From NCBI GenBank assembly GCA_025558095.1, contig JAIVFI010000004.1, positions 496,001-560,000 of the forward strand: a stretch of DNA of 64,000 nucleotides. Reading direction: 5' to 3'. The notes beneath the pieces are model-generated. The model had not been told where the DNA came from. It did no database searches and worked only from the letters and a program-made list of their open reading frames with translations. A program made the position numbers and the translations under genes. Below, in pieces: positions 1 to 64,000 of the stretch; within the stretch, counting starts at the first letter, position 1; each line of letters starts with the position of its first letter. Origin of the DNA: Hyaloraphidium curvatum SAG 235-1 (taxonomy: Eukaryota; Fungi; Monoblepharomycota).

Positions 1-652
1 GGCAGGCCTTTGTCCTGTCCATGTCGTTCATCTTGCTGTAGGCCAGGGCCCGCACGTGGCTGATTGCCGACTCGAGCCTCCGCTCCTCTGGCCCGCCCGC
101 AAAGTCCCCCTCGGGCTGCTCGCCCAGCAGCAGCAGCGCGTCCGAGAACTTTTCCAGCCTGACGGAGCACAGCGCGGCGAGGTAGCGGCACTGCGGGTCC
201 GCGTCGAGCAGGGCGGGGTGCGATAGCAGGCGCTCGGCGCGCGTGTACTGGCCGGTGCGGAAGTAGATCTGGCCCAGGGCGAGGGCGTCTGCCGGGTCGT
301 CTGCATGCGGGGTCTGAGCGGGCTGGGGCGTGCGACGCCTCCATTTCGACCCACAGGTCATTGTGAGCACCTTGTCGCCCCAGAAGGCGGCCTCGTCGTG
401 CATGTGCGCGTCTGCCGCGCGGTCGCGCCACGCCCGCAGCTCCGCGGCGGTGCGCGACGCGTCGGGCGCGGTTTGGGGCGCGTGGGGCGTGAGCGGGTCC
501 GGCAGGGCGCCCGGGAACGGCGCGAGGTTGGCCGGCAGCGGCGAGTAGCCCAGCGGCGACAGCGCGCCCGGGGACGCGCCGAACGGCGGCCGCGCGGCGC
601 GCTCCTTCTGCGGCGCCGCGGGCCGCGCCGGCCGCGCCCCTTTGGGCGGCAT
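1..652 (-). CDS. CDC16: Anaphase-promoting complex subunit Cdc16/Cut9 (APC6), TPR protein; 5' part only, runs off the left edge of the window
   Basis: Manual translation from ATG 652: ...ELRAWRDRAADAHMHDEAAFWGDKVLTMT-[intron]-DDPADALALAQIYFRTGQYTRAERLL...CRYLAALCSVRLEKFSDALLLLGE. This matches the Cdc16/Cut9 N-terminus (AxFWxDKV, LAQ.Y...GQY.RA, CRYLAA.C). Confidence 0.85.
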   Translation of the reverse strand, partial: MPPKGARPARPAAPQKERAARPPFGASPGALSPLGYSPLPANLAPFPGALPDPLTPHAPQTAPDASRTAAELRAWRDRAADAHMHDEAAFWGDKVLTMTCGSKWRRRTPQPAQTPHADDPADALALGQIYFRTGQYTRAERLLSHPALLDADPQCRYLAALCSVRLEKFSDALLLLGEQPEGDFAGGPEERRLESAISHVRALAYSKMNDMDRTKAC

Positions 653-963
653 CGTCGCGGCGGCGGGGGGACGCAGATCCCGGTTGGTTGACTTTTTAGA
701 CCCGATTTCTGATGGGTTGATTGCCAGCCTTGAAGCTTGAACTGCTTGAACTGGTCGAATTGATTCGGCCAACCTTCAACCCGACGAACTGGTGTCTAAA
801 GACACCAGCCTTGAAACTTCTCCGTCCTCTGCACCCCGTTCCCCACCCGCCCCGCGAGGATGGCGGGCCAGCCGGGAGCCGCGTGGTGCGCATCGCCGCC
901 CGCCGCTCTCCGCGCCGCCAACCGCCCCGCAGGACCGCCGCCGCGCTCGCCAACCCGGCCGCC
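653..963. promoter_or_regulatory. Short bidirectional promoter between CDC16 and THP3
   Basis: Divergent ATGs ~310 bp apart; the core is AT-richer with repeated CTTGAA. Confidence 0.45.
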
Positions 964-3281
964 ATGCAGGCATACTCGTCCTTCTATTTCGCTTCCTCCC
1001 AACCCGCGACCGGCTACGCAGACCCGCCGCCGCCCGGAGTCGCCGCGCCCGCCGCCGCGCCCAACCCCGCTGCCGCGGCGGCCGCGCAGGCCGCGTACCA
1101 GGCGGCCTATCCGGCATACAGCCAGTACGCGGCCCAGACGGCCACGCAGTACGCATGGCCGGCAGCGCAGTACTACCAGGCGCCCGCCACTGCCGCCGCT
1201 ACCGTCACCGGGTGCGTCTCTTGGGGTCTGGGGGCGCTATTGGCGCTCATCGTCCCCCCAATCGCCAGCGCCTACTCCCAAGTCACCGTGCCCGCGCAGC
1301 CCGCCGCGTCGTTCCAATCCACCTCCGCGCAGAAGTATCCTCCCATCGCCGACACGCCGTGGCGCAAGAAGCAGAGCGCGAACACCTTTGTCCAGCAGCA
1401 AGCCCCAGCACCCGCAGCCGTCCCGCAGCCGGCGCCCCAGCCGGCGCCGTCCTACAGCGCGGCCGTGCGGACAGGCGCGTCAGACAGTGGGCATCGGCGG
1501 TTCCTGCACCCCTTGTGTGCCTGACGCCTCGGCCCGCCTCGCAGAACCGGCCTACATCCAAGTCGGCCGCCGCGACGCCCCGTCCGCCTCCGGCAACGTA
1601 AGTGCTAACCCCGCCCCCGTAAAGCAGGAATCCGCGGCTTCGTCCTTTGCGCCGGGCCTGAAGTGGGAGATCTCGCGAACGGACGCCGGATGCTTGGCTG
1701 ACGTGCCGCGCGCCGCCAGGGCATACGTCACGAAGGCTATGCAGATCTGCCCGACAAAGAACCGGGACCACCTGCAGGACTGGCTGCGGACGTTTTTGGC
1801 CGAGATCGGCGACGCGCAGTGGACCAAGGACTGGGACCGGGAGCCGCTTCCTCCGTGGGTCTCCCCGACCATCGTGCGCCCACTGTCGCCTGACCGCCCT
1901 TCCCCCTTTTCCAGACCGTGTTCCGACGACTTCGTTCCGCCCAAACCCGCGGCATCCATCCCCACCCCGGTCCGCACGCCGGGCAAGGCCAAGAAGCGGC
2001 GCAACCCCCTCTCCGAGTCGGACACGGAGGACCCCCCGCCGGTCGCCAAGCTCCGCACGGACGAGCTCGCCAAGCGCGAGAAGCGCGCGCGGCGCTTCGA
2101 TTCGCCGCAGCCGGCGGCGGCGCCGCGGCGGCCGGTCCTGGAGCGGCTGGGGACCGCCGTCGACGCCGAGCCCAACCCGGACGTGATCGACTGGGACAGG
2201 CACACGATCGTCGGGACGTCGCAGGTGCTGGAGAAGCACTACTTGCGGCTGACTTCGGTGGGCTTCACTGTCTGTCGCTCTGTGGGAACCCTTGCTGACC
2301 CTTCCGTGGCCTCCAGGCTCCCGACCCGGCCAATGTCCGCCCGCTCGAGGTGTGCCGGCAGACGCTTAAGCTGCTCAAGCGCAAGTGGAAGGACGAGGCC
2401 AACTACGCCTACATCTGCGACCAGTTCAAGTCGCTCCGGCAGGACCTGACGGTGCAGCGGATACGCAACGCCTTCACCATCGACGTGTACGAGACACACG
2501 CCAGGATCGCGCTGGAAAAGGTTCGATCGCCTTGCCGTTGCCGGCCCTGTGCGGCTCGTAATGAGTTTCGTTGCAGGGAGACTTGGGCGAGTTTAACCAA
2601 TGCCAGAGCCAGCTCAAGCACCTGTACAAGGAAGTGAAGGGCGCGGGGCACGAAAACGAGTTCAAGGCATACCGCGTTCTCTACTGCCTCTATACCTTGA
2701 ACCGTAGAGGTGCGTCTCGGCGTCGTTTGTAGCCCGAGCCAACGTTGCTTACGCTTCCTCTGCCAGACATAAACAACCTCCTGCAGGACCTAACCGCCGC
2801 CGATCGCAAGGACCCCCAGATCGCGCACGCCCTCGCCGTCCGCAAGGCCGTCGCGCACCGCGACTACCACCAGCTCTTCCGCCTCTACCGCAACTACCCC
2901 AACAACATGAGCCCCTACCTGATCGACCACTTCGCGGAGCGGGAGCGGATATACGCCCTCAAGATCATGTGCGCCGCGTACAGGATGTCCAGGCTCGACG
3001 TCGGGTTCGTGGCCGAGGAGCTCGGGTGGACGGGGCCGGACGGGCTCGCGGAGTGCGTCGCGCAGCTGGAGAAGTGGAAGGTGCCCCTGCTGCCGATCGA
3101 GCCCGCCGCGGACGACATGGATCTCGAGGGAACGGTCAGCATGAGGATCGACACCAAGGAGGGCGCGAGGGTCGTCGCGGGGCTGTGGAAGCAGGTGCGT
3201 CGTTTTCCCGTCGCGTAACGGGCATGGACGCTGACCGTCTGGCGGCAGTTCCAAACGGTCGACATCAAGGGCCAGCAATAG
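964..3281 (+). CDS. THP3: SAC3/GANP-family PCI-domain protein (Thp3/LENG8-like), multi-exon
   Basis: [53 protein letters not shown] and [13 protein letters not shown] across exons. The N-terminus is Ala/Tyr/Pro-rich. The last exon reads [10 protein letters not shown] (TAG 3279-3281). Confidence 0.88.
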
Positions 3282-3442
3282 TCTCCATGCGGGTGCCAAC
3301 ACGCCGAGACGCGAGCGGTGCGTACAGAGGCCCATCGGCCCGTCGGGCTGGTAAGTATCAAGGCACACGAGTATCGCGCCGCGTTCGACGGTCTTCGACG
3401 CCATGTACAAGCGGATGTCTCCGTCAATACATGGGAAACCGG

Positions 3443-6053
3443 CTACCCCGACCCGCCGTACGTTTTGCGGTAGAACGAGGGCGGGAGCGACTCGAGGATG
3501 CCGAACCACGGCCTCTCGACCGCCACCATTTCGTTCCCACCCGCAAAGTCCAGGAACATGAGCGGCTGGTACCGGTGGATCTTCAGGAACTGCGTCCCCG
3601 ACGCCAGTTCCCGCGGATCCCGGCCCTCGTCACCCTCGGGCGGCGCCCCGAGCTTCTCCTCCAACAGCTTCCGGTGCTTTTCCCGGCGCTCGCGCTTCTC
3701 GTCCTCGTGACGGTGCTTCTTGCGCACCTTCTTCTGGGCCCCGGGTTCGGCGTCGGGCTTCGGGGCAAGAGGAGGGCCGAGCTTCTTGATCTGCGAGGCG
3801 ATGCGCTTCCGCTTGGCCTGCGAGATGATGGCGTCCTTGGGCATCTTCCCCTGCGGGAGCCGGGGATACATTAGCGCCGACCGTGGGTCCTGCCCAAAAG
3901 ACGAGGTTCACCTTGTCGAGGTCGACCTGGACAAAGAAGGTCACGCCCCAGAAGATGATTGTGCTCGGCCGGGCGGGGTTGAAGGCGATTCCGACGATTT
4001 TGTCGCCGGTCCCAAGGAAGCGCGCGGGGAGGTCATTGGCGTACTCGCGCATCCAGTCCGTGAAGCGGCGGTCCTCGACGTCGTAGCACAGGAACTCGTT
4101 GCTCACGCACGCCACGACGAGGATGCTGTGCGAGGTGGAGTGGAAGGCCATGGCCGTGACCGGGGAGGAGAGACGCGGGACGGTGGCGTGGTGCTGCGGG
4201 GAACGGCGTGAGAAGGCAAAGACGGGCACGAGCGCCGACGACAGATACCTGGAGGGAATCGAGGTTGAAGGATTCGATGTGGCCGCGGCCGTCCACGCTA
4301 GCCAGCCACTGTCCATCGGCGCTCACTGCCAATGCAACGATGCCCCCGCGTCCGACGTGATGCTCAAACACCTTCACGACCTCCATGCTTTCCAGATCAA
4401 TGGCCCGGATGGCGCCGTAAATGTCGGCAACAATCAGGCGCAGGCAGTCTGGGGTGAAAACGAGCGCATGTGCGCCCTCGTCGAAGGGAAGATCGTTCAC
4501 TTTGCGCACCCGCACGGGATCGGCGGCGGGGTCTAGGCGGAAGAGTTTGGTCTCCTCCACGTCCGCCACGGCAACCCAACGCCCGTTCGCGGCAATGTCC
4601 CCGCACGTGAGGTTGTGACCTCCCGAAATCTGGATCTCCAGCACCGCACGGAAGCTTTCCTTGAGCTCGACAGCTGATCGGCGCTTTCCGCCCTCGTCGC
4701 CGGACGTTTCCACGTCCTCCACGCTTCCAAGCCGCCAGAGCTTGACGCTCTGGCTGAAGCGGCACATCAGGAGACGCTGTGAGGGGCACAACTTCAGGAG
4801 CGACCTCGCTGGGAACGGCGAAAGCCGCTTTTGCGCGACGTTCGGAAACTCCTGAGCCGGGCATGTCACCAGCTGCGTGTCAACGCCGCCCGTCACGAGG
4901 CTGTTGATGGGCTTCTCCTCCCAAAGGGCCAGCGCCCTGACATCGTGCGAATGCCAGCGCCGTTCCCCGGAGACAACCCAAGTGAGCCGCGGAGGCACGT
5001 CCGCATTCTGACCCTCAAACTCGTCCACTCGACGCAGCTGGACGACTTTGCGGTCCACGCCGCTGCTGAAGATCGCCGTCCCTGCCCTATTGACGGCCAC
5101 GCACAGGATGTCGGCGGCATGCACTTTCCGAAGGGTCTGCACGATGGTGCACGTGTCCCCGCTGAAGATGTGGAGGTTGCCAAGAGAGGTGCCCGCCACC
5201 AACTGTCCATCCGCGAGCAGCTCGACGGCCCAAACAAGGGTGTGCTCCCGTTTCTCCCTGTCCACCGTCATCCTCTGCAAAACGCGTCCCGTTTGAACGT
5301 CCCATTTCCTCACGGAGCTGTCGGACGACCCGGCAAAAATTGAGCTGTCATCCGCGGACCAAACCAGGGACAGCAAACGAGCTGGGCGAGCCAAAGAAGT
5401 TAGCAAGAACGAGCTAAAGACATGAAGACGGCAATCCCACCGTCAACTCTGTCCAACGCCCTCTGGAACTCCAAATTGCCGTCCGCGACATCGAAAAGCC
5501 GGATGGTCCCGTCCTCGCACCCCACAGCCAGCACAGTGTTCGCGTGATTGGGAGCAAGGCACCAGACGGCTCCGCCGTTGGAATCCAGGCGCCGTTTCGG
5601 CGCTAGAGTGTCCAAATCCCACTCGGTGATCCAACCGTTGTGGCCCGACGACAGGAGCCGCGGTGGAAGCGCGGCCAGCCTCGCTGACCGCTCCGCCCTG
5701 ACCGTCCCGTCCATGTCCTCGTCCTCGTCGTCATCTTCATCCTCCAAAGGCTCCGTTTGGTGAAGCCAACAGAGTCCAGCGATGGAGTAGTTGGTACCCC
5801 CAGGTATCACCTATCCACAGCGTCAGCACTCGCAGTCCCGCCACGGCTGGTCAAGCCACACCTTTCGAGCATGCCAATCATCCGCAGGCGCTCGGATCTC
5901 GATGTCGCCGTTGGCGCGCCCGCATGCCAGAAGGGGTCGCGGAACCGAGGCAGGAGTAAACTCCAGAGCGTTGACAGCGTAGGGTACGTAGTCGACAAAG
6001 CGGCAGCGGTGGACATTGACCGCCGAGGAGCCTGCTTCTGTCTGCGAGCCCAT
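3443..6053 (-). CDS. UTP4: U3 snoRNA-associated WD40 protein Utp4 (cirhin), multi-exon
   Basis: N-terminal VHRCRFVDYVPYAVNALEF, multiple WD repeats (GAVWCLAPN, SSVRKWDV, HSHDVRAL) and C-terminal VAVERPW...LPPSFYRKTYG. Confidence 0.9.
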
Positions 6054-6177
6054 GATTCGGACTCGGCGCCCTTTCGGGCGGTTCGCGGGCTGCAGAAAGC
6101 TCGGCAAAGTCGCTGCTCCTAGCTTGTTTACGGGAGCGTCGATCTGTCGGACTCGTCGGGCGAGACAACGCTCATTC
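6054..6177. promoter_or_regulatory. Very short bidirectional promoter between UTP4 and MMAB
   Basis: Divergent ATGs ~125 bp apart (MMAB start inferred). Confidence 0.4.
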
Positions 6178-7226
6178 ATGCCTTCCCAAGCTAGCCGACG
6201 CCTCGTGCCGATCCTTTCTTCCTTTGTCGCTGCTGCTCCCGTGCCGGCCGCCGTCGCCTCCTCCGGCTGTGCAGCACGTCGCCCTCTTCATTGCTTCACA
6301 AGGCAAGCTCGACCATCCCGCGGCATCTTCCCTATGGCTTCGGAGGTTACCGATCTGTATGTCTGTCCCCGGCTACTAATCTTCGGTCCACTGATGTCTG
6401 GTGGGCACCGCCTTTCGTAGCCCGGAGGCTCCCGGGACGGTTCGGAGAATCCGAATCTATACCCGGACGGGGGACAAGGGGACCACCTCGCTCTATACGG
6501 GGGAGAGGCGGGCAAAGGACGATGTGATCTTTGAGGCCCTCGGCAGTGTCGATGAGCTGACTTCGACGCTGGGACTTGCCTTGGAGCACTGCGAAGCTGG
6601 CGGGGAATCGCTTGCTGACTTGGCGAAAAAGCTGGAGGAGGTACCAAGCGTCGGCTGCTGTGGCACCAAAGCCGGTGCTCATGCAAGCTTCCTCTCTGCC
6701 CCACCGTAGATACAATCGCGCCTCCAGGACCTGAACTCGAACATTGCCACTCCGAGGAACTCGGAGAAGGTGACGCCGGACAGGCTAGTCAAAACAGAGT
6801 TTGACAGCGACGGCAAGCTGTCGCTGGAGCTCGAGAGCTGGATTGACAAGTACGACGACGAGCTTCCTCCTTTGCGGCAGTTTATTCTGCCGGTGCGGTG
6901 TGATTGCAGTCGGGGATGGCCTGAGTGTTGACCTGTCCTTGGCAGTCTGGCGGAGTTACCGCGTCGACTATTCACATTGCTCGAACGATTTGCAGGAGAG
7001 CGGAACGCAGGGTCGTGACTCTCGTTGAAGCTGGCATCGCCAGCCCTGGCTGCCAGAAGTACTTGAACAGGTGCGGGGATTTATCGCAATCGGAAACCGA
7101 TCCGAATTGACTAACTTCGGCATCAAAAGGCTTAGCGACTTCCTTTTCTGCGCCGCTCGATACGCCGGAATGAAGGCCGGCAAGAAGGATCGGATCTACG
7201 TAAAGCGCGATCTTCCTTCCAGTTGA
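6178..7226 (+). CDS. MMAB: PduO-type cob(I)alamin adenosyltransferase (MMAB), probable mitochondrial presequence, multi-exon
   Basis: RIYTRTGDKGTTSLYTGERRAKDDVIFEALGSVDEL, LPPLRQFILP-SGG, HIARTICRRAERR and YLNRLSDFLF. The Arg/Ser/Ala-rich N-terminus starts at ATG 6178; this start is inferred. Confidence 0.9.
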
Positions 7227-7381
7227 ATGCCGCTATGTAGTAAATGCCGAGATTGTATGGCTACATGGCGAAAAGCAGTGATCGTCGGGATGGGGTCTCT
7301 GTGGTCGTCACGCTCCGCCGAGTGACCAGGCGGACGAGTGACGAGGAGGCACGGCCCCCGCCCCTCCGCACATCATTCACG

Positions 7382-10300
7382 ATGGCGGACGATGTTGAGC
7401 ATCGGTCACTCGAGGAGCTTGAGGAGGACATTGCGCCGGAACATGAAGAAACGGGCGCTGAAGGTGCCGATGCCGCCGACGCGTCGGCCGAGGCGAACGG
7501 TGGCGAAGCTCCGGGTGTTGGAGAGGACGGCCCCGACGAGGACGCTGGCGAAGGAACTGGCGAGAATGCCACGATTCTTCGCGGAGGATCGGCCGGGGAA
7601 GGACCGTCCGGAACGACGGACACTGCCGCGCCGAGCGGGGAAGTCGCAGCAAACGGGACCCATCCTTCGCAGCCGGACGCGCCGCTGAAGGAACCAAACA
7701 TGGACGCAGAAGAAGGCGACGGCGAGGCCGACATGGAAATGAGCCCTCCGCCCACGCCGGACCCTCCCGAAATGCCCGTGGCTGCGAACACCGCGGACGC
7801 GTCGGACGCGCAGTCGGGCGGCGATCAACCTTTTCCGGGCGGGTCGTCAAACTTCGCGCCGCCGGAAACCACGTATCAGTATGTTTCAGTGGGGCCGCCT
7901 TCCGCGGACCCCGCGGTCCCTCCACGACCGACCGAAACCAAGAAGAATTCTGCTGTCCCGCCGACTCGCCAGGACCGCTTCCAGAAACTGGAGCTCCGCA
8001 TAGCCAACGACCCGTGGGACACTGATGCCTGGCTGGGTTTGCTGGGGGAGGCAATGAGACGCGGCGAGCAGTCGATTATCCAGGATTCGTTTGAGCGCTT
8101 CCTGAAGCAGTTTCCGACGTCGGTGAGTAGACGCGTGTCTTTCAATTTGCTCAAATCCCAGAACATCCGTTTCAGGCTCGGCATTGGATTGCGTATGCCG
8201 ACTTTGAGATTGCTCGCGGTGACGTCCAGCGAATCGAATCCATATTTGCTCGCTGCCTCCGCTCCGTCCTCGATGTCGATTTGTGGAACTGCTACTTGTC
8301 GTATGTGCGGAAACGATACAACAATGACAAGGATGCCACGCATCGTTCGACCGTTCAGAAGGCGTTCGAGTTCGTGCTACAGAATGTCGGGCTGGACAAA
8401 GACTCCGGGCCGCTCTGGGGAGACTACATCGCCTTCTTGAAAACCGGCGAGGTAAGCGTCGTTGTAGGCCATGTGTCTGCCTGGGGGATGTTGTGGCTTT
8501 CCTTGTGCCCGGGTCGTGAGAATCGATACGGCCATTCGTTCGCGCCGCGCGTGTCTCGTTCCTTCCTCATTTCGTCTTGCTTCCTTCAAACCCTTTGCTT
8601 CCGATCGTGATGCCCAAAGACACGCAGCACGTATGAAGAGCAGCAGAAGATGGATCTCCTACGAAAAACCTATCATCGCGCCCTTTCCGCGCCCATCGCC
8701 AACATCGAGCAGCTGTGGCGGGATTACGATTCCTATGAGAACGGTCTTAGCCGGATGACGGTGCGATCCGCGGCGTGCCAGCACCTCGTTCAAGAGACTT
8801 ACATGTTGCCGCATGTCGCTGCAGGCCAAGAAGTTCATTTCGGATCGATCACCCGGTTATATGCTCGCCCGAAGTGCGCAGAGGGAGCTCCGGATTCGCC
8901 TAGAATCCCTCGACATCGCCCAGAAGAATTGGCTTGCCAAGCCCCCTACGTGGAGCGAGAAGGAGTGCCAGATCGTGAGTTGCAAGGGATCTTGCTGCGG
9001 TTTGTACAAACCAGCTCTCTTCAGCTCATGACATGGAAGCGCTACATCGAGTGGGAGCGATCGAACCCCATGAAGCTGGATGACAAATCGGGGCTCGCGA
9101 ACCGCGTCGTTTACGCATACAAAAGGGCCCTCTTGATGCTGCGCATGTTCCCGGAACTCTGGTGAGATCGTGTCTTCGCTTCGCATCGCGCACTGACAGC
9201 TCCCAACAAGGCACGAGGCATCTGCGTATCTGAGCGAAGTCGGCAGGGGCGAGGATGCTGTCGCGATGCTGAAACAGGGTGTTGAGGCAGTTCCCACAAG
9301 GTATGCAGTTGCTGTGTCCACAGACTGCGCGCCTCTGACCTGCCCTTAGTATTCTGCTGCACATGTCACTCGCCGACCTTCTCGAAACCCGAAACCAAGT
9401 TCCTGCAGCGAAGCAGCTGTACGAAACGCTGCTCACCAACTTGGAGCAGTCGATCGCGGACATTACCTCTCGGGCGGAAGCCGAAAAGATCAGGGTCGTG
9501 AGCGCGCTGGCACAGCAGCACAAGGCCGGTCCACCCGGTGCAATCATGGACGGAGAGGAGAGGGAAGAACGCCGACAGAAGGAAAAGGCCGCGGTGGACA
9601 AGGTGGAAGCTGCCAGGTTGAAGGACGTTGGCGACGTGAAAGAAAGCTTGGCCTTGGCCTGGATCTTCTACATGCGATTTTCTCGCCGGACGGAGGTACC
9701 TTGAATCCGTGGTGAGCCTTGATTCCCGACTTACGCCCGTTTTGCCGCAGAACATCAAGGCCGCGCGTGCTGTTTTCTCGAGGGCTCGTAAATCGCCGAA
9801 CTGTTTGCCTCACGTCTATGTTGCCTCGGGTAAGAGGGAACCTCAATTTCACTCCTTCCTCTAAATGCCACTGGCAGCCCTCATGGAGCACTACATCAGC
9901 AAGGATCCCCAAGTTGCGGGCCGCATATTCGAGTTGGGACTCAAGAACATCCCCGAGGGGAGCGGCGAGCTTCTTGTGGGGTACACATCCGAGTATTTGG
10001 ATTGGCTTATTTCCCAGAATGACGATAACAGTGAGTCCAGCAAAGTGTCCCAGTTCATTGGAGCCCGCTGATCGATTGGCTGGCAGACACGCGAGCTTTG
10101 TTTGAGCGGTCTCTTCTGGCAGTACCCGCGGATAAGGCTCGAGTCATATGGTCCAAGTTTGCTGCCTACGAAGCGCAGTTTGGGGATCTTGGAAGCTTGC
10201 TGCGCGTGGAAAAGCGCCGAGCGGAGGCGTTCCCCGAAGGTGACGAGGTCATGCTTTCACTCGCCCTGATTAATGACACGATCTCCCGCAGACAACTACC

Positions 10301-11050
10301 ATTTGGCCGGTCTCTCCAATGTTGCGGACCGCTACACTTATCTTGATTTGAAGGTCGTGGCAGTTCGGGAGCTTGGCTTGCCGGCGCTGCAGGGAATGGA
10401 CAAAGCCATGCTTCTGAAGCCGAAGGCTCGAGTCGGACCATCTTTGCCAACTGCCGACAGTCGCAACAAGGTGGATGCGCTGGAATCGAAATCGTCCAAG
10501 CACCCGCTGGATTCCTTCCATCCCGAGCGGTATCCGCGCCCCGACTTTGGTCGCTACGCGGCCCACAAGCTGGAGGCGACGGCTGTCGCGGTCGCAAAGG
10601 TCAAACAGGAGCGCGAGGATCGCCCTCAAATGCCCAGCGCAATGGTGCAAGTCGCCCCTCCAACGATGCCGCCGGCGAATCAGACACCCGTTGTACTTCC
10701 AACGCTTCCTGGCGGCGGTCCCTTGCCGGAGCTCGTTGCTCGTCTTATTTCCCTGCTCCCACCTCCTCATCAGTACACCGGTAAGCAACGGTTCGGCGCT
10801 CAGTCCCCTTCACATGTGCAACTACTTCCCCATAGGCCCGGTCTTGCCCAGTGACGACCTGATCGCTTACATCCGATCTCTTCCTATACCGATGCCCGGA
10901 GCGACGGCCACATTTCCACCTCAGGGGGAAGTTTACGGACAATACCCGCCATCGGGCGCTTCGGGAGCGTGGAACGCGCCGCGTGGGGGACCTGCAAAGC
11001 GACGGAACGACGAGGACGATCGCGGCCGGCCCAAGAGGTTCCGTGATTGA
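7382..11050 (+). CDS. RNA14: mRNA 3'-end processing factor Rna14/CstF-77 (HAT repeats), multi-exon
   Basis: [83 protein letters not shown] and RIFELGLK. Confidence 0.92.
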
Positions 11051-11088
11051 GAGGAAGATGTGTAGTTTGTCTCTGAGCACGAAAATCC

Positions 11089-12600
11089 TCAAATCTCCAG
11101 CGCGAATCCAATCCCGACCTTGCCGGCACCACCCTGCCCCTTCGAGTAGTCCATTTCGCCAGTGAGCTGCAGAGCAAGCGTTGAGAACCAGGAGACAATC
11201 GCCGAGCAATTAAAGGCGAACCCAACTGACCTGCAAAGTCAATCCCTGCGCCATGCGTTCCTCCATCACCGTCTGCACTTTCCCGTGCGTGTCGACGCTG
11301 CCGCGAATCGTGGCGAAGATCGTGTCGACCTTGAAACCAACGGTCGCAACGGCCTCGCGCCTCCCGCCCCCAATCAGGGCCTGGATCTCGGAGCCCAACT
11401 CAGCGCGCTGGTTCAGGCGGTGGTAGTAGGATGCGTGGAGGATGCCCGCCGCGGGCTGGTAGGTTGCAGTGAAGGTGTAGGAGGGGTCCAGGGGCATCGG
11501 CGGCGGCATGCCCGGCGGCGGAGGGGGTAGCTCCTTGATCACCGACGGCTTCCCCGAGTAACGGGCGACGAGCGAGATCGTCTGCTCCTCCACCTCCGGC
11601 GTCGGCTTCTGCAGCAGAAACTCGCCGCCGAGGGCAAGGTTCTGGGTCACGGACTGCAGGTAGGAGGCGACGAAGATGCCCGTGAAGGTCGAGTTGTACC
11701 ATTTGCCGAAGCCGCTCTGGGGCTTCCCTTTGGAGAAGGAAGGCGGCAGGTCGATGGGATTCGGATTGACGACCTTCACGTTGAGGGAAAAGTCCGACCC
11801 GACGTAGTCGTGCTCCACTTGGAGCATCGAGTTGCCTCCGGCCGGGGCCAGCTGGGCCTGGAACTTCGTGGTGGATTGGCGTTTGGGAGCCGGCGGCGCC
11901 GCCGGCGGCATCAGCTGGCCCGGATTGTCCGGGTCCTCGACCGGCTGCGGCATCGGGGGCTGCTCGAACCAGTTGTAGTTGACCCGCGCGTTCAGGGTGG
12001 CATCGCTATCGATCTGCCCCTGCAAGAAGACCTGTGAAATGCAGAAGCGATCGCAGATCAGGGCGCCGGGATTCAAAGAGGTGGAAGAGCCCTCCACATA
12101 CGCGATCGCCGACGTACACCGTGCTGAAGTTGTACATGTTCGGGTACTGCTGCGACGCCCAGGAGAGCGAATGCGCAACTTGAAAGTTGGGCGACAGCAG
12201 AGACGTGAGCTCGACTTTGCCGCCATCGAACGAGTACAGCGACGGGAGCAGGCCTGGTAACGTCGACAGCGGAAGCAGAGGCGCTGCCGTGGTCAGGCGA
12301 TGGTTTCGCCAACTGTAGGCGGAGGGACCGACCTCGGACTTCCCGGTGCAGGTTCTCAAAGCTGCCCGGCGACGGCAGATTGAGGCGCTCGCGGATGTGT
12401 GCGAAGCGGTCGATGTAGCTCCACAGCCCCGACGACGCGCGTTTCGGGGCCGATACGGCGGATCCGGCAGAGGCGGCGCCGCTTCCCGTCGAGAGCCCAG
12501 ATTTGCCGCCGCCGAGCAAATCCGAAGCGGAGACGCCGCCGTACGCCGGAGGCGCGCGGCCCGCATCAGGGACTAGCAGCCCTTCGCCCTTGGACGCCAT
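11089..12600 (-). CDS. TOM40: Mitochondrial outer-membrane import channel Tom40, multi-exon
   Basis: RERLNLPSPGSFENLHREV, LSPNFQVAHS, EHDYVGSDFSLNVKVVNPNP and SYLQSVTQNLALGGE. The last exon reads LTGEMDYSKGQGGAGKVGIGFALEI* (beta-signal-like). Confidence 0.93.
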
Positions 12601-13282
12601 CGCCACGTCCGGTTGCGTCGCGGCGCCGGACTATTTAGAAAACGATGCGCCGCAAACCCTTTCCTTTCAACAAACACAATGCGACACAGCTCGGACTCTG
12701 ACGCTCTGCTGATGAAGCTCCTCGTTTTCCGTCGCCGAGATTCACATCGCTCTTAAAAACTCGCCCGCGAACGTCGTGAGACCTGAGCTGGGCGCGTCCT
12801 GGAGAGCGAGACATGTCCAGCCCGCGAAAAACCACGCGGCGCGAGCCAACGAGCGAACTTGGCTCGCTGGCGGCATCCACTAAATGGATGTCGTCTTTCA
12901 GATGTGTATTCGGTCGTGATGGCGCCGACAACTGGATGCTGGTCCTCATCGATGCGAGAGTGATCCATCAGACCAAACCACACAGCTAGATAATAGATCT
13001 GCAGTCGATGCTTTGTTTTCAACCATTTCCTCGAACTTTTCCGTGGTTCGCCGCCGTATTTCGATTCGTTGGTGCAAGAAGGCCCGGGCGGGGAGCCGAA
13101 GGTCAGTCCGGCCAAACCCACACCACACCTCGCACGCCGCTTTCCAGCCGCATCGAGGCCCGCTCGCCCAACGATTGCTTGCTGAAACTCGGCTACGTTG
13201 AAGCCGCATCGCGTTCCGCCCGACGTCGCGTCGCTAGCTGTCGACCATCGCGTGAAGCCTTCGTTTCCCAACCGCCAGCACA

Positions 13283-16200
13283 ATGTCGCTCTCGTTCGGA
13301 CCCACATGGTAAGCTTGCGGCGGATGCAGAACGATGCGCTCGGGTACCGTCCGCGGCAGCGGGCTTCGTGGTGGCCGGGTGCGGCACCGTGTCTTCCCCG
13401 GTTTTGTTGGTCCTTTCCGAAGAGCTTCCGGCACTGATGCGCGCTCTCGGCAGGATGAGGAAAGCTCCGGTTCCCGGCTCGAGAGAAGCATCGGACACGG
13501 CGGGCCCGCCCAATCCGTGGAGCGCGGGGAGCGGTCTCAACAAGGGGAGCGTTTCGCCGACGAAGCACGCGTCGGGTGCTGCAGGGTCTGCACCGCCGCC
13601 CTGGTCGCGGGCGCCGAGGGAAGCCCATCAGGCCCCGCCGATTGCGAACGGCGTGCTGGAAGGGGGCTCTGCGGACGGACCGGAGCCGCTGTCGAAGGAG
13701 CCGCGCAGGTACCCGCGGGAGTTTCTTCTGAAGTTCTACGACCCGTCTCGGCCGGCACCGGAGGGCATGGAGAGGATGGAAGCTATCCTTGCCGAGCAGG
13801 AGCAAGAGGCGAAAGTAGGCATTGGGCCGGGCCCCTCTGCCGAACAGCTGGTAACTGTCTGCCTCCCACAATAGCAAGCTGCTGCGGAAGGCCGAAGGTA
13901 TCCGCGGGAAGGAAGCTTCAGCAGCACCAGGGGCGATCGCGACAAAGAGTTCGGGGCCAGATCCATGCCTCGCGGATTCGGTCGTCCCTCGGAGAGGCGT
14001 AAGTGTCGTCTGTGCTGCTTCGGCGGTCGCACTCGTTCACTTCCGACTCAGAAGGCGAAGACGACGGCTCGGGCTACCGACGTGGCAATGCACGAGACTC
14101 GGATCTGTGGGATACGCCAACTGCCGGATCCGGAGGCGGTAGCTTTGGCACGGATGGTGCTTTCAAGGCCCCGGGCTCCATCGGTTCCGAAAAAGCTGCC
14201 CCTTGGTCTATGAAGTCTCACGATGCCGGAGCGGCCAAGCTCGAAGCAGATAGGGAAGCTTTCCGTCAGCAAGCATCGAAGGCGAGTTTCTGTTTGCGAA
14301 ACTAGATTGGGTCGCTGAGGCTTCGAAACAGGCCGGTTCGCCGGGCGAGAAGGTTGCTATACCGTTGCCAACGTCGCCTACGAGGAAGTATGCAGGGGAA
14401 CCCGGCCAGCTGTCGGCTGCAGAGCCGAGTCCGAGCACGGACCGCGCACGGATCGTTGCTGCGGGGACGTCTGATCAGGGCATCCAGGCTCCTGTTGCAG
14501 TGTCGACTGTGGAGCAAGGAGGCCCACCGCCTCTTCCGGCCGATCAGTTGACGGATATGTTTGCTCGCGTCTCTCTTCCTGTCACGACATCGGCCGGGTT
14601 CGGACTGGCGCCTAGCGGTACCGCAAGAACCTCCGCGCTTACCACGGATATTCTGGCGTCGGATCCCCTGATGGGACTCGGCGGAATGCGATCAGCGCAG
14701 TTCCCTGGAGCTGGCGGCACTTTCGGTGCCCTTGAAACGCCCGGCATGCGGTCCGCGGCGTCCATGCAGTTCGGTGGCGTTGGAACGGACCTGCGTGGAC
14801 TTGGTGGTATCGGCGGTATCGGTTCCTTGGGCGCGGTGGACCTTTCTTTTGGGAATCCCGGGAGCCGAACTGTCGCGGAGCAACGGGCGGGCATGGTGAC
14901 GCAGATGCCGACTGTGCCGGCCCCCTTTGCGGTGCCTCGCCCGGAGATCGCGCCCCCCAAATGGGTCTACAGAGATCCTCAGGGACAAATTCAAGGTGCG
15001 TTGGCGAATGTGCTGTCTTAATGTTCGAGCTCACAGACTCTTCCTTCCATGCAGGGCCTTTCTCGCATCTCGAGATGCAGGAATGGTACAGCAACGGTTA
15101 CTTCGATCTGGCACTACCCATCAAGCATGCCGATGCGCCCGGTTTCGAGCCTTTGGCCCGTTTCCTCCAGCGGTACGGTGAAGTGACTCCGTTCAAGGAC
15201 GAAGCGGATGAATTCGTTCGCCGGGTGAGTTGGGTTTACCGATTGCTGTTCGTTTGCTGACCCTCTGCTCTGTCAAAGGTGCAAGCACAGCGTACCTTGG
15301 TGCCTGCGACAACCTTGGCAGGTCCGGCCGATTCTTTGTTCAATCCGTTTGGTGCCAACTCGATCGGAACGGGCCAACCTACCGTGTTGGATCAGTTGTC
15401 CGCGAATCGCGGGGTCGGGCTGCTGCAAAACCCGATGCACCCTGGAATCGGACTGCCAAACGCCTTGGGGCCGATGTCGACCGTCGGTGCAGCCGGTGTG
15501 TCCGCGCGCGCCTGGCCCGACGCAGCGCTCGGATCGCCCATCGCGCACACGGCGGCCGGCTGGCCGCCGGCGAACCTTGCGGGCAATCAGGTCGCGGACT
15601 TGGCTGCTCTTGCTGCCTCTGGTGCGCTCAGTCAGGACGCACTGCTTCTTCTGTTGCAGCAGCTTCAACAGCAGCAGCAGCTCATCGACCAGCTCAAGCA
15701 GCAGGAACTGCAGCAACGCCAGGCGACCTCGACGCCGGGAATTGAGACGCTCACCCCCGCGCCTGCTCCGCAAAAGACGGAGGAAGTCGGTGCCGGTGGT
15801 CCGACTTTCAGCCTCTTTGGCGAGAGCGCCCCGGTTGCGCCGATTCAGGCAATCGCCGCCGCCGGTGAAGCCGAGCTCCTCCGCCCTGGTTCCCCCGTCG
15901 AAGTTCCCGAGATCAAAGAGGCTTCTGGAGCCGTCACCAGCCAACCCGCTGCTTCGGCTGCGCCGGTGACGGAGTCGGGGATTGGCGCAGATGTCGACCA
16001 AGCACCGAGCGTGATTGCTGCAGGCCAAAGCAGAACCCAGGCCGCGGTCGATGCTGTTCCGGGAGACAAGGACAAGAAGAGGCCCTCGGGCAGTAAGAAG
16101 AAGTCCGCCACCCCTTCTGCGCAGGCTGTGGAAGCGGGGAAGGCCGCGGAACTTGCCGCCAACGAATCGGTGCAACTGGACGACGAATCCAAGAAGGCAC

Positions 16201-17227
16201 CGTGGGACGCGAAGCAGGGGCCGACGACCCCCAGCCTGAAGGAAATCCAGGAGATGGAGGAGAAGGAGAGGGAAAAGCAGCGCAAGCGCAAGGAGCAGGT
16301 TTCGAAAGCGCAGCTTGCGGAGGAGGTCGCGAAGGCCCAGGCGGAACAGGAAGCCGCCGCGGCGGTAGCCGCCAGGCTTCAGCAGTCGCAGGCGGCTTGG
16401 ACGGCGCCGAGAGGCAAGAAGCTCTCCATGGCAGAAATCATGGCGGAGGAGGAACGGCGAGAGAAGGAGCGGAAGGCGAAGCTTGAGGCGCAGCGCTCGG
16501 CTGCGGCCCAGTCCGGCCTGGCGCCGGAAACGTGGTCGACCACGCGCCGTTTTGCTGACGCTGTTGGCGCGCCTGCGCCGGGGCCGGCAGGAGCATGGAG
16601 CGGAGTTCGCCCCATGAGCATTCCCGGGGCCGCGGTGGTGCGGCCTGCGGTTGTCATCCCTCAGGCTCCCGCCGCCAAGGCGGGCCCGGCGACGCCCGGC
16701 CCGCCGCCCCAGGGCACCCCGACCGATCAGTCGCAGAGCGACTGGCAAGTTGTCGGAAAGGCGGCCGGAGCTCAGCCCTCTGCAAAGACTGGCCCAGCTG
16801 GCGGCGTTTCGGCCCCTGCATCTCGGCCTGGGAACGCCGGGGCCGCGAAGGAGAAGGAGAAAGGGCCTTCGGAGGAGTTCATGAAGTGGTGCCGGACGGC
16901 TCTGAAGCCGCTCATGTCCGGCGGCCCGGTGAACGGTGGGATCCTTGCCGCCTGATGGCTGTCTGGGCGCCGCTGACGTGTTCCCGTGCAGCCGACGAGT
17001 TTGTCGCCATGCTCCTTTCCTTCTCCGTCAACGACACCGCCACGGTTACCATGGTCTGCGAGGACACTCTGGGTTTCACAACCGCCATCGACCCGCGGAA
17101 GTTCGCCGCGGAATTTATCAGCCGGCGCAAAGCAGATGTCGGCATGGCGCCAGCAGCCAAGTCCGGGACCGGCCTCGAGGGGTTTGAAACCGTCGGACGT
17201 GCGCAGAAAGGCAGCAAGAAGAAGTGA
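13283..17227 (+). CDS. GYF-domain protein (GIGYF/Smy2/Syh1 family), multi-exon
   Basis: Spliced N-terminus MSLSFGPTW-MRK (compare the GIGYF FGPEW motif) and RRYPREFLLKFY (YxxxxLL-like 4E-binding motif). The GYF domain [28 protein letters not shown] is followed by SLKEIQEME, EFMKWC and FAAEFISRRK. Confidence 0.85.
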
Positions 17228-17268
17228 TCTCTGATGTATTGAGGAGATCAATTTCATCCATTGGCGAC

Positions 17269-19921
17269 TCAGCGGCCGCTTTGGATCGTGATTTGGAGGT
17301 TGAAAAAGGAGCACCAGAGCATGAGGAACATCCCTGAAGCCGCCAGGACAGCCCGCACCACGAACAGAGGCAGAATCTCGGAAGCCGGGATCGTTATCTC
17401 TCCCTTGCTCCGTCGTTGGATCCACGCCAGGGTACCCATTACAAGCTGGGTCAGAAGGGGAATTGCAAAGAACTGGGCGAACGTCGACGGGAGAGCTACC
17501 ATCCTCATGAAGAAGGGGAGGCGATTGCTTCCGAGCGTGAGGAAGTACGCCGGCCCCAGGGAACGTATCAGGGCAAAGGCGCCAACGAATGCAGTGTTCA
17601 TCAATGCAAGCCCTGCTGCGAGCTGCGGCACGTATTCGTTGTCGTAGGGATTCGAAGCCGGATCAACCGGGTCCGGTCCCGGACCTGCCGGTCTTTGGGC
17701 CTCCGGTGCGGGCTGCGGGGGTTCGGCGGGGCGGTCTTCGGCAACTTTCGTCGGCGCTTTCCTCCGGCGAGCGCTGCCGGCTCCATCGACAGCGGTGGAG
17801 CTCCCGGTGGCATCCGTGGTCCCGCCGGCCAGCTCCGATTCCGTCTCCTTCTTCTCGTCCGCGGCCGCTGCGCCCTTGCGCCGCGCCCACCATCGCACGA
17901 TCCCGGGGAGTGCAAACGCGGCATAGGCTACTTGTAAACCAAGCGCGGGAAGCACGAGCGAGCTGATGGTGCCGTAGTTTTCGTAAAACGACGGCCGGTC
18001 GTACGTGGCAAAAGCGCTGAAACCCTGGTCAAAGAAGATGTACCGAACTGTGCCGTTGGCTGCCCGACCGAAAGCGACGCGAGGATCATTCCGCAGAAGC
18101 TGCGCCGACAGGTCCGCATCGAAAGCCGCGCCAGGTTCCCGCGGCACGACCCGGAAAAGATCCTTTGCTCCTTCCTCATCGACAGGCACCAGCTTCACTG
18201 CCGTCGATGCCCATCCAAGGTTCGACAAAGCGCTCCCCGTCATGTCCTCCAGAACCAGCGAATCGCCCTCCGCCACCACGCGCACTTGCCGCCGCAGCTG
18301 CATATCGAGCAGGAGATACTCCACGTTCATGTACGCGCGCCGTGCATGGGCAAACACGCCTTCGAATTCGTGCAGGTTGATGTTTTCGGGCGGAGCGCTT
18401 TGGGGAGGAATGGCCCTGCCAGAGGCAATCGAAGGATCCACAAAGCGCTGGAGGAAGCTCGCCACCACGTTGTACTTGAATGCACCTTCCGCACTTGAGG
18501 GGAAGCAAGAAGTCAGAGGACCATCGCAATCCTCGCCACGTACTCACTCTGTTGCCTCCACTCGAGGAATGTTGAAAAAGAGCCCGACGTTCTTCTCGGG
18601 CACAATGCCGCAGAACGATTTTGCGTACAAGTAGTCTCCGGCATGAGAAACAAGCGTAGCGTCGTCGGAAATCTCAAACAGCTGCCAAGACAGGCCGGCA
18701 GAAGCCCGCAGACCAGGGTGATTGCGGAAGTGCGGCCGCCGCATGAGCTCGACATCATCCTGCGGTAGAACACCGTTCGCGGCAGGCGGTGCAAGGTGGA
18801 AAGTCATGTACTTGGCCATGTCGGCAGCGGTGCTGAAGACATGGGGTCGCGTCAGGCTTGCTGGGTTTTGGCCCCAGCGACAACCCACGTAACAACGTTG
18901 CCTGCGGCCACGGCCCGCAAGTGGATCGAAGGGGTCAAGCTCCACCCGTCTTCTTGCCGAATGTGGCCCCGAGCAAGCGCAAGTTTGCCGGCCGCCAGCT
19001 TCTTGGCCACGGGATCCTCGGCATTCTCAGGGAGCATGGTTGTATCCGCCATATCCAGAGGATCGAAAACCACGCGCCGCACGTAATCGGGAAACGACTC
19101 GTTGTGGAGCAGTTTTTCCGTCGCCAAAGCAGCCAGAGCGATGCCTGGATAATGGGTTGGTACTGCGCATCCCGTCCGTTAGAACAGAATGCTCCCACCA
19201 TGGTTGGAATAGGCATACGCTTCCTTGGGGTGCCGCACGCGGCTGGGGAACGGTTCGAACGCCTCAATCTCGTTCGCCTAGCCGCAGGCGAGCGCGAATA
19301 GGACGCAATCAGTCAAACTCGGGAGAATAGGCAGCAGTCGCACCTGACTGGGATCACGGGCAAACAACCCCATCAGTTTGTCTTCAAACCCAGCAGAGTG
19401 GGTCAGAAGGTCCACAAAGGTCACGGGCCCCGAAGGGACGTAGGAGTAGACCGGTTTGCCGTCGATGCTGACGTCGTTGGAGACGATCGGCGGGACGTCG
19501 GCGTCGAGGTCCCAGATGATGCCGTCTCGGCGGGCCCGCATGATCGCGGTTCCCGTCATCGTCTTGCTTATCGACGCGATGTTGACCAGGGTAGTCTTCG
19601 GGTCGAATGGTGTCTTTGCCACCGCGTCCGAGTAGCCGACGCTGGAAGTTGCGCCGCCAGGTCACCCGAGTCCTGGGCACGTTGGAAACCCAGAAAGACC
19701 ACATACCCGCCCAAGTAGACTGTCTTTCCGCCACTGACGATGGCGATAGCGGCGCCGGGGATCTCTCCCCTCTTGAACGCGGCCCCGAACGTCTCCTCGA
19801 CATACTCCTTCGCGCTCTCCGGTGTGAGAGGCCGCGCTTCCCGCGCGAACGCGACATTTCCGGCGAGGAGCAGCAGGAAGATGGCGGCCATGCCGACGAG
19901 GCGGCCATGGAGCTGCGCCAT
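17269..19921 (-). CDS. Secreted/membrane-anchored serine beta-lactamase-like (class C/PBP-fold) hydrolase with C-terminal TM helices, multi-exon
   Basis: Signal peptide (MAAIFLLLLAGNVAFA), SxxK motif (IASISK), LLTHSAG, YSN (AYAYSNHG-IALA after splicing), SHAGD triad and a hydrophobic C-terminus. Confidence 0.8.
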
Positions 19922-20322
19922 GGTTATCGCTTTGTGGCCCGGACGCGTGCCTCCCACGCGGCCTTTTGTCCTCCGTCCATGTTTGCCCCTGCAATCGTTG
20001 CCCCTCTGGCCGCCCTCACCGGCCGTCTGGTTGAAACCTGTGAGAGACCTATGAGAGGCCTTTGCAGATGTGCTTTGGCTCTGCGACCTTTAGCCAGCAC
20101 GGCCACGGAAGATCGGTGACGTGCCCGATCACGACAGGAGTGCTGCCCTAGCTCAACTCCAAGCCGGACGATCTGTTTCTTTTGAATTCTTTTGGCATGG
20201 AAAGAAGGCGGTGCTTCAGTCCGAGGGACAAGATCGCGGTCTTCACACTTGCCACTGACAGATCAACAGTGGACCACAGGGACCATTAGAGAAGTCCGAG
20301 CTCGCGGCGGGCTTAGCCCCTC

Positions 20323-22119
20323 ATGGAGAGTGGCGAAAGCGCGACTGCAAATGGAGAATTTGACGCACGGGGGAGCCCCAACGAAACGACTCCGCTGGTG
20401 GGAGACACGCAGTCGGAGTGCTCAGACTCGGACAGTTCCAGGGATGAATCTGCCGCAGAGGAGACCCGGGAGCTCCTGTCCTTCACGTTGCCCGTCAGCG
20501 CTGCTTACCTGCTCAGTTATTTGGCGCAGGCGACGTCTATGGTATTCCTCGGACATTTGGGGGCGATGGAGCTTGCCGCCGGCTGTTTGGCAATCACCTT
20601 CGGAAACGTGGCCGGTTTCTCCATGTTGATCGGCCTCGCGACCGCTGCGGACACGCTATGCGCGCAGGCGTGGACGATGAAATCGGACGATCCGCATGCC
20701 GTCGGGGAGATCCTCCAACAGTCGCTGCTCGTCATGTTCGTGGCCTGCGTCCCGACTTGCCTCGCCTTCTGGTTCGCAGGGCCGATCCTGCTGGCCCTCG
20801 GCCAGGACAAAGATGTCGTGGCGCTCGCATCGGAGTTTCTTAGGATTCTGATCCCGGCTGTGCCGGCTTTCGGGGCCTTCGAATCGATCAAGAGGTTTCT
20901 GCAATCGCAAGGCGTCGCTTCTGCCTATACGGCGGTCATCTTTGCCACCACAATCCTGAACGTGCCCTTGACGTACGTGCTCGTGTGGCGGGCTTTGGGC
21001 TTCGTCGGGGCACCCATAGCGATAGCCGCCGTCGCCTGGGCTAATCTGCTGCTGATCCTCCTCTACGCCCGGTTCGTGGACGGCGCGCAGGGATTCGGCG
21101 GATGGTCGCGGGAGGCGGTGCGGTGGAGGGCCCTCAAGGCCTATCTGAAGCTGGCGCTTCCCGGCGTCCTACAGGTGGCCTCGGAGTGGTGGACCTTCGA
21201 GGTGCTGGCCATCATGGCCGGTCTATTGGGAAGCAGGGAACTCGCGGTGCAGAGCGTCGTCACGACCATAACGTCCTTGATATTCATGCTGCCGCTTGGA
21301 CTCAGCGTCTCGACGACCACTCGGGTTGCGCAGAAGCTCGGGGCGAACCGACCGCAGAGAAGCCAGATGGCGTCCCTCTGCGGCCTGGGTCTCGGATCCG
21401 CATTCGGACTGGTCGCCATGGCCGTGCTGCTCGTGTTCAGGCATCAGCTGGGCGGCCTTCTTACCTCCGATCCCGATGTCATTGCGGCGGTCGGCGATGT
21501 GCTGTTGGTTGCCGCCTTTTACGAGCTCGCTGACGCCATCAACTGCGTGGCAGCCGGTGTCCTTCGCGGCGTCGCTGCGACCGGATACGCAGCTGCGGCC
21601 GCCTTTGTCGGCTACTACGTCGTCGGGCTGCCTCTCTCGGGCGTGCTGGCATTCGGGCCCCCGGCATTGGGGCTCCGCGGGATATGGATCGGGATTACGG
21701 GAGGGATTGCCCTTTCCATGACGCTGCAGCTTGCCGCCATCTCGACGATCGACTTTGAGGCCGAGGTTCTGCGGACCAAGAAGCGGCTTTTGGTTGGGGA
21801 GAAGCCGTCCGCCCTCTTCAGCCCGGGTTTGGGCTCGACCATCCTCCGCAACGGCCACTCGGGCTTTTCCGCGGACCTGAACTTCACCTTCCGATCCCAG
21901 GCGAGCATCGACGAAATTGCAGCGGCCGCGGCGGCGGCGTTCCGCGACCCGGGCGCGCCGTCGATTCGCATCACCCGCACCGAGCCTGTGCCGACGGACC
22001 GGATTCTGACACGGACGGCGGCTTCAAGATTCACGGCGTCGCCGCTCGTGTCGCCGACGCTCTTTGGGTGGGCATCCTTCAAGAGCAGGATGGAGGCGGG
22101 GGCGCCGAATGACGTGTAA
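20323..22119 (+). CDS. MATE family efflux transporter, intronless
   Basis: 598-aa ORF with 12 predicted TM stretches and MATE motifs GHLGAMELAA, DTLCAQA, LKLALPG...EWWTFE and GLRGIWIG. Confidence 0.92.
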   Translation: MESGESATANGEFDARGSPNETTPLVGDTQSECSDSDSSRDESAAEETRELLSFTLPVSAAYLLSYLAQATSMVFLGHLGAMELAAGCLAITFGNVAGFSMLIGLATAADTLCAQAWTMKSDDPHAVGEILQQSLLVMFVACVPTCLAFWFAGPILLALGQDKDVVALASEFLRILIPAVPAFGAFESIKRFLQSQGVASAYTAVIFATTILNVPLTYVLVWRALGFVGAPIAIAAVAWANLLLILLYARFVDGAQGFGGWSREAVRWRALKAYLKLALPGVLQVASEWWTFEVLAIMAGLLGSRELAVQSVVTTITSLIFMLPLGLSVSTTTRVAQKLGANRPQRSQMASLCGLGLGSAFGLVAMAVLLVFRHQLGGLLTSDPDVIAAVGDVLLVAAFYELADAINCVAAGVLRGVAATGYAAAAAFVGYYVVGLPLSGVLAFGPPALGLRGIWIGITGGIALSMTLQLAAISTIDFEAEVLRTKKRLLVGEKPSALFSPGLGSTILRNGHSGFSADLNFTFRSQASIDEIAAAAAAAFRDPGAPSIRITRTEPVPTDRILTRTAASRFTASPLVSPTLFGWASFKSRMEAGAPNDV

Positions 22120-22924
22120 ATCCATCCAAAAGAACACTATGTCACCCGCGCTCAATGATCGGGACCGTTGCTCTTCGAATGGATTTGGGGCCCGCTCTCT
22201 AGGTCCACTAGCGAACGAGCGGCGCCAGGGGAGACATGCCGCGTGTCAGGGACGGACCGACAGGGGATCGACACGCCGCTGCATCAGGCCCCGAAGTGGT
22301 TACCTCCCGTCTTGTGCTTCATGTACAAGTGTCGTGATGGGCCGGAAAGTCGGCCCCGATCTCGTTTCTCGTTCTCCGATCTGACTCGACTGCAAGCGGC
22401 AACGCGGAAGGTGCCGATTCCCGGTGCGGGCTTGGCCCGAACTGCCCCGCCTAGATGTGCATTAATCAGAGTCGCCCCGAATAACACCGTGGCGTCTTTC
22501 CTAGTGGAAGTGGATCGGCGGGGAACGACCGGAAGGATGTTTCGAATCGGGCCGGCCATGTTGCCGAAGGCCCTTTTTCGTTCCCATCATCACGTGTTTC
22601 TCCTTCACACGGTGTTCTCGCCATCCCGACGCCCTCACAGGTTCGTGTCCGCCCCGCGGGGAGTGGTGCGGCTACGTGAAGTACGGCAGCGCGGGGCGTC
22701 ATCGGGGGAAGGGCCGCAACGGCCTGCGGGCTGCTCCCCGAGGCTCCGCGGTCCGGCCCGGCCGGCTGCTTGTCCGCCGTTCAACGCGTTCGCCCCGCCT
22801 TGGGCGTGCGGCTTTCGGTGCAGGCCGGCTGCCTTGTGCTCTGCGTGCCGCGCCGCCGTGTTGCGGCTTGCCCCGCCCCGTTGCGACCGGTGCCTGACCA
22901 TCCCGTAGAGAACTCGCATCGAAG

Positions 22925-25311
22925 ATGTCGACCCAGGTCATCGTCGTCGGCGGCGGTCTCGCCGGCCTTTCGGCCGCCCACACCGTCATTGAGCGCGGCG
23001 GCAACGTCGTCGTGCTCGAGAAGAACCCCTTCCTGGGCGGCAACTCGACCAAGGCCACCTCGGGCATGAACGGCGCCCTGACCAAGACCCAGATCAAGCT
23101 GGGCATCCCCGTGCGTGGCGCCGCACCGCTCGGTCGCCGGCAGGTGCCCTGACGCGCCGGCATCCGCCCCGCAGGATTCGGTGGACATCTTCTACGAGGA
23201 CTCGGCCCGCTCGGCCCGCGACCTCATCGTCCCCGAGCTCACCAAGGTGTTGACCTACAACTCGGCCTCGGCCGTCGAGTGGGTCAACGAGAAGTTCGGC
23301 GTCGACCTCAGCCTGGTGTCGCGTCTCGGCGGCCACTCGCAGCCCCGCACGGTGAGCCTGCGGAACTCCGATCGGGCACCCCCGGACGGTCCCGGCTCAT
23401 ACAGGATGCTTTCCCCAGCACCGCGGCAAGGAAAAGTTCCCCGGCATGACCATCACGTACGCTCTGATGGAGAAGCTCGAGGACCTGGCCATCTCGCACC
23501 CCAAGAACGTGCGCATCATCAAGAAGGCCAAGGTCACCCGCCTCCTCCAGGACGCCGCCGGCAAGGAGGTCATCGGCTGCGAGTACGAGCACGACGGCAA
23601 GCTCTTCTCGGAGTACGGACCCGTCGTCCTGGCCACCGGTGGCTACGCCGCCGACTTTACCGCGGACTCGCTCCTCAAGAAGTACCGGTGCGTGCGACGC
23701 GGTTGGGCGCAGATGGATGCGTGAGATGCTTACCTTCGTGTTGTCTGAAGCCCCGACATCTACGACCTGCCCACCACCAACGGCGACCACTCGACCGGTG
23801 ACGGTATCAAGATGGCCCTCGCCCTCGGCGCCAACACCATCCACATGGAGAAGGTGCAGGTGCACCCCACGGGTCTCGTCGATCCCCAGGAGCCCGACGC
23901 CAAGGTCAAGTTCCTGGCTGCCGAGGCGCTCCGCGGTGTCGGCGGTATCCTGCTCAACAAGGAGGGCAAGCGCTTCTGCGACGAGCTCGGCCACCGCGAC
24001 TACGTGACGGGCGAGATCTGGAAGACCCCCGGCCCCCACCGCCTCGTGCTCAACGGCGCCGCCGGCCGCGAGATCGAGTGGCACGTCAAGCACTACCGCG
24101 GCCGCGGGCTGATGAAGTCGTACTCGTCGGGCGCCGAGCTCGCCAAGGACATGGGCATCTCCCCCAAGACTTTGGAAGAGACCTTTAACGCGTATAACGA
24201 GGTGGCTGCTTCCAAGAAGGACCCCTACGGCAAGAAGTTCTTCCACAAGTGCGTTATTCGCTTGTTTGTTTGATTGCTTCGAGATCTGACACTCCACCCC
24301 CCCCTTTCTCCTCCTTTCTTCGCTTTAGTGTTCCTTTCAAGATGGACGATGAATTCTGGGTTGCGCACATTACGCCCGTGCTGCACTTCACGATGGGCGG
24401 CCTCCAGATCGACGACCAGTGCGACGTCATCTCGTCGGCCGGCGCCACGATCCCCGGCCTGTTTGCCTGCGGCGAGCTCGGCGGAGGCGTGCACGGCGCC
24501 AACCGTCTCGGCGGCTCTTCGCTGCTCGGCTGCGTCGTTTTCGGCCGCGTCGCCGGTGACACGTGGGTGTCGGGCGGGGTGGGGCGAACCGATCCCTTGG
24601 CTGACAACGTTTCGATTCTCCATCGCGCGCTTTTTCTTCCGTCGCATTCATGCAGCGCCTCGCGCTACCTCTTCTCGCGCCTGTCGTCGTCGCAGGTCGC
24701 GACCGCCCGTGTCGGCCAGGTCGCCAACCAGCTCGGCGGCATGAAGCTCAACGTCGTGCCCAGCGCCAACGGCCTGCAGCTCGAGATCACCTGGGGCGGC
24801 GACGCCATCAGCGTGCCCGCGCCCCTGCCCGCCGCCGCGCCCGCGCCCGCCGCCGCCCCCGAGCCGGCCGCCCCCAAGGTCGACCGCAGCAAGGTCTACA
24901 CCTACGAGGAGGTCGCCAAGCACAACACCGAGCAGGACTGCTGGGTCGTCGTCAACGGTGCGTTGACGACAGGAGGGCAAATTGGTTGTTGTTTCGGTGA
25001 CTGACGTCCGGGCTTTCAGGCGAGGTCCTCAACGCCACGCCCTTCCTCGGCGACCACCCCGGCGGCAAGAAGGCCATCCTGCTCTACGCCGGCAAGGAGG
25101 CTTCGGAGGAGTTCAACATTTACGTATACATGTTTGCGCTGCTCCGTTCGGTCGCTGACTCGTTCCGTCTTGCAGGCTGCACAAGCCCGACGTCGTCGAG
25201 AAGTACGCTCCCCACATCATCATCGGCAAGAGTGGGTTGCTCTGACTGCCTGGCTGCTCAATCGTGCTGACCGCTTGTCGCGTTTCAGTCGACCCCGCCT
25301 CCAAGAAGTGA
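22925..25311 (+). CDS. OSM1: Soluble fumarate reductase (Osm1/Frd1, flavocytochrome c family) fused to a C-terminal cytochrome b5 domain, multi-exon
   Basis: VIVVGGGLAG, GGNSTKATSG, RLGGHSQPRT, VQVHPTG, EALRG, HFTMGG and GVHGANRLGGSSL. The cyt b5 part shows EEVAKHN..DCWVVVNG, HPGG and FNMLH. Confidence 0.92.
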
Positions 25312-25556
25312 AGTCGGATCGGCAATCTGTTGATCTTTCGAGGGTTGAGGGTTGAAGGTGCAAGTCTGCAAGTCTTCAAAGTGGACTCAACTGTCCGAAA
25401 TACATAGTTGAATCGCTGATTTGCCGGTTTGGAAACTGCGGGGCTGTCGGTCCGAAAGTCGGTGGGTGATGAGTGGGCGGGCGGCACGTTTTCCCGAGAG
25501 GCGCACTCCGCGTTCCGGAGCCGGTGCCCGGCGGCAAAGGGGGCGCCTTTTCGGAA

Positions 25557-28500
25557 ATGGACGATTCGGACGGCGAGGCGCCAATTTGCGGGCGGGGCAA
25601 GCCGCCGAGGGTGCCGGACGATGACTCGGACGGCGGCGAGGTGGCGGCGGGAAAGGGCGGGTCGGGCGGTTCCAGCGAGCCGGGCGACATCGAAAGTGAG
25701 ATGACGGCTTTCATTTGCGACGGGCGGAATCTGACGGCCGGCTTCCGAAAAGCGGAGGGCGGCTCCGGGGCTTCCGGTCCAGCGGGCCAGCCTCGGAGCG
25801 GCGGGCCTTCCAAAAAGGGGGCCGGCTCGGAGGACGATGATTCGGAGAATGGAGGCGACGAAGAGATGGGGGATGGCGAGGAGCGGAGCGATGGGGAGGC
25901 GGGAGGTGGGGGTGCGAGATCCGGGGGGGTGGCCGAGCGGCGACTGACGTGTTCCGGCAGATCGAGAGGCGGACGATCAGGTGATGCAGGATGTTTGGAA
26001 GGTGCAGAAGAAGCTCGAGGGTGGGATCTGGCGTGCATCGGGTTTTGCAGCCTCTGATTTTCGGGGGTTGCAGAAGGGGACGGCGATTTCGATGCGGAGG
26101 GCTCGACGTCCGAGGAGTGCGAGGGCTCCGAGATCGGCTACGATTCGGACGAGGGCGGCGATCGTTCCGGCCAGGCGTCGGAGAGCGAGTCGGACGGATC
26201 GGATGTCGATCGGAGGCCGAGGCGGGGTCGGGGACCGGCGATGCGCGGTCGAGGCGCTCCGGGATGGGCGATGCGCGCAAAAGGGGTGCATGCTGCGGCG
26301 AGGGTGCTCGAGATGGCGGAAGCGGCCGATCCGGAAAGCGGGGCGAGCGACAACGAGGCGAGCGACGACGAGGCAAGCGAGGACGGGGCGGTCAAGCTGC
26401 GCGCGCTAAAAGGGAAGCAGGTCGTGCGGGCGGACGGGTCCTTCGGGAGCAACGAGCGGCCTTCGGCGGCGCGCCTCATGCAGCCGGCGAGCGTGCAGCA
26501 TCCCGTTCCGCGCATAACGGTCGTCGACGACGAGGCGGCGCTGTTCTTCGGGCCGGCCGGCGGTGCGGACGGAGGCGGCGATCGGACCGAGGCGCTCGAC
26601 GGCGACGGCGACGAGGAGATGGAGGTGCTCGAGAGCGGGCTCGTGGAAAAGGGGCGGCTTTCGCCGTTGGAGCTTCCGATCAAGCGGAGGGCGCCCGGTT
26701 CGCGGTCGGCCTCGCACTCGCCGCCGCCGACGCCGACGCCCAAAACTCCGGCCCGCAAGAAAAAGGCCAAGGCGGACGCGGCAGCGAAGGAGCAGGCCCG
26801 GGTCAACCCGGCGGCGGAAATTCAGCGGACGTTCATGTTTGCGCGGGACAAGCTCGGGCGCGTGTTCATGGTGCGGCGGGTGGACGACGACGGACACAAG
26901 TACCCTTGCTATGCGGCGCCGTTGTGCAAATCCAAGAACGTCGAGAACACCTTCCGGAGGCACGCCAGGACGTGCGATGAAGTCGCGAAGCTGGGCTACG
27001 GATTTCTCGACATCACCACCACGCAGTACGGGATCGATCCGCCGCCGGGGGCGTCGGCGGTTCAGCGGGCGGACAAGTTCCTGCAGAAGATGCGGGGTGC
27101 AGTGCTGTCCAACAACAAGACAGCGCCGGAGGAGGAGCGGATCCGGCCGACCAGGAAGGCGGTCAATCCCGTGATCGCGCCGGAGCTCCGGCGTGCGATC
27201 GAGGACGGCGCGTTTGCCAAGACCAGCGCTGGCGATGTGCTGCATTTCGTGCTCGGCGAGGACGGCCGCTTCGTGTGCGGGGAACACGGCTGCGCGGCAA
27301 CGGATCTCCGTCGGCACGCGGAGAAGTGCCCGGTCGCTGCCCATGCCGAGGGCGCGCTGGACCTGACGGTGACGCAGTACGGCATCGCGCCGCTGGCCAA
27401 GAAGGGCGCCACGAAGCTCGAGCGCGCGGACCACTTCCTCAACCAGCTCTTTCGAGCGACCATCTCGATCGGCAAGGCCGGCGCAGCCAGTGCGAAGCGG
27501 GCGGAAGTGATCGAGAAGGAGGCCGGGTCCGCTTTCGAGCTGAACCGCCTGAAGATCATCACCGAGCTGCTGCGGCAGACGGGCGCGGTGTCGCTGGCGG
27601 AGCTGGAGAAGGGCAAGATGTCGTACGAGTGCCTGGTGCAGGGCTGCAACCAGCAGATCCAGTAGTGGGTTCATCACGCGCAGCATCGCGCCGGCGCTCG
27701 ATTTCCCGCTGACCCACTATCCTTCCAGTGCCAAGTTCGTCTGCACGCGCGTCTGCGCCCGGCACCTCGGGGCCCAGGGCTTCGGACTCGTCGTCTGCGC
27801 CGGCTGCGGCGTTATCGCGGACTCGATCATGGCGGGCGAGTACTGCACGGCATGCCTCAGCGACGCCTCGGCATCCTCCCCGGAATCCCGGCACCTGCAC
27901 CCCCTGGCCTACGCCGACTGCGACCTCGCGCTGTACCCCCTGCCGCCGCCCGGCACGCCCATCTTCTACGGCATCCTCGGCACGCCCGAGAACCTCCCCC
28001 TGCTCCGCTTCCGCGAGAAGCTCGTCGAGGTGCGCGGAACTTTCGTCTGCAGGCCGTCGTCGTGCGGCAAGCCCAAGTTCTCGTGGGTCTTTTGCCGGCT
28101 GCGTGTCGAGCATGCGGCCTTGCTCACGCACTCTGCCGACAGGGAAGCAGCAACCTGCTCTTACGAATGCTTCCACGAGTTTGCCGCGGAATGCGGCCTC
28201 GAGTCGCCGCCCCGCTGCGCGAGGGAGCGGTGCAAGCGCGTCGTCAACTTCGGAAACCCGCGCCCCGCCTACTGCATCTGGTGCGCCAAGCACGACGATC
28301 TTCCGCCGCCCGGCGTCGGGCACCCGGCGTCGTACGCGGACTGGGTGCCGAACAGCAAGAGGTGGGCGCGACCGGCGGGGGCTTCTCGTGGCGGGGACTC
28401 ACGATTTTCCGCAGGATCCTGAAGGTGCCCGATTGCGTGCCGGCCAAGATGCCCGGCGCCAAGGAGACCTTCTTCGACGACCCCGAGAACGAGCGGCTCT

Positions 28501-28882
28501 ACTACGAGGAGAACATGGATGTCTGTGCCTACTGCAACGGGTTCCACAGGTGGGTTGTCCGCCCCGGCCGCTCGATCAGCTGCCGACCGTGCACCCGCCC
28601 CGCAGGTCGCACGACGACGACCTGGAGCCGCTCTTCTGCACACGAGAGTGCGCCGTTTCGTACGCCATCGTCGAGAACGTGCGCCTGCTCACGTGCACGC
28701 GGGGCTGCGGTCAGATGATCTCCCGCGTGCACGGGTCGATCATGCACTGCGGCGGGCCCAAGTGCCGCCAGCGGCTAACGGCCGGCACGTACTTGGACAA
28801 CGTAAGGAGCTGGCCGCAGCTTGCTCCGCTGTACCCCGAGCTCAACTTCGACGACATCTCATTCGAGGGGGACGAGGAGTAG
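25557..28882 (+). CDS. Cassette gene A: unknown ~1013-aa protein with an acidic disordered N-terminus, two tandem ~100-aa C2HC-type repeats and a multi-Cys C-terminus (6 exons)
   Basis: Phase-consistent introns at 25906-25960, 26021-26073, 27662-27728, 28362-28414 and 28550-28605 join the partial ORFs into 3042 nt. The internal repeat reads C-x4-5-C...RRHAxxC...LDxTxTQYGIxP...RADxFL, and the C-terminal half has many CxxC/CxxxC pairs. Confidence 0.7.
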
Positions 28883-29104
28883 GTGGTGGCCGAGGCGGCG
28901 GCGGGAAGCGATGCAGAAGGGACGTTTTTCAGATTCACCAGTTTTGCGATTTGCCATTTGTACAGATGATGTTTCGGGCAATTTGGAGGATGACGTGGTG
29001 CCGGGCACGTGCAAATGTGGAGCGGCTGGGGAGGCGAATCGATGAAGAAGCCGCACCGGCCCAGCGGAGCTCCGACAGCCGACAACCCCGGAGCCCTCGC
29101 AACC

Positions 29105-32100
29105 ATGGCGGCCCGTAGGGCGGTCACGGGCGAGCGTGTCCGGCAGATGCTCCTCGACAATCTGACCCCGCTCGCGAGGAAGCTTGTGGACGAGGACGAG
29201 GAGGCGACGGTCAAGCTCAAGCTCGTCGGGCCGGCCGTGCAGGGGGCGCTCATGATCTTCCATGCCGAGAGTCCCTTTACGCTCGCCCATCGGGACGCGA
29301 TGCTGAGCCACCTGCGCAAGCAGCGGGGCGTGGAGCGGGCGCGCGTCGTGACCAGGACCATCAACAACCTCGACGACGGCTTCATCATCGAGGTCCTCAT
29401 CGGCAACCCCGATCCGGACCCCACGTCGCCGCACCCACACTCGAATGCGCTCTCGCAGATCCTGCGGAAGGACAAGGGCCCGGGGGCGCAGCGCTCGAAG
29501 GACGACGATGACCCGTTCGCCGGCAACCTCCCGCACCCACACGCGGCCATGCTCGCCTGGATCATCGTCGGGACGCTGCCGGTCACCGTCTGGAACCCCG
29601 CGCGAGGGGCCATGACGACTGCGGAGCGCACGGCGCAGCAGGCGCGCGTCGACGCGCTGGTGCCGCTCCGACTGCCGTACGCCCAAGTGCGCGCCCTCGT
29701 CTGCGAGGCGCTCAACTACCCGACGGGACCCCTCACGCCGCTGACCGATTCCACGAGAGTGCTGGTGCGCAAGTTCGAGCGGATGGGCAGCGACGGTTCG
29801 GACTTCTGGGCTTCCCTCGGGGTGCGGATCTTTCGAGGCGCTCGGGGCGCATCGAACTCATCGTCACGCCCTGCAGATCGGCCATGCCAGCGGTTACGCA
29901 TTCAAGACGGAGGAGCGCGCCTTGCAATGCGACTACGCTGATCTGGGCACCGTTGCGGAAGTGGTACCGCCTCCGCCGCCGCCACCCCCGCCCGAAGGAG
30001 CCGACGACGATCCCAACCCCAACCCGAACCCGAACCCGGCCGCCGATTTCGCGAACTGGAATATCCGCCGTGTGCACACCTACCCGGGCTTTTGGGGCTT
30101 GAACGTCTCCACCAAGCTGGCTCCCTTCACGGCGGCGCTGCACCTGGGCGAGGGCCACCCCGGGAACTGGGTCCCGAACGCCGCCACCATCGCTCTGCTC
30201 GGCATTCAGGAGGCGCCTATCGACCTCATCGTATGCGATCCGATTTCCGTCGGCGAGCTGCTGGACAAGGTCAAGGTGCCGCCGAACGGGACCGTGGTCA
30301 ATGGGAGCGGGCATCTGCGGAGCAAGGTGATCTCGCGCCTCGTGCATCCGACGGAGGAGCGGCTGCGCACGGCGGCACGTGCCGATCGGGGACCGCGGGC
30401 GCCGAAGGAGAGGGCGACGCTGGTCGACGACTTCTACCGGGAGGACAAGATGGCGCTGTCGACGCACAACGTGGATGCGGCCGAGTACGGCACCGGCGGG
30501 TCGCCTGACGCGCACGTCAAAAGCCCCGCTCGCCGCCCTGCCGCGTTTCCGCCCCCGCCGGAGTCGGACGACCTGCCCGAGGTCCCCCGCGTCGTGATCC
30601 AGATCCGCGTCTCGGCCAAGGATCTTGCCTCGCCGCGGGAGTGCATCTGGCAGGCGGTGGTCCTGCTCCGGGTCATCGAGTACATCGTGCGGCGCAGCGG
30701 CGTGCTCGAGATCATCTTCGTGTTCGAATACGGCGCAGTCTCAAACGCGTCGTACCCGGCGGTCCGCGACAGGAGCGTGCTCTGGAAGGCCATTGAGGGC
30801 GACTTCTCGCAGATTCGCAGCAAGCACAGGCTTGCTTTCGTCAGGCGCAGGTCCCCGGGGAACCCTCCGGTCGGTGCTCATCGGCGCACCCTCGTCCTTT
30901 CTGTCGCCCCGCACCGCATGGATCGCTTCCACCTGCGGCTGGGGGACGAGGCGGCCAAGATCTACGAGGGCCGCTTGCCCAATGACCCCGAGCGCAACAT
31001 GTTTTGCAGCTTCACCCCGGACTCGGCCGACCCGACCGAGTTTGTCGAGCTCGCGCCGGGGAGCCATGCCCTGCGCGTCGAGACGCAGCGCCTCAAGGAG
31101 CTGGAGCTCAACACCGCCGCGCGTGCCAGCAGGATGCACATCGTTGCTTCGGACATGAACTTCAACGCGGCGGTCGATCGAGGGGCCAACAGCCTGCTCC
31201 AGTTCAACATTCAGACGGTGGGCGGGCGCTTCATCTTTTGTGGGCCATGCTAACGCAAATGCTCGCACAGGTCTTTGCCTTCGTCGCCTGTCACGACTAC
31301 TCCAAGGCCGTCCTCATGGACCGCTCTTCCTCGGTCGGCAATCCCGCCTACGGCGTCGACGCGGCCGAGGCCGTGCACCCGATGACCACGCTGCGCCTGG
31401 CCAACACCAACTTCGGCGTCCACTACGTCGCCGAGCACCGCGACGACCTCGAATTCACCACCGTCAGGCTGGACCACGTCTCGGCCAGCCACGAGGACCA
31501 GGCAGAGGCGCAGTTCTTCGAGGAACTGGTCATGGTCGGATGCGCTGCGATCGTCTTTCTCCGCGACCTCTCGCGCCTGACCCGCGGCGGGATTGAGGCC
31601 GTGCTGCGAATCCTGCGCAAGCTCCAGGCCGCGAGCGCCACGCTCGTCCTCATGCACGTTCCGCACTCGTTCCTGGCAAACTGGCCGAATTGCGAGGCGA
31701 TGCTTAGGGCTCTGTGGACGCCGCTGCTGTTCGAGCGCTACCTGCACGCTGTCGGGCAAGCGGCCATGCGCGAGTTCATGAACGAGGTCGACAAGTTTCG
31801 GGCGACGGCTTCGGACTCGACACAAATGATCAACTTCCCCGTCGTCCTCCAGGGCCTGGACGGGAACCCGAACCCCGAGCTCATGCGCCGCGTCGAGACG
31901 GTCGCGGCGCGTGAACGGGCCGCGGCGCAGACGCTGGCTTCGGAGCGCTACGCCCGCTTCCTCACGCGCGTCGAGTCGTCGGCCGCGATCCCCAGCAACC
32001 TCGCTCCCCCGCCGGGCACGACCGAGGTCACGCAGGCCATGATGGTGGAGTTGGCGCAGATGGCGCAGGTCGTGGTCGGGCCGCAAACCGACGTTCGAGG

Positions 32101-32527
32101 CTACGGGCAGGACCTGCCGACGCAGGTTTACCCGGCCCCGTCGTTCACCCGGGAGGGCGTGTGCGCTTGTGAAGCACAGTTCTTTCACGTTCCCTTTTGC
32201 TGGTGCATGCCGGGCGAGTGCCCGTTCTGCGACAACTCGCAGCCCCTGCTCTGCGAGAGCGGCTGCTCGCCGTTCGACTGCCATTGCGCGCTCGGCTGTA
32301 CCTGCAGGTGCCGGCGCGGGCCCGGAAACACCCCCGCCTGGTGCTGCAAACACTCGGACATCGGCGTCACGAACCCGCAGCTGACGGCCTTCCGCATCGT
32401 CGAGGGCCTCGGCCTCGACAACGACGAGCTGCCGGTCGCCCTCCAGAGCAGGGCTCTGGTCGACGCCGACACCGCCGTCGAGGCCTACCGCAGCACCGGC
32501 GCCAAGGACGACGACGACGAGGAGTGA
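29105..32527 (+). CDS. Cassette gene B: ~1104-aa protein with two tandem serine-recombinase (resolvase)-like domains and a Cys-rich C-terminus (3 exons)
   Basis: Phase-0 introns at 29822-29876 and 31218-31270 (branch GCTAAC) join three long ORFs. Domain 1: VVIQIRVS...Q...FEYGAVSN...R...LVLSVAPHRMDR. Domain 2: AVLMDRSS...DHVSA...IVFLRDLSRLTR...LRKLQAASATLVLM. An in-frame upstream ATG at 29042 is an alternative start. Confidence 0.65.
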
Positions 32528-32541
32528 AGAGCTGGAACGAG

Positions 32542-32586
32542 TTTCACGACGGACACTTTTCGCAACGGACGCTTTCGCAACGATGC
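32542..32586. repeat. Three imperfect ~15-bp direct repeats immediately after the gene B stop
   Basis: TTTCACGACGGACAC, TTTCGCAACGGACGC and TTTCGCAACGATGC. Confidence 0.6.
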
Positions 32587-33047
32587 TTCTCCGAGATACA
32601 CACCGGATCGTGCTTCGACCGCAGATACCCTCTCGAATGTACAGCTTTGTCTTCAATTGGATTCGTTCGATTTTCCGACTTTGCCGCTTCGTCCGCCCCG
32701 TCCGAACCTCTCGCAAACCAGCCAAGAGTTATAAAAGGGCAGGCAATGAAACGGGGAGCAGAGGGAAAAGGGGAAGGTATCGAACGGGGAGGAAGCGAAA
32801 AGATGAGAAGATCGGAAATAGAGCAGTTCGAGCGAGCACTACGAAGCATTCCCGGCACGGCGAACCTAATCATGGCTTTGATGGGCACTGATCAGCTCTA
32901 CCTGCTCGTCGCTCCGGTGGCTCGAACGTCTGGCGAACGTGCCGCATCCGAGCGTCCCCCAGGTCTGCGGTGTGGCAAGTGCCGGGCCCGGATGAACCGC
33001 CATAACCCCCGCGATTCTCTCCTCGAGCAATAGCTGCTCTTTTAACC

Positions 33048-36000
33048 ATGAAGGTGTCTTGGACGGGGAAGCGCCCTGCTTCTTCCAAGCCCGGGGAGCC
33101 GGCGGGCCCGACAGAGGCTCTACCGTCGTCGGCACCGTCTCAACCGCCCGTGTCTCCCGCGTCGTCGCGTCTCGGGGCCATTGCGGGCCATCTGGCAAAG
33201 CCCGGAGCGCCCGGAATACTGATTGCGAACCGAGGAGAGATTGCAATCAGGTGATTTGGTTTCCGGGGCATTGAGCTCGGAGACAGTCGAAGCTGACGCG
33301 ACGGCACGACAACGGCCAGGATCGCGCAGGCGGCGGCTTCGCTGGGCCTCCGATCGATCGCCGTCTTTTCTGAGGACGATTCCTTGAGCCTGCATGTCCG
33401 CAAGGCCGACGAGGCCTACCCGCTCAAGGGTAGAGGGCCTTCGGCGTACCTCGACGTGGCCCAGATCGTCTCGATCGCGCGGGAAGCGAAAGCGGCGGCC
33501 GTGCATCCCGGCTACGGCTTCCTCTCCGAGTTGCCCGAGCTGCCGGCCGCACTGCAGGCCGCCGGGATCGCGTTCGTCGGGCCCTCGCCCGCCTGCCTCG
33601 AACTCTTTGGGGACAAGCAGGCCGCCAAGGACCTGGCGTCCAGGTGCGGCGTGACGATCGTGCCCGGCACGCGCGCAGTGGCTTCGGCGGAGGAGGCCCT
33701 CGTCTTTTTTCGCTCCGTCGCCGATCCCGCCGTTTACGAGGGTGTGATGGTCAAGGCGGTCTACGGCGGAGGCGGCCGCGGCATGCGCGCCGTCACCTCG
33801 TCCGCCGAGCTACCCGACGCCCTGGCGAGGTGCCAATCGGAAGCCCGGGCAAGTTTCGGCCGCGGCGAGGTCTACTGCGAGGCCCTCGTCTCGCGTCCCA
33901 GGCACATCGAGGTGCAGCTCCTTGCGACGGCTTCCCAAAGGATCACGCTCGGAACGCGCGACTGCACGCTCCAGCGGCGCCACCAAAAGATCGTCGAGAT
34001 CGCCCCGGCGCCTTTGCTTGATCCCCGCGTTGCTTCGGAGCTCGAAGCCGCAGCCATCCGGATGGCCGCCGAGGCGCGGTTCGTGGGGCTCGGCACGTTC
34101 GAGTTCCTCGTCAAGGGCAACCGCTGGTGGTTCATTGAGACCAACGCCAGGGTGCAGGTTGAGCACACCGTGACCGAGGAGGTGTACGACGTGGACCTTG
34201 TCGCGGCCCAGATCCGGATCGGGCTGAACAACAACATTTCTTTGGAGGAGCTCGGATTGGGCGACTTTGTCGGCGGGCATGTGAGACCGAGGGGTTGGGC
34301 GGTGCAGCTGAGGGTCAACGTGGGTCCATTCCTCCCCGATCCCAACTTCGTTCATGCCCGCTTTCACAGATGGAGAAGGCCGAGTACCTCGGCGGCCCCG
34401 AGCCCGTCTGGGTCCCCACCTCCGGCTTGACCATCCACGCTTTCGAGCCGCCCTCGGGCCGGGGCATCCGCGTCGACGCTGCGGCGTATTCCGGGTACCG
34501 GACCAACGCCTCCTTTGACCCTCTGCTGGCCAAGCTGATCGTGTCTGGCGCCTCGCTGGGGAACGTGCTCAAGCGGTGCGTCAGGGCCCTGGAGGAGTTC
34601 AGGATCGAGGGCGTCGAGACCAACGTGCCGTTCCTGAGGGCGGTGCTCGAGGCGGAGGACGTCGCCGTTCTCGGATCGCACGCTCCCGCCGGCCTCGATC
34701 TGCACACAAAGTGGATCGAGGAAAAGATGGAGGCGCTCGCAGCTGCGGCAGGGTGGAAGGGCAAAAGGACGGACTCCAAAAAGCTGTTCTTTTCGGGTGC
34801 GGAGCTTGGCGTGGTGACGCCGGCGCGGCAGGAGGGCGGGGCCGAGATGCCGGCGATCGCGACGCCGCCGGGGACCGTGCCGACCGTGGTGCCGATGCAG
34901 TCGACGATCGTCAGGTGGGTTTGGCAGAACCTCATCGGAAACTGCCGGCCCGTTGATCGGATCCGCCCAGCATCGACGTCAAGGTCGGAGACAGCGTCAA
35001 GAAGGGCCAGCAGCTCGGCGTGCTCAACGCGATGAAGATGGAGCACGTCGTCTACGCGACCGTCGCGGGCACGGTCCGCGCCATTACCGGCACCGTCGGG
35101 CTTACGCTCCCCAAAGCCTTCCCGTTCGCCTTCATCGAGCCCTCGGAGGGCGTCGGCGAGGAGGAGGAGGTGCTCGCACAAGTCGACCTCGATCACATCC
35201 GCCCCGATCTGGCCGAAGTCAACTCGCGGATCGCCCTCACCCAGGACGCTGGCCGCCCCGACGCCGTCGCGCGCCGCCGCAAGCTCAGGAAGCGCACCGC
35301 ACGCGAAAACATCCTCGACCTCGTCGATCCCGACAGCTTTATCGAGGTCGGCGCGCTGCAGCTCGCGGCGCAGCGGCAGCGGAGGAGCTTCGAGGAGCTG
35401 CTGAAGCTGAGCCCGGCGGATGGGATGGTTGCCGGTTGGGCTCACGTCAACGGGGACCTGTTTGACGACGAAACGAGGACGAGGGTGATGGTTTCCAGCT
35501 ACGACTACACGGTGTTGGCGGGCACGCAGGGCGTCATGAACCACAAGAAGGTGCGTCGGATCGGCGGTCGGAGCTGGACAGGAACTGAACAGTGTTTCGC
35601 CCGAGCAGAAAGACCGCGTTTTCAAGCTTTGCCTCGAGTACAGGGTTCGCGTCTCCGGTTGCCTTCAAGTTCGATAAGGTCCTCACCGACTTCGTCTCCG
35701 AAACAGGTTCCTGCGGTATTCTTTTGCGAAGGGGGCGGCGGTAGACCCGGGGACACCGACATCGAAGCTGCAGGAGGCCTTGACGGCAACACTTTCCGCC
35801 TCGTGGGTCTGCTGATACCCCGATGTCGTCTGTCCTCATGTCTTGCGATTCGCAGTGGGCTCAACTTTCCGGTCTTGTGCCGCTGATCGGGGTGACGAGT
35901 GGCTACTGCTTTGCGGGCAATGCGGCCATCCTGGGACTCTGCGATGTCATCATTGCGACCGAGGATAGCAACATCGGGATGGGAGGGCCGGCCATGATCG

Positions 36001-37108
36001 AGGGCGGCGGTTTGGGAGTGGTCAAGCCGACCGAGATCGGCCCCGTTTCCGTGCAGGCTCCGAATGGGTGGGTCCAATCGCGGTGGCGACCGGTGTGCAG
36101 TTTGCTAAGGCCCACACCTCCCAGTGTGATCGACGTCGTGGTCAAGGACGAAGCCGAGGCCGTCAAGGTGGCCAAGAAGTACCTCAGCTACTTCCAGGGA
36201 AATTTGAAGGACTGGAGCTGCGCAGACCAGCGCACTCTGCGCCGCCTGATTCCCGAGAACCGCCTGCGTGCGTACGACGTGCGCGACGTGATCAACGCGC
36301 TGGCGGATACGGACTCGGTGCTGGAGCTGCGCAAGCACTTTGGCCAAGCCATGATCACTGCGTTTATCCGCATCGAGGGGAGGCCGATCGGGGTGCTTTG
36401 CAACAATTCGGCGGTGCTGGGAGGTGCGATTGCGTCGGAGGAGGGGGAGAAGTCGGCGAGGTTCATGCAGCTGGTGAGCTTGAGATTTGGACGTAGCTGC
36501 GTCTTTCAGGATGCTAATCTCTTGCAGTGCGATGCGTTCGACATTCCGATCCTCGCGCTTTGCGATACACCCGGTAGGTGGTTCATTTTCCTCCCACCCT
36601 TCAACTCCTTGACGAGCACCCCTGCTTTCAAGGCATCATGGTCGGCGTCGAGCACGAGAAAACGGCCCTCGTCCGACGCGTGTCGAGGATGTTTGCGGCT
36701 GCCGGGTCCATCACGGTGCCTTACCTCATGGTCGTGCTCCGAAAAGGATACGGGCTGGGCGCGATGGCGATGGGCGCGGGATCGTTCCACGGACCCTTGC
36801 TCAACGTGAGCTGGCCGACGGGAGAGTTCGGCGGGATGGGATTGGAGGGAGCCGTGAGGTTGGCGTACAAGAACGAGCTGGCGGCGATCGAGGACCCGAA
36901 GGAGCGCCTCAAGGTCGAGAACGACATGATTGCTCAGCTCTACCAGGCCGGAAAAGCTCTGCGAGCGGGCGAGTTTCTCGAGATTGATGCGGTGATCGAC
37001 CCTGCGGAAACGCGGAAGTGGGTGCTCGCTGGTTTGAAGAAATGTGTCGGAGGGCGCGGATGGACACCGGGACGGCCCAAGAAGAGGCCGATGGTCGATA
37101 CCTACTAG
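33048..37108 (+). CDS. Single-chain biotin-dependent acyl-CoA carboxylase (BC-BCCP-CT, long-chain acyl-CoA carboxylase type), multi-exon
   Basis: BC: ILIANRGEIAIR, HPGYGFLSE, GGGGRGMR, RDCTLQRRHQK, ARVQVEHTVTE. Biotin site: NAMKME. CT: DYTVLAGTQG, EGGGGRPGD, GYCFAGNAA, SWPTGEFGGMGLEGAV. C-terminus RPMVDTY. Confidence 0.9.
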
Positions 37109-37235
37109 ACGAGGACTGTATTGCGAACTAGACGATCTTTGGCACATGCTGGATCCTGGGCGCCGTCTGTTGTTCGTGAACAAGGACAAGCGAGGTGCGG
37201 AAAATGAGAACCACGAATCCCCGACATCTCTGAGC

Positions 37236-37980
37236 AAGGAAACGACAACGGCCGATATGAAACAGCTATTCAGCCGTACGAATCATGAGTAGGCTCGAAG
37301 AAATGTGGTCAGTTTGCTGACGCCGGCATCTGCGCAAAGTTATTCCCGCCAAGATCCCCAACCTGTAGGACAATTGCTGCAAAACCAAATGCCCAAAGCA
37401 AGAATCCAGTAGGAACAAACATTTGACGTCTTTCAGTCAATCACCGAACGCTCCACGACGGCATCTAATTCGGCCAGGCTGTTTGCCGACAGAACCAGGA
37501 GCACGAAACCGATGCAAGGGAAACGAAACCGGCCGACTTGAAACAGCAATACGAGCTTGCGAAATGGAAGTCGGCGGAAGGGCTTCGGCGAGCAGGCTGT
37601 CCTTTACATCTGCGCAAAGTTTGACCAGTTCCGGTGCCTGCCACGCAAGCGTGTCGCAGAAGGTCCAAGTGCCCAAACCAAGTATCCAGCAAAAGTAACG
37701 AACCTCTTGGCACGCATTCGATGTCGTGCGGCTCCTCGATAACGGCTCTACAAGGACCTGCGGCCTGTCGGAATGCTCGTTGCCGACGGATCTGGAACCA
37801 CGAGCCCGACGCAAAGGAAACGGCACCGGCCGATTGGAGACAGGTGTACAATAGTGCGGATATGCAACGAGCGGAATAGCTCCGGCGAGCAGGCTGTTCG
37901 CTACATCTGCGCAAAGTTCAGGCGCCAGCGGACTAGCAAGTCCAGGCGTTCGAAAACCGCCCAACGAGCCATCGGAGCGT
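37236..37980. repeat. Degenerate three-unit tandem repeat, period ~280-297 bp, in a lower-GC intergenic region
   Basis: The exact 15-mer CATCTGCGCAAAGTT occurs at 37327, 37607 and 37904. Each copy lies exactly 91 bp after a conserved AA(A/G)GGAAACG..CGGCCGA..TG.AACAG-like block (37236, 37516, 37813). Confidence 0.85.
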
Positions 37981-38399
37981 TGAAAAATGCTTGCCGCGCT
38001 ATGTACTGGCTCGGCAGACGATTGAATGTTGCCCCGCCGGAAAGAGAACGCGGTCTCGCCCAACGAGGAAACTCGACGTCCCAGCTCACTGAACGCGCCC
38101 AAAACCACCCCGAGTACGTGTAGATGACCTCAAGTGATCCAATTTAACGGCAAGATGGCCGAAGGGAAGGGAGGTAGGTCGTACGGGCGTCCGTGCCGTC
38201 CACGACCGCGTCCCGGATGGGTGTGCCAATCCCGTCGAATCCCGGGCCGGCGCCATCGCCTTCCACTCGTTCATTCGACATGGCAACTTCCGTTCCATAA
38301 CCAGCATCGTACCAGCGCCAATAGATTTGAGCGGTCGGACACCTCGACGCGTCTGTTTGGCATCGCGACGACACGTCACGAACGCCGCGGAAAACGATC

Positions 38400-39182
38400 A
38401 CAGCCGACTCGCTCGTGGCGGGCGAGGTCTCCACCGCGTGCCTCGCCGACTCGTTGCCCCGGATCCCGAAGGTGCGGAGGCTGCACGTGCCGGCCTTCGC
38501 CAACGGCGTTGCCCGCGCCCGCGCGTTCTACGGCGCCGTCGGAATGCCGGACAAGCTCCCCATGACGCGCTTCCGCGAGGCGGTCCTCGCCGTCCGAGGT
38601 GTTCTGGTCTGCAGGCCGTCGTCGTGCGGCAAGGCCAAGAACGTGTGGGTCTTTCCTGTCCACTCGGGAGCGCCGCCTTGGCTCACAAAGCACGGCCTGC
38701 AAGGAAGCCGCGACGTGCTCGTACGTCTGCTTCCTCGGGTTCTCGAAAGACTGCGGCCTCGACGCGCCGCCCCGGTGTGGGCGGAACGGGTGCCCCCGCC
38801 TTGTCAACCTCGCCGATCCGCTGGGATGCTTGTGCTCCTGGTGCGCCACGAACGGCGACCTGGCGCCCGGGAAAGAAGGGGGGGGGGGGAGGGAGGAAAG
38901 GAGAAGGGGGGGGACGACCTGATCCCCTACTTCTGCTCGCGCGAGTGCCGCATCCTGTACTCGATCGTCGAGAACGTGCGCCTGCTCACGTGCACGCGGG
39001 GCTGCGGCCAGATGATCTCCCGCGTGCACGGGTCGATCATGCACTGCGGCGGCAGCAAGTGCCGCCAGCGGCTGACGGCCGGCTCGTACCTGGATAACGT
39101 CAGGAGCTGGCCCCAGCTCGCCCATCTGTACCCCGAGCTCAAGTTCGACGAGATCGCCGCGGCGGAGGGCGATGAGGAGTGA
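38400..39182 (+). pseudogene. Truncated, frameshifted copy of the 3' part of cassette gene A
   Basis: AGEVSTACLAD, FRE.V..VRG..VCRPSSCGK.K and EAATCSY.CF..F...CG...PPRC align to gene A in shifting frames. The last ~230 nt are near-identical to 28655-28882 (IVENVRLLTCTRGCGQMISRVHGSIMHCGG.KCRQRLTAG.YLDNVRSWPQLA.LYPEL...EGDEE*). A G-rich tract lies at 38878-38913. Confidence 0.85.
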
Positions 39183-39475
39183 AGAGGCGGCGGCGATCGG
39201 TTTGGAGCCAGCGAAAGAAGCGGCTGTCATGTCGGGCACACGGCCTCCGATGCCGATCAGCGCACCTGCACGTGCGCCGGTTCCGGTGGGTGCCTGGCGT
39301 GCGGGGGCATCCTCGCTCGCTCGGTCGTACGGGGCACCAAGCGCACGCGCGCCGAGGCGGGTCTGCCGTGACGGCTGAAGCGGTGGGCCGGACGCTACGA
39401 AATTAGTCGTGTAATCGAAGCCGTGATCGCTGGCATCTCCATTATCCCGGGCGTGAAGCAGGTCGCTGTGGAAAG

Positions 39476-40114
39476 ATGAGTCGCCGGGAAAGCCCGGTAA
39501 CAGCCCAGGAGTCGACAGTCCACCCAACCATGACCGTTCCCACGCCGCCGCCCCGTCGGCCCGTCACGGCCGAAACTGTCCGACAAAAGCTAGCCAGGAA
39601 CAGCCTGAGCGGGCTCGCGGAACGCTTGCCGGACAAGGACGAAGAGTACGACCATCTCACGGGCTACGGCTACGTCCATGGGGACAGGAAGCTCGACTAC
39701 GACTTTCCAAGCATCGGGACCGTCGCCGAGGTCGACCGGGAGGCAGAGGAGGAAGACCCGGCCAAGTGGTCGCTGCGTCGCCTGCACATCGCGCCCGGCC
39801 CCTGGGGTCACGCCGTCTCCCGCAAGCTGGCCTTCTTTGCCATCGCTCTGCATGTCGGTGATCCCGGCGCTTGGGTGCCGCGCCGAGGCGCCTACCTACG
39901 CTCGTCGGATCAGCCGCCCGACCCGATCGCCACGGGCCCGATCCCGGTCCAAGAGCTCCTGTGGGAAGCGAGGCTGCCGCAAGGTAGCGCTCTCTGGCGG
40001 AGTGAAGGCCGCCTCCGCACTTCGATCGTAGGCACGCTGGTGCGCCTCACGGACGAGTCGGCGGAAGCCGCAGGGGGGCAGAAACGCACGCGCACCGAGG
40101 CGGGTCTGCCGTGA
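39476..40114 (+). pseudogene. Internally deleted, 3'-truncated copy of cassette gene B (212-aa open ORF lacking both recombinase-like domains)
   Basis: RRPVTAETVRQKLARNSLSGLAERLPDKDEE matches the gene B N-terminus RRAVTGERVRQMLLDNLTPLARKLVDEDEE. It is joined directly to GY...DYDFPSIGTVAEV...W..RR.H..PG.WG..VS.KLA.F..ALH.G..G.WVP, which matches gene B exon 2. Confidence 0.8.
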
Positions 40115-40280
40115 ATCCCGATGCGGACGGCCGGACTTTGGACATCGATGCATTGTTCGAGGCAGTGATCGCTGATAACGGAGATCTGGGGGGCCGAGGA
40201 CGCGCCATTGCCTGGCTGGACAGGACGCCAAACCACCACCCGAGGCAGGCTTCTGAGGTCCGACCGGCCGAGCCCCGGCC

Positions 40281-42497
40281 ATGGGCGACGCGGGCGAGCC
40301 GGCGGCCAAGCGGCGGCGGCGCGGAGGGGCGCCGCGCGACGGCGGGGGCGGCGCGGCGGCGGGCGGGCCGGCGGGCGGCGAGGCGGGCGGCGGCGCGGCG
40401 GGCGAGCTCGCGGCGCTGCGTGCCGAGCGCGACGCGCTGCGGGCGCACGTGCGGTCGCTCGAGGAGCAGCTCGCCGAGGCCGCCGGCCAGACGCAGCGCG
40501 CAACAACGCTGCTCAACACGATGCCCGTCGTGCTCGTCGAGACGGCGCTCAACGGCGACGTGCTCTTCATCTCGAAGCACTGGGAGAAGATGATGGCCAT
40601 CTCCGACTCGGCCGTCGCCCTGGGCAGGGGCTTCCTCGGCTACATCCACGAGGAGGACAGGGACGCCGTGCTGGCGCGCTTCCAGGCCTTCCTCGACTCG
40701 GGCGAGCCGTACGGCCACTTCGGCGTCTGGCGCCAGTGGAAGGCCGGCCGCAAGGAGTGCATCTACATCGAGGGCTCCGGCGTGATCAACAAGGGCCCGG
40801 ACGGGAGCCCCACAGGGTACCTGTGCACGCTCGTGGACGTCACCGCCATCAAGCAGGCCGAGTTGCGGGTCAACCAGGCCCTTGTGGAGGCGCAGGCCGC
40901 CAACGTCGCCAAGGCCGTCTTCACGGCCAACGTCGTAAGTGACTTTTGGCCGCCTCGGGAGCTCGAGAGGCTCACTTTCCGCCTGCTTTTCAGAGCCACG
41001 AAATCCGGACGCCGCTACACGGCGTGCTCGGCTTTCTGCAGCTGCTCGAGGACACCCCGCTTACAGAGGAGCAAAGCGGTCTCGTTGCCGCGATTCGCGA
41101 CTGCTCCGAGGGCCTGAACGCCTTGGTCTCTGATGTGCTGGACTTGGCCAAAGTGGGTCGCTCTGGGCTGGCCACGGTTGCCCTCGCTCACCGCACCCGT
41201 TCGCGCAGATCGACGCGGGACAGCAGTCCGTCGTCGAGTCGCCCTTCGACTTCCACGGCTGGCTGTGGAGCCTGCTGTACGTCTGGGGCGTCAAGGCCGC
41301 GCAGAAGAACATCACGATCCGGCTGGACATCGGCGGCACCTCCCTCCCCACGGACCAGCTCCTCGACCTCCCGGGTCCCCCGCCGCAATCGCGGTACGCC
41401 CCCAGCTCGCCGCAGCTGGCGGGCCCCGCGCTCAACGGGCACCCCCCCGGCGGCGCGGGCCGCTCGCCGTCGCCGCTCCCCGGCGCAAAATGCCTGCGGC
41501 ACCCCGGAATGCGGTCCCTCCCCGCGATCCTCAAGGGCGACGACGCCAAGCTCAAGCAGATCGTGGGCAACTTCCTCGCCAACGCGCTCAAGTTCACCGA
41601 GCCCGGCGGCGCCGTCACGCTCGCCATCGCCTTGGACCCGCTGCACCCCGCCCGCGGCCCGCGCGCCGATGTGCTCCGCGTGGCCGTCTCGGACACGGGC
41701 TGCGGCATCCCCTCCGACTCGGAGGCGCAGTCCAAGCTCTTCCGCGCCTTTTCGCAGCTCGACACGGGGATCCAGCGCCGCTTCGGCGGCACCGGGCTCG
41801 GGCTGGCCATCTCCAAGAGCCTGGCCGAGCTCATGGGGGGCGAGATCGGGTTCGAGAGCGACGGCGTGGGCCGCGGCTCGCGGTTCTGGGTCTCGGTGCC
41901 GGTGGAGCGCGGCGACGAGGCCGGGGAGGTGCACGGCGCGCCCAAGCCGCGCGAGGCGCCCGCCGGGTCGCTCAAGGAGTTTGCCGGCCTGGCCGCGGAG
42001 CACCCGACGCGGATCCTGGTGGCGGAGGACAACGCGCTGAACCAGCAGCTGCTCCTCAGGCTGCTTACGAAGCTCGGGTACGATCCCGAGGCCGACGTGG
42101 TGGTCGCGAGCAACGGGCAGGAGGCGCTGCAGCGGTTCGTCGCCGTGAACGGGCTGATTTCCCAGGCCAGCCAGTCGCACAACGCGCTGGGGCCGGGGAG
42201 CCCGAGGCCGTTCAAGCTGATCCTGTGGGTCGCCGATCGCGCTTCCTCGCCGTCTTTTGCGCTGACCCATCGTCATCCAGCATGGACCTTTCTATGCCGA
42301 TCCTGGACGGGATCGAGTGCACGCGCCTCATCCGGCAGCTCCCCCTCGCCCCGCACTGTGTCCCGCGGATCGTGGCGCTGACGGCCAACGTGCAGTCGAC
42401 GGACCGGGAAAAGTGCACCGAGGCGGGGATGGACGGGTTCCTGGGCAAGCCGCTGCGGGTCGGGGACCTGGTCGAGACGATCAAGAGCATGGGCTAG
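40281..42497 (+). CDS. Hybrid histidine kinase (coiled coil-PAS-HisKA-HATPase_c-REC), multi-exon
   Basis: PAS: IHEEDRD. H-box: FTANV-SHEIRTPLHGVLG. N-box: NFLANALKFT. G1: VSDTGCGI. G2: FGGTGLGLAIS. Receiver: ILVAEDN...LIL-MDLSMP..DG...ALTAN...GMDGFLGKP. Confidence 0.92.
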
Positions 42498-42678
42498 GGG
42501 TGCGCGGGGGATCGGAGGGCCGCTGCGGCATGGTCGGAAGCACGGGGACGGCTGCGTATGTAACCGGCATAGACCGGGACGAGGCGAAAAAGGAGTTGCG
42601 CGATGATCTGCGGCGGTTCGGGCGCGGGCGTTGGAACTCTGACTCGACAACGAACAATCAAACTATCCTCGTGGAGCG

Positions 42679-43127
42679 ATGCAGGCCGCCGGCGGGCCCG
42701 AGAAAGACGGTCTGCCGGCGGCGTACCCCGCGTACCCGGCACACCCTACGCAGCCCGCGCCGGCCGCCTACGGCCCCGGGCAGTGGAACTCCGTGCCTCC
42801 CCCGGTACGCCCTTTCGCGCCAATTGGAGAACGAATCTGAGCGGATCGCCGCAGACGTGCTATCACAACTTTGTCGCCGAGCCCGCGCAACCCGTGGTGG
42901 ACGCGAAGGGGAAGGTGTGGGGACTAGGACGTTGTACGCGTGGGTGCAGCCCGCGATTCCGCGTTCGCAAGGCCACAAGGCCACAAGGCCTCCTGACGCG
43001 CCGCTTCGCAGTCTGCTGCTGCTACACCGTCAACGTGAAGGTTCCGGCGCCTACGGTGCGGCGATGTACGGCGTGCGGGCTGCGCGTGGACGCCGAGGGC
43101 CGGGTGCTTCCTCCGCAAGCCCCGTAA
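42679..43127 (+). CDS. Small Pro/Tyr-rich, Cys-rich protein (BRI3/LITAF-like architecture), 3 exons
   Basis: ATG 42679 gives MQAAGGPEKDGLPAAYPAYPAHPTQPAPAAYGPGQWNSVPPP, then a GTACGC..CAG intron, then TCYHNF..., a second intron, and CCCYTVNVKVPAPTVRRCTACGLRV...*. Confidence 0.5.
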
Positions 43128-43269
43128 GGCCGAGGGCCCGATGCCACAGGAAGGATGGATCTGCTTATTCAGCTACCTCGTTTTGCGTTGACGTATTGAA
43201 TGATGACCTCTGTCTTTCTCCGGGCCTGATGAGCGAGAATGGGACCGCAAGACCACAGCGTGCCTCCAA

Positions 43270-44947
43270 ATGTCCCTCCAGGTGAACGCGGCGGACGCGC
43301 GCGGGCGGCCGCGCTCCCCCGCTCTCGGCGGCGGCCGCTCGCCGTCGCGGCCGCCGACGCCGTTTTCCGCGCTCGCGGCGCCCGACGCGGCGGTGTGCGC
43401 GCGGGTGCCCGAGGTCGTCCCGCGCTTCTTCGCCGCGTCGCCCGCGTCGCGCACGTCGTTCCGCCAATCCGCCGATCTCGATCGCAGCCGCGCCGACGAC
43501 GGCTGGGACGTGGCGGAGGACTGGGGCGACTTCGAGACGTCGACGTCGAGCCTCCCGCAGGCCGCGTCGGCCTCGCAGCCCGCGCTGCCGCACTCGATGT
43601 CCGTGCTCTCGCACGATATGCAGCACCTCGCGCTGGCGTCGTCGCGGCGCTTCCTGATTCTGAAGCTGGCGGCCACGGACCGCCCGCTGCGGGATCCGGA
43701 CCCCGCGCGCGAGTTTACCGTGGTCGGGCAGGGCTCGGGCTGCGAGGAGGGCGAGAGCATCACTTGCATCTGCCCACTGGCTGTTTACAGGCGGTCTGGC
43801 AACAAGAGCAGGTGGGTTTGCGTGGTTTCGATGCCTTGAAGGCACCTCATTCAGAGCCGACCTTCCTTCAAGGCCGGGAATCGTGCAGTTCTTCCTGGCC
43901 GTCGGCTACAGCTCTGGTTTTCTCCGCATTTTCTCCGAGCGCGGCGAGTCCCTCCTTTCCCAGCCTCTGCACAAGCGCCCGCTCGTCCGCATCTCGGTGC
44001 GGTACCTCGCCCGCCCGGCACTGGACGACCAGGAGGAGCTCCTTGCCCTCTTTGAAGACCGCCGAGCCGCGGTCATCGACGGCCTTTCCCTGTGGTCCGC
44101 GCTGCGCATGGGGAGCGAGGACCAGGAGGTCCCCGTCGTCGGCTTCCGCAAGATCGCCCTCGCGGGCCAGGAAGCCGTCCTCGATGCCGTCAGCTGCGGC
44201 CCCTCCCCCAACACCTTTGCCCCCGGCCTCCCCACGGCCCCCGCCCCGCCCTTCACCGCGCGCTACCTGGCCGTCGGAACCCGCCCCATGCTGGCCTACT
44301 ACTGCACCTCGGACCGCGCCGGCTTCTCGCTCACCAACGTGGCCAACAGGGTCACGTCGGCGCTGGGCTCGCTCGCGTCGTCGTGGTTCCGCAAGGAGGA
44401 GCGCAAGCCCGAGGACCCCGCTGCCGAGCTGGCCGCGCAGCCGGCGGCGTCCGTTCCCTGCGCGCTGTTCTTGGCGGACCCGGCGCGCAGGCTGGCGGCG
44501 GCGGTGCCGGCCCCGACGGGCGGGCTGGCGGCGCTGACGGACAACCTGGGGCGCGTGATGCTCCTGGACGTGGACGAGGGCGAGATCGTTCGGATGTGGA
44601 AGGGGAGCAGGGGCGCGCAGGTGGGGTGGCTCGAGGTGCCCATGGATGCGGCCGGCAAGGGGGGGAGGGCGTCGCCCGCGCCGTCGCCGGGCGGCAAGAC
44701 GCGGACGGCGCTGGTGCTGGCGATTTACCTTCCTAGGGGGGTGCTGGAAATCTGGCGGATGCGGCACGGGGGCCGCGTCGCGCAGCTGGCCGTGCCGCCC
44801 GGCATGCGGCTCGTCCCTTCGGCGCACGGGACCCTGGGCGGCGCCGTGAACGGGTACAAGCGGACAGAGAACCCGGCCGGGTGCGTGCTCCTGGGGGCGA
44901 GCGGGGAGGTCAGGGTCGTGCGGGTGCCCCCATCGTTCTTGGCGTGA
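43270..44947 (+). CDS. RAB3GAP2: Rab3 GTPase-activating protein non-catalytic subunit, N-terminal domain protein
   Basis: LAVGYSSGFLRIFSERGESLLSQPLH, LADPARR...P.GGLAALTDNLGRVMLLD..EGEIVRMWKG.R.AQVGWL and LAIYLPRGVLEIWRM..G.RV. One intron at ~43812-43870. Confidence 0.82.
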
Positions 44948-45061
44948 GGTGATTCGAGGTTGATTGATCGAGCGTGGTATCGTACAAATTGACAAGCTGC
45001 GGCACGGAACCAATAGAACGAGATGGGTATCGCAGAACTCCTCGGGCCCGCAACCATCCCT

Positions 45062-46620
45062 TCAACCCTCCTGCAAGGCCAAGACAGTGTCAGCGAAAGA
45101 AACGGTACACGTTCGTCTCGAAACGAACCTGGCCAAAGTCCTCCATCCACTTGAGCTGCCTCTCCACGTCCTCCTTCCCCACCGACTTTTTCGTGCTGCT
45201 CAGCGCCCAGATGAAATCCCTGAACGTGACCATCGGCACCGCCAGCTCCGCGTCCAGCGGGATCTGCGTCCACGTCATCTCGAACCCCTCGGGGTCCGCC
45301 GGCGAGCACGGCATCACGTGCCGCGTGACCTCGCCCGTCTTGCGGGAGGCCTGCACGACGTGCTTGAAGTGCGTGGCGTACTGCACCTTGCGCACGGGCT
45401 CGAAGAGGGCGTCGCGGACGACGGCGGTGATGTCGGAGCCCGACATGCTGCGGCGGACCGGGGTGAGGAACCGGACCATCCTCCGCCCGACACCGCGGCC
45501 CACCCCTCGGTCATGTCCCCCAGCTTGTCGTAGTCCGCCTCGCCCATTTCCACGGGCGTGTCCCCGATGTGTATCCTCAGCATCTGCACCCTGGCCTCCT
45601 TGTCCGGCAGCGGGATGTAGATCCTCCGCTCGAACCGCCTCCGGAGCGCCGGATCCAGCGCCCAGGGGGTGTTGGTCGCCCCCAGGACGAGGATGCCGCG
45701 GGTGTCGTTGCCGACGCCCTGCATCTGCACGAGGAACTCGGTCTTTATGCGGCGCGAGGCCTCGGATTCGCCCTCGCCGCGCGCGCCGCAGAGGGAGTCG
45801 ATCTCGTCGACGAAGATGATGGCGGGGCGGAGCTCGCGGGCCATGGAGAAGAGCTGCTTGACCAGCCTGTGGGTCGACAGAACGGCCATTGAGTTGGACG
45901 GCTTTCGACCAACTGCAGCCGCCTCGACACCCACCGCTCGGACTCGCCCATCCACTTGCTGACCAGGTCCGAGGAGGAAACGCTGAGGAAGGTAGAGTCC
46001 GCCTCGGTCGCGACGGCCTTGGCCAGGTAGGTCTTTCCGGTGCCCGGCGGGCCGAACAGCAGGATGCCCTTCCACGGCGACCGCTTGCCCGTGAACAGGT
46101 TCGGGAACTTGATCGGCAGGATCACGGCCTCCTTGAGCGCGGCCTTGGCGGCCTCGAGGCCGGCGACGTCGGACCACCGCACGTTGGGCTTGTCGGTCAG
46201 GATGGCGCCGGCCAGGGCGCCCTTGAGCTTCTTGCTGTCCTCGTCCTCCTTCTTGTCGTCGTCCCCGCCCGAATCGTCGTCCCCGCCTCCGCCTCCCTTC
46301 TTTGCCTTCCCGTTGGATTTGCTCCCCGCGGCCTCCTTCTTTGCGATGTGGTTCTTGAGCTTCTCCGCGCGCTCCAGGTACTCCGTGACCTTGCGCTTGA
46401 TCTGCTCCTTTGTGGGCGCGTTCTTCTCGTACTTTATGGCCAGCATGAAGATGTCCAGCGACTGCTGGTACAGCCTGTATGCGTCCTCGTAGTTGCCGCG
46501 GGCATCCTGCTCGGCGGCCTGGTTGACGATGGGGATCGCGCGCTGCGGGGGCGTCAGCGGGGGCGTCGGCGGGGGCGTAGGCGGTGGCGCGGACCGCACC
46601 TCGAGGAAGCTGTTGGACAT
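45062..46620 (-). CDS. VPS4: AAA ATPase Vps4 (MIT + AAA + Vps4_C), multi-exon
   Basis: MIT: [10 protein letters not shown]...[10 protein letters not shown]. Core: [67 protein letters not shown]. The last exon is EG*. Confidence 0.96.
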
Positions 46621-46754
46621 GGCGGCGGGCAGCGCTCCGCCGGAGAGTGTTGCGCGGCGCGGCGGGCGACGCGTCACGCGCCGCATCAGATCGCGCACAC
46701 CGACCCCCGGAAGGCGGCCATCGGTCCTCGTCGCGATATTGGGAATCTGCTCCG

Positions 46755-47778
46755 ATGGCGCACATCGACTTTGATGCCGCGCCGTCCGCGCGGCCCGCGG
46801 TCTCCGCGCCCGGTCCGCGCCGCGCCGCCCGCCCGCTCGGGCCGCCGCCGCCGCTGTCGGCGTTCCACCTCGCAGACGACTGCTCCGCTTCGGTGCTCCG
46901 CCGGACCGGCTGTCTGGGCACGAACCAGAGGCTGCTGGAACACGCGGAGCTCCATTCTTTCGGGCAGGCCGGGACCAGGCCCCTCCAGCTGCTGCCCTGG
47001 GCGGTCTGCAAAGGGATGGGAGGGCCGCAGCTGACACACGACTTCGGCTACTGGAAGCTCGACGTCGGCACCCGCAGGCAGCGCAACGCGCGGTACCACG
47101 CCCTGTGCATGGCCGAGATGGACTGGGTCTTCTCCATCCCTCTCCCAGCCCTGGTGGAGGCGCTCGACCACGTCGCAAAAAGGGGCTGGCGCTCCTCGGC
47201 CCAATCGATCGCGGACCTGCGCGGCCTGCGGGACTACGTCCCTCCGAAACCCTTTTCCGTGGTCGTCGGCACGGACTTCCCCGGCGTCCCGCGCGTCGAG
47301 ACCAAGTACGCGGCCTCGATCGAGGAGCTCACGCGGTCGATGCCCGGGATGCAGGTCAACCCCATCTGCGTGGGGCGTCCTGCAGCCCCGCACGGAACCG
47401 TGCCACCTCCGCGCGGCCAAGGACCTCCTCCGCGCGGTCGGCGACCTCGCCTCCTCCCGCCGCCGCACGCTCGAGGTCGTCGTGTACGTCGGCGTCCCGC
47501 TGCTCGTGGGGTTCGAGGTGGACAGGCACCGCCGCGCGGACGTCGGCGGGCACGAGGCGCTGGACATGCTCGGGGGGGCGGCGGCGGCGGGCGGGGCCGT
47601 GTGCGCGGTGGAGAGGACGGAGGGGTGCTGCTTCCATGCGGGGTCGCCGGCGGCGGCGGCGGGGATGTACGCTTTCGATCCGGCGGACGGGGGGATGCTC
47701 GCGCTGTCGGCGGACGACAGGTCGAGGATTTGGAGGCTGATGGACGCGGCGTACCACACGCGGGCGGGATCCTCCTGA
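46755..47778 (+). pseudogene. Unknown-family tandem paralogue 1, with one +1 frameshift (real or assembly error)
   Basis: Colinear with the 48139 and 49415 ORFs. An extra G in GTGGGGCGTC (47370-47379) breaks NPICVGVLQPRTEPCHLRAAKDLL; the C-terminus ends DAAYHTRAGSS*. Confidence 0.75.
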
Positions 47779-48138
47779 TGCGGGGCGGATCATGGATGGT
47801 GGCATGCCTGCCGTGCGTCGGCAGCAGAGGAGCCTTGTGGTTGGGGCGCCATTTGGTTGATCTTCTTGATTCGATCCATTCGATGCCATTCTCAGCCTTG
47901 CAGCTGTCGGGATCACGAGCCATTACGGCACAATGGCTCGACATCGTTCAGTCCCGGTCCATTTCGTGGACTTCCTGTAGATCGTCTAGCTTGCGGTTCG
48001 TCTGGGGATGACAATCGAGAGAGGAGTCCGGGCGCGGTCGACGCCAGCAACAACTCTGGGCAAGCGAGCGTCTACCCCCGGTCAAACGGCTCAGCTTCCC
48101 CGTCTGCCGGCACTTCTCCCCTCGAAAACACCTTACCG

Positions 48139-49122
48139 ATGTCGAAGCTCAACCCCGAAGCCCCGGCTTTCGTGCCTTCGTCCTCCAGCGCGGCGCCGGA
48201 GCCTTCCACTGCCTCCCACGCGGGGAGCCCCGCCGATGCGCGCCGCCGGGAAGAATCCATGACCACCAACGAAAGGACCCTCGAATACGTGGAGCTCAAC
48301 TCGTTCGGCCAGCCGGGCGGCTCGCCCCTCCAGCTCCTTCCCTGGTCGACCGTGGAGCGGATGCCCGGGCCAGAGCTCACGACGACGTACGGGTACTGGG
48401 GGCTGGAGACCGGGAAGAAGCGGCAGCGCGACGCGAGGTACAACAAGCTCTGCATGGATGAGCTCGAGTGGCTTTTTACTCTCCCCGACGCCGCCGCGAG
48501 GGAGGCGCTCGATTACGTGGCGGTGCGCGGGTGGACCGGTTCGGCGCAGACGATCGCCGCCACGCTCGGATTGCGCGGCTACAGGTCGCCCAAGACGTTT
48601 CCCGTGGTCGCCGGAACCGGAGGACCGGGGCTGCCCCGCGTCGATCGAAAGCAGGCCGTGTCGATCGAAACCCTCGCGGGGTCGATGGCCGGCATGCAGG
48701 TCACCCCCGTCCGGAACGGCATAGTGCAGGCCAAGCCCAAGCCCTTCCACCACCGCGCCGCGAAGGAGCTTCTGGGTAAGATCAAGGAGCTAGCGGCGTC
48801 CAGGAAGCGGACGCTCGAGGCGTTCGTCTACCTGGGCGTGCCTGCATTGGTCGGTTTCGAGATCGACCGGCGCCGCCGCATCGACATCTGCGAGGAAGGG
48901 GCTCTGGAGATCCTGGGAGCTGCCGCCGCGGCCGGAGGCTCGGTCTGCGTCGTCGACCTTGTGGGCGGGTGTGCGTTCCATGCCGGCTCGCCGGCGACCG
49001 CAGCGGGGATCTACGCCTTCGAGGCGTCGGACGGCACCCTGCTTGCCCTCTCTGCGGAGGACAAGGCCAAGATCTGGAAACAGCTGGACATGGCGTACCA
49101 CACGAGGACGGAAAGCTTGTGA
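48139..49122 (+). CDS. Unknown-family tandem paralogue 2 with an N-terminal PAM2 motif, intronless, 327 aa
   Basis: Starts MSKLNPEAPAFVPS. Shares LE..EL.SFG..G..PL.LL.W, GYWGL...QR.ARY..LC..E..W.F, RTLE..V..GV..L.GF..D, AAGGSVC.V, FHAGSPA.AAG and AYHT with its neighbours. Confidence 0.85.
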   Translation: MSKLNPEAPAFVPSSSSAAPEPSTASHAGSPADARRREESMTTNERTLEYVELNSFGQPGGSPLQLLPWSTVERMPGPELTTTYGYWGLETGKKRQRDARYNKLCMDELEWLFTLPDAAAREALDYVAVRGWTGSAQTIAATLGLRGYRSPKTFPVVAGTGGPGLPRVDRKQAVSIETLAGSMAGMQVTPVRNGIVQAKPKPFHHRAAKELLGKIKELAASRKRTLEAFVYLGVPALVGFEIDRRRRIDICEEGALEILGAAAAAGGSVCVVDLVGGCAFHAGSPATAAGIYAFEASDGTLLALSAEDKAKIWKQLDMAYHTRTESL

Positions 49123-49414
49123 TGCAGACTTTGCGAGTCTTGATGCAAACAGAAATACACCAAATCACGACTAGAGGGGGGTAGGGGAGGTTCGGCATCA
49201 TCCAGGTCCGGTCCAGATCGTCGACCTTACAGTGGATGCTGGCACAAAGCGATTTCGCAGCGATCGATTTGGCAGCGGCCATCTACTGGCAGCAAGTGAT
49301 TGCGGCAGCAATGGACGCGGATGACAACACACAGGAGATTCGAGCATCCACCCCCGGCCAAACCGCTTAGTTTCGCAGCCTGCAGACTTTCATCCTCTCG
49401 AAAACACCTCATCA

Positions 49415-50413
49415 ATGTCGAAGCTCAACCCTGAAGCCCCGGCTTTCGTGCCTTCGTCCTCCAGCGCCGGGCCGGAGCCGTCGTCGGCGTCTGTCTCCCC
49501 CGCGCAAATCACCGCCGATGCGTGCCGCCGCGACGGATCCATCGCCGCCAACCAGCGTCTTCTGGAATACGCGGAGCTGTGCTCCTTCGGCCGGCCGGGC
49601 GGCTCGCCGCTGAAGCTCCTGACCTGGGCCGAGGTGGTTGAGATGGGCGGCCCCGAGCTCACAACCGGCTTCGAGTACTGGGGGCTGGCCGCCGGGAGCA
49701 AGAAGCAGCGCAACGCGAGGTACAGCCGGCTGTGCCTGGACGAGATGGAGTGGATCTTTTCGCTCCCCGAAGCCGCCCTCCGCGAGGCAATCGATTACGT
49801 GGCGGTGCGCGGCTGGGTCCTCTCGGCGCGGTCAATGGCGATGACGCTCGGTCTGCGCGACTACAGGCTGCCCAGGATGTTCCAGGTGGTCTCGGGGTCG
49901 AGCGGGCCGGGGCTGCCGCGCATCGAGTGGATGCCCGCCGGCTCGATCGAGGAGCTGGTGGGCTCGATGGCGGGCTTGCAGATCAACCCGATCCGCGAGG
50001 ACCTCGTGCAAGGGAAACCGAAAGCGTGCCACCGCCGCGCAGCTAAGCAGCTCTTGGACACGGTAGAGAACCTGGCGGCATCGAGGAGAAGGACCCTCGA
50101 GGTCATCATCTTCGTCGGCGTGCACGAGCTGATGGGTTTCGACGTAGACTGGCGACGTCGCCGCTCCTCGAACGAAGCCGAGGTCCTGGATATGCTGGCA
50201 GCGGCCTCAGCTGCTGGGGGCTCGGTCTGCGTCGTCGATCAGGTGCAGGGATGCGCGTTCCACGCCGGGTCGCCCGCCACCGCGGCGGGGATCTTCGCTT
50301 TCGAAGCTTCGAATGGCGCCCTGCTTGCGCTGTCACCCGAGGAGAAGGAAAAGATCTGGAAATTCATGGATTCGGCGTATCATACGCACATTCCTCCTCT
50401 CCCGTTCTCATAG
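49415..50413 (+). CDS. Unknown-family tandem paralogue 3 with an N-terminal PAM2 motif, intronless, 332 aa
   Basis: Same motifs as paralogue 2 and the same upstream sequence CTCGAAAACACCT. Confidence 0.85.
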   Translation: MSKLNPEAPAFVPSSSSAGPEPSSASVSPAQITADACRRDGSIAANQRLLEYAELCSFGRPGGSPLKLLTWAEVVEMGGPELTTGFEYWGLAAGSKKQRNARYSRLCLDEMEWIFSLPEAALREAIDYVAVRGWVLSARSMAMTLGLRDYRLPRMFQVVSGSSGPGLPRIEWMPAGSIEELVGSMAGLQINPIREDLVQGKPKACHRRAAKQLLDTVENLAASRRRTLEVIIFVGVHELMGFDVDWRRRRSSNEAEVLDMLAAASAAGGSVCVVDQVQGCAFHAGSPATAAGIFAFEASNGALLALSPEEKEKIWKFMDSAYHTHIPPLPFS

Positions 50414-50469
50414 CGAAACTCAAGATGGAAACGAATCTTGTCCAGGACACCAATACACCGAATCAGACC

Positions 50470-51500
50470 TTAGTTTGCCAGCAGCTTCGTGTTGAGCTTG
50501 AACATGCGTAGCGCCATAAAATCGCGAACAGAATAGGGAAGGCCGTTGAGGAACCACACAATCCATTGGTTCGTTGCGCCCCAAACATCGCGCGGAGCAG
50601 GTCGGTCGAAAGGCCAGACTTACCGTAAACCAGTCCGTCAGCAGCTTCCAAACACGCAAGCGAGCAAACGACCCACTTTTGTTCACGACGTGGGTGCAGA
50701 ACTGCTCCACGCTCCACCTGTTGGGATCCACGGCGGGCCCATCGGCCCTCAGCGCCGGGAGCCAGGGCCCGTACATGGTGTCCTTCACCCTGTCGCCGTG
50801 GGAACCCGCCTGGTCCCGGTTCTCGCGGAAGTTGGAGGCCACGGCGCCGAATTTGACCAGCGTGACTTCGATTCCGAAGGGGTAGAGCTCGTCGCGCAGG
50901 CCGTCGGTGAAGAATTTGACAGCGGCTTTGGGCCGAGGAGGCGGCGTCAGATCGGCGTGCAGATCCACGGGCGCGACCCACCTTTGCTCGCGCAGTACGG
51001 CGTCTCGAACGGCAGCGCCAGCTCGCCGGCCAACGACCCCATGTTGATGATTCTGCCTTTCCGGGCTTTCATCATGTGCGGCGCGACGGCCTGTGTGACC
51101 CGAAGGAGGCCAAAGACATTCATTTCGAACATTTGCTTCATCTCGTCGATGGAAGACTCCACGATCGGGCCCTTCGACATGCCGCCGCCAGCCTGCGAAT
51201 CGGCAGTGTCAAACCCGGTGTCGAATGTCGGCGAGGTCCCCCACGAACATTGTTGATGAGGCAGTCGATCCTGCCATCATTCGAGATGATCTCGTCCACG
51301 CAGTCCTTGATGCTCTTCTCGTCGTTCACATCGAGCCGCAGCTTCTGGATCGACGCCGGCAGCGACGACATGGTCTCGAGGCGCCTGGTCGTCGCGTAGA
51401 CCTTTGCGCCGCGCTTGTCGAGCTCGATGCATAGGCCGGCGCCGATGCCGCCATCGGAGCAGCCGGTGACGAGGACCACGGGAGGCGAGGGAGAGGCCAT
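50470..51500 (-). CDS. Short-chain dehydrogenase/reductase, Ayr1 (1-acyl-DHAP reductase)-like, multi-exon
   Basis: VVLVTGCSDGGIG, LDV, LINN-AG, FEMNVFG, catalytic YCASK and ELYPFGIEVT. Confidence 0.85.
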
Positions 51501-51810
51501 TTCGTCAGGAGATGGCGTGGGAGACGGGGGAAAAGAGCGAAAGCGGCAGAACGCGTTGGTGCCGTCGTAGCCGCCCGCGATCCCCGCCGCCGCCGCCAAA
51601 ACCCACGCGCATCATGGTGCTATACGGGCTGGTCAACGCAGCAGACGGAGAGAATGTCGAAGCAGCACAAGCTTGTATTTCGAGGATCGTGGGTGACACT
51701 CTTTGCTTCTAACCTGCAGCAACGACGCTTCAGTGCCAGGCACTGGATTGCTGCAGTAGTCCTTACCTCCTCCACGTTTTTTCATGGATCGTCTGTTCCC
51801 GAAGTATCGA

Positions 51811-52122
51811 TCATCCTCCAACCGGGCTCCCGTCCTCGCCCTCCCCGTCCGCGATCGTTCCTTTCACGCCCTCGGCCCCGGCGTCCGTAGCCCGGTAGAC
51901 GGGCGATTCCTTCGCAAACTTGTCGCGCTCGTCGCTTTCCTTGAAACGGTTGCCTTGGCTCGTCGGCACGGCCTCGACGTCCGCCTCCGCGCTTCCCGCG
52001 CCGAGATCGGATTCACCCGGGGCGCCTTCCGGGCCCGATTTGAAGCGCACAGTAACCGAAGTAGCACGGAGAAGGAGGAGTCGCCCGGGCAATGCGCGGT
52101 AAGCGGTGGTCAGGGCGAGCAT
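51811..52122 (-). CDS. Possible small hydrophilic protein with a mitochondrial-presequence-like N-terminus (103 aa)
   Basis: MLALTTAYRALPGRLLLLRATSVTVRFKS followed by an acidic/Gly-rich body. It fills an otherwise empty gap and is divergent from the F-box gene. Confidence 0.4.
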   Translation of the reverse strand: MLALTTAYRALPGRLLLLRATSVTVRFKSGPEGAPGESDLGAGSAEADVEAVPTSQGNRFKESDERDKFAKESPVYRATDAGAEGVKGTIADGEGEDGSPVGG

Positions 52123-52238
52123 GTCGCAAGCTGACGTGGTGTTTGGTTTCGCGTCGTGGAATCGGCTCATCGCTTCGTCCGCTCCTCCCCCAAACGGAGA
52201 GCTTCAACTTCCCCGAGGAGTAGCGCCTTCAGGCTGTC

Positions 52239-53744
52239 ATGGAGGCCAAAGTCGATGGCGGGCCCTTCCCACCGGCGCCGACCGCGATGGACGGAACCCT
52301 TGGCGAATCCGCGGCCGTGTCTCCCTCGGAACCGCGACCGTTTCCAAAGCTCCCGTTTGAGCTCACGGCCCACGTTCTGGGCTTCCTGAAGGATGTCCCC
52401 TATTCGCTCCATGCGTGCATATGTGTTTCCCGGGTCTGGGCGATCGCTGGCACCCCTGTGTTGTGGAGCACTCCGTCGCTCGCCACCTCGCGCTCGGCCC
52501 GCTGCGTGCTCGGTGTCCTTTCTCGGGGAGTGCCGAAGGACTCGATCCACTCGCGTTCCGGCCCGGACCTTTCTTTCCCCTACCACCAGTACGTTCACAC
52601 GCTGGATCTGAGATGGGGCGGGCTGCTCGCGGTCGTGGGCTCGGCGACGGGGCTCCTGGAGTCCGCTCTGCAAGCTTGCGGCCGGAATCTGCGCTCCCTG
52701 CTTCTGGGAATCAACTCGGGCTGGGTGCTTCGCGGCATTTCGCTGCCGACTTTGTGCCCCGGCGTTAACTTCGTCGACCTAAGCAACTTTGATATTGGAC
52801 CTCACGAAGTCAACGAGACCATCTCGGCAAATGCCCGCGGGTTGACACTAATGGACGTGGACATCAACAAACACTTTGCCGTCGACTTTTTCCGGCGCTT
52901 CGATTCGTTGGAGGAGATCGGATACAGCGACGCGTGGGGATCGCGCCTTTTCGAGCCCAAATTCACGGACGAGGAAGTGGACACGATTGCCCGGTCCATG
53001 TCCGGCGCCAAGGTGCTCAGGCTGAGGCTCGGCGGATCCGTGACCAGGCTCCGCGAAGACTCGGCCCTCATGCTCCACGCTGTGGCGAGGATGGCCAACA
53101 ACGTCCGCGAGCTCTATTTGGAAGATACGTTGACGACAAACGACATCATTCTGCTCACGTTCCTGCGCAACAATCCCCGGTTGCGCGCTCTCTCTGTCTC
53201 TTCCGGGCTCCTCACGCGCGCCTCGCTGGACGGCATCGGGAAGCTGGCCCAGAACCTTGTCCGTCTGCGGATTTCACTCCGCACGCCTTGGACCGCGGGC
53301 CAGCTGGCGCATATCCTCCCGCAGCTCCCGAAGCTGCGCCACCTCCACCTGAACGCGAGCACGTCGCCGCCCCAGCCGACCCGCGACCCGGACCTGCTGG
53401 CCGCGGCCCTCATCTCCACGCGATGCCGTCTTTCGACGTTGGAGCTCTTTGAGCCGACGCCGATGTGGCGGGAAATGTGGCAGCCCGTCCTCGCTCGGCA
53501 CGGGCCCACCCTGGACGCCCTCACGATGAACCCGTCGATCGCCCTTTCGATCGACGATCTTGCCTCGATCGTGTCGCTCTGCCCGATGCTGGGCAGATTG
53601 GTTCTGGTTTCCAAGAGCGTGGAAGGAGGTGCAGGGACCCTTGCGAATCCGGAGCTGACGCGGACCGATCTGAACGGGTTCGCTTTTGTGTATGGCGGGC
53701 GGGAACTTCACCGGGTGCGGGACCTGTCGGCAGTCAAGTCTTAG
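52239..53744 (+). CDS. F-box/LRR (RNI-like) protein, intronless
   Basis: F-box LPFELTAHVLGFL...LHACICVSRVW...PVLW, followed by LxxLxL leucine-rich repeats. Confidence 0.85.
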   Translation: MEAKVDGGPFPPAPTAMDGTLGESAAVSPSEPRPFPKLPFELTAHVLGFLKDVPYSLHACICVSRVWAIAGTPVLWSTPSLATSRSARCVLGVLSRGVPKDSIHSRSGPDLSFPYHQYVHTLDLRWGGLLAVVGSATGLLESALQACGRNLRSLLLGINSGWVLRGISLPTLCPGVNFVDLSNFDIGPHEVNETISANARGLTLMDVDINKHFAVDFFRRFDSLEEIGYSDAWGSRLFEPKFTDEEVDTIARSMSGAKVLRLRLGGSVTRLREDSALMLHAVARMANNVRELYLEDTLTTNDIILLTFLRNNPRLRALSVSSGLLTRASLDGIGKLAQNLVRLRISLRTPWTAGQLAHILPQLPKLRHLHLNASTSPPQPTRDPDLLAAALISTRCRLSTLELFEPTPMWREMWQPVLARHGPTLDALTMNPSIALSIDDLASIVSLCPMLGRLVLVSKSVEGGAGTLANPELTRTDLNGFAFVYGGRELHRVRDLSAVKS

Positions 53745-53873
53745 GCGCTTCAGATGTGTTTTCTTGCTTTCTATAGTCGGAAATTGTGCTTCCCGTGGAG
53801 GCGTTGTGATCGTTGCCTCGCCCTCCACGATCAAGGGTCTCCAACAAGTCGCGTAGACCGCCTCCAGAGCGCG

Positions 53874-55621
53874 ATGAAGCCCCGGATCCCGCGGCTATCC
53901 GCGCCTCTACGGTCGCTGGCCCCGCCGGCGGCGCGACCGGGCGGCGCCGGAGCCCAGAAGCGGGCGCTGCACGCGTCGCCCTCCGCCCTCCAATCCCCGC
54001 CCGTTCCCCCCCGGCCCGACCTAACCCCCGAATCCTCGCCGACCATCACGGGCTCCTACGTCGACCGCGCCGACGAGTACTACTCGCGAATGCGCGACAA
54101 TTCCAAATCGCACTTCCCCGGCGCGTCCGGGTCGGCATTCACCCCCGAGCTGCGGTTCCACGACGACCGGAGCGTCATGCCGACGTACCGCGTGCTGGAT
54201 ACCGACGGGCGGGTGGTCGAGGGGGCGGATGATCCGGGGCTGCCGGTGGAGACGATGCTGCGGATGTACAGGAACATGATCGCGCTCAACGTCATGGACA
54301 CGATGTGGGACCGGCTCGGGGGCCCGTCGGAGGCGTGTTCCGGCGACCTTCTCAACTCCGTTCCACAGCATGTACGACGCGCAGCGGCAGGGCCGCATAT
54401 CGTTCTACATGACCAACTACGGCGAGGAGGGGACTCACATGGGCGTGGCCGAGGCTCTCCAACCCCAGGACGTCATCTTCGGGTACGAGGGTTCCCTTCT
54501 GCTGCCGAAATCGGACCTAACGATCACATGGCCGCCAGACAATACCGCGAGGCCGGCGTCCTCCTGCACCGCGGCTTCACGTGGACCGAGTTCATGTCCC
54601 AGCTCTTTGCCAACGACCTGGACGGCGGCAAGGGCCGGCAGATGCCCGTGCACTACGGCTCGCGCCGCCTCAACTTCCAGACCATCTCGTCGCCGCTGTC
54701 GACGCAGCTCCCGCAGGCCGCGGGGGCCGCGTACGCGCTCAAGAGGACGCGGCGGAACGCGGTCGTGTGCGTCTTTTTCGGGGAGGGCGCGGCGAGCGAG
54801 GGGGATTTCCATTCGGCCATGAACATCGCGGCCACCACCGACGCGCCGTGCATCTTTTTCTGGTGGGCTTCCCCGCAGTTCGGTGGCAGTGCCGCCGATG
54901 ACCGTTTTCGCAGCCGGAACAACGGCTTCGCCATCTCCACCCCCGCCAAGGACCAGTACCGCGGCGACGGCATCGCCGCGCGCGCGCACGGGTACGGCAT
55001 CCCCGCGATCCGCGTGGACGGCAACGACGTCCTGGCGGTGCACAACGCCTCGCGCGCGGCGCGGGAGCTGGTCCTGCGCGAGAGCAGGCCGGTGCTGATC
55101 GAGGCCATGACGTACCGGGTGGGGCACCACAGCACGAGCGACGATTCGAGCGCGTACAGGAGCAAGAGGGTGGGTTTCGCCGTGGGGCGGCCTCGGGCAT
55201 TGCCTGACCTTGCCGGGCGTGGCAGGAGGTGGAAGCGTGGAAGCGGTACGACTCGCCCGCGGTGCGGTTCCGGCAGTACCTCGAGCTCGAGCCACGGTCG
55301 GCGTGGAACGAGGGGCTCGAGACCTCGTGGCGGGCCGAGGTGCGCGCCGAGCTGCTCGCGGCCTTCACCGAGGCCGAGAAGAGGCCGAGGCCGCCGATCG
55401 AGTTTTTGTTCGAGGACGTGTTCGACCGCGTCGAGGGGAGGCTGGCGGAGGAGATGAAGGAGAACGCGGACCTGGCCGCGCGGTGAGCTGCATCTCGCAA
55501 AGTTAGGGAACGACCATTGATGTCGCTGCCCACCAGGCACCCGGAGTTCTACAACGTGGCGAAGCACGCCACGAAGGAGGCTGCCATGAAGAGCAGGGCG
55601 GAGCTCGGATACACGAGATGA
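53874..55621 (+). CDS. BCKDHA: Branched-chain 2-oxoacid dehydrogenase E1 alpha subunit, mitochondrial, multi-exon
   Basis: [76 protein letters not shown] and [13 protein letters not shown]. Confidence 0.95.
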
Positions 55622-55730
55622 TTGCTATTTCGATTCCCAAACTGTACGCAGCTAAGCGTCAATGCACGTCATTCTATCCACGCATGAAGACACAACAACT
55701 CCATGAAAGAGAAAAACAAACAAGGGACCC

Positions 55731-56837
55731 TCAAAGCCTTCGCCGCATGCCGGGCGCCGCGTACGGCGAGTACGGCGTGTACGGCCGGCTGCCTGCCCCG
55801 CCCCCGTTGCCCGAGCCGACCTTGCCGCTCACGTCCCACGACAGCGCCGCCCCTCCGACCGCTGCACACACCATCAGCCCCGCGGCTGCCGCGACGAGGA
55901 TCGCGGGGACCACGACCACGGCGAGCACGGCCTTGCCCGCGCCCGCCAGCGGCCTGCCGTCCACGGGCACGGCGCCGGGGGGCACGTCTGCGGGCTGGCC
56001 GAGGACCGAGAGGGATTCGAGCAGGGAGAAAAAGGCGGGGACGATGCGGGAGACGATGCCGAATCCCAGGAGCGAGGCGACCACGAGTGCCGCCGCCACG
56101 GCCAGGTCCGCCCCGCCCTCTTCGCGGCCCGCGGGGTACAGCCTGTGGTACGCGGCGGCACCGGCGGCGCTCGTCGTCGAGCTGACTGCCGTCAAGATAG
56201 CCAGATTGCGCCACCACACCCCCGAGCCAAAGATCGGGTAGAGCAGCGGGCGGGAGGCCGGCACGACGTAGAGCAGGAAGGCGGCCGCGATCGAGCCCGG
56301 GACGATTGTCATGGCGATGCGCTCCGGCAGCGACATTTGGGGCGCCTCGGGGTAGTAGTCGTGGTACGGCGGCGGCGGCGAGCGGGAGGGGTGGCGCGGG
56401 CCGCGGGGGCGGAGGCGTGCGCGGGGCGGCGGGACGACGGAGTAGCCGCGGCGGGGCAGCGCGGCCAGGTCGTTCGAGGAGCCGCTCGAGGCGGCCGAGG
56501 GCGCGCCCGCATCGCTGTCGGAGGCGTCGCCGGCGTGTGCGCCCCCGTCCTCCGCGGGCGCGTCGTCGGCTGGCGGCGACGCGTCGCCCCCCGCTGCCGC
56601 GTCCCCCGGCAGTCCCTTTGCGCGGTCGGCGTGCGCGCGCGACCGCCGTTCGATGACCGGCTGCGACGGCTCGGGCGCAAAGTGGCCGTGGTCGTCCGCG
56701 AGCATGTCCGCAAGCAGCTCGCCCTCGGCGGGCCCGTCCGACGACAACTCCGACGCGAACGACGCGTCCGACTCGCTGGCGCCGTACTCGCCGTCCTCGT
56801 ACTCGCTGCCGGACTCGTCGAACGTCGCGTCCGCCAT
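55731..56837 (-). CDS. Unknown membrane protein: acidic N-terminus followed by ~4-5 TM segments, intronless
   Basis: Long ORF with GC3-biased codons from MADATFDES and several hydrophobic stretches in the C-terminal half. Confidence 0.6.
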   Translation of the reverse strand: MADATFDESGSEYEDGEYGASESDASFASELSSDGPAEGELLADMLADDHGHFAPEPSQPVIERRSRAHADRAKGLPGDAAAGGDASPPADDAPAEDGGAHAGDASDSDAGAPSAASSGSSNDLAALPRRGYSVVPPPRARLRPRGPRHPSRSPPPPYHDYYPEAPQMSLPERIAMTIVPGSIAAAFLLYVVPASRPLLYPIFGSGVWWRNLAILTAVSSTTSAAGAAAYHRLYPAGREEGGADLAVAAALVVASLLGFGIVSRIVPAFFSLLESLSVLGQPADVPPGAVPVDGRPLAGAGKAVLAVVVVPAILVAAAAGLMVCAAVGGAALSWDVSGKVGSGNGGGAGSRPYTPYSPYAAPGMRRRL

Positions 56838-57007
56838 CGCGGGAGGGGGGGGGGAGGGGACGGGGTGATGTGGCGGTGGACAACCATCAACTTGCTCGCC
56901 GAATCTCGTTTCTCGGCAGAAGCATTCGTCGAACGCCAAGGCATGCTACACAATGAAGGAACAGCCCGGCCTGCAATGCGATACAACGAAACCCAGACGC
57001 GGGCGCA

Positions 57008-58338
57008 TCACCTGTTCTCGTCGAGGAACGCCCGCACGTCCTTCCCCCGATCCTCCACAAAGGCCACCAGCTCGTCACCGCCGCGTTGAACCCCTCGGGC
57101 GCATGCGGCTCCAGGATCGCCGCGCGCTTCCTGATCCATCCGGCCACCTCGTCCGGCGCCAGCGGCCCCTCGAACGCCTGCGCGACCATCGCGACGTACC
57201 GCTTCCAGTACACGGGGTCGTCCATGAGGTACCGGATTAGCGGCTGGGCCTCGGGCGCGCTGCGCCGGTCCAGGGGCGTGCTCCCCTTGTGCGCGGTGGC
57301 GAAAGTGAGGTTCTTGTCGAACGGGATGAAGGTGATCTTCCCCGTCGCGGGGTCGTGAAGAAGTTGTGGATCGCCTTGTCGCCCACGAAGCAGTCGAAAT
57401 CCGCAATCGTCGAAGCCAGGCCGAGGTACCGCAACATGCCGTCCACGTCAAACACCGCCTCTAACCCCGCCCTCCACTTCGCCGGGTCTGCCTTGCGCGC
57501 CGGATCGTGCAGCGAGTCGTACAGCCGCTCCACATCGGACCAATCCCCCGCCTCCTTGTTGCTCTCCTTCTCCCAGTGATTTCCGATGAGTTCCCGCTTC
57601 CCCGCGCCCAGCGTCGCCCCTGCATTCTCGGGCTTGTACACGTTGCCCCCCTCCGCCCCGAAGGGCGCCGCGGGGAACACGTCCGCGGCGTGCTCCACCG
57701 CCGTGTACAGGCCCAGCTCCGGCCTCTCCCCGGCCACGTCCAGTGTCACCCTGTACGCCGCCGTGTGCAGCGCCGGGAGCCCGACCGCGCGGAACAGCTC
57801 GTACGCGAGGGTATCCCGCATCCCCGACGGGTCGTTGAAGTTGTTCGCGAACCCGATCTCGCGGAATCCGTGGAACCGCTGCCCCTTGGTCTCGGGATGG
57901 CGGTCCTCGAGCCCGTCGAACTTCAGCTTGAAGGGCAGCGAAAGCGACCCCAGCACGCGCGGTCCCATGCTCGAGACGCCCTTGTACTTGACGGCGACGT
58001 TCTTCCACGACCTGCCGCCGCACACGACGTCAACCGGGAACCAACCCGGCCCCGGCGCCTCCCCCGGAGCCGCCGGCACCGGCACGGGCCCCAGCCCCCT
58101 CGCCTCCCTCTCCGCCGCCTTCCTGCTCGCCGCCTCGAGCGTCGCGTCCTGCGGCGGCGACCGCTCCGTCAGCCCCACGAGCACCTTCGCCAGGTTGGCG
58201 TCGGCCGCCGCAAAGTGCTCGTCCAGGTTGTCCTGCATCGCGCGCCAGTCCCCGGCCGAGAAAGACAGCGCGAGCGCCGGGACGGCGTCCAAAGGGAAGG
58301 CGGCCGCGGAAGTCGGCGGGTTGCTCCGGCGGCGCCAT
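57008..58338 (-). pseudogene. cotH: CotH kinase-family gene, intronless, bacterial-like, with three frameshifts (~58310, ~57355, ~57078)
   Basis: VAVKYKGVSS, SLPFKLKFD, FHGFREIGFANNFNDPSGMRDTLAYELFRAVGLPA, LGLYTAVE, GNVYKPE, FDVDGMLRYL, HNF/HDPATGKITFIPFDKN and PLIRYLMDDP, read across frame changes. Confidence 0.85.
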
Positions 58339-58389
58339 CGCGAGGGATGCGACGAGGCTTCGAATGTTCACAACAAGACAGGAAGGCCA

Positions 58390-59730
58390 TTGCTTCCGCT
58401 CGGCCGCCAGCAGCTCGCACACGCCCTTGTGCCGCGGCCAGTGGAGCGGATGGCATTCCCTGGTGCAGTACCTGACCATCTTGCACCGCGAGCACCGCTG
58501 CATCTCCTTTTTCGGGTCGCTCCAGAGCGCCCTGCACTGGGCGCACTCGGAAGGCAGAGACGGAATCTCTTTCCTCCACGCGATCATTTCCTTGTGCATG
58601 GCGGCGTCCGCACCGTCCCTGGACTTTGCGCTATCGAACACCGGGTGGGGGGAAACGACGACGACAAGATGCGACAGCACGTCGTCCACGGTGCCCTCGA
58701 GCTGGTTGGGAAACCGGCCGGCGTCCTCGCCGGCGCCGTCTCCCCGGTGCCTTATGCTCCCTCGCGGCAACACTTCCACCACACGAAGGCACTAGAAAAT
58801 GATCCGCAATCAGGCCAGCAATCTCACGTGGTCGACAAAGTTGGAGAGGGCTCCGTCCATGCTGACGAGCAGCATGGCGTTGAGGTCGCCACGGTCTCCG
58901 GAGAGGCGGCGCGCGCGGAAAATAGCACGGACGTAGTGTTTGCGCGCCTTCGAGTGCCCCGAGCTGAAAGCGATGGGGAAGGGGAAGCCGTCCCTCATCA
59001 GGCTCCAGGACAGGAAGAGGCGGCAAACACGCCCGTTGCCGTTGCCGAATGGGTGTATGGTGACGAGTTCGTAGAAAAGCCACGTCGCGAGCTCGATGGG
59101 GTGCAAGAGGTTGCGCCGCGTCTCGTAGAGGTCGACAAGCTTTGCGACCGCGGACTCCACTTCCGCCCCGGGCAGGTACTTGTACGAGTCCGCGTGCACC
59201 TCTTCGCCTGGGCCCCTGAACCGCCCCACGACGACAGGTTGATGACTGGTTCCGTCGATGGAACCCTCCATGGCGAGTCGGTGGGTGTCTAGGATGATCT
59301 GCGCCGAAAGGGGCGAGTGCGTACGGTGCACCAGGAGGTGCTCGGCCGCCCGCGAAAACTGCCAAAGCTGACGGTCGCTGGACGCTAACGTGCCGTGCCC
59401 GCCCTCGGCATCCCACGGAACGGCGGAGGGTTCCGAGCCGGGGCTGCCTTGTAGGAAGCCGCGGATGCGCTCCATGGTGGGACCCTCCACTGCTCCCTCA
59501 GGAAGCGTACCTTCTAGGCGGTTGGCGTCGAACACGAGTATTTCCAGCTGCCGGCGCAGAAAAATCGGGAGCAGGCGGGAAGAAGCAACGGAATCGGCGG
59601 TCGGCCCTCGAACGACTACTGCGCAGACTGCCTTCGAGTCCTCTTCCCAGCGACGGTCGGGAGCGTCCCAGACGACGCCGTGGGGATAGCCGACGTCCTT
59701 CGCCCACCGCTCGCGGAGCGCCGTCTCCAT
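58390..59730 (-). CDS. Fic-domain protein, probably spliced to a C-terminal MYND zinc finger
   Basis: Fic motif HPFGNGNGRVCR in ORF 58810-59730. A 36-nt GTGAGA..TTCTAG segment (58827-58792) joins it in frame to CAQC...RCSRCKMVRYCTRECHPLHWPRHKGVC. The 3' end is undefined. Confidence 0.7.
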
Positions 59731-59854
59731 TGTTGCTGGTGGAGAAGCGCGACAACAATCGCGAGCGAAGCTTGCGCGCGCGCTCCATCGTGCACCAAAC
59801 GTCCCCGAATCTGCCCCCGCGCCCCCCCTCCCCCCTCGCCCACGGAGGAAGGCA

Positions 59855-60205
59855 ATGGCGCCTCCGCAGGCCCCGGGAAATTTTCAGATTTCATGCGCTC
59901 TATGTGACAATTGCGTCGTCTGCAACAGGAACTGCAGGCAGCGCGTCGCCCACGAGTCCACGCTCCAGAAGGCCGGCCGCCCTTCCGATTACTTGCGCTG
60001 GATCACCTTGAGCCGTGACGGTGCCGAAATTTGCGGCACGAAAATCAAGGGACAGGAGAAGCTCCAGGCCGGCGACCACTCCGTGTGCAAGACGTGCTAC
60101 GAGGCAGTCCGAGCTGCCTGGAGGGCAGCAGGCGTATGTGACTTTTCGCGGGCAGTTCTTTCCCCCGTTGACGCCCGCCGGTGGCGCGCTGGAAACGGAC
60201 GTTGA
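59855..60205 (+). other. Short Cys-rich ORF of unknown status (gene fragment?)
   Basis: CALCDNCVVCNRNC...HSVCKTCYEAVR; divergent from the Fic gene. Confidence 0.3.
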
Positions 60206-60612
60206 GATGCATACGCATGCTTTTCATGCAATAAAACCCGTTGGGAAATGCATGGGTAGTGAGATCCCCTGCGGGGGGGCTTCCGGGCCGGTGGGGGCCA
60301 GACCCAGGCTGGAGCACGCGCCCAACACCCCCTCGCCCCCCCGCGCTCCCCCGTCCACCTGGGCGGGTTCCGCAGGCGGCGGTCACCACCGCGGTGACGG
60401 CGCGTGCGTTCCTGTGCGGGGGCGGCGCGGCGCGGCGGCAGGACGAGGCGCGGTGGGGGCAACCCGGCGCCGCTCCCCGTCGGACCTCCCTCAGCGCTGC
60501 ACCCCTCGGCGCCCTCGACCGCAGCCACGGTCGACGGCGGCGGACATGAGAATGGCGGACATGAAGGGGGACGGCGGCGGCAACACGGCTGAGGGGTGGG
60601 AGGGCGGGCGGC

Positions 60613-61224
60613 ATGCCGGGACCGCGGTACCTTCTCGCGCCCGGCGCTCCCCGCGACAGGTTCGACGCGCGGGAGGCATTTGCCGACAAGGAGCGCGAGG
60701 AGGACACGTACGACGATCTGCCTCCGCTCGAGTACATCGAGGAGGACGGGGAGGAGGGGAAGGAGGGGAAGGAGGAAGAGCAGGGCGGAAAGGGTTCCGA
60801 CGAGGTCGCTGCTCCCGAGCAGGCGGTTTGCCCCGTGCCCTACAAGGTCGCCACCCTCGTCGGCCTCGTCGAACTTCGAGCCTGCCCCTCGGACCCGCTG
60901 TTCCTCAACCACGCCCGGCCCGGGATCTGCACGAAAGCGGACAGGTACGGGCTGCTTTCGCCGCCCTGGAACATCCAGCTGATGCCTGCCCGACGACATG
61001 TAGCGTCGGTGGACCGCCGCTTGGGGACTCCAAGGTGTTCGACGCGGCCGCGGTCGGCGACGAAACCGTGGGCACGACGAACGTGTGGGTCTCGGGCCGC
61101 TTGTCTGCCTCCGGAGTCGGCTCACGCCCACGCATGCTTCCGCAGGTGCGACGTTACCGGCTTTCACGTCAAGCCCATCTTCGGCACGTGCAGGGTCGTC
61201 GACGTCGACGTTCCCCGCACCTGA
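60613..61224 (+). CDS. 3' exons of an unknown protein; start not located
   Basis: Acidic segment YDDLPPLEYIEED. Two phase-consistent introns give ...CTKADSVGGPPLGDSKVFDAAAVGDETVGTTNVCDVTGFHVKPIFGTCRVVDVDVPRT*. Confidence 0.4.
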   Translation: MPGPRYLLAPGAPRDRFDAREAFADKEREEDTYDDLPPLEYIEEDGEEGKEGKEEEQGGKGSDEVAAPEQAVCPVPYKVATLVGLVELRACPSDPLFLNHARPGICTKADRYGLLSPPWNIQLMPARRHVASVDRRLGTPRCSTRPRSATKPWARRTCGSRAACLPPESAHAHACFRRCDVTGFHVKPIFGTCRVVDVDVPRT

Positions 61225-61520
61225 GATGGCCCGATCCGCTGCAAGCTTTAGCTTGGGCGAGCGGGTGGCCGGCGGAATGGGGTAGCCTGGTGGCGGCTTG
61301 GCATAGCAGTGCGTGATGGAGGGCGAGTCTGCGGCGTGGCAGAGCGGAACACACAAGGTGCAACGGCATCAACAAGAGGCCCGGCAAAAGCATGAGCTGG
61401 ATTTGCTCGGGCTGCCAGCAAGGGAAAGGTGGGCACTGGATGGTGATTCGTCACGACCGTTACCATCCCTAAGCCACCACGCTAGAAGATGGCGCCCAAC
61501 AGGCTCCGAAGAAAGCACGC

Positions 61521-62484
61521 ATGAGCAAGAAGCATCAGACGCAGAGCACCGTGCCCAAGCCCGCCGTGGTCGTCGAGGAATCCGAGCACGACTCTGTTTG
61601 CCCCATTAGAGCATGCCAGGTGGAAGGCAGGAACAAATATGAATCTTCTCCACCAGATTGGCGGCATTTGTTCTCGAGCTCGGGGCACACGGGCGGTTCC
61701 AATTGGGGGCAGTGTTTTGTGTGGAGCGCGCGGAGGGGTGGGCAGGCTTTGCCATAACGGGCAGAACGAAACCAGGACAATCACTCGAACCCCAAAGCCG
61801 TTCGCAGCTCCGTTCTACCGAGCGCCATGTCGTCGCCCCCGGAAGCTGCTCAAATGAGCTTAACTAGTCAGCTGGCACGAGTTCAGCTCCCGGGCGGCTC
61901 GGCGGTGGTCGACCTCGACGTCCCGCTCTCCTTCGTGACAGTTGAATTCCAACTTCAAGAGAAGTCCATTCATGCTAGTGGTCAACGGCGACGACAGCAT
62001 TGCGTTTCTGCTCGGGGCCGTCCCTTCCCCCTCGCCGATATCTCGGCGGCGCCCTTCCCTGGACCTTTCGACCGGTGGATTTTGGATGTTAATTCTCGGG
62101 AATGGACAACAGGTTCGTGCTCGTGCAGATGGAGTCGTCGGAGCGCCGCCGCCGCCGAGAGACCGGACCGGGCCTTCCAAGGAGACGGTAAGTCGGGAGT
62201 TTGCGGTCCTCCCACCGGGCTTCGGCCCACGGCCCGCGCCTGCCTCAGTGCGCGGCCAAGTTCGCTTTTGGAGTGCGCTGACCCGGCGTACGCGAACGTG
62301 CGGTGCCTGCGTCGCAAGCTTGATTTTGCCACAGAAACCGAAGGAGTTCCTCAAGGAGCGTATCACGGCTCTGCTCCGCCAGATCGACGAGGGGACCATG
62401 ACTCAGGGCGACATCAACCAGATCAGCACGCGGGTCTTGGAAGTCTACGTACTATTCTGCGCGCGTAATGCGTTGCTCCTTTAG
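61521..62484 (+). other. Possible unknown gene or pseudogene; structure unresolved
   Basis: Coding-like segments LARVQLPGGSAVVDLDVP, FMLVVNGDDSIAFLLG and KPKEFLKERITALLRQIDEG...*, with a GTAAGT..ACAG intron at ~62188-62334. There is an apparent frame change near 61940. Confidence 0.3.
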
Positions 62485-63175
62485 TGCAGATGGCCGCGCA
62501 GAAGCTGCTCCCAGACGGGGGCACGGGGAACCAAGGCGTGCAGTCCGTCCGCCGGCGGTTGCCGTCCCCTCCCCTTCCCTCCCCGGGCGCCGACCCCGCC
62601 CCGCCACACCGGCACCGCTTCCGGCGCCTCCCCCCGCACCTCGCCGGGCCGCTCCCTCCCCCGCCGCGCAGCCCGCGGACGGCGTGCGCGTGTTTGCTTC
62701 GGGGCCGCATTGGGGGCTGGTGACCGCGGGCGGTCCGCGGGTCTTCCGATCCAAACCAAGCGTTCGCCGCCCGGGTCAGGACGGACGGGAGCGGATGGGT
62801 GCGAATGGGGAGCACGGATGGTGGATGGATGCTCCGAAGGAAGTGGATGGGAGGGATTGGGGCTGGATGGTGGGGACGGGGAGGGAAGGGGACCGGAGGG
62901 AGACGGTGGCGGGGTGGGGAGTAGATCGAGGGACCGGGTGGCCGTTTGGGGCCAGCGGGACGGCAGATGAAATCGATCTCGATACGCAGGAAAGAATCCG
63001 GCACCTCGGCCACGGGTTGAGCGGCGGCACCCTGGATTTCGAGGGTCGGGATACCGTTGCCCAGTTTCGATGATTGGGACCCGCGTACCACGACCGATCC
63101 CATCGGAAACCGTACGGAGGGGCGGGCAGGAGTGGTGCAGCGGCCCGTCCCTGTGCGGCCGCGGGACATCCGGCG

Positions 63176-64000
63176 ATGCGGCAGCGCGGCGCGGGGCCCG
63201 CGGGCCCGTCAGTGGAGGGGACGCGGGACGGCGCCGCGCCGGCCGACGACGAGAACTCGCTGCGCGCGCTGACGCGGGCGGTTGTGCGCGTGCTGCAGCG
63301 GGAGGGCGCCGCGCCGTACGGCGACGTCGTGCGGTGCGCGGCGGTCGAGCTGGGAAGGCACGGCGCGCAGGGGCCGCAGGGAGGGCAGCCCGGCCAGCCC
63401 GCACGCGACGACAAGACGCTGCGCCGCCGCGTGTACGACGTGCTGAGCGTGCTGGCTGCCGTCGGCGCGATTTCCCGCGACGGCCGCACGGTCGTCTGGC
63501 GCGGCATGCCCTCCCCGAACCCCGCTCCCCCGCCTCCCCCTCCCCCGGCCCCCTCCCTCCCCACTGCGGACCTCGCCGCCCTCGTCGCCGAGAAGCGCCG
63601 CGCCCTCCAGCGCGCCCGCGAGGCGCACGACCTCCTGCGCTCGCTCGTCACGCGCAACGCGCTGCGCCCCTCGCCCGACGAGCGCGCGCGGGTGCACCTG
63701 CCCTTCGTCCTGCTCGTGTGCGAAAAGGGCACCGAGGTCGACATACAGACCGCGGACAACTCGCACGAGGTGCTGTTCCAGTTCGACGGCGCGTTCGAGG
63801 TCCTCGATGTGGGTTGCTGCCCCGGCACTGTGGAAAACACCTCCCCTGACCACCTCTCCATTGCTTCGCAATGTTTAGGACGCAGCGACCCTCCGCATGC
63901 TCAACCTCCCTCCCCCCATGGACCTCCCCGCCCCGGACCTCCCCCATCCCTCCCCCGCCCCACCGGATCCCGACCCCGCCCCGCTGGACCCCGATCCCGG
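63176..64000 (+). CDS. TFDP: DP-family transcription factor (E2F dimerisation partner); runs off the right edge of the window
   Basis: Manual translation from ATG 63176: SLRALTRAVVRVLQ...YGDV...DDKTLRRRVYDVLSVLAAVGAISRDGRTVVWRGMP...LVTRNA...VHLPFVLL...DNSHEVLFQFDGAFEVLD-D, i.e. the DP DNA-binding and DP dimerisation domains. Confidence 0.85.
   Translation, partial: MRQRGAGPAGPSVEGTRDGAAPADDENSLRALTRAVVRVLQREGAAPYGDVVRCAAVELGRHGAQGPQGGQPGQPARDDKTLRRRVYDVLSVLAAVGAISRDGRTVVWRGMPSPNPAPPPPPPPAPSLPTADLAALVAEKRRALQRAREAHDLLRSLVTRNALRPSPDERARVHLPFVLLVCEKGTEVDIQTADNSHEVLFQFDGAFEVLDVGCCPGTVENTSPDHLSIASQCLGRSDPPHAQPPSPHGPPRPGPPPSLPRPTGSRPRPAGPRSR

Follow-up and report, generated by a model that had tools for sequence, protein, structure and literature searches.

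A two-gene unit dispersed as a block in the genome of Hyaloraphidium curvatum, possibly an old mobile element

Is a pair of neighboring genes that recurs within a few kilobases of a fungal genome a mobile element, or a pair of host genes that has been duplicated? The genes, here called A and B, lie in a 64,000-nucleotide stretch of the Hyaloraphidium curvatum genome (the window), between an OSM1-like fumarate reductase/cytochrome b5 gene and a biotin-dependent carboxylase gene (Table 1). The original prediction took this pair and a deleted second copy for an autonomous element, made up of a recombinase and an accessory DNA-binding protein, and its non-autonomous derivative. Its observations are confirmed, beginning with the position, co-orientation, and 222-bp spacing of A and B; its interpretation is partly supported. 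The first copy (A1-B1) is the sole complete member of the youngest subfamily of a two-gene unit. The reading that we favor, tentatively and with a little less than even confidence, is that this lineage-specific pair, dispersed unit by unit, either is a mobile element of old origin or is what domestication has left of one.

Table 1. Features of the A-B unit in the window
Feature	Position	Strand	Description or basis
A1-B1, copy 1	25401-32527	+	Sole complete copy of its subfamily
A1 upstream/5' region	25401-25556	+	blastn and MAFFT against the contig-15 copy
Gene A1, 998 aa	25557-28882	+	Exons 25557-25980, 26074-27661, 27729-28082, 28143-28361, 28415-28549, 28606-28882; GT..AG introns of 53-93 nt, from frame and paralog comparison
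A1 central 2 kb, with C2HC modules	25867-27868	+	Single copy in the genome
A-B spacer	28883-29104	+	222 bp, ~71% conserved with the contig-15 copy
Gene B1, 1104 aa	29105-32527	+	Exons 29105-29821, 29877-31217, 31271-32527
B1 domain 1	30567-31217	+	R-x-S invariant in three full-length paralogs (alignment)
B1 C-terminal module	31466-32200	+	Common to contig-27, contig-10, and contig-25 paralogs
CxC-type cysteine cluster near B1 C terminus	32160-32352	+	Position-by-position alignment with the contig-27 paralog
A2-B2, copy 2	38403-40114	+	Truncated; order and orientation as in A1-B1, ~6 kb downstream
A2, 5'-truncated pseudogene of A	38403-39182	+	No ATG; middle exon out of frame
B2, 212-codon open remnant of B	39476-40114	+	tblastn

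The 31.9-Mb H. curvatum genome was searched for copy number and linkage of the two genes, as had been proposed with the prediction. At the DNA level, the count came to exactly three copies: the two window copies and a third on contig 15. Profile searches added two more A-like/B-like pairs, both deeply diverged; A precedes B in the contig-10 pair, and B precedes A in the contig-25 pair. The A-module profile matched contigs 4 (twice), 15, 25, and 10, and the B-module profile matched contigs 4, 27, 10, and 25. Homologs elsewhere in the genome, which the prediction allowed might prove unlinked, came out linked: three of the four B-type modules have an A-type module less than 5 kb away on the same strand, and the chance of A-B adjacency in the two non-ascertained pairs is, by a rough estimate, ~3e-6. 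The contig-27 B module has no A beside it and adjoins a kinase ORF.

The contig-15 copy is equivalent to window positions 25401-25866 joined directly to 27869-29179, so that the central 2 kb of A1 is cleanly missing; it contains an intact short A (A3) and the spacer, followed by B codons 1 to 25. Because the homology of A2 extends back to 27817, the contig-15 form is a deletion derivative. This copy is flanked by cytochrome c peroxidase and a kinase, the contig-10 pair lies downstream of malate synthase, the contig-25 pair lies upstream of a WD40 gene, and copy 2 sits between the carboxylase gene upstream and a PAS/histidine kinase-like gene downstream. The five sites, on four contigs, are each amid unrelated housekeeping genes and have only the unit itself in common; the flanking genes are never co-duplicated with it. 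Subfamilies share only 20 to 30% protein identity, and dS between copies is 0.15 to 0.6. A and B have thus been copied as a unit, as predicted, to at least five sites, and their linkage has been kept.

The A1 protein is acidic at its N terminus, carries two C2HC-like modules, and is cysteine rich in its C-terminal half; the last intron of the gene agrees with public model P0005. A Pfam search of A1, A2, and A3 gave no match, including none to PF00172 (Zn_clus), while the contig-10 A-like ORF scored 29.2 bits on PF00172 against a cutoff of 21. Judged by its sequence, A is probably a cysteine-rich zinc-binding protein, and because its contig-10 relative has a real Zn2Cys6 domain, A probably also binds DNA.

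B is an orphan protein of ~1,100 aa. Its two introns, 29822-29876 and 31218-31270, agree with those of the public 835-aa model KAI9031300.1, and the long third exon of B1 is backed by conservation with the paralogs. B1 domain 1 had no significant match to any family. The C-terminal module carries an R-x-x-R motif in which both arginines are invariant in four paralogs; the aspartate is not conserved. The contig-25 paralog, inspected by eye without alignment, ends in a cysteine cluster similar to that of B1. Two single-sequence AlphaFold2 models of B had a mean pLDDT of 38, the best result of a PDB profile search was an Hda/DnaA-lid match (E = 0.29), and searches for protein language model look-alikes returned P-loop GTPases at chance-level scores (0.82 to 0.84) or nothing.

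Database searches were run exon by exon or with the public B model (P0001); the joined, spliced models of A1, A3, and B1 were used for alignment, for jackhmmer and tblastn scans of the studied loci, and for dN/dS. Word-index searches with B exon 3, the public B model, and the last A exon returned only proteins of the organism itself. An HMMER profile of B exon 3 and the contig-27 paralog, searched against 1.84 billion representatives, recovered itself and three repeat-like long proteins only. Scans of metagenome and viral contigs with A and B profiles found nothing. By these searches, in which no homolog in other organisms was found, A and B appear to be lineage-specific orphans.

The recurrence of A and B fragments ~6 kb downstream in the same order and orientation was borne out by blastn for A2 and by tblastn for B2. 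Three segments of A2 align with A1: 38403-38450 with 27817-27864 (79%), 38526-38867 with 27964-28307 (70%), and 38913-39155 with 28616-28858 (87%). G-rich filler takes the place of A1 window positions 28308-28615. Residues 57 to 204 of B2 match 29874-30389 at 34% identity (E = 1.5e-21). What B2 retains is ~35 N-terminal residues and the beginning of exon 2. It has lost ~210 codons of B exon 1 and the whole C-terminal half of B, hence the C-terminal module. The internal deletions, the frame change, and the loss of the domains then called recombinase-like are accordingly as first described. The 12-mer GAGGCGGCGGCG noted after both A copies does have exactly two occurrences in the window, against ~0.2 expected by chance; they lie 10 nt and 2 nt past the two A stop codons, and the 12-mer simply marks where the homologous block ends.

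For A2, the first retained exon has a dN/dS of ~1, whereas that of the last exon is 0.29. The dS is ~0.4 in the well-kept last exon and in the decayed exon alike, and the difference between them therefore reflects constraint, not age. Gene conversion, considered as a reason for the well-kept last exon, was rejected on the same dS values. A2-B2 is a dead, truncated copy.

The flanks of the copies were compared for the sharp shared boundaries that a mobile element might leave. A left boundary was found: homology between the A1 5' region and the contig-15 copy starts sharply at 25401 (TACATAGTTGA...), ~90 bp downstream of the end of OSM1. It is common to these two copies only, and no right end common to the copies was found. 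In agreement with the original prediction, neither terminal inverted repeats nor a target-site duplication could be found in the copies; direct terminal repeats were not found either. In copy 2, the left 2.4 kb is missing and with it the 25401 boundary, the sole boundary common to copies; copy 2 runs from the position corresponding to 27817 to a point within B exon 2, and the sequence beyond B2 does not match the region after B1. No near-identical or young copies were found anywhere in the genome; in contrast, the repeats of this genome that carry genuine recombinases include copies that are 99 to 100% identical over at least 5.8 kb. Searches for transposase or recombinase families gave nothing above the Pfam threshold and no match in NCBIfam or PHROGs at an E value of ≤1. 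A transposon is expected at several nonhomologous sites with only the element in common, with defined shared termini, and with a recognized transposase or recombinase; the A-B unit shows the first of these and neither of the others.

The description of B as recombinase-like was not upheld by direct searches. On PF00239 (Resolvase), exon 3 reached 13.7 bits and the trimmed C-terminal domain reached 15.9 bits (E = 0.015), both below the curated cutoff of 23.3 bits; the profile matched none of the other B segments tested, including those of paralogs. A genome-wide PF00239 scan found nine other loci but not B, and a genome-contig scan with a profile of the genome's genuine recombinases found nothing. 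Against the genome's own genuine serine recombinases, B gave negative scores and hhalign probabilities of 0.2% and 0.06%. A fainter signal came from profile-profile comparison: a four-paralog profile of the B C-terminal module, aligned by hhalign with 13 diverse serine recombinases for which bacterial genomes were the source, scored 23.8 (P = 0.0075). This alignment spans 95 columns and is correctly registered, DLSRLTR of B falling on DRLGR. None of 150 column shuffles reached this score, and the reversed alignment and an unrelated family scored 14.0 and 17.3. A serine recombinase HMM ranked the contig-25 B paralog first among ~2,160 non-recombinase ORFs. Domain 1 scored 15.6 against serine recombinases, no better than controls, despite its invariant R-x-S. 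Only the C-terminal module of B may thus faintly resemble the active-site region of serine recombinases, and "recombinase" is a weakly founded label for B. The related proposal of two homologous tandem recombinase domains in B was rejected, as domains 1 and 2 are not detectably similar (hhalign E = 0.23); by eye, R-x-S is present in domain 2 of two of three paralogs.

Mobile DNA driven by serine recombinases is rare in eukaryotes, and to our knowledge, the published cases are IS607-like elements. The IS607 family is described as two-gene serine recombinase transposons without inverted repeats or target-site duplications (PMC6188088), and the eukaryotic relatives described carry Fanzor/TnpB (PMC6188088, PMC3627910). 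They resemble the A-B unit in that their two genes are co-oriented and that they have neither terminal inverted repeats nor a target-site duplication, and the R-x-S ... D-R-x-x-R active-site region of their catalytic protein is what B may resemble. Unlike their catalytic protein, B falls short of the Resolvase threshold, lacks a MerR-like DNA-binding domain at its N terminus, and is larger by a factor of about five; its partner A is a zinc finger protein rather than TnpB/Fanzor, both genes have spliceosomal introns, and A-B copies are few and old. Genuine intron-containing serine recombinase elements, with Resolvase matches at C9, C22, C4:373085, C34, C46, and C2 (C, contig), are present in the same genome and are the kind of mobile DNA proposed for A-B, but they score 50 to 59 bits on PF00239 and B has no detectable relationship to them.

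PIF/Harbinger transposons encode a transposase and a separate Myb-like DNA-binding protein, an enzyme gene and an accessory gene moving as one as A-B may have done, but A-B lacks a DDE transposase domain, terminal inverted repeats, and a 3-bp target duplication. Fungal Kyakuja-Dileera-Zisupton (KDZ) transposons encode large, poorly conserved proteins with CxC-type cysteine clusters and accessory genes. A-B shares these traits and the fungal host; unlike KDZ proteins, A and B have no Pfam KDZ or CxC match, and the cysteine cluster of B is C-terminal.

The reading that we favor is that A-B is an old DNA element that has lost most or all of its mobility, or else descends from one by domestication. 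In such an element, B would supply strand exchange and A would provide DNA recognition, and insertion would proceed without inverted repeats or target duplications; self-mobility of the unit and any recombinase activity of B are here inferred. Next to the intron-containing recombinase elements of its genome, this early-diverging fungus has in A-B a second, unrelated-looking two-gene unit that was dispersed blockwise. A stronger version, which we consider unlikely, is that B belongs to a new, extremely diverged serine recombinase-type branch and with A would constitute an unrecognized superfamily of intron-bearing eukaryotic DNA transposons, inserting without inverted repeats or target duplications and so far seen only in a monoblepharid fungus. 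Several observations sit uneasily with the old-element reading: the copies are all old and have no terminal repeats, B is subthreshold for Resolvase, gene order is reversed on contig 25, the contig-27 B module has no A, no homolog came up in other organisms that could speak for mobility by comparison, and A1 and A3 are under purifying selection, the latter without B, as host genes might be.

Its close rival, which is possible but somewhat doubtful, is a host gene-pair family in which A is a lineage-specific zinc finger regulator and B is its functional partner and not a recombinase. Adjacency would be held by selection, the few duplications would stem from processes of the host, for example ectopic recombination or repair-mediated dispersed duplication, and copy 2 and the contig-15 B stub would be ordinary pseudogenized duplicates. 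The dN/dS of A1/A3 (0.29 to 0.41) demonstrates purifying selection on A, with A1 and A3 constrained in place, and A3 persists on contig 15 without B. Spliceosomal introns are present in both genes, and B1 and the contig-10 paralog share the position of one (after ...CAG ACG); copy number is low and all copies are old; the contig-10 A-like protein has a typical fungal transcription factor domain; a B module stands beside a kinase ORF without A; and neither a transposase family nor terminal repeats were recognized. On the other hand, host duplication would be unusual in leaving only a two-gene unit common to five unrelated sites with flanks never co-duplicated, and the internal deletions and truncations are typical of element decay. 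Adjacency has also been kept across subfamilies at 20 to 25% identity with no divergent shared promoter as a reason, and the C-terminal module of B gives its weak but register-correct serine recombinase signal. A-B could be a transposon of a new kind, or a striking example of two genes that have stayed together while being duplicated repeatedly and diverging deeply. Either way, A and B are orphans with clear, testable conserved motifs, and their linkage is a concrete handle on function.

That A1-B1 is an autonomous element still active today, with A2-B2 as its non-autonomous derivative mobilized in trans, is improbable. The intact A1 and B1 reading frames and a deleted copy in like orientation only 6 kb away are what such a pair would look like, but a non-autonomous derivative keeps both element ends and A2-B2 has neither end of A1-B1, while A2 lacks a start codon and its middle exon is out of frame. 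The A1-A2 dS of ~0.4 and the 34% protein identity of B1 and B2 indicate that copy 2 is old, and the genome has no young copies. Ordinary duplication confined to this locus, which the original prediction had left standing and which two copies 6 kb apart in like orientation would suggest, can safely be set aside, because each copy lies amid unrelated housekeeping genes: a third copy is on contig 15, diverged pairs are on contigs 10 and 25, and the carboxylase gene between the two window copies is itself not duplicated.

Genes A (zinc-finger/cysteine-rich) and B (a large orphan gene) adjoin in the complete copy, A1-B1, with 222 bp between them, as the original prediction stated. Both lie in a co-oriented stretch of the window, which spans positions 496001-560000 of contig 4 in the Hyaloraphidium curvatum genome (31.9 Mb, 55 contigs, about 65% G+C), whose introns in this region are GT..AG, 53 to 93 nt long, with CTAAC/CTGAC-like branch sites. 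The first two introns of B1 agree with the public model KAI9031300.1, from this same monoblepharid zoosporic fungus. The public model stops early thereafter; the long third exon of B1 is supported by its conservation with paralogues. The public annotation of A1 comprises the 3' part only, partly in the wrong frame.

Features of the cassette region, in 5' to 3' order, and of related loci elsewhere in the genome (C, contig; bare coordinates, window positions)
Feature	Position	Strand	Remarks
Fumarate reductase/cytochrome b5		+	OSM1-like
A1	25557-28882	+	six exons, 998 aa (predicted)
B1	29105-32527	+	exons 29105-29821, 29877-31217, 31271-32527; 1104 aa (predicted)
B domain 1	30567-31217	+	
B C-terminal module	31466-32200	+	domain 2
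Biotin carboxylase/carboxyltransferase		+	
Array	37236-37980	+	about three 290-bp units
A2	38403-39182	+	truncated
B2	39476-40114	+	truncated
63-nt direct repeat	39331-39393 and 40075-40136		82% identity
PAS/histidine-kinase-like gene		+	
Stand-alone B module	C27:451463-452524	-	L013:4299-5519
Weak A-module match	C5:334098-334268	-	E 0.0024
PF00239 hits, named together with the four of identical score	C4:373085-373513, C34:542991-543419, C46:168839-169267, C9:539598-540026		
Other PF00239 hits	C9:339269, C9:338229, C22:421710, C2:639991		

The recurrence of both genes downstream, as A2-B2, was borne out. A2 has no start codon, retains nothing to the left of the equivalent of 27817, has a middle exon out of frame relative to its neighbors, and carries G-rich filler in place of A1 positions 28308-28615. 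Its last exon is 87% identical to that of A1 in DNA and 84% in protein, and the remainder is about 70% identical. B2 aligns with B1 at 34% protein identity, with synonymous sites saturated. Of B it retains some 35 N-terminal residues plus part of exon 2, and it ends long before the domains described as recombinase-like, which it was correctly said to lack. The 12-mer noted 3' of both A stop codons is genuine (2 occurrences versus 0.2 expected) and is merely the tail of the homologous block. In the form of a 63-nt direct repeat, the sequence encoding the last residues of B2 (...KRTRxEAGLP and stop) is found again 150 nt past the A2 stop, so that its own 3' end lies on either side of B2. The array just upstream of A2 does not resemble A1-B1; two of its units, 37478-37621 and 37775-37918, match at 73%.

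A whole-genome DNA search found exactly three copies at the DNA level. The third, on contig 15, has cytochrome c peroxidase on one side and a convergently oriented kinase on the other; it corresponds to window 25401-25866 fused without a gap to 27869-28550 and 28602-29179, with a sharp left boundary in common with A1 at 25401. Its A gene, A3, is intact (385 aa, two introns) and is missing the central 2 kb of A1. A3 precisely lacks the last intron of A1 (28550-28605) but retains the two before it; this is a clean loss or gain of one intron between the two paralogues. Beyond A3, the similarity extends through the conserved spacer and the start codon of B for another 25 B codons and then stops.

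Selection maintains A1 and A3; A2 is for the most part dead. In the last A exon, dN/dS values were 0.113/0.392 for A1-A2 and 0.172/0.586 for A1-A3; in the first retained exon, the A1-A2 values were neutral (0.43/0.41), and those for A1-A3 were 0.197/0.479. The uneven divergence along A thus reflects differing constraint, and these values reject recent conversion of the last exon as its cause. Over 25401-25866, the 5' region with exon 1, A1 and A3 are much closer (dS 0.15; exon 1 dN/dS, 0.095/0.149) than over the rest of the gene (dS 0.48 to 0.59). This end seems younger, which may be due to ectopic gene conversion between contigs or to nucleotide-level constraint.

Profile searches of the genome with the last-exon module of A and the C-terminal module of B revealed two further, deeply diverged A-like/B-like pairs. 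The pair on contig 10 has its A-like ORF first; this ORF carries two A modules and a bona fide Zn2Cys6 domain (PF00172, 29.2 bits) and is followed by a B-like gene that has an intron position in common with B1, after ...CAG ACG. In the contig 25 pair, the B-like gene (about 1400 aa) comes first, ahead of an ORF with an A module at its end. A local iterated jackhmmer search united B1 with the paralogues on contigs 27, 10, and 25. Of the four B modules in the 32 Mb, three lie on the same strand as, and less than 5 kb from, one of the six A-module loci; the linkage of two pairs (excluding the one that prompted the search) has a roughly estimated chance probability of ~3e-6. The remaining B module, on contig 27, is a stand-alone paralogue of the C-terminal module with a CxC cluster and shares 24% identity with B1; a protein-kinase-domain ORF on the same strand lies immediately upstream of it. 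It has no A-like gene nearby and could be either a fusion or a gene of its own. A weak extra match to the A cysteine-rich module was seen on contig 5, where no B-type module was detected. Unrelated housekeeping genes flank the cassettes, and the unit alone is common to the sites. Simple local duplication, the alternative originally left standing, is refuted by the contig 15 copy and the pairs on contigs 10 and 25.

The description of B as recombinase-like failed standard tests: Pfam Resolvase scored 13.7 to 15.9 bits against a cut-off of 23.3, and this subthreshold match was confined to one segment of B1. Against the genuine recombinases of the genome, B gave negative scores, no sequence relation, and hhalign probabilities of 0.2% and 0.06%. 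B profiles built with paralogues were then compared with an alignment of 13 diverse recombinases (11 bacterial and two fungal). Across 95 columns, the B C-terminal module scored 23.8 (P = 0.0075), with the register as expected and its two invariant arginines aligned to those of DRLGR. All 150 column shuffles stayed below this score (maximum, 15.1), and the reversed alignment and an unrelated biotin-carboxylase alignment gave 14.0 and 17.3. When a recombinase HMM was run on 2171 ORFs from about 230 kb of genome, only the true recombinases ranked above the contig 25 paralogue, and B1 came about 29th. B domain 1 has an invariant R-x-S, but its profile signal was no better than controls, and no similarity to domain 2 was detectable. 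Competing P-loop-type hints were weak (Hda lid, E 0.29; GTPase look-alikes at chance-level scores), and two structure predictions were unusable (pLDDT 38). True homology of the C-terminal module to serine recombinases is possible, with the balance somewhat against it.

The two-copy pattern is confirmed and considerably strengthened. Its reading as an autonomous plus a nonautonomous element is unsupported as stated. Mobility is favored by the spread of the unit alone to unrelated sites, by its truncated derivatives, and by a linkage that survives deep divergence. Against it count the lack of young copies in the whole genome, of terminal repeats and a shared right end among the copies, and of detected A or B relatives in other organisms, together with selection in place and the reversed gene order on contig 25. 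Nothing positive demonstrates transposition of the unit. The missing hallmarks are not fatal, because IS607-family elements, as portrayed in PMC6188088, are two-gene serine-recombinase transposons that may have neither inverted repeats nor target duplications. We tentatively favor an old mobile two-gene unit or a domesticated remnant of one, with a host gene-pair family only slightly less likely.

The genome does contain genuine Resolvase-domain genes (PF00239, 50 to 59 bits), with nine hits in all, four of them with identical scores. The two loci compared, on contigs 4 and 34, have at least 5.8 kb in common at 99 to 100% identity, and these genes look like a young mobile element family bearing a serine recombinase. 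At C22:417000-426900, two long ORFs (positions 1105-2448 and 6707-7807 of this locus) adjoin a real recombinase gene and, by eye, look like parts of other mobile elements.

Follow-up and report, generated by a model that had tools for sequence, protein, structure and literature searches.

The window, a 64,000-nt stretch of the Hyaloraphidium curvatum genome, contains two neighboring genes that we call gene A and gene B; these genes, their parts, the left boundary and the decayed copy described below lie on the forward strand. Gene A (25557-28882, with a provisional 5' structure), located upstream of gene B, is spliced and transcribed, and its product carries Cys/His fingers with YADWVP and CxxGCG modules. 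Gene B (29105-32527) has three exons and encodes a tandem serine-recombinase-like protein. The left boundary of the element was placed at 25401-25424, which it has in common with a copy on contig C15: the window and C15 copies turn alike abruptly at 25401, and outside this boundary the host genes differ. What remains of a second, decayed copy at 38400-40115 is the 3' portion of gene A plus a piece from within exon 2 of gene B, devoid of the recombinase domains.

The exons of gene B (29105-29821, 29877-31217 and 31271-32527) join into a reading frame of 1104 amino acids with a single stop codon, and GC3 is 0.86-0.91 in each of them. Both introns (29822-29876, 55 nt, and 31218-31270, 53 nt) are of phase 0 and are bounded by GT and AG. 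The original prediction had joined three open reading frames through two such introns into a protein of about 1104 residues, and this structure was found in a 2917-nt contig of the public run X1, which skips both introns and is identical to the genome from 31270 to 32645. The RNA label of X1 is a guess, although joints that fall at GT..AG do imply RNA that has been spliced. The presence of both exon joints in one contig rules out three separate open reading frames, and gene B is a real gene. The NCBI model of gene B, KAI9031300.1 (835 aa), is the same up to residue 823; its ending was rejected, as at residue 824 it leaves the frame through a jump that is unlike a GT/GC-AG intron in appearance and is absent from the X1 contig. 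Three short direct repeats (32542-32586) lie just 3' of the stop codon within the transcript, and none were found when they were sought at the other copies. The contig depth over 29105-29700, the 5' part in exon 1, was far below that over the rest of gene B. Two further X1 contigs match the window at 29867-30060 and then diverge upstream, which hints that this low-complexity stretch also occurs in other transcripts.

Database searches were run exon by exon, and NCBI models were used through their identifiers. Exon 1 encodes an N-terminal domain that is specific to the family, bears NPxPDP and xHPH motifs, and had no Pfam or NCBIfam match; the approximately 480 residues ahead of domain 1 as a whole were without any Pfam match. 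Domain 1 (30588-31190) comprises a core with R483-x-S485, E523, R536 and R586-x-x-R589 and, near 31090-31190, a helix-E-like segment. Domain 2, taken as its core and the subsequent helical part (31304-31840), contains R704-x-S706, D754-x-x-SA and S-R788-x-x-R791. The two serine codons start at 30612 (Ser485) and 31328 (Ser706), and the Arg and Ser residues of the R-x-S and R-x-x-R motifs are all present where the original prediction had located them. The Cys-rich tail that had also been described is encoded at 32162-32353, with 15 Cys in 64 residues; it is a candidate metal-binding or DNA-binding module, and similar tails were seen in two relatives (C27 and C25). No DNA-binding domain was identified.

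Searches of the same genome, repeated with growing profiles, uncovered relatives of gene B on contigs C27, C10 and C25. The C27 relative is frameshifted and broken; those on C10 and C25 (the latter KAI9014204.1, 1549 aa) are complete tandem genes. A third complete relative, P0006, was found blind with the domain 2 profile (E 1.9e-4) among 1.84 billion proteins. It lies on contig L052 of run SRR26194948, from another eukaryote (approximately 55% GC, with an adjoining ADP/ATP-carrier-type gene), and has the same order as gene B, namely N-terminal domain, domain 1, intron and domain 2. Pairwise identity within the family is 15-29%, and the intron between the two domains is at an equal place in all four complete genes. 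The N-terminal domain is present in C25 and L052 (BLASTP E 1.5e-8 for the latter) and absent from C10. In leave-one-out tests, the profiles recovered every domain 2, with E values from 1e-8 to 1e-15. With domain 1, L052 was recovered weakly (E 0.04), and the gene B copy and C10 were not recovered; because recovery was weak or nil, the homology of domain 1 rests on its position, the intron and the motifs. Word-based searches with exon 3 (5.8 billion proteins) and with the domain 2 alignment gave no match, nor did metagenome scans with the N-terminal domain and gene A alignments. The viral contigs scanned gave no match either, and thus no sign of a viral origin. Downstream of the L052 homologue, a long frame (L052:12063-14588) shows a weak match to OTU protease (E 0.018) and may be part of the element.

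The R-x-S motif is invariant in domain 1 and domain 2 of all four complete genes. R-x-x-R is exact in seven of the eight complete domains, and in C27 as well, preceded by S or D in domain 2 and by H, F or S in domain 1; conservation of both motifs, which the original prediction had suggested as a test, held throughout for R-x-S but not for R-x-x-R, which is disrupted in domain 2 of C10. In the domain 2 alignment, both Arg residues of R-x-x-R are found in five of five genes, one of them with a two-residue insertion. The domain 1 alignment has eight invariant columns, six of which fall within recombinase motifs, namely R-x-S (its Arg and its Ser), an acidic residue after strand 2, an Arg in the next helix, and the two Arg of R-x-x-R. 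A rule of the form "hydrophobic strand, R-x-S ... hydrophobic strand, R-h-x-R", written with the sequences already known, was satisfied by seven of the eight complete domains compared with 1-6% of the shuffles of each domain. For gene B by itself, shuffles of the protein reproduced the motif order of domain 1 in 5.8% of cases and that of domain 2 in 1.2%, so that gene B alone is suggestive and the family evidence carries the case. Domain 1 of gene B is the most drifted in the family, with His before R-x-x-R and no Glu in the helix-E "ER". Taken together, the Arg and Ser motifs and the conserved intron in four complete genes from two organisms bear out the proposal of a spliced protein with two serine-recombinase-type domains in tandem. 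With the profile and structure comparisons described next included, we consider it very probable that both domains derive from a serine recombinase.

When domains were compared with the Pfam Resolvase model (PF00239), a comparison suggested along with the original prediction, neither reached the gathering cut-off of 23.3 bits: domain 2 scored 13.7-15.5 bits, the scan returned no match for domain 1 or for the paralogues, and 15.5 bits was the best value for any domain. PDB sequence searches and NCBIfam gave no match, and exon 3 and its homologues matched neither the Recombinase (PF07508) nor the zinc-ribbon (PF13408) model. In hhalign comparisons with a reference of ten true serine recombinases, domain 1 scored 26.4 (E 0.003), its alignment extending through strand 4 as well as helix E. 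Domain 2 scored 21.8 (E 0.012), and the highest value for shuffled columns was 17.4; the N-terminal domain, used as a control, scored 14. Single sequences were marginal against the same reference, domain 1 of gene B being within the shuffle range. Neither hhalign against four fungal recombinases only nor automatic joint alignment of all domains yielded a result. Among 4,605 reading frames, the domain 1-only profile placed true recombinases at ranks 5, 8-10, 13 and 15, and the domain 2-only profile at ranks 7-9, 14 and 15; these top-ranked recombinases are interrelated and do not amount to many independent matches.

A structural model of domain 2 (pLDDT 65) has the strand and helix order of the resolvase core. 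In a comparison with 48,161 chains, serine integrases came first (Z 7.0, 6.8 and 6.5; the best match had an rmsd of 5.7 over 126 aligned residues), and in a second look they occupied four of the five top rows. Sin (Z 5.7), Bxb1 (5.7), gamma-delta (5.1), TnpX and TP901-1 were also matched. At Z below 8 these scores are middling, with periplasmic-binding folds tying within 1 and Foldseek giving E 0.03 or worse. The single-sequence model of domain 1 (pLDDT 38) was uninformative. The structure alignments set model residue 9 against residue 1 of PhiC31, residue 11 against residue 1 of gamma-delta and residue 12 against residue 1 of Sin. If the first strand is gapless, these offsets bring the known nucleophile (for PhiC31 Ser12, named in the title of its structure entry) onto model residue 20, corresponding to Ser706. 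ESM Atlas features indicated STAS at 0.84 for domain 2; this fold was set aside in view of the motif order, the serine register and the blind ranking of recombinases.

We examined the surroundings of the copies, which are dispersed over at least six loci in the H. curvatum genome. A gene A module adjoins gene B at five loci (the window, its decayed copy, C15, C10 and C25), on C25 downstream of gene B; the C10 gene A region is short and has a Zn2Cys6-like cluster, and no gene A was recognized in L052. The host neighbors, identified by reading their translations, are different at every locus: the window has a cytochrome b5-domain gene and a carboxylase, C15 a peroxidase and a kinase, C10 malate synthase and an ABC transporter, C25 EF-1 alpha, and C27 a kinase and a Ty3 element. 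Pfam searches with the tested gene A frames matched no transposase and no TnpB, and the flanks of the gene B element are host genes with no TnpB/Fanzor neighbor in the part of the frames scanned, in agreement with the earlier remark that no TnpB was visible. The dN/dS ratio between copies is 0.28-0.53, as expected for element lineages that stayed functional before decaying. A contig from a relative of the L052 organism (L061) keeps synteny with L052 as far as the carrier gene, beyond which gene B is missing. This is a one-sided hint of an empty site, but it may be a synteny break, the far flank lying beyond the contig. No terminal inverted repeats, right end or target duplication were found at the element copies, and neither near-identical copies of the element in the genome nor a circle junction was found; the mobility of the element is accordingly putative and would be old.

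Several other observations were made around the copies. Just 5' of the decayed copy, the window contains three non-coding units of approximately 290 bp with an invariant 15-mer (37236-37980), which are unlike the left end of the element. A direct repeat of about 100 bp (39331-39462 and 40075-40175) brackets what is left of gene B in the decayed copy; in addition, 39160-39380 is weakly like 32785-32993, downstream of gene B; these likenesses may mark a rearranged right-end region. Directly behind the broken C27 copy lies an ABC-transporter fragment (L005:4806-5171) with approximately 90% protein identity to the ABC gene at L038:1433-1840, 5 kb from the C10 copy. This likeness, despite recombinase genes that are far apart in sequence, reflects either chance or captured DNA. 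The Cys/His module of gene A has a faint match (E 0.07) within an 8.4-kb serine-recombinase transposon (L026:~4500 and L031:~5400), and it is possible that gene A and this transposon are distantly akin. A weak match (E 0.28) to the last exon of gene A at C39:449348-449548 is possibly a further copy.

Serine recombinases of eukaryotes have been described mainly as IS607-type TnpA, and IS607-family serine transposases are known from bacteria, Lachancea kluyveri and Fanzor2 elements. Their TnpA, of about 200 residues, has a single catalytic domain directly behind an N-terminal winged-helix/MerR domain, and is usually encoded beside TnpB. The gene B element resembles this family in having a serine recombinase as its likely sole transposase. 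IS607 elements are without terminal inverted repeats or target duplication and have the serine enzyme as sole transposase (PMC6188088), and IS607-type genes have been found among eukaryotes in yeast (PMC2715888). In contrast to IS607, proteins of the gene B family are 1100-1550 residues long, with two catalytic domains, introns in their genes, a Cys-rich tail and a finger-protein partner. We therefore rejected membership in IS607/Fanzor, there being two catalytic domains, no MerR domain and no TnpB found. The class had been called unrecognized at the outset, and we likewise found no published match: the literature, with most subscription journals outside the scope, yielded neither a natural tandem serine recombinase nor any account of elements in Hyaloraphidium.

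With the resolvase/invertase group (gamma-delta, Sin, Hin/Gin; PF00239), gene B shares a strand with R-x-S, acidic and small residues, an Arg, a strand with (D/S)R-x-x-R, helix E and the topology of domain 2; it differs in scoring under the Pfam cut-off, and in its long insertions, lack of a C-terminal helix-turn-helix and duplication within the chain. The large serine recombinases (PhiC31, Bxb1, TP901-1, TnpX) give the best structural matches to domain 2 and are similar in their Cys-rich C-terminal part and S-R-x-x-R variant of the third motif, whereas gene B matches neither PF07508 nor PF13408 and has internal, doubled catalytic domains. H. curvatum also has single-domain serine recombinases (L007-L015) that, like gene B, are spliced and reside in mobile elements, but they exceed the Pfam cut-off (up to 58.8 bits) and occur in near-identical copies; no direct sequence match links them to gene B. 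Ordinary spliced serine recombinases form two families, on C9, C22 and C2 and on C4, C34 and C46, with multi-kb near-identical copies, and two copies make up a 4.66-kb palindrome at the C9 locus. Like the gene B element as proposed here, the Crypton and Starship elements of fungi depend on a spliced site-specific recombinase for their movement, but theirs is a tyrosine, not a serine, recombinase.

We favor, with moderate confidence, the explanation that gene B encodes a serine transposase with two domains in a single chain, and that it belongs to an old mobile element not described before. An alternative that we regard as unlikely is that one domain alone is active, probably domain 2, with the other structural or regulatory, so that the enzyme would nick DNA or need four chains for recombination. 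The weak score of domain 1 of gene B against the reference profile, its His in place of Asp or Ser before R-x-x-R and the missing helix-E Glu fit this idea, as does the reversed case of C10, in which domain 2 has the disrupted motif. However, neither domain shows any variation in R-x-S across the four complete genes, whose identity is about 20%, a constancy that is hard to account for unless both serines are under selection. Somewhat less probable is that these are domesticated, immobile host genes derived from a serine recombinase and used, for instance, in programmed rearrangement or DNA binding. Gene B is indeed intact, spliced and transcribed, with eukaryotic low-complexity and finger additions, and the intact copies are just about 20% alike; yet deleted and frameshifted copies are present at scattered sites (C15, C27 and 38-40 kb of the window), a sharp boundary is held in common while the host neighbors differ at each locus, and the gene is missing at one syntenic site, of which one flank is covered.

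It is more doubtful still that gene B is an accessory resolvase in a transposon of Tn3-like logic, with gene A or some other gene as the actual transposase. Gene A is the constant companion of gene B in H. curvatum, and the genome has the 8.4-kb element with an ordinary serine recombinase and the faint gene A match. Nevertheless, the tested gene A frames match no transposase family, the C10 gene A region is short and Zn2Cys6/finger-like, and inverted ends are absent. Least probable of all is that the motifs are coincidental and occur in domains of some unrelated alpha/beta fold (STAS, periplasmic-binding or Toprim-like), as the STAS indication and the close fold-search scores of periplasmic-binding proteins might suggest, given the motif order and spacing in seven of the eight domains, the serine register in the structure alignments and the blind ranking of true recombinases.

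If gene B is a two-domain serine transposase, it would be the recombinase of a low-copy eukaryotic element family that travels with gene A. To our knowledge, all characterized serine recombinases have one catalytic domain per chain and act as a symmetric tetramer. In the serine recombinase tetramer, two duplexes are cut through four phosphoserine links and two subunits rotate by 180 degrees, and the IS607 dimer has been proposed as a rotating pair (PMC4058570). Two gene B chains would supply the four active sites of such a tetramer. The link from helix E of domain 1 to the first strand of domain 2 is short, roughly 15-30 residues. So short a covalent tether would prevent strand exchange if it spanned the rotation interface, and the joined domains therefore most likely turn as a unit while bound to different duplexes (an element end and the target, or both ends). 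Such placement on different duplexes would allow unlike partner sites and would explain the lack of inverted repeats. The model predicts separable roles for Ser485 and Ser706, and DNA recognition could be provided by the Cys-rich tail, the N-terminal domain or gene A. We tentatively suggest that the family may constitute a new superfamily of eukaryotic DNA transposons, in which one chain of a natural serine transposase with two active sites makes up the rotating half of the synaptic tetramer and bridges two unlike DNA sites.

A natural two-domain chain would make the subunit-rotation model testable for each active site in turn. If the explanation is correct, gene B would show how unlike DNA sites can be joined and would provide integration tools with a scaffold already adapted to eukaryotes. 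A class of fungal transposons that repeat annotation misses would be added as well, since no family model detects gene B.
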